From Eledone cirrhosa (taxonomy: Eukaryota): a DNA stretch of 64,000 bases. Both the position numbers and the translations under genes were made by a program. The stretch covers positions 70,494,001 to 70,558,000 of the forward strand of contig OZ024741.1 in assembly GCA_964016885.1 (NCBI GenBank), given 5' to 3'. The stretch's first letter is position 1. Each line of letters starts with the position of its first letter. The notes beneath the pieces are model-generated. The model was not told the DNA's origin. It saw only the letters and a program-made list of their open reading frames with translations, and made no database searches. Shown piece by piece: positions 1 through 64,000 of the stretch.

Positions 1-35
1 AAAAGAACATGTCTGTATAGTTTGGAATAGATCTG

Positions 36-90
<55 letters not shown>

Positions 91-796
91 AAATGTTTGG
101 TAATGATAAGACCTACCTTTGAAGTGTAAAGTTTAAGTGCAATAAAAGAAACCCACTTGGGCCGATCGGTCAATCTAATAAATTGGAGTGATCGAAGATA
201 TTTCAGCATTTGGTGATTGCAAGAACATAGTTGTGAGACGGGTAGAGCTGGAAGTCAAATAGACAGCAAATGTTCCAGTTGTTCGATCAACGGAATGGCT
301 TACTCTTGAAATTAACTTGCAAGTGGCTGAGCATTCCACAAACATGTGTACCGTTAACGAAATTCTCCTGGAAATCCATCATGACACAATATATGACGAG
401 GTGCACATCTTGAATTACAAGTTCAGTTCACCCGACGGTCTTCCAATTTCATTCATAAAACTTGGATCGATATATATCAAGGATATCATGCAATTTGATC
501 CAACCTGAGACTTTATGACCACATATGGAAATGTTAAAACATTCTGCCATGCCTGTGGCCACTCACTGGTCTCTATGATAACTGAAACGGCTGCCTTAAC
601 ATAGTTTGAATGTAATAAGAAGATTGTTATTTAAACTTAATTATCTTATCTGAAATCTAACACAAACACAGGACCAGCCAGCCACGCTGTCAGTCTGCTT
701 GACTACACCAAATCAACATTGTTAACACAGTCATTATTACTCTCCAACTTCCCTGACACAAACACCACACATATTCTACCAACAACACAAATAGTG

Positions 797-1080
797 TCAC
801 CACCACCACCACCATCACGACGACCACCACCACCATCACCACCACCACCACCACCACCATCACCACCACCACCATCACCACCACCACTACCATCACCACC
901 ACCACCACCACCACCACAACCACCACCACCACCACCACCACCACCACCACCACCACCACCACCACCACCACCACCACCATCACGACGACGACGACCACCA
1001 CCACCACCACCACCACCACCACCACCACCACCACCACCACCACCACCACCACCACCACTACCATCACCACCACCACCATC
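797..1080. repeat. (CCA)n trinucleotide microsatellite
   Basis: Near-pure ccaccacca tract; it explains the poly-Pro, poly-Val and poly-Gly ORFs. Confidence 0.95.
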
Positions 1081-1214
1081 ATTCCACAAACAGACATAAC
1101 TATAACAAGTATGAACCCCACTCTTACAATTATAAACACAACAAATCCCACCATTATCTGATATGGATGATGATGATGATGATGATAATGATAATGATGA
1201 TGATGATAATAATT

Positions 1215-1342
1215 ATTTCTTCTTTTGGCACAAGGCCAGCAATTACCCAGTGCATTACTGGTACTTTATTTTATCGACCCCGTAAGGATGAAAGGCAAAG
1301 TTAACGTCGGCGGGATTTGAACTCAGAATGGCAAGGGCCGTA
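1215..1342 (-). mobile_element. tRNA-derived SINE (abundant family), partial copy
   Basis: ggcacaaggccagcaattacccagtgcattactggtactttattttatcgaccccgtaaggatgaaaggcaaag...ggatttgaactcaga recurs throughout the window; its reverse complement contains a B-box-like gagttcaaatccc. Confidence 0.8.
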
Positions 1343-1925
1343 ATAATGATGATGATTATGATGATGATAATGATTATGATGATGATGATAACAATGATGA
1401 TGATGAATCTTCTGTTGGTTTCCACGATGAACATTCAGTTGTTGGATCATTTGAACGCCTTACTCGTAAATTAATATGTAACTGGTTGAGTATTCCACAG
1501 AGATTTGTACCCTTAATGTAATTCTCTACAAATAGTTGATTAGCCTGACTTGTAGGCTAAACACTCAGAAAATACCGTAAACCAACCGCTGACCTTGTTG
1601 TGCCTTGGAGAGAAAGTTTCCAGGTGAAAACCCATGGTCAGATTTAACCGAAGAAGGCTTTAAAATATACGTCTAAAATGAGAGGATGGTCATGTCTGGA
1701 ATGGCATTTTTCATTGATTTGGTCGATCAGGTCTGACCTAGGGCTAAAGAACAAAAATACCTAAGAAAAAAAATCAGTATCACCTTTGCAATTAAAACCA
1801 CTGCAACCACAATCAACACCATCATCAATACAATAACTTATACTATCACCACAGCGACAATTACCACCATTACTACCACCACCGATACTATTACCACCAA
1901 CACTACCACCACTATTAAACCCCAA

Positions 1926-1956
<31 letters not shown>

Positions 1957-2355
1957 TAAAGCATTCTCGCCTCTACCACCAATACAACCGTCACCTATTT
2001 CTTACCCCACAGCACCCTTCCTCAAGCCATACATACCTAAATATGTAAACCCATTACGTACTTGTCCACTTTGAAACCAGACGACAGAGAACAGAAGTCA
2101 GATTGTTCTCCCAGTTTAGTATACTATATGGCGATGAGCTTCGAATATTTCCGCCTGAGAAACGACCACTTGATTGACAGGCTTCTAGTCGTACTCACCG
2201 TACTCTATAATACTACAGAATTTGCCCTACTTACCATCAGGTTGCCCCCCACTCTCTCTCTCTTCTCACACACATACTCTTTTTCTCTCTCTCCCGCTTT
2301 CACCCTCCCTCTCACTGTATATATATATATATATATATATACTTTTACATAGTGA

Positions 2356-2431
<76 letters not shown>

Positions 2432-2451
2432 CGAATAAAAAGCAAGCAAAC

Positions 2452-2496
<45 letters not shown>

Positions 2497-2665
2497 ATAA
2501 AAAGCCAGCAAACCAATCAAAAAGGAGAAATAGTTGATTACAAGCCGGTAGAGAGAAGGTTAGTGTGTCGATGCGTATAGATTGCCAGACAAGCAAACCA
2601 AGCGAGTAAATAGAAAGGAAATATGTCTAGCAAAATTATTATAAGCAGAGCAAAAACCATATATA

Positions 2666-2700
<35 letters not shown>

Positions 2701-2704
<4 letters not shown>

Positions 2705-3202
2705 GAAGTTATATTTAATTTGTTGGGATTCCACCAAACTTAAAGGTTTATAACTGATATAGAGCACTCAACAGATACTGGAGTAAATATTCAATATATT
2801 AATAAATGGAAACTATATTTATAAAACCATAATTATTTTATTATATATATTTCAAGGGCAACCAAGGCAGTCTTGGTGCGCTTTCATCAGATAAAATACA
2901 AAATTTGTTTTATAAATAGTGACATAGCCATGGAAAACAACCTTGACGAATTTTCAACCGTCAAGGTTGTTTTCCATGGCTATGTCACTATTTATAAAAC
3001 AAATTTTGTATTTTATCTGATGAAAGCGCACCAAGACTGCCTTGGTTGCCCTTGAAATATATATAATAAAATAATTATGGTTTTATAAATATAGTTTCCA
3101 TTTATTAATATATTGAATATTTACTCCAGTATCTGTTGAGTGCTCTATATCAGTTATAAACCTTTAAGTTTGGTGGAATCCCAACAAATTAAATATAACT
3201 TC

Positions 3203-3206
<4 letters not shown>
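2701..3206. repeat. Long palindrome (248-bp arms, 10-nt spacer) between (TA)n tracts, carrying a hammerhead
   Basis: 2701-2948 is the reverse complement of 2959-3206; spacer is aattttcaac. Confidence 0.95.
3009..3073 (+). ncRNA. Type I hammerhead ribozyme (mirror copy on - strand at 2834-2898)
   Basis: tattttat-CTGATGA-aagcgcaccaagactgccttggttgccctt-GAAA-tatata-TA-ataaaata; stem I tattttat/ataaaata, stem II ccaag/cttgg, palindromic stem III. Confidence 0.8.
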
Positions 3207-3245
<39 letters not shown>

Positions 3246-3362
3246 GAGTGCTGTTCCTTTAGGTTTTCGCCTGTTAATCAAAGGGCCATCAGACAATGAA
3301 TATTAAATCTCTACTTCGGTATCGAGTACTCCTTTCTCTCAGACGCCAGCCACACATACACA

Positions 3363-3411
<49 letters not shown>

Positions 3412-3488
3412 ACACACACACACACACACAAGCATACGCACACACACACAAACACACACACACATACACACACACATACACACACAAG

Positions 3489-3519
<31 letters not shown>

Positions 3520-3593
3520 TGATCCCGAGTTGAGTCGGGGGTAACCACATATATAAGGTACTCAAAAACATACGCAGAGTGACGTCAGATGTT

Positions 3594-3713
3594 TATAGAG
3601 AAAAGGCCTCTAAAAGGACTAGAACTGTTTCATTCATTTGAAATCATCAGGACATCCCTGATGATTTCATACGAATGAAACAGTTCTAGTCCTGTAGAAG
3701 CCTTTTCTATATA
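3594..3713. repeat. Imperfect palindrome with degenerate hammerhead core; same family as 39900-40055 and 42940-43030
   Basis: aggactagaactgtttcattc...CTGATGA tttcatacgaat GAAA cagttctagtcct. Confidence 0.6.
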
Positions 3714-3972
3714 ACCCCCGCTCGCTCTCTCTCTCATATATATATATATGGAACAGTGGTCTTTCCGCTCAACTGGGGGAGTGTCTATGCTAGCAGTGCA
3801 AGAGTATTTTGTGAATTCTAATATATTCCATATAAATGACGAACTCCACTCAGTGGATTTTTGCACGTAACATGATTTATTTCAATGTCACTTGTTACAC
3901 ATTTCAAGGATATCGTTATTTGGTATCTTGTCTTCCCATAAAATGTTATATATACATATATATATATAACAG

Positions 3973-4058
<86 letters not shown>

Positions 4059-4149
4059 ATAAACTAATAAACTAATAAACTAACACGGCTCAGAAATATT
4101 TCCTTCTTCGAGCTAATTCCATTGTAAAAGAATTCATTACACTTAATAA

Positions 4150-4198
<49 letters not shown>

Positions 4199-5229
4199 CA
4201 GTCGATCAACAAGATCCCAGACTTCATCGCTTAACGAGTGGGGTGGAACTCGTCAAATCGGAACGAGGAAACAATGTTTCCATTGGTTTTTACAATTGCT
4301 AATGTGCTATCTACCAGTCGCAAATCCTCCAAACAGAAGGAGCAACATGAAATAAATTGTCTTGCTCGAGGACATAATGCATTACCCGGTCTGGGTATTG
4401 AACTCATAACCTCACGATTGAGAATCCAATTCTCTAACCAAGTTATATATTGAACACAAATATCTCATGTAAAATGCATCAAGAGAGTTGATTTGATTCT
4501 TGTGTAATGTCCACGTTTCACATCCAAACATCATGTTGGAGTAGTTACATACGATAAACATGAATGTTTGTTTTTAGTGAAATATGATCTTTCCAGAAAC
4601 GCTAAGATAATTTTCCGAAGAAAATGCAGACTTTTCTAATAGGCTGAATGATTTGGATATCAATTTTCGAATTTGAAGTTAATATATAACAAAAGAAGCA
4701 AAATTAAACAACGGCCCTGGTTGGTTTATTATTTTTATTATAAAAGTTGAATATAATGTATTTAGTTTTGGCTGTTGAATAGGTTTAGTTTTTGTAAGGC
4801 TAATTGAAAATCTATTCACAAGATGTTTAATCTCTTCCGAAGAATGAGCAACAAGCATATAATTATCTGTAAAAAGTTTTAAACCATGCATTGAACCATC
4901 GTATATTGAATAGATCTGCACTGGTGCTAAACTGGACATTTACAGCATCTATCACCAAATAAGATAGATCATACTTTGAGAAGTAATATTTCGCACTGTG
5001 TTTAAATCCAACACCCCACTGAGATCAACTTTGCCTTTCATCCTCCTGGGGCTGTTCGGATCTAGCTACCGAAACAGCTGGAGCTCAGCCGTCGGGGTCC
5101 TGAATCTTTATATATATATGAAGAAAATGAATGGCTAAATTGACATCGGCGTGATTTGAACTCAGAATGTGAAATGCAGCAACAAATATTGCGAAGTATT
5201 TTGTGCCGCACTATAACAGACGGCCTACC

Positions 5230-5775
5230 CCATACACTCACACACACAGACACATAGACAAACAGACACATAGACACACAGACACATAAACACACAGACA
5301 CATAGACACACAGACCTACATACATACATACATACATACACAAACGTACACACACACACATAAATAGACACACTGACACATAGACACACAGACACATAGA
5401 CACACACATACACTCACACACACAGACACATAGACAAACAGACACATAGACACAGACACATAGACACATAAACACACAGACACATAGACACACAGACCTA
5501 CATACATACACACAACATACACAAACGTACACGTACACACATACATACATACATACATACATACATACATACATACATACATACATGCATACGTACATAC
5601 ATACGTACATACATACATACATACATACATACATACATACATACATACATACATACATACATGCATACGTACATACATACGTACATACATACGTACATAC
5701 ATACATACATACATACATACATACATACATACATACATACATACATACATACATACATACATACATACATACATG
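5230..5775. repeat. Compound (CA)n/(CAGA)n/(TACA)n microsatellite
   Basis: Direct inspection. Confidence 0.9.
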
Positions 5776-6708
5776 ATGATGGCTGCCCCCTCGTTATCGA
5801 GTATGGCCATTGCACGATATACCATTATTAATAATTATTAATTAATTCTATCGTGCAATGTCTGTGCGTGAATATATTTTTTAAAGTGAGGAAAGACTGC
5901 ACTGAGCCAATCCCACTCTCTGAGCGACAGTAGCTATAACCCGAAAAGAAGAAAAGATAAACATCATCGGTAGCTACTGAGCTGCAGGTTTTATATCGGA
6001 GCTATCCCAGTTTCCTGAGTTGCCTTCTCCTAGAAGAATGCCCTGACAAAGGCTAGGGGTCCTTCACTCCCAGTGGTTTAACCGCGCGATCGGGTGTCCA
6101 GCCCGACTATTTCTATGTCCCCGCGCATATACATACACATGCACCCATGCACCCATGCATATACACATACACATACATATGTACATGTGTATATACATAT
6201 TTAGACACTTTGGGATGGCCGTTGACTCTTATGAGTTCTTCACATACATACAGATAGACAGACATATATGGGTAAATAAAGAGTTTAAATAGAAAGATAT
6301 ATAGAACTATAGTGAGAGAGATAGAGAGAGAAAAAATGTATAAGAGCCTTCTCGTTGGGCGGGTTGGGAGGACGGGGGAGAGGTAGGTTGACGTAAAACT
6401 TGCGGCTCCTAATTTGGCGCTTCAAAAGAAGAAAAAGAAGAAGAGTTTATTGTACATTTTACTACTTCCCTCCCACTACATTTGTTTTCCTTCTTCGTTA
6501 TAGTAAAGTAAGCTCCTGCTGTAAAAGTAAGGTGGACAGTAAGTAGACTCGTCCAATCAGCCACCAGTAACACTTAAAGTATTGCTAGAGCAGTGAGTGT
6601 AACATTCTAAAGTAGTATCTCTCCCCTCGTAAACTAAAAATCCACTTCAGCTACTGCCAAAAAAAAAAAAATCGCCTAACAAATATATATGTGGAGGAGG
6701 GGATAGTA

Positions 6709-7137
6709 ATGGCAAGGCCAAAAGGTAAATGCTCCCTACGGAATATCGATATTCAGGTGACATTAACTAATGTCATTTTTATGCTACTGACCGGCTTGGC
6801 TTGTTTTATCGATGGCCAGGTATTACAACCACCTTATTTAAATTTGGCTGAAAGAAAAACGGTGCAAGCTTCTTCCACATGCGGAGATGGCGACAATATA
6901 CCCGAAATGTATTGCCGTTTGACCGGAGTTACACCTATTAATCATGACAACTTGGTTATCCAGCCCCACACCGAAATTCAAGCCGGACAATTTTGCGAAT
7001 ATTGTGATTCAGCCATTAAAGGAGAGTCCCACCCGGCTAAATATGCTGTAGACGGCACTGAAAACTGGTGGCAGAGTCCACCCTTGTCCAGGGGTATTGA
7101 ATACAATCAAGTCAACTTTACCGTAGATTTGGGTCAG
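6709..7137 (+). CDS. LanA: Laminin subunit alpha (alpha-3/5, LanA-like), first coding exon: signal peptide and start of the laminin N-terminal (LN) domain
   Basis: ATG at 6709; hydrophobic signal-like segment, then LQPPYLNLAE...ASSTCG...MYCRLTG...GQFCEYC...HPAKYAVDGTENWWQSPPLSRGIEYNQVNFTVDLGQ, matching the LAMA5/LAMA3/LanA LN domain as I recall it; ends at a phase-0 donor CAG|GTGAGA (GT at 7138). Confidence 0.92.
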
Positions 7138-7674
7138 GTGAGATAATTTTAATACTTTTATTTTAGTGTGTGTGTGTGTGTGTTTACATATGTATGTGTT
7201 GTATTTAATGAATGTAAAAGGTACACCTTATTAATTTTATACTTTTATGTGTATGCATATATGCAATGTACGCATATATTATATATGTATGCATGCTTGC
7301 ATGTACGTATGTATGTATATATGTATGTACGTATGCATGTACGTATGTGTGTGTATATATATGTACGTATGCATGTATGTATGTATGTATGCATGTATGT
7401 ATGTATGTATGCATGTATGTATGTATGTATGTATGTATGCATGTATGTATATATATATGTATGTACGTATGTATGTATATGTACGTATGTATGTGTGTGT
7501 ATGTACGTATGTGTGTATGTATTTATATATGTATGTACGTATGTGTGTGTTTGTATACACACCTACACACCCATGATTATGTATCTGTGTAACAATCATA
7601 TACAGTTAAATACATTTGTCTGTCTGTTTGCCCACATGTTTACGTATCTGATCCCTTTTGTGGATGCAACTATT

Positions 7675-7761
<87 letters not shown>

Positions 7762-8042
7762 ACACACCCACACACACACACACACACACCCACACCCACA
7801 CGAGTGTGTGTATATGTAAATATCTATATTCATGCATTTAATTACGTCGATATATAAATATATATAAATGATTATATAACTTTATATATATATATGTGTG
7901 TGTGTGTCTGTGTGTGTCTATCTGTGTGTGTATAGTATATATATATATATATATGGATTATGATCATATAAATGATTATATGTATATAGATATTGGTATA
8001 CATGTATATAATTGCATATTTGTGTGTGTATGTACATATATG

Positions 8043-8084
<42 letters not shown>

Positions 8085-8085
8085 T

Positions 8086-8134
8086 GTTTCAGAAGATCCC
8101 GTTAAGGGTGAAAGCAGCGATTCTTTGCTTAAAC
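8086..8134 (+). ncRNA. Hammerhead-like motif with variant core CAGAAGA (second copy at 20714-20761)
   Basis: gttt-CAGAAGA-tcccgttaagggt-GAAA-gcagcgattctttgc-TT-aaac; stems I, II and III can all pair. Confidence 0.55.
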
Positions 8135-8307
8135 TTTAATCTGTTATTTTAATAAATATTTGCTCTATGGTTCTTATATATTTGATATATATTTATCCTT
8201 ATCGAGCCCTCTTTGGATTTTAGTCTTCACATTTATTATTATTACTGTATATACATTTGTGTTTATATATATTTGCATATATATATATATATTTCTACAC
8301 ACAGATA

Positions 8308-8366
<59 letters not shown>

Positions 8367-8444
8367 AAGAGAGAGAGGTAGTACACAGGAAGGTAATATC
8401 CGTAGTGGTAGAGCACTCAGTTTATGGGACGAGTTTGGTAGAAA

Positions 8445-8576
8445 TAGTAACAACAGTTAGTTCACCATAGCGAGAACATTTGTTTCACCTTAGCGGATCC
8501 TCATCTCGATTACGAGCTGAGGATCCGCTAAGGTGAAACAATTGTTCTCGGTATGGTGAACTAACTGTTGTTACTA
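8445..8576. repeat. Palindrome containing a hammerhead
   Basis: tagtaacaacagttagttcaccat... pairs with ...atggtgaactaactgttgttacta. Confidence 0.9.
8513..8550 (+). ncRNA. Minimal type I hammerhead ribozyme
   Basis: cgag-CTGAGGA-tccgctaaggt-GAAA-caattg-TT-ctcg; stem I cgag/ctcg, palindromic stem III aacaattgtt, weak stem II. Confidence 0.7.
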
Positions 8577-8789
8577 CTTGTATATATATATATATTTGTA
8601 TACAAGATATCCGTAGATAAAAGGTCAAGGAAAATACTGCTCAATCTATTACAAGAGAGCTTATTTAGTATACTTTGATACGTTTCATACACTGAATATA
8701 CATACGGTTTCATGGTTCAGCTATGGCAACCACAGTATAGTGGTGGAATCTGTTCAATACTGGCTCCTCATCAGGTGCTATTTTGGCAA

Positions 8790-8995
8790 TATTAGTAGAG
8801 GATCGGACGCCACGCTTTGCCACACAGAGTTACGGCCCTTTATGATCTGAGTTCAAATCCCGTCGAGGTTAACTTTACCTTTTATCCTTACAGGGTCGAT
8901 AAAATAAAGTATCAGTCACGCACTGTGGTCGATTTAATCGACTTTCACCTCCCCCAAAATTGCTGGCCTTGTGCCTATATAAGAAACCATTATTA
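8790..8995 (+). mobile_element. tRNA-derived SINE
   Basis: gagttcaaatccc B-box followed by the family core and ...gctggccttgtgcct tail. Confidence 0.8.
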
Positions 8996-9101
8996 GAGAC
9001 CAGAATTGAAGCGACTCTTCCGTTATACAGTGGTAGTCATAACTAAACCTCGAAACCTGAGGTCGCGCATATATATTTAGTATATGAAACTTTAAGTATA
9101 T

Positions 9102-9150
9102 ATAAGTATGTATACGTACATACATATATGTATACAGACGTACAGTAGTA

Positions 9151-9236
<86 letters not shown>

Positions 9237-9750
9237 CATGCACACATATATATATGTACGTATGGATTCACCGAACATTTATTATAATGCTCGGTGTGTT
9301 TGTAAACAAACATCCCGAATTAAGCCGTACAGTGTCTAGCAACCATCGTTGCTCGTTTGTTCAACACTGACAACTAGTGTCAAGCTTATTAGCTATCGTC
9401 AGCAACGTATACCTTCCTTCCAGATTATTGAACGTATATACTTTCCTTATGCATATTAACGGCTGAGCAGCCTAATTTGCATATCGAGTGAGTTAATCGG
9501 CCGGGGTACCGAAAACGATAAACGGAAAAAATGAAACGAAATTTCATTTCTCACTCTTAGTACGGCTGTTACTTAAATATAAGTATGTATACATACATAC
9601 ATATATGTATACAGACGTACAGTAGTATGCATATATATATATATATATACATACATGCACACACATATATATGTATGTATGGATTCTCCGAACATTTATT
9701 ATAATGCTCGGTGTGTTTGTAAACAAACATCCCGAATTAAGCCGTACAAT
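9102..9750 (-). mobile_element. Diverged ~1.4-mer of the 472-bp retrozyme family
   Basis: Reverse-complement similarity to the array monomer (gtatacagacgtacagtag, ttataat..tgtttgtaaacaaac, agcagcctaatttgcatat, atttcatttctcactcttagta); period ~478; hammerhead remnant ctgacga-tagctaataagctt-gaca-ctag on - strand at ~9373-9408. Confidence 0.85.
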
Positions 9751-9860
9751 GTATATATATATATAACCAAAAGTTTAACAAGGTTCATTGATTAATCAAT
9801 GAATAAAGTTTTACAATAGATTAGAAGCACTCCAGAAAGAGGTTTCCTGGAGTTATTAAT

Positions 9861-10141
9861 ATTACTTCAAAATATTAATAAATATAGACATTCATGTGAT
9901 CAAATATATTTTATTATATATATATTTCAGAGGTGCTGAGCTATTTCATCAGTTCAATTCCAGTCTTGGCAGTACTGCCAAGACTGGAATTGAACCATCA
10001 GCACAGTTGAGGTATCTCAGACATCAATTTATTTTATCTGATGAGGACGTACTGATGAAATAGCTCACTACCTCTGAAATATGTATAATAAAATATATTT
10101 GAACACATGAATGTCTATATTTATTAATATTTTGAAGTAAT
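9861..10141. repeat. Nested inverted repeat (outer arms ~9861-9953 and 10050-10141; inner hairpin ~9952-9995)
   Basis: attacttcaaaatattaataaatatagacattcatgtg pairs with cacatgaatgtctatatttattaatattttgaagtaat; inner gttcaattccagtcttggcagtactgccaagactggaattgaac. Confidence 0.85.
10030..10095 (+). ncRNA. Type I hammerhead-like motif related to 3009-3073
   Basis: tattttat-CTGATGA-ggacgtactgatgaaatagctcactacctct-GAAA-tatgta-TA-ataaaata; stem II pairs poorly. Confidence 0.55.
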
Positions 10142-10540
10142 ATATATACACCACACAGTCTGTTTGCTTTTTACGTGAAGATGTGTTTGTGAACGCAGCA
10201 AATTCGTGTAATTCAAGTATTATATTTCTGATAAATAAATAAAAATAAAATGAAAAACCACATAAATTAATAGATAGATAAATAGATATATGTGTGTGTG
10301 TAAGAAGTAAAAGTGAAAAGCCACATGGGTATTTTAAAGATTATTTTTTCATTAACCCGATAGGATAAGTATTTTTATTATTGTTATGTTAAATGAATTT
10401 AAGTTTTGTCAAATGTTACCGGTTTCGATTAGTATGTCAATCTTATCAAAAAATATAAATGTTTGTTCTCATATTCTGTGGGTAGTTAGATCTCTTTTTA
10501 CCTATATTCTTCAATTTGTATGGAACCTTATCTCCTTTTC

Positions 10541-10621
<81 letters not shown>

Positions 10622-10804
10622 TTAGAAAGTGAACAACACAATATATAGCTACTCCATTACCAAAGGTTTCAGGACTCTGTAGTAGTTATATATTGTGATC
10701 TTCACTTTCTAATTAAATAGCTCTGTATTATACATAGAGCATTCTATTTTCCTTTGTTTTTCTTCAGAAATACTTAACACACACACACACACAGATATAT
10801 ATAT

Positions 10805-10988
10805 AATTGTTTCTACTTTTTGGCACAAGGCCAGCAATTACCCAGTGCATTACTGGTACTTTATTTTATCGACTCCGTAAGGATGAAAGGCAAAGTTAAT
10901 CTCGGCGAGATTTGAACTCAGAATGGCAAGGGCCGTAACTCTATGCGTCAAAGCATGGCGTCCGACCCTCTACCGATACTGCCAATCA
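10805..10988 (-). mobile_element. tRNA-derived SINE
   Basis: Near full-length copy of the abundant family. Confidence 0.8.
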
Positions 10989-11356
10989 ATAAATGTAATC
11001 CGAGTTTTTCGAATATTAATAATAATATTCGATTCGTTTGCAATTATACAAACAGCCTCTTTTTAAGCCATATTATTAAAAGAGCAATAATTGTTTCTAC
11101 TATTGGCACAAGGCCAGCAATTACCCAGTACATTACTGGTACTTTATTTTATCGACCCCCGTAAGGATGAAAGGCAAAGTTAAGAGCAATAATGACAGGG
11201 TCTTTCTACTGACATGGCTTTAAAAGAGGCTGTTTGCATAATTGCAAACGAATCGAATATTATTATTAATATTCGAAAAACTCGGATTACATTTATTGTA
11301 TTCAGCCATGTAGAGCGATAAACTATTTGTTATATATATAAACTATTTGTTATATG

Positions 11357-11408
<52 letters not shown>

Positions 11409-11754
11409 TACCCTCGGCATTCGCTGTCCCGGTTATTCGAGGAATTTTCTGTAGAACCTAACTAATAATTGGTCGTGGAAAACACCACATATTCGCGGAA
11501 TCGTAAATGTCTTCCGCGATTTTTTATGGCTTTTTTGTGGCAATATATATATTTTCACGCTTTTTAACGCTAAATTATTAATAACAAACAATATACCGTA
11601 TTTGCCGGCCTATATTTTACGTTATGTTTTGACGTTTATAGGAATTTTTATTGACCACGTCCAATATTCGCGGTTTTTCACTCTTCTTGGATGCTCTAGG
11701 AACGTATTTCCAGGGAACAACTAATATTAGTATAATTAATACATATATATATAC

Positions 11755-12080
11755 AGGGTGCGGACGATATTTGTTCGTAAGATTACTGTCTAGGAAAAAA
11801 TAACACAGTAGTTTTATTTTTTAAGATATATTTATCAAACTTGGGTCAGTTTGTCTTCATGACTTATTCTTTCGATCTCAATCGATAAACCCGCCATTGG
11901 CTTTGATGACGGCCTCAAGGTGGCCTCGGAACCGGCTACAAGCCTTCGTCACTGTCCCCCGACTTAGGCCCCTAAAGGCACTTGTGATCCTGGCCTTCAG
12001 ATCGTCTTTCGTATTGCAGCTAGATCTGTTGGTGTCTCGTTCCACTGCACCCCACATAAAGAAGTCAAGGGGGTTGCATA
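11755..12080 (-). mobile_element. Tc1/mariner-superfamily transposon 3' fragment
   Basis: ORF 11878-12123(-) NPLDFFMWGAVE...LKARI...KACSRFRGHLEAVIKANGGFI resembles the transposase C-terminus after SPDLNP; terminal ta|cagggtg at 11755 is TIR-like. Confidence 0.75.
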
Positions 12081-12398
12081 TATCAGTATAGTTAATATGA
12101 AGCATTGTGCGATATATAATCAATGACTGATAAGGTTCAGAAAGCCGCTACGATGCGGTAGATATATATGAAGGGAAATTAATTACAAATAAAACATACC
12201 TAATATATTTCCACATAATATTTCTGAGCTATATCTGCTTTTGTCAAATGTAAAATAGAAAATGGTTCAAAACAAAACGGTTAAGAAAAACAAACATTAA
12301 TTTGTTTTGTTTTATTTGTCATCCTTTGCCCTTTATATATTTCTACCACATTGTACCGGCTTTTTGAAGAAACTTATAGGTCATTTATTACATACACA

Positions 12399-12477
<79 letters not shown>

Positions 12478-12682
12478 ATATATATATGTATATATAGATA
12501 GGTATATATATATATATATATAAATAGGTAAATATATATATATATAAATAGGTAAATATATATATATATATATATAGATCGATAGGTAAATATATATATA
12601 TACACATAACACACACACAAAAACAAGATGGCGTAGGACAGAACAAAGGAGAGGCACAAAAAAACAAAGAAAAGAATCCCCA

Positions 12683-12725
12683 GTCACTGAAGAGGTCACA
12701 GAATGTGTGACGAAAGAACTTTGAC
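12683..12725 (+). ncRNA. Minimal type I hammerhead in the 5' Penelope terminal repeat
   Basis: gtca-CTGAAGA-g-gtcaca gaatg tgtgac-GAAA-gaac-TT-tgac; stem I gtca/tgac. Confidence 0.75.
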
Positions 12726-14496
12726 AATATATAAACAACCACCTGGTTGTGGAACCAACCAACCAACCGAAAATTTATAAATTCCTAAATTTATAAATTC
12801 CTAAATTTATAAATTTATTATAATAAATTAAAGTGAAAGCAACTGGTGCGTGTGTTTCTTATTGGCAACATGACCCTCCCAAAGTATAACAATATCGGTT
12901 TCAACACACGTTTTCAGATAAAGAATCTTGCTAAACAAATTCAGAAACGAAATATCGTAAGCCTTAGCCAGGCTAACAAGATACTGAAAACCACCATGTT
13001 CTGTTGTCTACGAAAAACAATAACATCTCGACAACTACACTTCATAAAAGAATGTGCCTCGTCCCGAGTTTACACCAACACCATCAACACCGATGTAAGA
13101 AGATTACAACTCACCAAAAAGCAAGCAGATAGGCTAAAACGAACACTAATTCTAAACATAAAAAAGAAGATTTATAGAGAATTAAGTCATCAAGAAAAAC
13201 ATTAACGTAACCTAATACAAGAAATAACTAAGATCACCACACCAAGAGAAAAACTAATATTTATAAACCTTATATGTCCTGAAGAACAGTACATTGTTCA
13301 AGAATGTGACAAGCACTTTAACAAGAAACTAAAGTGGCTCAAACAGATAAAACTAAATCAAGATACTTTAGAGAATATCAATAGATATCCCGACAAAATT
13401 GACGGTATAAATATGGCCGACATCTCATTAACAGATGAATTCAACAACAATAACACAAATATATACGGCAACACTACGGTCGACTCTGATGAATTATCTG
13501 TATTACAACTGCCGCCTAAGTATGCCACATATAACAAGGTAAATATGATTAAATGCTTGTCAGAAATAGAAAAATCATTTATAAAATTACGCTGGAGCCT
13601 CAAAAACAAAAACAAAAGTAACAACATACGCACACACACACACATATACAACACACATCCCAACAACAACAGACACACAGACACAAACAACAATAACAAC
13701 AACACACACATCAACAATAATAACATACTCAGAAACAACAACAACAGACACGCAGACACAAACAACAATAACAACACAACAACAATAATAACACACACGG
13801 AGACAACAACAACAACACACATCAACAACAGCACACATCAACAACAACAACACACACACACATTCAATGCCTCTCACCACCACCACAATCTTAACAAACA
13901 CACAGACACAGAAAACAGGTAATGACAGTAGCACAGAAATAAGGGAAGGTAATAGGATTGAAAGGAAAAGGGAGACTATGGACAGAGTAAATAACCAAGA
14001 CGAACACACAGACACACAAAATAGAGTAGATAATAACAATGAGCCAGAGGAAAGAGACAGGAGTAATAATGAGAGACAGAAACAACCATGAGGCTGTTGG
14101 TGGAAATAGAAATAGAAACAACACAACTAACAATAACAATAGCACTAGTACACATAAAGCAGCAGCCTGGAACTCTACTTTTTATAATCCCTCCGATAAG
14201 TCGTTCGACCTGCGACGAGTCCACGCCACGACTTTACCATTTAACAAACGCACGCAATTGCCGTCGCAGGTCGATGAACAATCAGAAGCACAATTTAGTA
14301 TAGCTAGATCTAAACTTAAAAATATTATAGAACAGTATAGCAAGAAACATAATAAAATGGAGGCCCAGCAACTGGGAGAAAAATCTGCAAATGACAGTCT
14401 GCCAAACTACATCAAGGCAATGCAACCCCACATCACTAACACAGAGAAGTAACACCACAAGAGCATGAGGATAGAGAAAAAGCCCTCAATGCCCAT

Positions 14497-16570
14497 ATGA
14501 TGATGTGGACAAATATAATGCAGCCCAACAAAAGGACTGCCAACAACTTCCAGGCCTGGAACAATGACGTGCCAGCGTTGTATGGGCTTCGAAAAGACCA
14601 TAAAACGAGCAGTGACCCTGTCACAGGACCACCAACACGGCCAGTCTGTGGAGCTAACATTGCTAGTAACTACAGACTGTCCTACTTCCTCTCCCTGATC
14701 ATACGCCCCATCATTGAAATGTCCCCAGATGTATGTGACAGCACGGAGGACCTCCTCAGCAGAATCGGCGAGAGTAACCGATCTAGGGACCTAACAAACT
14801 GCATAATAAGTAGTATGGATGTTGTGTCCCTATATCCATCTATTGACGTGGATTTTGCTGTGGAGAAATGCGTAGAAATGATCAGTGAGAGCAATGTTGA
14901 ATTCCATGGGATTGATACCAGTGAGCTGGGACTCCTACTTAAACTTACCTATAGTAATAATTATCTAGACACATATGACCTTAGCAACCTGTGCCCTACA
15001 AGACCAGCAAGAAGCAGACCACCTACCATTACCTCAATGGCCAAGAAAACCCACACAGATAGATGGAACGGGTGGACCAGAGCCATACAGACCCCCTAAA
15101 ACCACGATGAACTAAAGAAAATGATTGCACATGCGGTGGGGGCCAGCATAAAATTAACCCTTAAGGAACATATGTTCAAATTTAATGGAAACACATATGC
15201 CCAAGAGGAGGGAGCAGCTATTGGTGTTAGCATTGCAGGCGACATAGCTAACCTATTTATGGTATGGTGGGACAGTAGACTTAAACTTAAAGAACAATTA
15301 GAAGACCCCTTAACCCTGATAATGTACACCCGCTACGTTGGTGATATAAACATCGTAGTTAAAACACCCCCACTAGAGAACAGTCAAGAATTAGAGAAAA
15401 ACACAATGGAAAGCATCCAGCAAATAGCTAACTCCATCCACCAGAGTATTAGAGTTACTATAGACTACCCAAGCAAACACCCCAACCATCGATTACCTGT
15501 ACTAGACACAGAGCTCTGGTTAGATACCATTAATAACAGGACGGAAAATTGGCAGTATCGGTAGAGGGGCGGACGCCATGCTTTCTAGCATAGTTACGTC
15601 CCTTTACTATCTGAGTTCAAATCCCGCCGAGGTTGACTTTGCCTTTCATCCTTACGAGGTCGATAAAATAAAGTACCAGTAATACACTGGGTAATTGCTG
15701 GCCTTGTGCCTAAAGTAGAAACAATTAATAACAAAAAACAAATCCTCCATTCCCATTATGCCAAATCCATGACTTCCAAATATCTGATCCACCGAAACTC
15801 AGCCGTTTCGGACCATACCAAAATCAACATACTGATTGCGGATTTGGTACGGGTGATGAGAAACGTGTCCCGCATGTGCAACCCCGAAGAACTACAGAGA
15901 CACATACAACACTTCATCCACCGTATGCAGTTCTCTGGTTACAATCAGAGATATAAAATCAGAGTGTATAGAGGAGCCAGAACCAAATGGGAAAAAATGG
16001 TAAATAATGACACAAATGGGACCTGCCCCTTGTATAGGAGCAAATTTTGGAATAGAATAGAAAGAACTAGGAATAAGGCTAATAGAATAAACTCATGGTA
16101 TGATAGCAATAAATACCAGTGTAATGTTCATCGATACAACCCCTAGAGGTGAATTAGCTTACAAATTTAGAAGGACCCTAGATAAACATAAACTCAATAT
16201 TAAGATAGTAGAAAGACCATGTACCTCCATAAAAACACTTATTAGCAAGTCATACCCCTTTGAAATACCTCCCTGTATAGATAAGAAATGTATAATCTGT
16301 AAATTAAGCACCCATATTAACTGTAAAACTAGAAATGTAGTATATAGCATAAGATATACTGAAGGACAATGTAGAGATAAAAATATAGTGTACATAGGTG
16401 AGACAGCTCGTAGTATAGGGGAACGGATAAATGAACACTGGCGAGACCTTCAAGATAGTAAAGAATCATCTGTACTCTACCAACATACTAAAATAGAACA
16501 TAAGGGTAAATTAGAGAACATAGAAATAAAAATAGAATCTACACACAGAAAAGACGTAATGTTTAGATAA
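14497..16570 (+). pseudogene. Penelope-like RT and GIY-YIG coding region, frameshifted and interrupted by a SINE
   Basis: ORFs 14497-15099, 15121-15564, 15706-16146 and 16100-16570; catalytic YVDD reads YVGD. Confidence 0.88.
15539..15733 (+). mobile_element. tRNA-derived SINE inserted in the Penelope-like RT, with 10-bp TSD
   Basis: attaataaca at 15529-15538 and 15724-15733; removing it joins LWLDTINN to KKQILHSHY. Confidence 0.9.
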
Positions 16571-16805
16571 ATCACAGAGTGGAACAGCAACATCACAACC
16601 TACAATTAAGGACAAAATGAAAACACACATAGAACAAACAACCAACCACTAACATGTAAATAAACAAATAAATAAACGAATATAAACACACACAGACACC
16701 CGGATGTAACACATGCGCAAACTAAGCACACAACACACACACAAAAACAAGATGGCGTAGGACAGAACAAAGGAGAGGCACAAAAAACAAAGAAAAGAAT
16801 CCCCA

Positions 16806-16848
16806 GTCACTGAAGAGGTCACAGAATATGTGACGAAAGAACTTTGAC
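16806..16848 (+). ncRNA. Minimal type I hammerhead in the 3' Penelope terminal repeat
   Basis: gtca-CTGAAGA-ggtcacagaatatgtgac-GAAA-gaac-TT-tgac. Confidence 0.75.
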
Positions 16849-17075
16849 AATATATAAACAACCACCTGGTTGTGGAACCAACCAACCAACCGAAAATTTA
16901 TAAATTCCTAAATTTATAAATTTATTATAATAAATTGAAGTGAAAGCAACTGGTGCGTGAGTTTCTTATTGGCAACATGACCCTCCCAAAGTATAACAAT
17001 GTCGGTTTCAACATACGTTTTCAGATAAAGAATTTTGCTAAACAAATTCAGAAACGAAATGTATATATATATATA

Positions 17076-17165
<90 letters not shown>

Positions 17166-17187
17166 TAAATATATATATATATATATA

Positions 17188-17223
<36 letters not shown>

Positions 17224-17284
17224 TATATATATATAGGTATATATAGAGATTACAGTAATCAAAGTTCATTTTAAGTCATTTATT

Positions 17285-17331
17285 TGCTTACAATTGTTTC
17301 CTCCAAACCGAGGTTTGGATTCTTCGGAGCA
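17285..17331 (-). ncRNA. Type I hammerhead (core CCGAAGA)
   Basis: - strand: tgct-CCGAAGA-atccaaacc tc ggtttggag-GAAA-caattg-TA-agca. Confidence 0.7.
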
Positions 17332-17694
17332 TCTATTTATAACATACTTGACCTCCTTTTCAACCCAAGAGACACATAAAACATATGTGCATATTGATCA
17401 ACAGTGGGGTGACATTCATCAAATGATATAGCATGGCAATTTACATATAAAGGTTACAGGATAAAAATAACATAAGAACAAGAGTGAAAATAAGAGTGAA
17501 AATAAAGATAAATATGAAGCGTTGGCAGTCTATGAAGATAAAGCAAGAGGAAAGCTTAGAGTAGTCAGTGCATGGAACAATTCCCCGTGCAGCATGCACG
17601 CGTGTCTTATCTATACATGATTAGAGTGCGTCATAATGATATTTGCAGGGTCAGGCAGTTGAAGCAGGGAATCGATCTTATTATATAGGCTGAA

Positions 17695-19668
<1,974 letters not shown>

Positions 19669-20149
19669 GTAATTAGGAGTATTCCAAAGCTTGGTAGAAC
19701 AAGTTGTGAGGAAAGTTCTCAACATACGTTAAGGTGACTCGACAGGTTGGTAGGGATTCAGTAGTGGAAACACGAACAAACAAGGAGTGTAATCAAAGAA
19801 GAGAAATAGGACGAAGGTAAACAGTTACAAAAGAATTTAATCCACGTATTAACAATTGTTTCATCAGAATTTCAGTCCATTATTGCTACACTATGTTATA
19901 ATAGGCAATCAAGAAAGATACTGTAGCATCCGAATTTTCCAAATACAAAGTTGGAATGACCTTAGGAAATGAAATAAGGGGTAGTAGTGTAAGATAGAGG
20001 AACAGAGAGAGAGAGAGAGGGGAAAAAGAGAGGGAGAGAGAGAGAGAGAGAGAGAGAAAAGTGATGGAGGTAGGGAGAGAAAGAGATAGGGTGGTGTGAG
20101 AGGATTTGTATAGAATATAGTTGGTATATATATATATATATATATATAA

Positions 20150-20513
20150 ACGGAAAAAATGAAACGAAATTTCATTTCCCACTCTTAGTACGGCTGTTAC
20201 TTATATATAAGTATGTACACGTACATACATATATGTATACAGACGTACAGTAGTATGCATACATATATACATACATGCACACACATATATATGTGCGTAT
20301 AATAGCTAATAAGCTTGAAACTAGTACAGCGTTCCTTTGTCGGTGTTGAACAAACGAGCAACGATGGTTGCTGGTCACTACGGCTTAATACGGGATGTTT
20401 GTTTACAAACACACCGAGCATTATAATAAATGTTTGGTGAATACATACGCACATATATATATGTGTGCATGTATGTATATATGTATGCATACTACTGTAC
20501 GTCTGTATACATA
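20150..20513. mobile_element. Truncated, diverged copy of the retrozyme family with an inverted 5' part
   Basis: 20150-20298 is in reverse orientation; 20299-20513 is forward and begins atagctaataagcttgaaactagtacagcgttcc (3' half of the hammerhead). Confidence 0.85.
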
Positions 20514-20798
20514 TTAGTCTACGACTTCTTTTATACCATAAACGTGGCTCTGTCTTTGCGCGTAATTATTTTTCTCCGCTCCTATTAATGACGTATTATA
20601 TTCGTTTTTTCCCAGCGAACGTTTCCACGAACCAAAGTATCGTCTTCCTGTCTTCCTCCGGTTGCAACGTTTTTTGAAATATCCACTTCTGCGTTTACAG
20701 ATTGACTTTGTTAGTTTCAGAAGATCCCGTTAAGGTGAAAGCAGCGATTCTTTGCTTAAACTTTAATCTGTTATTTTAATAAATATATATATATATAT

Positions 20799-21209
20799 AT
20801 AAAATATTAAACAAATAATGAATAAACAATTCCTTATATTAAACAAAAAAAGTTCATTATTTAACGATCGTTTCTAGGATATATATGTGTGATAGAATTG
20901 GTATGCATATTCAACAGATCTATGTACAAAATTATACAAAATTATACAAATTATCAAGATTAAATATACATACCAAACACATATATACGCCGTCTTCAGA
21001 AATAATTTCTGAAGACGGCGTATATATGTGTTTGGTATGTATATTTAATCTTGATAATTTGTATAATTTTGTATAATTTTGTACATAGATCTGTTGAATA
21101 TGCATACCAATTCTATCACACATATATATCCTAGAAACGATCGTTAAATAATGAACTTTTTTTGTTTAATATAAGGAATTGTTTATTCATTATTTGTTTA
21201 ATATTTTAT
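20799..21209. repeat. ~410-bp palindrome centred at 21004
   Basis: Identical ORFs on both strands (20885-21076 + and 20932-21123 -); centre cagaaat-a-atttctg. Confidence 0.95.
21005..21149 (+). ncRNA. Type I hammerhead with very long (118-nt) stem II region; mirrored on - strand
   Basis: attt-CTGAAGA-[cggcg tatatatgtg ttggtatgtatatttaa ... ttgaatatgcataccaa ... cacatatata tccta]-GAAA-cgatcg-TT-aaat. Confidence 0.6.
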
Positions 21210-21340
21210 CTTGACTCTGTATACCGTTTATCTTTCACCGAAAGTGGTTTTTCATTACATCTCTTCTTTCCATGATATCCGGAATACATTGAGTTCTTCA
21301 TACGGATTGGACACTACCGTAAACTCTTGGTAGATTTATC

Positions 21341-21382
<42 letters not shown>

Positions 21383-22029
21383 TAAATTTGCCAGGAATAT
21401 ACATAGCATTAATGAAAAATCATTTGTAAAATAATCTCATGCAGAGAAGCAAATACATATAGAACATCTGATACAAAATCACTAAGGGGTATATATATAT
21501 ATATATATATACGGATAAATGATAAATAACGGGAAAACGATACATACAATCAAAATATATATGTTTAAAGCTTGATATAGTAGGAAATGGCAGCGCTAAT
21601 GTTTAGTATCAGCTCTGACAAGGTTCAGTCAGAAAACCATGAGGCAGGACAATGTATGTAATAAGTTTTGATATAAATCAAATTCAAAGCCTTTCCTCAA
21701 TGTAATTGCAAAGTTGGAATAAATGTTAAAAAGAAATGGATGAGACATGAAAGATGGCAACGTCTATTACGATTTATAGTAAGAAAAACTACTCAATGGA
21801 AATCAGAAATAGTATCGATAAATATTCTGTTTCGTTGTTTGCCGTGAAACGATATACGAGGTCTTCAAGATTCAGTTTTTCGGCATGTTGTCTTACCATG
21901 ACAACAATAAAAGAAACCAAAACTATATTCAATAATGAAATATGAGGAAGTTTCAATAATGAAATATGAGGGAGCAACAGACTCTAAACTCCTGGATAGG
22001 TGGTATATCTCAGTTCCGCTCCGCTAACT

Positions 22030-22245
22030 AGATGACAAAAGCATTGCCGCAGAGAAATGCCAGTGGTATCCGTTGCATTAGTCACTCCTCATCATGGAGC
22101 TCTTCCCTCAAGCGGGATGAACTCTTCCCAAGTTTGCGGAGAAAAACAATAGTTCGGTGACCGAGGACACCAAAAGTCAGCCGGCACGAAAAAGTAGCTG
22201 TCGGTCAAGTCGCAGTATTTGGATATCTTCCGCTCCTCTGTGCTT
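22030..22245 (-). pseudogene. Fragment of a restriction-like-endonuclease non-LTR retrotransposon C-terminus (CRE-like)
   Basis: EERKISKYCDLTDSYFFVP and downstream QRIPLAFLCGNA resemble the E.RK..KY..L...Y.FVP and QR.S...QRGNA motifs. Confidence 0.6.
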
Positions 22246-23115
22246 AAATTGTCCGGTCTGATGTCTTCCATGGAATAAAAAAGAGAAAACTTGATTATCC
22301 GGAGCATGGCAAAGTCTATGTTCGCTGATTGCATTACTTACAGGTAGCGTTACAGTAATTTGAAGCAGTTTGAACAGCGATATCAAACTTCTTGCAATCG
22401 TACCTGAATCTATGACAGAAATCTGTTTGTTTTAAAGTGTTTATACTTATCTATACATTTTCCTATAAATTTTCCATGGTAACTTTATGTTAAAACCTTT
22501 AAGTTATATTCCAAACATAAGCTTAATAATGAAAAAGGTAATTATATTTTCGAATCTCTTTAGATTCACGAATATTTTCATAATTACAAGAAAATCATAA
22601 GCAATTTCTTTCATTAGTAATATGGTAATAAATGTGTTAACGAAGACATATCTGTCGGGATTTAAAAAAGACTGCAGTCACTTGGTCAGTCAAAACCAAC
22701 AGTCTACTCGATGTATATGGAAAACGATGTTATGTAAATATGAAGAAAAAAATCTCAAACAAACTTAATAGACGTTAATCCAAATAGAAGAAACAGGAAA
22801 CAAAGTGCAAGCTCAAGTTATTTACTGCACTTATTCACCGAATCCTGTTTAACAAACTTATGCATAAGTAACGCATTATGGAGATATATTAGTGAGCTTT
22901 TCTCCGGAAATACTTCAGGAAAAGCATCATTTCGGAGAATGTAAAACCATGGCGTGAATAGTTATGTACGAGGTCACATTGTCTCCGGACAACGGAGCTA
23001 GGAGCTGGGATAATCTATATGAATGAATATATATGAGTGTATGTATTTATTTGTAAAATATGCATATATATACACAGACACATTCATATATGTGTGTATA
23101 TATGTATGTGTGTGC

Positions 23116-23162
<47 letters not shown>

Positions 23163-23521
23163 AAAAGCTACATAAAAAATTCACACACATACACATAAAC
23201 ACACACACACACAAAGACAATAATGTACGCCCACGAAATGTACTCCATTATCAACCATGATACACTTAGACTCCCTAAATCGGCCCCCATTCCCGAATAC
23301 TGGACTAGTCGCCGACCCCGCGCCAGTCTTCTTAAATTTTTTCTTTCATTCCAAACTCCGATATTCCATCCTTTTCTCTCTATTTCCGAACTTTCCAGTT
23401 CTCGAGGAAGGACTTATATCCGAAACGTCAAAATGGTCTTCTAATTCTTCCTAAGCGCTAAACTAATAAGACTTTGTGTTTTTGCATATCTGTGTTTATC
23501 TTGTCTACTCTCTCTCTCTCT

Positions 23522-23595
<74 letters not shown>

Positions 23596-23640
23596 GTGTA
23601 TGTATATATGTATGTATGAATGTATATATATGTGTGTGTA

Positions 23641-23698
<58 letters not shown>

Positions 23699-24199
23699 TA
23701 CATTCATTCATACATACATATATACATACACATATATCTGTGTGTGTGTATGTATGAATGTATATATGTATATATATATATATATATATATAGGCAGTTA
23801 AATATGGACATATTCATATATGTTAAAAAACAATTAAATATGGACATATTCATATATGTTAAAAAACAATTTTTAAAATAAAAATGCCTGTTTGAGAGAT
23901 TATGTCAGTGCTATTGAGGTTTTGGAGTTAGCAAATGTTGTACGCATGAAATAGTTCTTGTAACACACTAGACTGATGTGATTAGGCCAGATAGTTCGTA
24001 CGGGGGAGGAAACAATTCTAAAACGGCCAATCTATGGTGAAATATATTCAGGAGAATAGACTCCCTCACAGACCCAAATTAACCCGTTTGAAACCTAATC
24101 GTCTGGAATCGCCGTTTGTTTTAAAATGCTTATATTTATTTTAATGTCTTCCATCATAATTTTGTATATTAGCCTTTGTTAATATATTCCAAACATTAG

Positions 24200-24940
24200 C
24201 TTAATAATGGTTTTTGATTTAGGCACAAAGCCAATAATTTTTGGAGAGGGGTAATCCATTAAATTGACCCCAGTGCATTACTGGTACTTTATTTTATCGA
24301 GCTCGTAAAGATGAAAGGCAAAGCTAACCTCGGCTGGATTTAAACGTAAAGTGCTGTAATTATATGGCGCAGAGTATATTGTCCGACGCTCTACCGATTC
24401 TGCCAATCTACCGCCCTACACTAGCTTAATAATGGTTTCTTATATAGGCACAAGGCCATCAATTTTGGAGAAGGAGAAAATCGATTAAATTGTTCCCAGT
24501 GCGTGACTGGTACTTTATTTTATCGACCCCCCCGTTAGGATGAAAGGCAAAGTTAACATCGTTGACACTAGCTTAATAATTGTTTCTACTTTTGACACAA
24601 GGCCAGCAACTACCGCAGTATATTACTGGTACTTTATTTTATCAACGCCGTAAGGATGAAAGACAAAGTTATCCTCGGCGGGATTTGAACTCGGGACGTA
24701 TCTGTGCTGCAAAGCATGGCGTCCGACCCTCAACCGATACTGCCAATCAAATAATACTTTTGGCACAAGGCCAGCAATTATCCCAGTACATTACTGGTGC
24801 TTTGTTTTATCTACCCCGTAAGGATGAAAGACAAAGTTAACCTCGGCGGGATTTGAACTCAGACTGCAAAGAGGCGCAACTCTATGGTACAAAGGATGGC
24901 GTCCGACCCTCTACCGATACTGCCAATCCAGCGTCCTCCA
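24200..24940 (-). mobile_element. Cluster of about four tandem or nested tRNA-derived SINE copies
   Basis: Repeated ggcacaaggccagcaat...ggatgaaag.caaag units. Confidence 0.8.
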
Positions 24941-25308
24941 ATCAAATAATGAGAATGTTACTTAAAATATGAAATCACTCTCAAATTCTTGAATATAATC
25001 AAAATTAGTTCAAAATAATAGGTAGTGTCTTTCATTAGAAATAAGGCAATCAAAATTTTAAGATACAATAACTGCCTTAAATTTCATCTGAAAAAAAGGT
25101 TTTATGGGAAAAATATATAACCAATGCATCAAAGATAGAGAAGCAAATTATATGAATTAACCAAAGAAATTTTGAACGAGACGCAGAGAAAGAAAACCCC
25201 ATAGATATCGATTTAACTGTGATATTGTCTTTCTAACCTTGATCTTGTTAGATATTTATGATTATATAGACATATATATACGTCTGTATGTGTGTGTATG
25301 TATGCTTG

Positions 25309-25341
<33 letters not shown>

Positions 25342-25440
25342 ATGTATATATATATATATGTGTGTGTATGTATGTATATATATGTGTGTGTGTGTATATA
25401 TATATGTATATATATATATATGTGTGTATGTATATATATG

Positions 25441-25491
<51 letters not shown>

Positions 25492-25722
25492 GTGTGAATA
25501 TGTATATATATATATATACATAAATATGTATATATATAAATATGTACCGATTGTGTTGTTATTTCTGTTTACCTTTTACATACATACATATATATATATA
25601 TAATGTGTATACATATATATATATATGTGTGTATATATATATATAATGTGTATACATGTATATATATAATGTGTATACATTTATATATATATATATAATG
25701 TGTGTGTCTATATATATATACA

Positions 25723-25775
<53 letters not shown>

Positions 25776-25987
25776 CACACAATGAATACACTGAATGTCC
25801 CAAATGTTAAATAGATCCTAGTCATGAGTGCTGAATCAGGACTATAGACATAAAAACATTTGTGATACAATCATTGTGTAATCAGATAATGTACTCTATA
25901 ATATGCATGTATACACACACATATGTATGTGTATATAAATATGTATGTATGTATGTGTATATATATATATGTATGTATGTATGCGTA

Positions 25988-26020
<33 letters not shown>

Positions 26021-26066
26021 ATATATGTATATATGTATGTGTATATATTTATGTGTGTATATATAC

Positions 26067-26129
<63 letters not shown>

Positions 26130-26171
26130 AAAGAACACAAGAGCGTCTACAACATCAAAAGATTTTTATTG

Positions 26172-26216
26172 GCTTACAATGTTTCTTCCTTACGTAACCG
26201 TAGGATTCGTCAGAGC
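26172..26216 (-). ncRNA. Type I hammerhead
   Basis: - strand: gct-CTGACGA-atcctacg gtta cgtaaggaa-GAAA-cattg-TA-agc. Confidence 0.7.
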
Positions 26217-27029
26217 TATAAAAGGGGTTTGATTGGTGTTATGGACTCTACCAACCAAACATTCAATAACAAAGAGTAAAGAGAGTAAAGAGTAAAAGTA
26301 GGGGACAATAAGTCTAATTTTGGTGCGGCAGGGTGGGTGTGGGTCCTTGTTTACTAGCTGCGGTCATATTCATTCCTGGGAGTCGAGTGGTTAGCTGAAC
26401 CATAGATGGGGTGGCGTCGATAGTAGGGTGCAGAGGGTGTGCAGAGGCTACACAAACAATTTTATATATATATAAATACGTATACATATATATATAGTTA
26501 TATATCTACATACATATAGATACATATGTATATATAAATGCATATATATACTTATATATATACATATATATATATATGCATATATATACTTATATATATA
26601 TGCATATATAAATATATATATACTTATATATATATATATATATACTTATATATATATATATACTTATATATATACATATATATATGCATATATATGCATA
26701 TATATATGCATATATATATGCATATATATATATGCATATATAGGAACCAGTAAGACCCCGACAGCTGAGCTCAAGCCGTTTCGACGGCTAATTCTGGACT
26801 CAAGTATTGAGTACTTTGGTGCGTTATGGTCCACCTGGTTCCTTACCACATTTCCTTCGTTATATGCATATATATATATATACATATATATATACATATA
26901 TATATATACATATATATATACATATATATATGCATATATATATGCATATATATATGCATATATATATGCATATATATATATATACATATATATATGCATA
27001 TATATATTTATATATATACATATATATAC

Positions 27030-27238
27030 TTATACAGAGGAGACTGAGGTTAGCTGGGCATGCTCACCGACATCCAGAGTTGACATTGCACTCAGTGCTC
27101 CTGTGGGAGCCCCTACATGGACACACTGAAAGAGGAAGACCAAGGTTAACGTATGTTGATGCTCTGAGGACAGACACTGGTCTGTTGGAGACGTCTGAGC
27201 TCCGTCCCTTTCGACGGCTAGATCTGAGCTAGATCTTG
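27030..27238 (+). mobile_element. RTE-clade LINE 3' end fragment
   Basis: [14 protein letters not shown]...LLWEP.HG...[12 protein letters not shown] resembles RTE ORF C-termini; related tail pieces at ~26750-26815 (+) and ~5060-5105 (-). Confidence 0.7.
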
Positions 27239-27739
27239 AATATATATATATTCAATTGAAGAAAGTTGGTTGATTAAAAATCTGCCGACCTTTTCTTTTA
27301 CACGTGAAGCATTCCACAGTTTTTATTCATCCGGAGTTTTATTACTATGTGTATTTTGTCGGCGAAGTGAATAACACGTCCGACTGGTAACATATCAATG
27401 GAATTTTACATCTCGTTTGTATATTTGTCTAAAGGCAGTTATTATATAACTACCTTACATATTCGAAATACGTATAACGAATAAAATAGGGATGTAAGAA
27501 TAATATGAATAAGATCTCAACACAAATGCATGTTACCAAAGGTTTCAAATTTCAACTAGCATAGGACATAGACATTATATATCTGCTAGTTTAGTTAACT
27601 TCAGACAAAACCAAAATGTCTGAACGTTATTTCAGTCGTATTTTCAAGGAGATAAACTTGTAATTTCATTTAAGTCTAATATACATTGAAATAAAACATT
27701 AGTACCCTTACTTTGGGGAGAAACCTCTTGTAAACACGG

Positions 27740-30700
27740 TAGTGAAGGTGGAGCCTTCAGGCTGGTGGCCGCATATTCCCCATCCGGGACACCGCGGCCA
27801 GGCTTCTTCAAACGTCTAGAGACTTTTCTGGGAACGTCCCGCTCCTTGCTTTTAGTGGGGGACTGGAATGGAATCCTAGATGCACGTTGGGACTATGTGG
27901 AAGCATGTCCCAATAAGGGGGGGGGTGTAACAGTCTCAAACAGTTAATCGGCCGATTTCGACTAGATTTTCCGACTGTGCCACTGTGGACGTGGACTAAT
28001 TCCAGCGGAACATTTAGATCGTACCGAGATAGGGTTCTAATTAGAAATAAAGATAGGGACATGTTAAGCAGTCCACAAATGTTCATGGTTGCCTATTCAG
28101 ATCACAAACTAGTGTCCTGCATGGTCAACCTTGATAGAACAAATAGACAAGGACCCGGCTACTGGAAGCTGAACTTGTCGTTACCGACATGCAAAGCCTA
28201 CAGTAGACGGATTAGCACTTTAGTTAAACAGCACTTGACAGGGACCATTGTCAACAACAGATGGTGGTACTCTCTCAAGAGGGCAGTTAGATTAGACTCG
28301 TTAGTTTTTAGTAAAGAATTATCTTTAAATAGAAATAGGACCGAGAAGGAACTGATAGATAAAGTAGAAGAGGCAATTAGAAGTGGCAACGTAGCCAGCG
28401 TGCTAGCAACGAGAACGGCCTTGGACCAGTTCTTCGACGCAAAACACGAGGGCTGCGTTGTCAGAAGCAAAATACGTGCTCTGGTAACGAGGGAGCCAAA
28501 GCTGTTAGCTGGGCCCGGACGGGGAGGCGAAGTTCTTCGAAAAGCCGATTTCAGCCGCTGAGATAGGGGGCTCGCTGAGCCAATGCGGCAAACGCAAATC
28601 TCCAGGTCTCGACGGTCTACCCTACGAATTTTACGTAGCAATGCCGGACTTGTTCTCCGGTCTCCTGGAAGCGATTTACTGCAACTGGCAGCAGAATGGG
28701 AGAATTCCCAGTTCTGTGACCAGGAGCGTAGTCACAGTAGTCAGGAAGGACGAGAATAAGGGGGATGACATAGGCAACCTCCGGCCCATAACTCTGCTAA
28801 ACACAGAGTTACAGATTTTGGCCAAGGTGTTGGCAAAGAGGCTGGCGCTTGTCGTCGAAAACCTGGTGAGAGAAGCGCAGACATGCGCAATCCCGACCAG
28901 GTCCATACACGACAACCTCCTCCTCATGCGATATATCATAGAGAGGGTAGGGTGTAAACCCGGCTTCGGTGGGGCCCTGATCAACTTGGATCAGTCTAAG
29001 GTTTTCGATAGGGTTGACCATCGTTACCTGGATGCGGTGATTGAGGCGGCAGGCTTCGGACCTGTGTTCAGGGGCTGGATTGCTGTAATGCACAACAGCA
29101 ACATCTGCTCAAGGGTCAAGGTGAACGGTTACCTCTCGGAGCCGTTCCATATCACGCGATCCATCCGACAGGGATGCCCTCTCTCCTCTCTTCTGTACGT
29201 ACTGACTCTCGAGCCACTACTGCTGAAGTTGGACCTATTGCAGGGCATCCCTCTAGAACCGGGACTGCAGAAAGCGGCGTCGGCCTACGTCGACGACGTG
29301 ACAGTAATGGTGTCGAGCACCTCGCAAATCGAGGAAGTTGGCACCTTACTGAAGGAATACGAAAGGTTCACAGGAGCAAAGCTGAACCAGGACAAGTCCG
29401 TCGGTTTGCAACTCGGATCGTGGAGAGGCAAACCGGTGCCTTCGATGGCGTCGTCGGACGCTGGACGGAAGGACCGGTAAAGCTGCTCGGGGTCTGGTTT
29501 GGTTCTGACCTCCAGGTGGAGAAAAACTGGAACGAGGTGACGGCCAAGGTGTTTGCACTCACCCAGAAGAGGGCCGAGTGCAAACTATCCTTGAAAGGTC
29601 GAGCAGAGGTGGCGAACACTTTTATAGCGTCCGTCATCTACTACCGCTTGACCGTCGTGCCTTGTCCAGCCAAAACGCTCACCAAAATGGAGTGTGCACT
29701 CTTCTAATTCCTTTGGAAGAAGCGGGCTCCTTTGGTGAGAAGATCCATCTGCTGCCAACACCCTTCCAACGGAGGGCTGGGGATGCCGTGGCTGACGATG
29801 CGCAAACACGCGCTCAGGCTGCGGCATCTCTACGTATTCCTCACCGAACAACCGGTGTGGGCCCCGTTCGTGAGGCGAGCCTTCCCACGGCTCGTCTCGG
29901 TGACCGACCTGCAGTCCTGGGTCAAGCAAAGACCAAGGAAAATGGGCGACTTGCACATCGAATGTGCTCAGGCGCTCACAGCCCTCTGGCGGGCGGACCC
30001 GGCGATCAGTGGAGACTCCACTTTGTCATTCTATAGAGGGTTGATTCGCAGCAAGTGCGACGACGCGCTCGGAGAAACTCTAGGGGTAGAGGAAGACAAC
30101 TGGCCAGTCTGTTCGATAGGACCTTCCGCCCGGGACCGATGGACAACTTCCAAAAGTTCCTGGCCTGGCGGTGCTACCGAAGAGCTCTACTAGTTCGAGA
30201 CAAGCTCTATAGACATGGGCGCCCGGGCAGGGACCCTTCGAAAAAGATCTGCCCGAGATGCGTGCGAGACGAAGAAACCGTCGCGCACGCATTCATACAC
30301 TGCCCGGGCGTTATCGACCTGTGGGGCTATGTAGAACGACTATTGTCGCGGGTGGGACCAATCCGGTTGACCACCGAATCCATTGTCATGATCAAACCAC
30401 CACCCTCCTTCAAAAACGAAGGAGAGGCGGTTTTCTTTTTGTGATAGCTATGGCGAAAGAGGTTGTATGGTGGACGAGGTTAAAAGGGCTGAGGTCAGAC
30501 ACCTTTCTCTCCGACCAACAACTGATTCTTTTTTTCAAATACCACTTTGGAAGAAGAATCAGGATGGAGAGAGAGGTGCTGTACCCCAGCAAGTTTTATG
30601 AAAGGTGGGTGAAAGTGGCGAGAATGGCCCGAGTGAATGGGCCTTCTCTCTATATCAGACTGTAGGTTGAGGAAAAGGAGGAAGAGAGAAAAGGGGTACA

Positions 30701-30900
30701 AACTCTTCGTACTCCTGGAGATGAGGGTTGCACATTTTTCGGGGGTATGTGTTACCCATATGAAATGTCTCCCCCTATTGGGGAAAATCGATTAACTTTT
30801 CAATTGCATTTGATAATATTTTACACGTTTTTATTGTATGTAAACTTCCCCCTTTGTATTTGTCCCCTTCTTTTGTGCCCCTGTGGCTAATAAAGAAACA
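27740..30900 (+). mobile_element. 5'-truncated L1/Tx1-clade LINE (APE endonuclease, RT, zinc finger), frameshifted
   Basis: GDWN, RDRVL, SDHKLV, GPGYWKLN, KSPGLDGLPYEFY, LRPITLLN, LDQSKVFDRVDH, RQGCPLS, YVDD, GGLG, CPRC..ETVAHAFIHC; AATAAA at 30889; GC-rich relative to flanks. Confidence 0.92.
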
Positions 30901-31220
30901 TATCTATCTATCTATATCTCTCTCTCTATGTGTGGGTGCATGTGTGTAACTAAGATCGTCAATTGCCTTAACCTGAACGTAGATACATCCAGATCAAACC
31001 AATTCCATCTACGAACTCAAGCAAACGTGATACATACACCTACATTCGACTTCATTCACCATACGCAAACCACGCAAGGACTTAAACCATACACGTCTTT
31101 AAAAAAAACAGTCTCAGCGTCCGTCTTTCCTTTGCCTTTCCATCGTCTTTGTACTGTGCGCCCCCTATTTTGAATTCATATTCTAAAGAATTACTCATGC
31201 GGGCTTTTTAAAAAACTATA

Positions 31221-31289
<69 letters not shown>

Positions 31290-32290
31290 AAAAGTATGTT
31301 TAGGAAGCGTGCAATGTAGAGGGAGGGGGGTAATTTAGATACCAAGTCAACAAGTTGGAAGGGAATTGATAGAGTTGAAGTAGAGAACAAATGTGGGAGA
31401 AAGAGGAAAATAAAAGGACAAAAATGACTGATCGTTGTATTAGTAATTTATTTGTTCCAATATTTCGGATTTACCATCCGTTATCAAGGGGGAACCATGG
31501 AATAATACAACGAAGAAATCGGAAATTGTCTTTCCCAGTCACTATATGTATATAGCAAAGTTGCACGCGTAAAAAACAAAAACAAATCTTACTCAGACGT
31601 TCCCTGTGGAGTACGTGTATATATGTTTTTGTCTGAGTATGGTTATAGATAACTTAGTCTATTCAATCCGTTAACTCAATGTCCAAACTACCCTGGATAT
31701 GTTTACAATGCATCCATTTATTCAGCTCTAGGTGTGTGTATGTGGGAGTGAGTAAGATATCAGCGTAAGATATCAGAGCTTTCTGAGGAAAAAAGGTCAT
31801 TGAAAGACAGCTTAGATGATGGAAGGTCAAACACCCCACATACACATGTATGTATGTATGTATGTATGTATGTATGTATGTATGTATGTATGTATGTATG
31901 TATGTATGTATGTATGTATGTATGTATGTGTGTGTGTGTGTTCTTTTGGCTTCAGAATTTTATAAATTTTTACCAATACTCTTTCATTAGAAATTAGACA
32001 ACATCAACTAGGTAGAGGTGTATGCATGTCTGCATGCATGTGTGTGCAGGTATGGATGGTATTATATGTGTAGATGTGTATGTTTTGAGTTATGTACATA
32101 TGTTTTGTATCTGTACATGTGTATGTATGTACATTGTATGTATGTGTGTGTAAAGAGAGAATTTAAAAGAGACACAGTGTGCACATTTATCAGTTATGAT
32201 TTATTAGTATGAACTATGTATAAAATGATAAATATTTTATGCATAGTTCATTCATACACCCTATATAACAATTGATGTATACATAAATGC

Positions 32291-32338
<48 letters not shown>

Positions 32339-32689
32339 TGCACACACACACACACACACGCATGCACACACACACACACACACATATACACACATACACA
32401 CACACATACACACACATTTTGTGTGGGGGTGTATTGCATTTACATATACCCAAATTATTATAAATGTGTGTATGAATGAACTATGCATGAAATATACATG
32501 TATATTACATCATATATAGGCGTTTTTACATATATATTTAATGTATATATATGTATGTAATACTCTGTATATATGATATAATATGCACTATATGTATAAT
32601 ATATATGTATGTATAATATAATGTATATATAATATATATGTATATATAATATATATGTATATATAATATATATATATATATATTAGAGA

Positions 32690-32800
32690 TTTGGATTCAC
32701 AATCTTGAGGTTCTGTGTTCGATTCCTGGACCGGGCGATGCGTTATGTCCTTGAGCAAGACACTTTATTTCACGTTGCTCCTTCTACCTGGAGTTGCGAC
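32690..32800 (+). mobile_element. Fragment of a second tRNA-derived SINE family (CORE-like)
   Basis: gttcgattcc B-box then tgtccttgagcaagacactttatttcacgttgctcc; related copy on - strand at ~58850-59180. Confidence 0.65.
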
Positions 32801-32962
32801 AGGTAGATAGTACTAGCAATTGGAAAGACCAACGGAAACATTGTTTACTCGGTCCGATTTGACGAAAGTCGATCGATATATATATATATATAATATATAT
32901 TTAATATATATATACATAGATATGTATATAAGTATATATATACATGGATATGTATATATATA

Positions 32963-33118
32963 TAAGTATGCATGTATACGTACATACATATATGTATACA
33001 GACGTACAGTAGCATGCACATATATATATATATATACATATATACATACATATGCATACAGGTACACATACATATATGCACGTATCAGTTTAGCGGCGCT
33101 TATTATAACGTCGCTTTG
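32963..33118 (-). repeat. Inverted partial monomer at the 5' end of the array
   Basis: Reverse complement of ~33296-33451 (caaagcgacgttataataagcgccgctaaactgatacgtgc...catgcatactta). Confidence 0.92.
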
Positions 33119-33162
33119 GAAAGTATATACTTTCGAACGTTCAACTATCTGGCAGATGGGTA

Positions 33163-33207
33163 AACGGTGCTGATGATAGCTAACAAGCTTGAAACTAGTA
33201 CATCGTT
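33163..33207 (+). ncRNA. Type I hammerhead ribozyme, copy 1 of 13 (others start at 33635, 34107, 34579, 35051, 35523, 35995, 36467, 36939, 37411, 37883, 38355, 38827)
   Basis: aacggtg-CTGATGA-tagct aaca agctt-GAAA-ctag-TA-catcgtt; 7-bp stem I with one GU, stem II agct/agct, palindromic stem III actagt, predicted cleavage after GUA (33200). Confidence 0.9.
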
Positions 33208-36200
33208 CCTGTGTCAGTGTTGAACAAAAAGGTGACGTGGTTGCCTTAACACCGTATGGCATAAATTCAGGCTGTTCAGTTTGTTTACAAACGAACAAAG
33301 CGACGTTATAATAAGCGCCGCTAAACTGATACGTGCATATATGTATGTGTACCTGTATGCATATGTATGTATATATGTATATATATATATATATGTGCAT
33401 GCTACTGTACGTCTGTATACATATATGTATGTACGTATACATGCATACTTACATTTAAGTAAGTGCCATACTAAGAGTGAGAAATGAAATTTCGTTTTCA
33501 TTTTGTTTCAATTTATCGTTTTCGGTATGCCTGACCGATTTAACTCACTCAATATGCAAATTAGGCTGCTCAGCCGTTAATTTTCATAAGGAAAGTATAT
33601 ACTTTCGAACGTTCAACTATCTGGCAGATGGGTAAACGGTGCTGATGATAGCTAACAAGCTTGAAACTAGTACATCGTTCCTGTGTCAGTGTTGAACAAA
33701 AAGGTGACGTGGTTGCCTTAACACCGTATGGCATAAATTCAGGCTGTTCAGTTTGTTTACAAACGAACAAAGCGACGTTATAATAAGCGCCGCTAAACTG
33801 ATACGTGCATATATGTATGTGTACCTGTATGCATATGTATGTATATATGTATATATATATATATATGTGCATGCTACTGTACGTCTGTATACATATATGT
33901 ATGTACGTATACATGCATACTTACATTTAAGTAAGTGCCATACTAAGAGTGAGAAATGAAATTTCGTTTTCATTTTGTTTCAATTTATCGTTTTCGGTAT
34001 GCCTGACCGATTTAACTCACTCAATATGCAAATTAGGCTGCTCAGCCGTTAATTTTCATAAGGAAAGTATATACTTTCGAACGTTCAACTATCTGGCAGA
34101 TGGGTAAACGGTGCTGATGATAGCTAACAAGCTTGAAACTAGTACATCGTTCCTGTGTCAGTGTTGAACAAAAAGGTGACGTGGTTGCCTTAACACCGTA
34201 TGGCATAAATTCAGGCTGTTCAGTTTGTTTACAAACGAACAAAGCGACGTTATAATAAGCGCCGCTAAACTGATACGTGCATATATGTATGTGTACCTGT
34301 ATGCATATGTATGTATATATGTATATATATATATATATGTGCATGCTACTGTACGTCTGTATACATATATGTATGTACGTATACATGCATACTTACATTT
34401 AAGTAAGTGCCATACTAAGAGTGAGAAATGAAATTTCGTTTTCATTTTGTTTCAATTTATCGTTTTCGGTATGCCTGACCGATTTAACTCACTCAATATG
34501 CAAATTAGGCTGCTCAGCCGTTAATTTTCATAAGGAAAGTATATACTTTCGAACGTTCAACTATCTGGCAGATGGGTAAACGGTGCTGATGATAGCTAAC
34601 AAGCTTGAAACTAGTACATCGTTCCTGTGTCAGTGTTGAACAAAAAGGTGACGTGGTTGCCTTAACACCGTATGGCATAAATTCAGGCTGTTCAGTTTGT
34701 TTACAAACGAACAAAGCGACGTTATAATAAGCGCCGCTAAACTGATACGTGCATATATGTATGTGTACCTGTATGCATATGTATGTATATATGTATATAT
34801 ATATATATATGTGCATGCTACTGTACGTCTGTATACATATATGTATGTACGTATACATGCATACTTACATTTAAGTAAGTGCCATACTAAGAGTGAGAAA
34901 TGAAATTTCGTTTTCATTTTGTTTCAATTTATCGTTTTCGGTATGCCTGACCGATTTAACTCACTCAATATGCAAATTAGGCTGCTCAGCCGTTAATTTT
35001 CATAAGGAAAGTATATACTTTCGAACGTTCAACTATCTGGCAGATGGGTAAACGGTGCTGATGATAGCTAACAAGCTTGAAACTAGTACATCGTTCCTGT
35101 GTCAGTGTTGAACAAAAAGGTGACGTGGTTGCCTTAACACCGTATGGCATAAATTCAGGCTGTTCAGTTTGTTTACAAACGAACAAAGCGACGTTATAAT
35201 AAGCGCCGCTAAACTGATACGTGCATATATGTATGTGTACCTGTATGCATATGTATGTATATATGTATATATATATATATATGTGCATGCTACTGTACGT
35301 CTGTATACATATATGTATGTACGTATACATGCATACTTACATTTAAGTAAGTGCCATACTAAGAGTGAGAAATGAAATTTCGTTTTCATTTTGTTTCAAT
35401 TTATCGTTTTCGGTATGCCTGACCGATTTAACTCACTCAATATGCAAATTAGGCTGCTCAGCCGTTAATTTTCATAAGGAAAGTATATACTTTCGAACGT
35501 TCAACTATCTGGCAGATGGGTAAACGGTGCTGATGATAGCTAACAAGCTTGAAACTAGTACATCGTTCCTGTGTCAGTGTTGAACAAAAAGGTGACGTGG
35601 TTGCCTTAACACCGTATGGCATAAATTCAGGCTGTTCAGTTTGTTTACAAACGAACAAAGCGACGTTATAATAAGCGCCGCTAAACTGATACGTGCATAT
35701 ATGTATGTGTACCTGTATGCATATGTATGTATATATGTATATATATATATATATGTGCATGCTACTGTACGTCTGTATACATATATGTATGTACGTATAC
35801 ATGCATACTTACATTTAAGTAAGTGCCATACTAAGAGTGAGAAATGAAATTTCGTTTTCATTTTGTTTCAATTTATCGTTTTCGGTATGCCTGACCGATT
35901 TAACTCACTCAATATGCAAATTAGGCTGCTCAGCCGTTAATTTTCATAAGGAAAGTATATACTTTCGAACGTTCAACTATCTGGCAGATGGGTAAACGGT
36001 GCTGATGATAGCTAACAAGCTTGAAACTAGTACATCGTTCCTGTGTCAGTGTTGAACAAAAAGGTGACGTGGTTGCCTTAACACCGTATGGCATAAATTC
36101 AGGCTGTTCAGTTTGTTTACAAACGAACAAAGCGACGTTATAATAAGCGCCGCTAAACTGATACGTGCATATATGTATGTGTACCTGTATGCATATGTAT

Positions 36201-38826
36201 GTATATATGTATATATATATATATATGTGCATGCTACTGTACGTCTGTATACATATATGTATGTACGTATACATGCATACTTACATTTAAGTAAGTGCCA
36301 TACTAAGAGTGAGAAATGAAATTTCGTTTTCATTTTGTTTCAATTTATCGTTTTCGGTATGCCTGACCGATTTAACTCACTCAATATGCAAATTAGGCTG
36401 CTCAGCCGTTAATTTTCATAAGGAAAGTATATACTTTCGAACGTTCAACTATCTGGCAGATGGGTAAACGGTGCTGATGATAGCTAACAAGCTTGAAACT
36501 AGTACATCGTTCCTGTGTCAGTGTTGAACAAAAAGGTGACGTGGTTGCCTTAACACCGTATGGCATAAATTCAGGCTGTTCAGTTTGTTTACAAACGAAC
36601 AAAGCGACGTTATAATAAGCGCCGCTAAACTGATACGTGCATATATGTATGTGTACCTGTATGCATATGTATGTATATATGTATATATATATATATATGT
36701 GCATGCTACTGTACGTCTGTATACATATATGTATGTACGTATACATGCATACTTACATTTAAGTAAGTGCCATACTAAGAGTGAGAAATGAAATTTCGTT
36801 TTCATTTTGTTTCAATTTATCGTTTTCGGTATGCCTGACCGATTTAACTCACTCAATATGCAAATTAGGCTGCTCAGCCGTTAATTTTCATAAGGAAAGT
36901 ATATACTTTCGAACGTTCAACTATCTGGCAGATGGGTAAACGGTGCTGATGATAGCTAACAAGCTTGAAACTAGTACATCGTTCCTGTGTCAGTGTTGAA
37001 CAAAAAGGTGACGTGGTTGCCTTAACACCGTATGGCATAAATTCAGGCTGTTCAGTTTGTTTACAAACGAACAAAGCGACGTTATAATAAGCGCCGCTAA
37101 ACTGATACGTGCATATATGTATGTGTACCTGTATGCATATGTATGTATATATGTATATATATATATATATGTGCATGCTACTGTACGTCTGTATACATAT
37201 ATGTATGTACGTATACATGCATACTTACATTTAAGTAAGTGCCATACTAAGAGTGAGAAATGAAATTTCGTTTTCATTTTGTTTCAATTTATCGTTTTCG
37301 GTATGCCTGACCGATTTAACTCACTCAATATGCAAATTAGGCTGCTCAGCCGTTAATTTTCATAAGGAAAGTATATACTTTCGAACGTTCAACTATCTGG
37401 CAGATGGGTAAACGGTGCTGATGATAGCTAACAAGCTTGAAACTAGTACATCGTTCCTGTGTCAGTGTTGAACAAAAAGGTGACGTGGTTGCCTTAACAC
37501 CGTATGGCATAAATTCAGGCTGTTCAGTTTGTTTACAAACGAACAAAGCGACGTTATAATAAGCGCCGCTAAACTGATACGTGCATATATGTATGTGTAC
37601 CTGTATGCATATGTATGTATATATGTATATATATATATATATGTGCATGCTACTGTACGTCTGTATACATATATGTATGTACGTATACATGCATACTTAC
37701 ATTTAAGTAAGTGCCATACTAAGAGTGAGAAATGAAATTTCGTTTTCATTTTGTTTCAATTTATCGTTTTCGGTATGCCTGACCGATTTAACTCACTCAA
37801 TATGCAAATTAGGCTGCTCAGCCGTTAATTTTCATAAGGAAAGTATATACTTTCGAACGTTCAACTATCTGGCAGATGGGTAAACGGTGCTGATGATAGC
37901 TAACAAGCTTGAAACTAGTACATCGTTCCTGTGTCAGTGTTGAACAAAAAGGTGACGTGGTTGCCTTAACACCGTATGGCATAAATTCAGGCTGTTCAGT
38001 TTGTTTACAAACGAACAAAGCGACGTTATAATAAGCGCCGCTAAACTGATACGTGCATATATGTATGTGTACCTGTATGCATATGTATGTATATATGTAT
38101 ATATATATATATATGTGCATGCTACTGTACGTCTGTATACATATATGTATGTACGTATACATGCATACTTACATTTAAGTAAGTGCCATACTAAGAGTGA
38201 GAAATGAAATTTCGTTTTCATTTTGTTTCAATTTATCGTTTTCGGTATGCCTGACCGATTTAACTCACTCAATATGCAAATTAGGCTGCTCAGCCGTTAA
38301 TTTTCATAAGGAAAGTATATACTTTCGAACGTTCAACTATCTGGCAGATGGGTAAACGGTGCTGATGATAGCTAACAAGCTTGAAACTAGTACATCGTTC
38401 CTGTGTCAGTGTTGAACAAAAAGGTGACGTGGTTGCCTTAACACCGTATGGCATAAATTCAGGCTGTTCAGTTTGTTTACAAACGAACAAAGCGACGTTA
38501 TAATAAGCGCCGCTAAACTGATACGTGCATATATGTATGTGTACCTGTATGCATATGTATGTATATATGTATATATATATATATATGTGCATGCTACTGT
38601 ACGTCTGTATACATATATGTATGTACGTATACATGCATACTTACATTTAAGTAAGTGCCATACTAAGAGTGAGAAATGAAATTTCGTTTTCATTTTGTTT
38701 CAATTTATCGTTTTCGGTATGCCTGACCGATTTAACTCACTCAATATGCAAATTAGGCTGCTCAGCCGTTAATTTTCATAAGGAAAGTATATACTTTCGA
38801 ACGTTCAACTATCTGGCAGATGGGTA

Positions 38827-38871
38827 AACGGTGCTGATGATAGCTAACAAGCTTGAAACTAGTACATCGTT
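38827..38871 (+). ncRNA. Type I hammerhead ribozyme, last (13th) copy in the array
   Basis: Same sequence as 33163-33207. Confidence 0.9.
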
Positions 38872-39174
38872 CCTGTGTCAGTGTTGAACAAAAAGGTGAC
38901 GTGGTTGCCTTAACACCGTATGGCATAAATTCAGGCTGTTCAGTTTGTTTACAAACGAACAAAGCGACGTTATAATAAGCGCCGCTAAACTGATACGTGC
39001 ATATATGTATGTGTACCTGTATGCATATGTATGTATATATGTATATATATATATATATGTGCATGCTACTGTACGTCTGTATACATATATGTATGTACGT
39101 ATACATGCATACTTACATTTAAGTAAGTGCCATACTAAGAGTGAGAAATGAAATTTCGTTTTCATTTTGTTTCA

Positions 39175-39230
<56 letters not shown>

Positions 39231-39315
39231 GGATATGTATATAAGTATATATATATAATGTATGTATATATATATACGTTTACATGTATATATATGATGT
39301 ATATGTACATATGTA

Positions 39316-39347
<32 letters not shown>

Positions 39348-39899
39348 ATAAACGTATATACATATATATATGTATATATGTATATATATGTATATACATA
39401 TAATGTGCAGGTGTGTGTCTTTATTACTTTAATGGTATCACAAAGCCAGCCACATTACTATATCACTGTCTGACCCTGTGGTAACCTACTTAACTATTGT
39501 TGCTGTCAAACATTGGTTCAGTTATCGTGGTCTCCGTATTAACCTCACACCCCCATACCGCCTCTTCACTCCCCTCATTCCTATCTCTCTCTGCCTTACT
39601 CTCTATCTCTCCCAACCAACATCTCCCTGTCTCTCCCAACCAACACCTCCCTGTCTCTCCCTTTAAATTCATATTTCACTTTTCTACTCCTCATAGCCTC
39701 ACTTACTTGTTAGGAATTTACTTTGCCCTGATTCTCACCACCCCACCGATCTCTCTCTCTCACACATACCCCTCCCCCCTCTCTCTCTCTCTCATGTATA
39801 TCTCTTTTACCTGTTTCAGCCATCCGACTGAGGCCATTCTGGGGCACCTTAAAAACAAACGTTACTATAATTTGGCTAAACGTTACTATAATTTAATAT

Positions 39900-40055
39900 A
39901 TAAATGGCTTCTACAGGACTAGAGCTGTTTCATTCGAAGGAAATCATCCCTTCGACTGAAACAGTTCTAGTCCTGTAGAAGCAATTTCTATATTAAATTT
40001 TCTATATACTCTACTAATGTATTGAGTACCTTACTTACTATGGTTACCTCCGACA
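39900..40055. repeat. Palindromic remnant of the 3594-3713 family
   Basis: ttctacaggactagagctgtttca...tgaaacagttctagtcctgtagaa followed by gtattgagtaccttacttact. Confidence 0.7.
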
Positions 40056-42349
40056 TATATATATATATGTATAATTGTCTCTACTTTTGGCACAAGGCCA
40101 GCAATTACCCCAGTACATTACTGGTGCTTTATTTTATCAACCCGTAAGGATGAAAGGCAAAGTTAACCTCGGCGGGATTTGAAGTCAGATCGTAAAGGGC
40201 CATAACTCTATGCTGCAAAACATGGTGTCTGCATCTGTCTATCTGATACAATTTTTTTCTCCGCTCTATCAATCTCAATTCAAATTCATATTTGTAAATG
40301 TCGCCTTATGCCCTATCTCTCGATGGTTTGATGTCACCTGTGTGAAGTGTCAGTCTCTCTCTCTCTCTCTCTCTTTCTACCTTTCCCCTTCTCTCCTCAC
40401 ACGCATGCCCTCTACTAACTTTTTACTTTCCTCACTATGAATATTTTCCTTTCAACACGTTCCTCACTTCCTCCTTTCTGTCGTTACCTATACTGTCTAC
40501 CTCTCCGTCACACCTTCCTCTCCTCCAACTTCCATATCTCATCCTCCACTTCTTTAACCCCCACATCCACTCTTATTCATGCTCCTCTTTCCTTTTCTTT
40601 TACTCTTCACATCTTATCCAATCTCTCCAACCTCCCTATTTCATATCTCATACATTTCTTCCAATTCTTTCCGCTCTCTCACGCTCTCTTTCTTGCCGCT
40701 CTTTCCGCTCTCTCTTTCATTTTGCTCTCTCTTTCTCTCGCACTAGTTCTCTTCCTTTCTCATCATATGTCTTTCTCTACGAATCCGAGAGGTAAAACTA
40801 TTCGGAAAAAGTCACATTTTATTCAAATATTTAATTTTCTTAAAACAGTTGAACCTAATATCTATAAATATATATAAGACAAACAAAACCTACTGAAAAC
40901 ACTTAAATTCCTGTTTAAACGTTTTTTCCTTGCCAGAAATGTGAATACTTAAATTCCGGTTCAAACGTTTTTCCTAGCCAGAAGGGCGATTTTTCCCGTG
41001 TGATCTTATCTCCATTCACTTCTCTACACTAACTACCCCCGTCTATTCTATAATATACAAGTTACTACGCTGTGCTCAAATACAGTAGTTAACCTTCAAG
41101 ATATTTTCACGAACCTTATATAGGCCCGCCACCAATTTCTGCAACGGATAATACGACACCCCAGTCCAGCTGGGTGTTACATAGCGTCGCGAAGGATTGG
41201 CATCAGAATCAGAGACATTTTTGTACTCTCAGTCGTTTAACGTTCAACCAAGGATAAGTTCAGGAACCTTTTGCAAGCATGGGAAAATGGACGTAAAACG
41301 ATAATTCAAAACAGGAGTCGAGAACTTTTCGATCTGAAGAGACATCTTTAGCTATAATGATGGTTTCTGATTTAGGCACAAGACCAACAATTTTTGGAGG
41401 AGGGGAATGTCGATTCAGTCGACCCCGGTGTGGTAAGGATGAAAGGCAAAGCTGACCTCGGCGTGATTTGTATGTACAGACTCAGAATAAATGCCACAAA
41501 TTACTTTTCCGACGCTTTAACCCAAATAATAATAAGTTTTGATATCGACACAAGTTTCAGAAATTTGTGGGATGAGGAAAGTTGATTATATCGACCCTAG
41601 TACCTGACTGGTACTTTATTTTATCTACCTCAAAAGGATGAAAGGCTAAGTTGACCTCGATGTAGAAAAAAATGGGTTAAATTTCCCAGGCCTCTAACTT
41701 ATAAATTAACGACGTGAGAATTTCAGTGGAAAAATTCCTTTTTTCATTTTGAAAACTGATATTTTTCTTTTTCTATTATATATGAACATCCACTCCTTAT
41801 ATACACCGCTGAGGCCTGAATATTTGGCGCTCGAGTTAACTCTACATTGCTTGACTTCTTTTAGACTTTTAGATATGCGCCCTATTCTCCCAAATGAAAT
41901 AATTTCAATTTACAGTTTGGTAAATTGTCGAACTTGCTCTGACCACGCTAAAGTAATTACTAGGCCTGCATTTTCCGCTTTATAGTCCACACACCCTCGT
42001 GCCAAATCATGTAACAAGTCGAAACACTATACGGCCTATTCCACCGTTTTGGATATTTCCACAACTCTGCTACCCGGCAAACGTGTTTAGCGTTTTATTT
42101 ATTGATAGCAGAAAATTATTATATATAATTAAATTATACAAATTTGTATCAAACTATGATCCATTAAAACGCGTCTATCTGATGTCTGTTGCCTTGTTCG
42201 CCTTAATGTTAGCGCCGACCCTGTTTATACATACATGCTACATACGAGCCAATAAGGGAATCTCTACGTGGTCACTAAAGTTGCTAAAAATGGCAACCAA
42301 ATGTCCATAGAATCACATACCAATGTTTAAAAAGAGTACACATTAAATA

Positions 42350-42530
42350 ATTGTTTCTACTTTTGGCACAAGGCCAGCAATTATCAGTGTATTACTGGTA
42401 CTTTATTTTATCGACCCCATAAGGATGAAAGGCAAAGTTAACCTCGACGGGATTTGAACTCAGAATGACAAGGGCCGTAACTCTATGCGTCAAAGCATGG
42501 TGTCCGACCCTCTACCGATACTGCCAATCC
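42350..42530 (-). mobile_element. tRNA-derived SINE
   Basis: Full copy of the abundant family. Confidence 0.8.
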
Positions 42531-42860
42531 ACAATATATTGTAAAAGATAGTATATCTGAAAATAATGATTTCTGTTATAGGCACAAGGCCAGAAATTTT
42601 TTTTTTGGGGGGGGGGGGGAGAAAGTCGATTAAATCGACTCCAGTACATTACTCGTGCTTTATTTTATCGATCCCGTAAGTATGAAAATAATATGAGATG
42701 GTCACAGCTGAGTCTTTGAGTATAAATCTACTCAATTAGGATTGTCACGGAAGTGTTTCATGTTTAATCCTTTATAGAAACAATCAAGCAACTGAATGAT
42801 CACTCAACGCATATACAACGGTAAATAATTTATTTTACAAAGTAAGAAATAGAACTTCGA

Positions 42861-42933
<73 letters not shown>

Positions 42934-43066
42934 TAATATGGAAGCCATTTCTATATTAAATATTTATACTCTACTATGTATTGAGTACCTTACTTACTGT
43001 TGTTACCCCCGTTTGAACCCAGGATAAACTTATATATATATATATATATTATATATATATATATAT

Positions 43067-44712
43067 ATTGTTATACTTGGGGAGGGTCATATTGTAATAA
43101 TATTGCCAGAAATAATAACAGAACACACTCACTGTTTGGTTGGTTTTCGCTTCTATATCTTTTATATCTCCATAGTTAATTTATTTGGCAATCAATGTTT
43201 ATCATTGATTGACCAACGGTTAAAAATACAGATATAAATATATATATATATATAGTCTATCAAAGTTCTTTCGTTGCACATCTGCAACATCATCAGTGGT
43301 ACTATTATGTTCCCTCCTATTGTATTGTATTTTATTGTAATGTCTACGCCATTTTTATTTTATTTATTCATTTATTTATTTTTGTCTCCGTCTCTGCGCA
43401 TGCGTTTGCGTGTGTGTATAATGTTTGGTGTGTGTGTTCGCGTTTGAGTGTATGTGTTTTGGTTTTTGTATTCTATCTTTGTTTACTAGTGTGTGTTTAT
43501 ATGGGTTTGTTGTTATTGTACTTGTGTATATTTATTTATTTATTTTATATTTCCCTTAAGTCAGTATTGTTTGTTTGGGTATGGTTGTTGTTATTCCATT
43601 CATTTTTTCTGTTTAACTTTAGTTTTCTAAGCTCTATTTCACATGCTTTTCTGATTTGCCTACCTTTAGAGTCATTTCTATGTTTAGATATTATTTTAAT
43701 TTCTCTGTTGTCTATATTACCGTCATGTCTGGCGTGTTCGTATAGTACTGAACCGTTTTTTTTTTCTTTTACCCCCCTCAGTGTTGGTCTATTCTTTCTC
43801 ACCTGCTTCGAGCTGTCTCACCTATGTATGTCGTTGTCATGTTTCTGCAAGTACCCTCTGTACATCTTATGCTATAGACTACATTTCTAGTTTTACAGTT
43901 TATCTGGGGGTTCATTTTACATATAACACATTTCTTATTAGTCCAGTGGGTTTTCTTAAAGTGTTATGTTTTGCTGATAAAGGATTTTATGGTAGTTCCT
44001 GGCTTTTCTACCACTTTAATCTTTAAGTGGGTCTTTCTTAGGGCCTTTCTACATTGGTTAGCTAATTTCCCCCCAGGGGTAGCATCCACGAACATGACAC
44101 TCTGGTATCTCTGGTTTTCGTACCATGAAGTGGCTTTCTCTATCTTATGTTTAGTCTTATCTAAGCTATTCCATGATTTGCTCCTGCATAATGGGCAAAT
44201 TCTTTTCGTGTCCATTTCTACGAGGGTCTTATACTTCTCCGTGGCTCCTTTGTATACTCTGATTCTGTCTCTTTGGTTGTAGCCAGAGAACTGCATGCGG
44301 GTGATGATGTGTTGGATATGTCTTTCCATTTCAGTTGGGTCGCACATGCGGGACACATTCTTCATCACTCTTACCAAGTCTGCGATCAGAATATTAAACT
44401 TAGCACTATCGGACATTGCTGAGTTTTTGAGTATCAGGTATTTGGAGGCCATGGGTTTAGCATAGTGTGAGTGGAGAATTTGAGCCGTCTCGTCTATAGT
44501 GTTAATCCAGAGTTCTGTGTCTAATACTGGTAGACTATTGTTAGGGTGTTTGGAAGGGTAGTCAACAGTTACAGTTATACTCCGGTGTATGGAGTTAGCT
44601 ATCTGCTGGATGCTTTCCATTGTGCTATCTTCTAAATCATGTTCATTAGTACTCTCTTGTGGGGGTGTTCTTATTACTATATTAATATCGTCTACGTAAC
44701 GAGAGTACATGA
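43067..44712 (-). mobile_element. 5'-truncated Penelope-like element related to 12608-17060
   Basis: ORF 43964-44758(-) YSRYVDDI...LPVLDTELW...QILHSHYAKP...; TYIGETARS on - strand near 43810; terminal repeat includes the reverse complement of atgaccctccccaagtataacaat. Confidence 0.9.
43260..43299 (-). ncRNA. Minimal hammerhead in the terminal repeat of the second Penelope-like element
   Basis: - strand: cca-CTGATGA-t-gttgca gatg tgcaac-GAAA-gaac-TT-tga; same stem III as the first element, different stem II. Confidence 0.7.
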
Positions 44713-45959
44713 CGAGTACATGACGAGTCAATGAAATATAGGCTAAAATTTTAGTCATATTACACCATAAATAGCTGGCTAAAAATTATATTCTGTAGAG
44801 CTCCATTTCTACAAATTATATTTAGGTGTAATTATGTACAGTATATTCAAAGTAAGCACTGGTGAATACTTGTTTCGCTCGGTTAATCTGAAAAGAAAAT
44901 TACAACTCATATTCAGGTTTAGCTGGTCTCCTACGAGATCGGATCTCGTATGATTTTTTTTTTTTGTGCTTTAATGATAGGGTTTCAGTCATGTCAAGAA
45001 AACTAACGTGAATTGAAGCGTCTCACTCAAGAACACAAGATATCGAACCCACGACCTTATGATTATAAAACTAACAACCTAACCATTAAGCCATGCACCG
45101 TCACTTATTTCACTCTGTTGATATATGTCAAATATATACTTCATATTTCAGAGACAAATATTCGTATAAATTGATCATGTGACTTAATTTAGCGACACAC
45201 CAAGATATTATTGGCGATACAGTTTGGAAACTTCTGCAGTAGAGTGGGATTTGAGGAAAATTTGGCTGCTATTTCTAACAAGTAGGATAGTTACATAGAA
45301 ACTCCGTTATTAGCTCATCATATCCATAGGTATTTAATTTAGTTTCGTTGGGAACTTGGGCTCCAAAGAGTGATTTCAGTTGGCTTAAAATGAAGATCAT
45401 AGATTTTAAACATACGAATCATATTCGATTATGCATTGCATTGAGTTGTGAAATTTGTCAATCGTCTGCTGATACAGGTGAACTTAGTCGATCCTCAATT
45501 AGTTTAGGTGTTATGAGCATCTTACCACTTCTCACATTATATATTATAAAGGCTGGGGAATTGCAGAATCGTTAGCGTGTCGGGAAAATGCTTTGCGAGA
45601 TTTGCTCCCGTTCTTTTACGTTTTGTGTCCAAATCCCGTCGAGGTCGATGAAATAAAAAGTGTCAGTCAAGTGGTGGGGTCAATATAACCAATTTTCCCC
45701 TGAAACCCTCTCCCTCCAATTCAGAGCCTCGAGCCCAAAACAACCATTACATTCTATTATATTCTTAGTAGTCATAATTGTAAGTTGATATACAACATCA
45801 TTCTTTTCTGAAATGATTCATGTTGACCCATTTAACGAAGTCACCACTCATTTTGATTTCAAGTGGGAAAAGGTGGAGTGAATGACAGACATAATAAAAT
45901 GATGGTGCTAAATACATAATTTAACCACAGCACATCTTCGCTCTAAATTTAAAATCCCA

Positions 45960-46013
<54 letters not shown>

Positions 46014-46155
46014 TCGTATTGATCCCGGTACTTATTTTCCAACTCTGATTCTTATTTAGTCGAACCACTAATTTATGGGACAACCAAACAATATATACAT
46101 ATGTACATACATACACAAATGTAAACAAATATAGATGTAACAGTGTAGGAGTGTG

Positions 46156-46193
<38 letters not shown>

Positions 46194-46311
46194 ATACACA
46201 CACATGTATATTTATAAAAACATATATCTAACTACATACATATATACAATGTGGGAGTGTGATTATGCATGTGTGTGAATGTATGTATGTATATATATAT
46301 ACATATACACA

Positions 46312-46854
46312 CAATGGCGGACTGGGTCTAAATGCTATCATTTAATTTTTATTTTTCAAGTAAGTTTATAATTATTAATTTTCATTACACATTTGTAACT
46401 GTCTCGGCGGCCTAGTTGGAGGAATCTTAGACGGTGGTGATTCTGGTCTGAAGTTCGATCCTGGTCGGGAGTAGAGTTGCAAGTAAACCTTTTCAGTCTT
46501 TTTTCTATGGGATGTAAAATAAAAACTGACATACATTAAATGTACCGCTTGACCAGAATTGAACCCAAGACCAGGATCTCCACCGTAACTAGTACCTACC
46601 GCTAGGCCACTGAGACAACTACGAAAATCTTATGAAAATTCATACTTATAAACCTACTTTCAAAATTTTTAAAACAAAATGTAATGTCGTTGACCAAATG
46701 CTTTGCTTAATTGTTTTTATTTATTTAAAATTTTTTTTTATTCTTTCTCTTAGACTTCGGGTATTTTTTGAAAGCTAAGCATTGGCCCCTAAAATACTAC
46801 AGTGGGCCCCCTGGGGTCCACTTGCCATTGGGCAACCGGGCCAGTCCGTCACTG
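46312..46854. mobile_element. Non-autonomous hAT element (MITE)
   Basis: TIRs CAATGGCGGACTGG and CCAGTCCGTCACTG; 8-bp TSD TATACACA on both sides. Confidence 0.85.
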
Positions 46855-49800
46855 TATACACATATGTAAGCATGCACACACAAACACGTTAAGTTAACAG
46901 TTGTAAACAAACCATAAGCCTAATTAGCATTCATATACATGTATGATTTTTAAGACATTCATATTCATGAACTTAGCATACCATGACTGTAGATATCTAT
47001 CTATACACATATTCTACATCTGGCTACTTGTTAATCTAGCTTATGATAACATATCATAGTCAAGCATTTATTTACATACATTATTTAGACTCGTACATAT
47101 CCCATTGTTTTACAAACGGAATAAATTATATTTAGTTTCTCCAACAAACTTTAACAAAGCCATGTTTATGGACTATCTCCCCCACTCTGTCCCTCTCTAA
47201 GATTTCCACAAACTTAGCTTGTTTAAAGTTTGCATAATACGCACTTATACACACATTTATATATTATACACGAAATTGTGTTGCTCAGTGGAGCAGGGGT
47301 GATGCAACAATGAAGATACAGTATTATAGATTCTTTTGTCCGTTCGTCTCACGCATTAATAATCAATAATTTCAAGGGATTTAGTAATAGAATTTATATG
47401 TATATATGTCTGATGGTCCTGTGATAAACAGGCGAGACTCCAGAGTAACAAAACTCACTGTTTAGCCTTAGTAAAATGAATATATAGAAAAAGGGATAAA
47501 GATCCCATAACTCCTTATGGAGTCATTGAGGCACCGTCATACGGCAAGTAAAAAGCACATTTAAACCCGGCGGAGCCTACCCTCTCCAGGTCTTAACCCA
47601 GTATTGGACTGGTACTTTTTTATCGACTTCGAAAGACTGAAAGGCAAATTTAACCACGGCGGGATTTGAACCCAGAGCGCGTAGAGAGGTGGGACGAATA
47701 CGAGCGCGCGCGCACATACACACATACGCGCGCACACACACACACACACTCTCTCAAACATGTGTATTATTTAGAAGTCTATACACGTTATAACAAAATA
47801 CAAACACTGGAAAAGATTTTCTCCATTTTAATCTTGTCTGAAGCTAGAATATAAATAGATACAGGCGTCATACGAGTGTACACAGGCTCCTCTCGAAAAG
47901 GTCAAAACGACCATCCTATATACTTACCCATTGCTCTATTATTCTATAGAATATACCTGAAACCAACCACGCAGGTAATGCTCTGGTATAAATACCATGT
48001 ATGTATATACAGTATCATCGTGGACAGAGAAAGTAAACTGGATATCCTGATTTGCATATATAATACACATTACTGGTTTGTTAATGTTTTCTTTCTATGT
48101 TACTCTGCACTACAGAATATATCAAGTTTAGTTAAGTCACTAAGTAAAGTGAATTTGTGGGGCTAGGGTGCCAGAAATGTATGAGAGGTGTTGCTGGAAG
48201 CAAGGGGTCAGGGACGTGACATCAAAGTTCACGGGTCTTTCGCGCTCTCTTTGGTCAGGAAGCGATATCATGTGGACGTTCATGCTCATGAGTGCTATGG
48301 TTGTGTGTGAGAGACTCGCTCTACTTTTTTTGCCTACACTGAATTACAGAATATATGATGTTTATTTAAGTCACTTGTGGATGCATAAACAATGTTTTTA
48401 TAGACATTTTAAAGAAGATACCCAATCTGAAACCAATCCGGATGATACTCCTTTTTCTGTCTACGGAGGTATTGTATATAAATGCAGTATTGTATAACAA
48501 ATCTATAGATATATTCTGTAGTATAAGACAGCATTGAAACAAAACCCTTTTAACGCGTCAGTAACTTATCAAATTTACCTTCTATAATTACGATTAGATC
48601 TAGAGAAGGGTCTAGTGTCGCTTCACAGGAAATGGCTTTGAACAACTGTTCTGATAATAATAAAGAAAAGTTTAATACAATGTTAAAAACAAGTGAGAAG
48701 GTGATTTGTATGTCTGCCAATAAATTTAGTAGATAATGCCAGCAGTGGGATCTTGTTTGAAGAAGAGAGAGTGTCTATTGAAACAGTTGTTTGAGATTTG
48801 AGATATTTATAGGCGTGGGAGTCTCAAGTCTGACTTCGAAATAGGTTAGTGTGTGTAAAGATAGGTTTGTTGTGCTGTATTTACTTACCTTAAAAGTCAG
48901 TTACAACTTTGTTTACCTAGTTTTTTTAACAAGCGAATGTTCAGCCCTTTACTACTGATTGTGTGAGACTTCGTTTAGATACTTTCATATTTAGCTTTAA
49001 GCACCATTAAGGACATTTCTGTTTTAAGGACCTTCACACCATATTTCATTCCCGTGTCGTCATGAATTGTATTTTTCCGATAGCAGTAATATTAGAGAAA
49101 AGAGGCGTAATTAAATATAAAACAAACAATAATGGGGAATGTATTATCATAATTTGGCTTTCCTGAATTACCGAGACTTACTGTGCCTTTTATCCTTTCG
49201 TGGCTCATTTAAAAAGTACCACTTCAGTGCTCATGCCACCCTCTCTCCTACTAACTGCCACAGCCTAGATTTTCCACTAAACCAATGTCAGGTCACTCTT
49301 GAGTGCCACTGGTAACATGTAACCAATTACATGTTACATGGTCGGGTCGTCAGCGACTAAACTGGTAACCCCATCAAGTTTTCTTTGTGAGGAGGGTAAT
49401 TTTGCACATCCTGCAGGATGAAAAATAAAATTTGACCAAGGGCGGATAAACTCATGTGAGTCAACGGCCATCCAATAATATGTATATATCGTGTGGGTGT
49501 TTAAATATGTATATATTAATTTAAGAGGGTGTAGAGCTGTAGTAGATTTCCTGAGTTGGCACTGGATGGTCTTTTTTTGGCGTCACTTTGTCCCCCAGTG
49601 TTTGTTCAACATACCACTCAGTGAAATGATGACGCGCAATATATGCTAATTCAAGCTGAGCACATAACCTCTCTCGGTTTGAAGACCGACATGCGTGGTG
49701 AAAAGCAACCTCCTACACGAGGTACCTCATACGATAGAGTAGTAGAACAGGTCGGATCTAGAGAAGTAGGCTTCGATAAAAATCCTGCTTGTAAGCAGTA

Positions 49801-50199
49801 GCTCATGCAACGATCATCAGTTTAATTAGATGTCCTCAACGTCGTGAACACCAGTGGCTTCACAGATAATTCGACAATGAGTTGGCACAACTGCTCCAGT
49901 TAGCGGAGAAATCCATGAGTATGCAGGGGTGACGATCAGCGTATATTCTATCCATTAGAAAAAGTAAAATGAATGCTTCACTTTCGATGGAGAGATAATT
50001 CAAGAAGACGAAGAAGGCAAGGAACGTCGAGGTGTCTATGTGTGCTCGCAACAGCGAGGATACATAACCCTCTTACCACAAGCAAGGTACAGGCTACTAA
50101 GTCATACTCAGTTGCAAGAGGAAAAATGAAAAGGAATTTGTCTTTTGAAAATCTCACGGCCTCGGTTTATGAGTCAGAAGTCAGGAATATTTAGCCTAT

Positions 50200-50965
50200 C
50201 TTGTTCTGTGCCGAGATTAACATAACTTTTCATCCTTCCGAAGTCGATGGAAATAAAGTACCAGTCATGAACTGGATCGATTTAATAGACTTTCCCTGCC
50301 CTCAAATTACTGGCCTTGTACCTAAAGTAGAAAGCATTATTATTATTAAGAGTAGGGCGGTGGATTGGCAGTATCGGTAGAGGGTCGGCCGCCATGCTTT
50401 CCAGCATAGTTATGTCCCTTTACGATCTGAGTTCAAATCCCGCCGAGGTTGACTTTGCCTTTCATCCTTACGGGGTCGATAAAATAAAGTACCAGTAATG
50501 CACTGGGTAATTGCTGGCCTTGTGCCTAAAGTAGAAACAATTATTATTATTAAGAGGGTGATGGATTGTCAGTATCGGTAGAGCGTCGGACAATGTTTTG
50601 CGGCATATAGTTACGTCTCTTTACGTTCTGAGTTTAAATCCCGCCGAGGTTAGTTTTGTCTTTCATTCTTACGGGGTTGTTAAATAAAACATTAGTAATA
50701 CACTGGGGTTGATTTAATCGACTTTCCCCTCCCACAAAATTGTTGGCCTTGTGCCTAAGTCAGAAACCATATTATCAATGCATTACTGGTAGTTGATAGG
50801 CAGAGTCATTAGAGCGCCGGACAATTGCTTAACAATATTTGTTCTGGCTCCTTTCTAGTTTCAAGTCCCGTCGTGATCAACTTTATTTTCATCTTTTCGT
50901 CGACGATATGATCGACCTACCCCTTCTAACAAATTGCTGGCCTTGTGCCTAAATTAGAAATCATT
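50200..50965 (+). mobile_element. Tandem cluster of about four tRNA-derived SINEs
   Basis: Repeated ...gctggccttgtgcctaaagtagaaac.(att)n units; best copy at 50350-50545. Confidence 0.85.
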
Positions 50966-53900
50966 ATTAAGATGGCGGATTTATTTAATCTAAGCTGAAA
51001 TCTCCAGTGAGCTATCTATCCAGTTATATATAGGCGATTGTTTTGCTATTTATATCATTGTTTTCACGTTTTATAACGTCTACAGACGGTAGTCTATTTG
51101 GCCACTGCTAATCATTATTAGTTGCTACGATTTAAACTGAATAAATTCAGCTTATTTATAGCAGTAGTGGACGCAGTACAGTCAAATAGTTAGAACGTCC
51201 GCTTCTCAATAATAAGGTTCCAGGTTCGATCCCACTACGTGACATCTTGAGCGAGTGTTATTTACCTTAACATCAAGTCGATTCAAGCCTGAGGTTATGC
51301 AGAGTCCTTGGAGGCCATGTCTCCCCGCCCCCCACCAATAATTATATTTTTCTCTCCAAACTACCAAAACACATCTATTTGTATATACGGTACATGTTAT
51401 GTTTAACGCATATCAAAGTTTTTTTTTATACCTTGGTTGATATTTGATAATTGCAGCTAAACTAATCACTACAACTAAATTGACCAAATTTACACCCTCC
51501 CCTCAATTCCGAAATGCTTCCACCGCCCCTGTTATGATAAACATAAACTGTTTGGAGGCTCGTCGGATAGACTATACCTGTAATTCAAATGCCCAGCCTT
51601 ACCACACGCAGTGTCACGCTGCATATCTTCAAGAATTAACTATGTTAATAGTACACTTATCTGTGGAATACTCAGCTACTTGCTCGTTCATTTCACAAAC
51701 AGGTTGTTCCGTTGGTTGAACAACTAGAACATACATCGTTGAAAGGTCTGAATGCAACTGATTTCTTAGAGAGAGAGAGAGACGCGTGCCCAGTACTGGA
51801 CTCGTACTCTTTTTTTATCCACCGGGAAAAGGATGAAAGGAAAAGTTGACTTCGGTGGGTTTTGAACTCAAAGCGCAGAGAACCGGAACGAACACAACAA
51901 AGCATTCTGTCTGACGTTCTAACAACTCTGCCAATTTGCCGACTTTGTCGCGAGAAAATATAACTTTTTTTAATGGTTTAGTCAGAAGGGCAACATACAT
52001 AATCCTTTTAAGGGCTTCGGATATTGGTAGGTGTAAAAAAGATAAATTTATGCAGTCCGGAGATATGACGTGAATATTTGCAGCACGGTGGAATTCTCTA
52101 GAAATATCCAAATGTTAGGTGGTGGTATTAAACCAAACGATGGAATAAATCTACCAACCAAGAACAGCAATTTGGGGAAAATGCCTGTACTCCCACATCT
52201 AACCAAATTTCACTCACAAGACTCTGGTCATCCTGTGGTTAGAGCAGAAGACATTTGCCTAAGGGTGCTGCCTAGTGCACTGGATCCAAAATCTCGTAGT
52301 TGCGAAGTGATCTTCTTTAACTCAACGGTTATGTCTACGTACACCTTTATGATTTTCGACTTTTTCAACGGTCTTAGTATTTTAGATAAAGTTGCATAAC
52401 TTCAATCATATATATATATAAAAGAGAGAGAGTCTTTGCTTTACCCCGTAATTGGTTTTTGGTTCCACTTTTCGTATAACTTCCTACGTAGTGTTACGAA
52501 AACTAAAGCATATGATGCATATACAAGTCATTCGTTAAGCACATTTCTCATTTTCTTATTAAATCACTGACTACAGTAGGAATTCTTACTTAAAATAATT
52601 TGCCTCTAGAATAAAAAGTCAAGTGGGCAAAGAAGTGCAACCAGAGAGATTCCGTGTATGTGTTTGAAGCCAACCACTCAGAAAAATCTTCAAATAAACT
52701 CTCCGGAAGTCGTCTGCTATTGCCCGGAAATAGCCTGTTCACGCCATAACTATTGCTTATTACTAAGAAGTCGTTGATTTAAGTTATAGTTGTTATTCAA
52801 CATGTGTTAACAATGACTATATTATTAGGAAGACAACTAAAAGAGTATTTCATTATTTGTCAGTATATTTGACCCAAATGACAGTATAATATAAACGTAG
52901 TGATTTTGAAGGAGCGTTCGTTATATTAATTATTAATCATTCTTTTTATGTATTTTGTCACTCAGTTATTTGTTATGGGATAATAGAATTTAAAGGGAAA
53001 TGCTCCCATGTCATCATCAACAAATTAGTCATTTGAAACTATTTATAAAACAATTTACATGCCAAAAAATAATTTTCTTGCTTTGGTGCATTTATATATT
53101 TCATGCATCTGTGTGTAGGCTGTTTCAAACGTTTTGTTCTTTGTAGTATTATTTTTCGTTTTATTCCAAATCGCTTGAAACTGTCCCTAGTTCTATGATA
53201 TAAAACAGTTTGTTTTAAGGTGTTTATATTTTTCTAAAGGCCTCCCGTTATAATCTTACATAAGAAATCTTTGGTATATTCCAAACAGCTTAATTGTGAG
53301 AAAGTTAGTTATATTACTAAATCTTTCCAAATTAATTATTTTCTAAATTATTTGGAACCCACAGGTAACGAAAGTGTTAAAAAGAACAGTGGATTTGTAG
53401 AATTGTTAGAGTGTGGGACAACATGTTTTGTAGTATTCAGTTTAGCTCTTTATGTCCCGAGTTCAAACCCCGCCAAGGTGAACTTCTCTTTCCATCATTT
53501 CGGAGTTGATAAAAATGTGCCAGTTACGGGTTAATATAACTGACTGCTTCACCTCCACCCAATTCTTTGCTTTGTGCCTATGTTAGAAACGATTACTACC
53601 CCCCTAAAAATAATGTCCCCGTCTATATAATGAAACTTCGCTTGAAATATATTGGATTGTTTATATCCTCAGTACAGCACTCGTAGGCACAACGGTTGTA
53701 AGTAGCATTAAGAGTAGAATGTTAAATTTCTCTTTCCATTAACATTGGTGAAGTTTCCACCACTTGTTGCGTTATACGATAACTGATTGGAGGGGGGGGG
53801 GGGGGGTGAAAAGAGAAACAATAAAGAATTAATGTAATAACATAATAGCAGTCGTAGATAAAACTAGACTGTCTATGAATATGACCTTTGTTCTAGGCCA

Positions 53901-55431
53901 AAAGAAAATACTGTCAAGAAACTGTCGAGAGATTGAAATGACAGTTATTTTTTAACCCCAAGTTAGCCCTCATTAAACAGACCTATAATGGTTTCTAATT
54001 TGGGAGAAGGTAAAGTCCATTGTTTCGACCCCGGAAGGAGAAAATGCAAAGTTGACCTTCGTGGGATTTGACCTCAGAACGTAAAGGTCCATAACTAAAT
54101 GCTGCACCAATCCACCGCCCTAAGAAGACCACCTACAATAAAAGGCGTTCCATCTCGTCTTTTCCCCAGGCAGTGTGCATCAGCGACTTCTTTATCTAAC
54201 GTATCCGTCTCTCATAAAGACTGTAGAGCTTAATATGAGGGAAATTTGGCTGTTATTTTTAGCAGGTCTAGCGATTGCGCGGAGGCTCCCAGTAATTGTA
54301 AGAGATTTCTATTGCTAGCTAGAACAGTTTCAATTACTGCACTAAATGAATTCATGAGGTTACATTTCCATTAAACTGTTTTTTTCACGATAAGTCTGGA
54401 AATTGAGTCTTTCGTTGTTAAAAATACAATGTTAACTCGTCGGAGAGGAAGAGCGGGGTAGGTGGAGTGAGGTGACACTCTTTCATCGACAATTGTTTCT
54501 GTTGGCCATTATAGGCACGCATGCATATATATACATGCTATATATATACGAGACTACTAAGCTAAACATGTTAACTCTATACAATAAAACTATAATAAAA
54601 AACCAACGTCGAACCAAGTGTCATACAAGATATAACCCTTCTCTTTCGACCGAAACGAAACGTTGTTTCATTTTAAACATCATAATTATATTATTTTTAA
54701 CACCGTTGATTGTTGTTGACTCTAAAAAGGTAAGGACCTGTTTAGTATAGCAACTAATTCAGCGGAATAGTTATCTTTCTTTATGGAGATATTTAATGAT
54801 ATGGTATCAAATGAAGTCCTTTTGTAGAGCTGTATAATTATTAGTTATTGTGTTCGGCTTGTGGTGTGTTTAAGCCTGTGTGTCTGTGTCTGTGTTTGGT
54901 TGTTAGTTGTTGTTTTTTTTACATCACGCCCTACTTTTGTGATAGTTGAGCGATATAAAAAAAAACGGGTGGGGAGACAGATAGAAGAGACAGAACAAGA
55001 AAATGTTGAAACTAGAAGCAAAAATGAGGAGAGATAGATTGAAAAAGTAAAAACACTGTCTTTCCAGAGGCGCAGATTGAAAAAGCAAAAACACCGTCTT
55101 TCCAGTGGCACACATCTTCTCAGCGCCGTCCTTTTCTCTCGACGTTTGGTTCTCAATGAGATCGTTAAACACAGCTTGGGCGGGTGTAGTTAGACTAAGG
55201 TGACAGCATCACGATCTTCCCGTTCCGAAGTTGTAAGCTCCTATAAGTTAAATAAGCTATAGATTAGGGCCATACACTCTCGGATGCCTCATCATTAGTT
55301 TATATTATATTCGTTAATACTAAATCACCACACACACACATATATATATATATATATACACATATATATATATATATTAATAGTGAGAAAGTTAGATATA
55401 TTACTAAATCGTTCCAAATTGTTGCTTATTT

Positions 55432-55474
<43 letters not shown>

Positions 55475-58400
55475 TTTATCATTAGCATTAATATAAAAAA
55501 TATTATTTTACAATTTTTTTACCCGAATTGTTTTTGTTTCATTTAATATCTTATTGAAACTAAGGTGATGAGTATTGTTCAGAAAATGTATTGAGAAGGT
55601 ATACGTTCAGCGATTTTTGGAAAAATTGTATAAGGCTTCTGCATCAAAATAATTTAGGGAGTCACTGTGCTAGAGTCTTATTCGTCGCACAACGTGCTTT
55701 GCGGAATAGTTACGGCCCTTTACGTTTTGAGTTTAAATCCTGTCGAGATTAGCTTTGCCTTTCATCCTTATGGAGTTGATAAAATAAAGCACCAGTAATA
55801 CTCTGGAATTAATTTAATCAACCTTCCTTTCCCCAAAAATTGTTGGACTTGTGCCTAAATCAGAAACCATTATCATTACTGCCATTTATTTGTTTTCAAA
55901 ACAGAAAGGAAAGCTAGTTTTTGTGAAAGTTAAAGCAGTACGCTAAAAAAACTCTTAGATCACCCAGTGTTCTACTGCATTTGCCCTCTTCAGCGCTTTT
56001 GAAAGGCTTTTTTTTTTTTGTCTTCTATTATAATTCTATTATAGGAATACATAGCGACCCTCAGTATTTGACACAATAACTTTAGCTGAGTTCACTCTGC
56101 AAGCATTCTCACCAGGTGTCCGGTTTCAGGATTCCTCACTTTCTTTTATCTTGGAGACCCTAAAAACAAGGCGACATGGACTCTGACCTGAACCCCACCC
56201 TGACTGAAAAACAAGAAATTGACTGGTGCTTTTCTTTTATTTACTCCGGAAGAAAGAAAGGTAAAGTTGGTTTCGATGGTATTCGAACACAGAATTTCAA
56301 AGAGCCGCTCTAACGATTCTCCCAATCTACAAAAATAGCAACTATGGATTTAAGCAGCGAATAGATATAGAAATTAAGGCGAAATAAGGGAGGAAAAAAA
56401 TAGAAATGCCATGAACGGAAACGAAACAGAGAGGAGACCATGAATATGAAAAATTACTAATATGAAACAATGAATTTAGGGAAAATTTAACATATGGTAG
56501 AATGGTAGAGTCTCTAGAACGTCGGATAAAATGTTCTGGTTCTCTGCGCTCCAAATTCAAACACCGTCGAGGTCCACTTTGCCTTTCATCATTTCGAGGT
56601 CAATAAAGAAAAATACCAGTCTAGTCTTGATACAACTCTCTCTCTTTGTCTTTGGATGTTCTGCTAGATCAAGGGGGATGGTGTCCAGAAGGTGTCTATT
56701 TACGTCTGCTCGCAACAACAGGGACGCCCACAATCCGTAGTGAAAGCATGATACTATTACCAGGTCATACTCGATTGTCTGTGACGACTGTAGTAGACAG
56801 AATAAGTGGGGCTAAGATTTAAAAAAAACTATTCGATTATTGAAACAGTAAAATGGAGGAAGGGGGAAGCAAAAATATATAAATAAAAATAGGACCATAC
56901 GACGATATGGTCCGATACCATTTTCCTGAAGATATTTAGGTCTGACCTAAACAATTTAAGAACACACCTTAAAATACCTTGAAAGAAATACCTCTCAGTT
57001 GGCTTCATGGTGGCACTGTAACAGGTAATAAGATTCTAGCCTGATGACTGGCATATATATTAGGGTTAAGAGATCAATGTTCCAGCTCTGAACTAAACTG
57101 AGATTCTTTCTCCACACCACCCCCTTATCACTCTATCACACACAAGCATAGCATTAACTATAAAAACAAAAAGAGCCGCAAGCTGGTTGGAACAGTAGAA
57201 CATTGGATTAAATATACACCTTGGTGTATTTAGTTTCGTCTCGTTTTGGCGTCTGTCTGAGTCGGTGTTAAATTCCATTCATCTCCTGGGCGTTGATGAA
57301 ATATATACATTTAAGGCCTGTGTAGATCTCGCGAGATCAAAGATCTATCTATACTTGGAAAATTCCTCTCCAAGGCCCAAAATGATCAAGTCACCCATGC
57401 ATGTAGATCTTCCCTTTTAAAGCCACCAATATTGTACTAGAGAGAAAAAAATACTCATACAGCTTGGGGCCAATGGCATCGCAAGAAAACTCAGTATACA
57501 AAGAACTGTGATACTACCAAGTATCCCATTCGACATAACAATTCTGCCAATTCACCACCCCTGTACAAGTACTTTATCTATCAATCCCGAAAGGATGAAA
57601 GGCAAAGTTGACCTCAGCGTGATTTGAAATCGGAGTGCAGAGAACTGGAAATGATATTGTAAAACATCTAATTCGACCTTGTATCAAACTGGTAAGTTAA
57701 CCAATCAATAAAATATGTACTGGATCGATATCATCAACTAAAAACTGACCGCAGTCTCATCCATGACCGAAACCAATAAAAGACTAAAAGAATAACATAC
57801 ATACATATCATAAAGATTGCAAGCTGACAAAGTACCGGCCGCACTCTGAGAAGCTTATCATAGTCGAACCCATACTAGTGGAGAGATACACTTAGCACTC
57901 GGGACCCTCGAATCACCTCCATACTTACTGCATCGTAGTGGAGATGATCATACGCCAGGGAAAGCCCCGCGAGATGGTCTGACTCTTTCAGCACATCTCC
58001 CTCATCACCCATGGGGAAAACAACAAGCATCCTGGATCCCCAAAACACTTCCCTATTTACTGCAATCGGGATGGAGATTGCTATCCACAAGAACGAGCTC
58101 TGCGAAGTAGGCTCTCATTAGTGTCACATTAGTGATCACGTAGCAACAGTAAATTTAAATGTAATTTTGATAAATGTAACTTTGATAAAGTTTTGTTATG
58201 TACTGTATACGAGGGAATCTACATAAAAAAATAAATAAATAAAAGCAACACTCATTTTAGATACTCTGAATATTTCTGTTCTTTTGGTTTTATCTAACGA
58301 GGAGAGTTTGCTTAATTATTTTCCCCTCCCCAGAGCCGCGTGCACTTCTTCAACCCTTCATATCTCCTGTATTATTCGTTATAGGAGTGGTCGTATCGTG

Positions 58401-60044
58401 TGAACTATTTATCCAGACTAGTGTTATTTGAGATATCTGTTAGAGAATGACACGTTATCTGTCTAGAACCTAATTTCAAAATAATCCATTGTTTGATCTA
58501 CGACAAATAAAAGTTCATTTTATCACTTTCTCAAGTTTACAAACCACGAAATAACATATGTTCGCTTGACCTGCTACAAACAACAGTCACATTTTCTTGA
58601 AATCACATACCTTCTTAAATAAAGAAGGATTCTGCATAGCCGTCTACAACAGCCATCAGTAAGATGCCAGAATATATGAGACCGACTATATTCCTTTATA
58701 TACATAATTGAAGGCGATGAATTGGCAGAGCCGTTAGAACGTCGGATAGAATGTTTTGCGGTATCTATTCCGGCAGCCTGTTCTTTGAATTCAAACCGCA
58801 CCGAGGTCCACTTCGCCTTTCATCTTTTCAGGATTGATAAATTGAAGGCCTTACTCGGTCACGAATGACCATGGTTTTGCACCTAGAAAGTTTCCTTCCG
58901 TGGCACAAGCCTGGACAAGGTTTGTTTTTTGTAGAAGACCAGTAGTCGCCCATGCATACCAGTCTCCCCTTTCCACGCCACCAATGTTGTATAAGGGAAA
59001 GGCAGTGACTGATACAGCTTGGCACCAGTGACGTCACAACTCATTTCTACAGCTGAGTAAACTGGAGCAACATGAAATAAAGTGTCTTGCTCAAGGACAC
59101 AACGCATCACCCGGTCCGAGAATCGAACTCACAACCTCTCAATTGCAAGCCCAATGCTCTAACCACTAAGCCATGCGCATTCACGATAGATAAATAAAGT
59201 ACCAGTCTAGTACTGGGGTCGACGATTCTTTCCCTCCCCATTTACTCTGGAAGAAATCGTCTATGTTCAAACCTGGAGAGGGATGGGCTCCGCCAGGTTT
59301 AAAATGCCCAATGTCACTATAGCCCCCTTATGTGTCAATACATCACTTCGATATTTTCAACACTGATCTGAAACCTAACCAGTGAGTTATCTTTGCTAAG
59401 GCTGGTGCTTATGCCTTTGTATTATAGCAGACGGGGTCCTAAGGAGTCCCAGATCATCGATAATATCAAGGTACCTCAGTTTGTTCTGTCTCTATTTGAA
59501 GCCGTATGCTGGATCACACATGGATTTCCACGATGAAATCCACCACCAACTTTTTCAGAGCATCAGTCACGTAAGCCACAGTCTTTGCCGCCTGTATCTT
59601 ATTTAGCTTTAAACAAATGCTCCCAACAACCAGGTTGTGGTCTTAGCAAGCATCTGTCTTGCGGCATACATGTATGTATGGACTCGTAACTCCTGAGGGA
59701 GTCGTAGAGGCACCATATTGACATACGGCATATCTTGGGCATTTTTAAAACTAGGGAAGCTTATCTCCTCTCTAGGTCTGAATGCAGTAGATTTCTCCCA
59801 GAGAAGGACAGCAAGTGAAAGAAAGGAAGTGAGAAAGATATATAGAGGAAGAATCGACCCTAGTACTAGACTGGTACTTTTTTTATCGACCTTAAATGGC
59901 TGAAAGGCAAAGTTGACCTCGACGGAATTTGAACTCAGACAAAGATTCAGAAAGGATACTGCAATCATTCTATCCGACGCTCTAACGATTCTGTCAATTC
60001 ACCACCACGTGGCGTATATAGGCACTTTTATTTAAGGGTACTGA

Positions 60045-60075
<31 letters not shown>

Positions 60076-60821
60076 TTTTTATAACGCGTGGACGGGCAAG
60101 AATTATCCGCGTAAGATGCGGGGTCCATTATACGGCTTTCTTTTGAGTGAGTGCAAAGATCTTTATCTTTCAGACCTGAGGGATAGGAAGTTGAGGCGAT
60201 CATGCTTTTATTTTTTTTCCAAAGTTATTAACAACTTAAGTGAATACTTCAGACATAAATCGAAACAGGGTCAGTCTTCGCACTCCTGGAGGTGGTGGTG
60301 GTGTCACATTAAACCATCTCATAACTACAACTGTCTGCAATGACTAATTTTTCTTCCTTTACCCCCCCCCCCCCCTCTTAAATGTAATAAAACGCATGCG
60401 CACACGAAAATCAAACATTTGTTGTATATTTCCTTTTTTTTTTTTTTAACAGGAAGTTCTCGGAAAAAATATATTCAAACTAACACACACTACAAACAAA
60501 TGAAATAAAAACATGACGTATATACAGACATGATGAAACTTAACTCATCACTGGCGACAGTCAGCGACCTTTGAGGTGAAGACAATTAAATAAATAATAG
60601 TTTCTTTCGGTGGTATCAATGACAATAGATCTCATTTGAGGAACATGACAATATCTCGCTTGATTCACCAGATTCGTTGTGTTCGTTAGGGTTAGACAGC
60701 GCCGTGTAAACTCAGTGGCAAAAGTAGAATGTGCTACGAACCGCGTATTTTCAAGGGTTCCACGCCAAGAGTGACCTTTACATCATATATATTTTTTTAT
60801 TTTTGACCCTTTTATTGTATA

Positions 60822-61488
60822 CTAGCAGTGGTACCCGGCGTTGCACGGGATAAGGTATTTTGGAACGCGGGCCGCCTACAGACCTAATCGTGGAAAAACG
60901 GCATGCCTGGACAATATGTAAAGAAAATAAACCGAATACTCTGATGGCTGGATAATCTTTAAGATTTTTCTCAATGAAACAGGAAAAATGCAGGTTTTCA
61001 CCTAATGCGGGCCCCAGGGGATCAAGAAAATGAATTTTTTTTATGTGCATAATATATGCCTTGAAATTTCGGAAAAATCGGCTAGACGTAAACGCCTCAA
61101 AAAAGCCCTAAAAAGCTGAAAAAAAATGAAGTTTTTCAACTAATGCGGGCCCTAGGCCATAAAAATGTTGGATTTTCTTTGCTCACGGTATGAAGAAGAG
61201 ACTGACTAATACATAGTTACAATTTCAAGGAAATCGGTCTGACGTAACGCCTCAAAAAACCCCCGAAAAAACGCAGTTTTTCACCTAATGCGTGCTCTAG
61301 GGGATAAAAAAAGGTTGAATTTTTTAGGTGCATAATACTCCCTGAAATATAAGTAATACACATGTAAAGTTTGAAAAAAGTCGGTTGGGTACTTCTCGAG
61401 CTTTAGGGATTCAAACTCACAGACACAGACAGACATCCTCAGGGAAGTGACGTAATGCAGACAGCCAGACATATAGACAGATATTATA
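60822..61488 (-). mobile_element. Non-autonomous Helitron-like element
   Basis: - strand 3' end: hairpin cccgtgcaacgccggg followed by CTAG|T; internal ~140-bp subrepeats (ctaatgcgggccc); (gaca)n near the other end. Confidence 0.65.
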
Positions 61489-61635
61489 AGGGCGCGACGT
61501 TATATGTATGTATCTATCTAAAAAAAGAAAGACTAAGAATTATAGAGAGAGATCGCTAAATCGCCTGATGCGGTCCCTAGAGCATTGAAGGTCCCGCACT
61601 AACTTAACCCGACAGTGGAGTTACGGTTGGCTCCT

Positions 61636-62332
<697 letters not shown>

Positions 62333-62810
62333 GGGGGTAGTAAGTTGTGATATTTTCTACTCCCCTCTACGCCCAGCTCAGCTGGATTAAGATACTAATG
62401 ACCAAAGGGCATCCCAGCCGTGACCACTCAAAAAAAAAATCTTCCTGCCAAATTTTGTTTTACCTCCTTCAGGGTCCAAGTAAAGGGCGTCATAACTTAA
62501 CTAGCACAGAGCCTCATTTGTCCTAAATCCAGCTCTGCTTGCAGTATATGTTCTGACTCTACGTTCAGGTTTCAAATCTCACCGAGGGTAAATAACTTTA
62601 CCTTTCTTCCTCTTTGAGTCAATAAAATAAACTACCAGACCGGGGGTGGGGGTATTGGCGGAATTGTGAGAATGTCGAAAAAAAATGCTTTGCAGCATTT
62701 TTTTTTTTTTTTGCGGCTCTCTACGTTCTGAGTAGTGCCCGGGTAGATGTAGCGTGCTTATGACTCTAACAAATAAGAGAAAGAGAAATTTTGCCTTCTA
62801 GGTTGTATGT

Positions 62811-62974
62811 CAGTCATGGCCAAAATGCGGCCCGCGAGACGCATGCGGCCCCTTTGTCTTTCTGAATAGCACGCCTAATTTCAAAATTGCCTTGAATCTT
62901 TTAGTAGTGCGGTCCGCATTATGATGAGCCACATCATATGCGGCCCACTGCTCAAAAAAGATTACCCATGCCTG
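62811..62974. mobile_element. Possible hAT (Charlie-like) MITE
   Basis: cagtcatggc...cccatgcctg ends with repeated tgcggccc motifs; no clean TSD. Confidence 0.5.
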
Positions 62975-63329
62975 TCTATGGTGTAGCTAGTGGGTAACAG
63001 AATAGATTTTCACGTATTGATAAAAGTATGTATATGACCTTGACTGCAGGAAATTAGGTCTTCAAATGATAAAATAAAATAAAATTACCACTAACGGCTG
63101 GCTCATATTTCTACTGCCCACAGGATTGCCTACTTACGTTAATTAGTGTATCAACGTAGTCTGATCTAGATAGAGGCGACCTCTTAGCATATAGTAACAA
63201 ACCAAACGACTATAGTAGGTACGATAAAGGGTGGAGATGGCCCTACAACCATTAAGCCGTTGAGACACCACTAAGGGTTTCAACTCCATACAATATGTAT
63301 GTGTTCTTCTGGTTTTATATTTTACAATT

Positions 63330-63406
<77 letters not shown>

Positions 63407-64000
63407 TGGTTTCTAGTACAGAAACATGACTCTTACACTGGAGTTTAGAAAACATCAACTTGGTAATTGTGTGTATGTGTACATGCGAGTATATATGGAT
63501 GTCATTGCATATGAGGATCTGTATGTTTTGTGTTATATGTGTTATATGTGTGTGTCTACGTGTGTGTGTATATGTATGTATCGAGGGTTAGTGTGTCAGT
63601 CTACTCATGAAATTAACATGTAAGTAGCTGAGAACTCCATAGACACGTGTACCCATAACGAAAGTCTCTAGAAGGTTCTGCGAGGTACTGTGTTTGACAA
63701 GACTGGCTCTCTGAAATTCAGATACTCTCCAATTGACGGGCTTCCAAACAAAATTTCTGTTTACCCAATTTCACTCGAAAGCATGTGTCTATCCGTAGCT
63801 ATTGTGAGACTTGCTCAAGATGCCACGTGCTGGGATCGAACCCAAAACTTGATGGTTGAGAAGTGAATTCCTTAACTATTCGGCCATGATGCGTTTACAG
63901 TAAGGTGCACGAATAACTCAGTGGTACCTTAAAGTTCAAACCAGCATGTAGTTTCCAATCTAATTTTGTGCAGCATGGACTACTATGGACATGGGGTTAG

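Follow-up and report, generated by a model that had tools for sequence, protein, structure and literature searches.

Non-LTR retrozymes have been described as non-coding tandem units, each some hundreds of bp long, with a GC content below 45% and a type I hammerhead (PMC7229834), and the derivation of their tandems from reverse transcription of circular RNA has been published as a hypothesis (PMC7229834, PMC4209133). In the available text of the retrozyme papers, mobilization by Penelope-like elements (PLEs) and tandems derived from circular RNA are proposed without junction evidence, and a 2026 preprint puts forward local amplification instead; the words "tail," "junction," and "inversion" are absent from the available portion of that preprint (10.64898/2026.07.22.740005). 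A search by titles and the beginnings of abstracts, outside of which most subscription papers lay, found no analysis of retrozyme insertion junctions, and supplements may hold junction figures. As far as the accessible sections of the PLE papers describe them, PLEs leave inverted 5′ copies and a tail at one end, and insert at (TA)n targets (PMC8557442), while a PLE protein studied in purified form cleaves AT-rich DNA on both strands, extends each of them, and uses two internal reverse transcription starts, which give rise to a genomic tail (PMC11167929).

The window analyzed here is a 64,000-nucleotide stretch of the Eledone cirrhosa genome (assembly GCA_964016885.1, contig OZ024741.1, positions 70,494,001 to 70,558,000). 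Repeat analysis revealed a direct array of 6,063 bp, made of 12.85 copies of a 472-bp unit with 0 mismatches and preceded by a 156-bp exact reverse complement of part of the unit (Table 1; positions within the unit carry the prefix u). The inverted piece and the first direct unit overlap by one base, at 33118. The first-pass annotation of this DNA had described an inverted piece of the monomer joined to a 5′-truncated first unit, as well as a motif lying on both sides of the array. Both descriptions proved accurate: the inverted piece matches u179-334 exactly, and the motif, a 23-mer at 32936 and 39221 that occurs nowhere else in the window, extends to 26 bp. A hammerhead motif in the unit and a family of more than 10,000 copies are new relative to that annotation. 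With 0 changes over 6,219 bases, divergence between the locus and its template is below about 5 × 10⁻⁴. As a copy of an abundant, hammerhead-bearing mobile element, the array is thus very young, and the insertion may be polymorphic among individuals. The locus is otherwise an ordinary family member in the long tail of the length distribution, in which three of 139 arms reach 6 kb. Its haplotype is the common 472-bp type, of which a 97-nt diagnostic stretch has 325 exact copies in the genome; since it carries no private variant, its own template is unreadable from the locus.

Table 1. Features of the array and its flanks (positions are those of the window)
Feature	Position	Strand	Basis or remark
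Pre-existing degenerate 28-bp unit of the target microsatellite	32912..32939	+	One base differs from 39225-39252; period 28
Left copy of the 26-bp duplication (probable target-site duplication)	32933..32958	+	Core motif 14 times in the genome
Inverted arm, u179-334; likely second cDNA from the 330-340 start site	32963..33118	-	Exact match
Direct arm with 12.85 copies of the 472-bp unit, all identical; ends at u399	33118..39180	+	Repeat analysis; 867 genomic ends there, followed by (TA)4
Type I hammerhead motif of unit 1, recurring every 472 bp; predicted cut after 33200	33163..33207	+	Motif, weak Rfam match
59-nt "tail" between the two inferred reverse transcription start sites, u341-399 (unit 1 shown)	33458..33516	+	End distributions
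37 extra (TA)n bases separating the element from the right-hand duplication copy	39181..39217	+	Possibly added at priming or by later slippage
Right copy of the 26-bp duplication	39218..39243	+	Sequence match

Other features were noted in the same window. A broken LINE-type reverse transcriptase with a zf-RVT domain lies at 28509-30441 (+), and a non-repetitive island at 32684-32875, in the left flank of the array, presumably resembles a fragment of a tRNA-derived SINE. An exon-like frame at 6616-7143 (+) encodes a Laminin N-terminal domain (E 2.7e-18); no further exon of this gene was located, and the array may lie within one of its introns.

The 472-bp unit has a GC content of about 36%. No ORF contained entirely in the array reaches 120 aa, and the element has no ORF with a reverse transcriptase (RT) and a GIY-YIG endonuclease, which makes it non-autonomous. 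At u46-90 the unit carries a hammerhead motif with a 7-bp helix I, a CUGAUGA core, a 3-bp helix II, a GAAA, and a palindromic 6-nt helix III, and the cut is predicted after u83; core, helices I to III, and palindrome are present in all units. Comparison with Rfam gave a weak match of the motif to HH9 (18.5 bits vs. a gathering score of 52, E 0.14). The region folded better than 198 of 200 shuffles, and a two-sided change in helix I was found in three of 43 distinct motif variants. The pair that closes helix II is U-U and the usual G-C is absent, so that the predicted ribozyme activity is uncertain. The top Rfam matches of the unit were miRNA families on its TA-rich part; all scored below their gathering thresholds and were rejected. 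A pattern search with a 36-base piece of the hammerhead recovered 10,391 exact copies in the genome. On the strength of a type I hammerhead in every unit and of this copy number, the unit falls, judged by its sequence, into a known class, the non-LTR retrozymes, of which it is a new member.

Family elements are dispersed and range from less than one unit to about 41 units. Two samples of them were analyzed, and their junctions, whose comparison had been suggested as a check in the first-pass annotation, proved stereotyped: in 133 other elements the arms ended at u399 or at u330-340, in both cases against (TA)n. The first sample was drawn from the first 100 hammerhead matches listed, which gave 51 loci and 53 elements after pieces below 250 bp and one element cut by the edge were dropped. 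Its 26 inverted elements comprised 20 with the end combination 340/399, two with 340/340, four with 399 and another position, and none with 399/399, and its 27 plain elements ended at 399 (17), at 340 (8), or elsewhere (2). In a young subfamily, 867 copies of the u399 site are ends followed by (TA)4, and 4,788 copies of the same site are internal. The second sample, chosen for the 399 end, took 80 of 100 listed ends of this kind, leaving out seven already sampled and the last 13. A script parsed 76 of them (63 inverted, 12 plain, and one complex) and BLAST the other four (two inverted and two plain), so that 65 of 80 were inverted. The outer end of the inverted arm fell at u330-340 in 54 of 61 young copies, those cut by the edge excluded, and never at 390-400. 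The two arms thus almost always begin at different start sites, separated by a tail of 59-65 nt. This tail folded no better than shuffles (z -1.35), which leaves a structural cause of the two starts without support.

Arm lengths in the second sample, censored by the 9.9-kb fetch, had medians of 446 and 472 bases. Both arms exceeded one unit in 17 of 63 young inverted copies, and the two lengths were uncorrelated (rho 0.14, p 0.27). Unit length was locus-specific and mostly equal in both arms. At the head-to-head joint the arms overlapped by 0-6 bases in 45 of 63 copies and by 14-16 bases in three, and unmatched bases were present in 15. In five copies (L103, L124, L128, L115, and L145) both arms were joined at the same unit position as a perfect fold-back, three of them with the 14-16-base overlap. 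The longest elements seen included a two-armed one of at least 19 kb, with both arms above 17 units (L158 and L225; G000:C1 about 292770300-292789450), and an element of 19.5 kb and about 41 units that shows both of the stereotyped ends, a candidate donor locus (L212-L214; G000:C2:140616100-140635620). Older family copies, 70-88% identical, occur in the window itself at 9147-9668 (-) and 20146-20514; the latter is two-armed and also ends at u399 against (TA)n.

The perfect identity of the units could suggest that copy number or identity is an assembly artefact caused by a collapsed or inflated consensus. We consider this very improbable, because other arrays in the same assembly retain SNPs and indels of single units, and because raw reads from another sample contain opposite-strand joints at varied positions. 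These reads stem from a different sample of the species, sequenced by RAD-seq, and 89,603 of them covered part of the unit. Among 15 joints shown, 13 were of the opposite-strand kind, mostly with no more than one or two read starts each; library chimeras may account for some. Accumulations of loose read ends at two AATT sites in this run were put down to cutting during library preparation and not to biology. A contig from a third sample enters TA at u399. Near-identical pieces of the unit were also contained in sequencing runs under two other organism labels.

The two fixed ends, one to each arm and never 399/399, are the "tail" signature of Penelope and indicate that the inverted piece is likely a second cDNA, primed at the other target end. 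The match with the purified PLE protein, for which two starts, a tail, and extension of both strands are described in the available text (PMC11167929), leads to the same two-cDNA reading. That a Penelope-type insertion defines both ends of the array, as first proposed, is thus borne out by the two fixed end positions, the inverted truncated copy, and the (TA)n target. The proposal of one cDNA with an inverted 5′ segment has to be revised to two cDNAs, which are likely since the inverted arm has a fixed start of its own (54 of 61 copies) and is many units long elsewhere. We are highly confident that the array is the product of a single two-ended insertion of the Penelope type. In L1 twin priming an inverted 5′ segment also arises from a second primer, provided by the other target strand, together with microhomology at the joint and a target-site duplication, and the second primer anneals near the point at which the first cDNA stopped. 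In contrast to L1, the second start in the family studied here lies at a fixed site regardless of first-arm length, and the inverted arm can span many units.

A further claim concerned the flanks, where a candidate target-site duplication (TSD) had been pointed out. The 26-bp duplication is set off from the element by four TA bases on the left and by 37 on the right. Its 23-mer core occurs 14 times in the 3.0-Gb assembly, two of them at this locus, and is so rare that the pair at both array ends is not due to chance. The target DNA is itself a degenerate 28-bp tandem, with one base of difference between its left-hand unit and the right-hand copy, and four of the 12 remaining genomic matches of the 23-mer occur as close pairs. 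These two observations make it possible that the duplication is older than the insertion. On balance it is probably a true TSD, a reading that we prefer without holding it to be secure. In non-LTR retrozymes a TSD, where one exists, would be expected to exceed 4 bp; family-wide tests were less informative. A position-free test on 54 elements gave no excess over swapped flanks. In a positional test, 10 of 73 elements passed, this locus included, vs. 64 of 5,256 swapped pairs, a control that is unfair in that periodic flanks match anyway; without this locus the figures were nine of 72 young elements vs. 1.2% of swapped flanks, and those passing were mostly periodic microsatellites. On inspection, two of the 10 (L108 and L152) were boundary errors. 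Among the matches listed, inspection also showed several family copies with short TA runs in which the nearby unique flank was not duplicated, so that long TSDs are not obligatory in the family. A (TA)n run of at least 10 bases adjoined 50 of 62 unselected ends of the 340 type, this locus counted. Five elements (L034, L125, L130, L031, and L058) had inverted copies of 25-45 flanking bases at or near their ends, which may point to nicked (TA)n ends that snapped back or else to other elements.

Variants shared between arms were then used as a record of the origin of the arrays. Arms of 55 inverted loci, this one included, were trimmed to the 3,000 bases nearest the start, with u200-345 masked. 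All 14 variants fixed in one multi-copy arm were present in the other arm of the same locus (8 sites at 7 loci), vs. 8 of 944 comparisons (0.8%) with arms of other loci. Sites with at least three copies comprised eight fixed, 36 singleton, and four partly shared variants. In 16 loci of the first sample, divergence within arms (189/20,689, 0.91%) equaled that between arms (153/17,442, 0.88%). Breakpoints lay within 4 nt of the hammerhead cut in three of 138 cases, vs. 2.7 expected, in 249 passes. From the variants shared between arms, and from breakpoints that ignore the cut site, we conclude that for the most part the arrays arose as multimers copied from a single RNA. The lack of a pile-up at the cut also argues against cut linear monomers as the usual template, unless jumps between them were seamless.

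We weighed these data against the alternative that a short two-armed insertion was followed by DNA-level growth of its direct arm to 13 units, through unequal exchange or slippage, in the manner of a minisatellite. Copy number of tandem repeats can change faster than point mutations accumulate, so that the 0 mismatches found here are compatible with such growth. The partly shared variants of the 41-unit array, with one SNP in four units and another at period 3, fit local duplication, and local amplification is what the 2026 preprint proposes for retrozymes in its available text (10.64898/2026.07.22.740005). Expansion of DNA would be expected to produce arm-specific or partly shared variants, and these were rare: none of the 14 variants was fixed in one arm only, and singletons outnumbered partly shared variants by 36 to 4. 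Frequent expansion is therefore disfavored. Arms of more than one unit on both sides in 17 of 63 young inverted copies and the mostly equal unit length of the two arms also speak against later growth, which we judge improbable at this locus. The view of the first reading that the array was not a satellite expansion thus agrees with the family as a whole, and this array was quite likely born at about its present length.

If the array is a single two-ended insertion, the following steps could account for it. A tandem copy would be transcribed, cut by paired hammerheads, and circularized, as the motif and the behavior of other retrozymes suggest. A GIY-YIG endonuclease would nick both strands of interrupted (TA)n, about 26-30 nt apart to judge from the duplication. 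One 3′ end would then prime at u399 and the other at u330-340, presumably on short UA-rich microhomology. Both cDNAs stop at random, with no pause at the hammerhead site, here after 6,063 and 156 nt, and their ends are joined head to head, mostly with an overlap of 0-6 nt (1 nt here), with fill-in probably by host repair. For the account taken whole, namely one insertion by a Penelope-type protein and two cDNAs, the long one made in about 13 turns round a 472-nt circular RNA, we would put belief and doubt at equal weight. A monomeric circle, hypothetical as it is, appears to be the likeliest template, and we are about evenly divided on it. More tentatively, a Penelope-type RT dimer might engage a single circular retrozyme RNA through two fixed sites, about 60 nt from each other and each serving one broken chromosome end, and roll round it from both ends simultaneously. 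Satellite-like arrays of 13-40 units would then arise in a single step, with an asymmetry of start sites stricter than in the in vitro results.

An uncleaved multimeric RNA as template would give an identical anatomy. It is conceivable, though in our opinion somewhat unlikely, that the template of the same two-ended insertion was a donor array's long transcript left uncleaved, a multimeric circle, or several RNAs linked through template jumps. Units of more than one type follow each other in order in several arrays: at L085 a SNP in one unit and an 8-bp deletion in the unit after it form a pair that is seen two times in the direct arm and a single time in the inverted one; at L124 two unit types alternate; and at L226 a block of five variant units is followed by plain units. 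Together with the SNPs of the 19.5-kb array already mentioned, such ordered mixtures cannot derive from one monomeric circle, and they imply multimer templates, template switches, or later turnover. Arrays of donor size and of the same 472-bp type do exist, at about 41 units. In addition, cleavage is poor in hammerheads whose helix III is short and palindromic, according to the available text of PMC4209133, and in that of PMC11167929 hammerhead mutants had no effect on PLE insertion in vitro and unprocessed RNA was the dominant substrate of the Anolis PLE. The locus-specific variants fixed in all units and in both arms (8 sites at 7 loci, and L221 too) point the other way, as they require a step from monomer to multimer. 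The array of about 41 units, moreover, contains no current run of 13 units identical to this locus; of the 325 exact matches to the 97-nt stretch, the listing covered 100.

Candidate partners of a non-autonomous element of this kind were found in the same genome. With 10,595 candidates, a GIY-YIG search gave 150 scored matches. An RT was present in open frames of 938 and 1,096 codons, and five of seven tested frames also matched GIY-YIG at the C-terminus. Several PLE families end at (TA)n and have a cysteine motif ahead of the endonuclease, which is also described for Neptune and Nematis in the accessible part of PMC8557442. The unit, if it derives from the terminal repeat (pLTR) of a partner PLE, should resemble that repeat; it showed no similarity to PLE sequences in 50 GIY-YIG loci (of the 150 scored), in the PLE fragment of the window, or in 22 3′ regions, where only separate nearby retrozyme copies were found. 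A short motif common to the unit and one PLE 3′ region was not significant vs. shuffles. The PLE fragment of the window, at about 14030-17060 (+), is broken; it has a GIY-YIG match at 16091-16567, its 3′ region contains a hammerhead-like motif, and it ends at (TA)n. The 3′ regions of L162, L176, and L180 represent other families that insert at (TA)n, seemingly with two alternative ends, and L162 is two-armed; an anatomy with two starts may therefore be of general occurrence in the genome.

The family includes hundreds of very young insertions that bear the two-start signature of PLEs and contain no coding sequence. It offers a small natural substrate of 472 nt with two mapped starts, along with candidate intact RT-endonuclease frames in the same genome, so that open steps of PLE integration and the question of circle vs. 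multimer become directly testable. It also implies that kilobase-sized "satellites" can arise within one generation.

Comparison with described systems was limited to what the accessible portions of the cited papers report. Like non-LTR retrozymes (Cervera and de la Pena, 2020, PMC7229834; Li et al., 2026), the family has thousands of dispersed copies, occurs as dimers up to large multimers, and shares its genome with PLEs. It departs from them in a 472-bp unit slightly above the 150-450 bp given in 2020, and in a hammerhead whose helix II is closed by U-U. The two-armed junction anatomy with two starts is not described for non-LTR retrozymes in the available text of PMC7229834 and 10.64898/2026.07.22.740005. 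With newt satellite 2 and the axolotl retrozymes (PMC7229834) it shares a short palindromic helix III, which would work only as a dimer, although sequence and host differ and the likeness here is one of motif. Like EN+ PLEs (Craig et al., 2021, PMC8557442; Frangieh et al., 2024, PMC11167929), it shows partial tandems, an inverted 5′ copy, an extension at one end, and two internal starts, and, as in those elements, its targets are AT-rich or (TA)n and both strands appear to be extended (PMC8557442, PMC11167929). Unlike them, it lacks coding sequence, has a tail of 59-65 nt vs. 30-40, and forms tandems of 13 to 41 units. Finally, the two arms in this family nearly always use different starts, whereas no strand difference is reported for the Anolis protein in vitro (PMC11167929).
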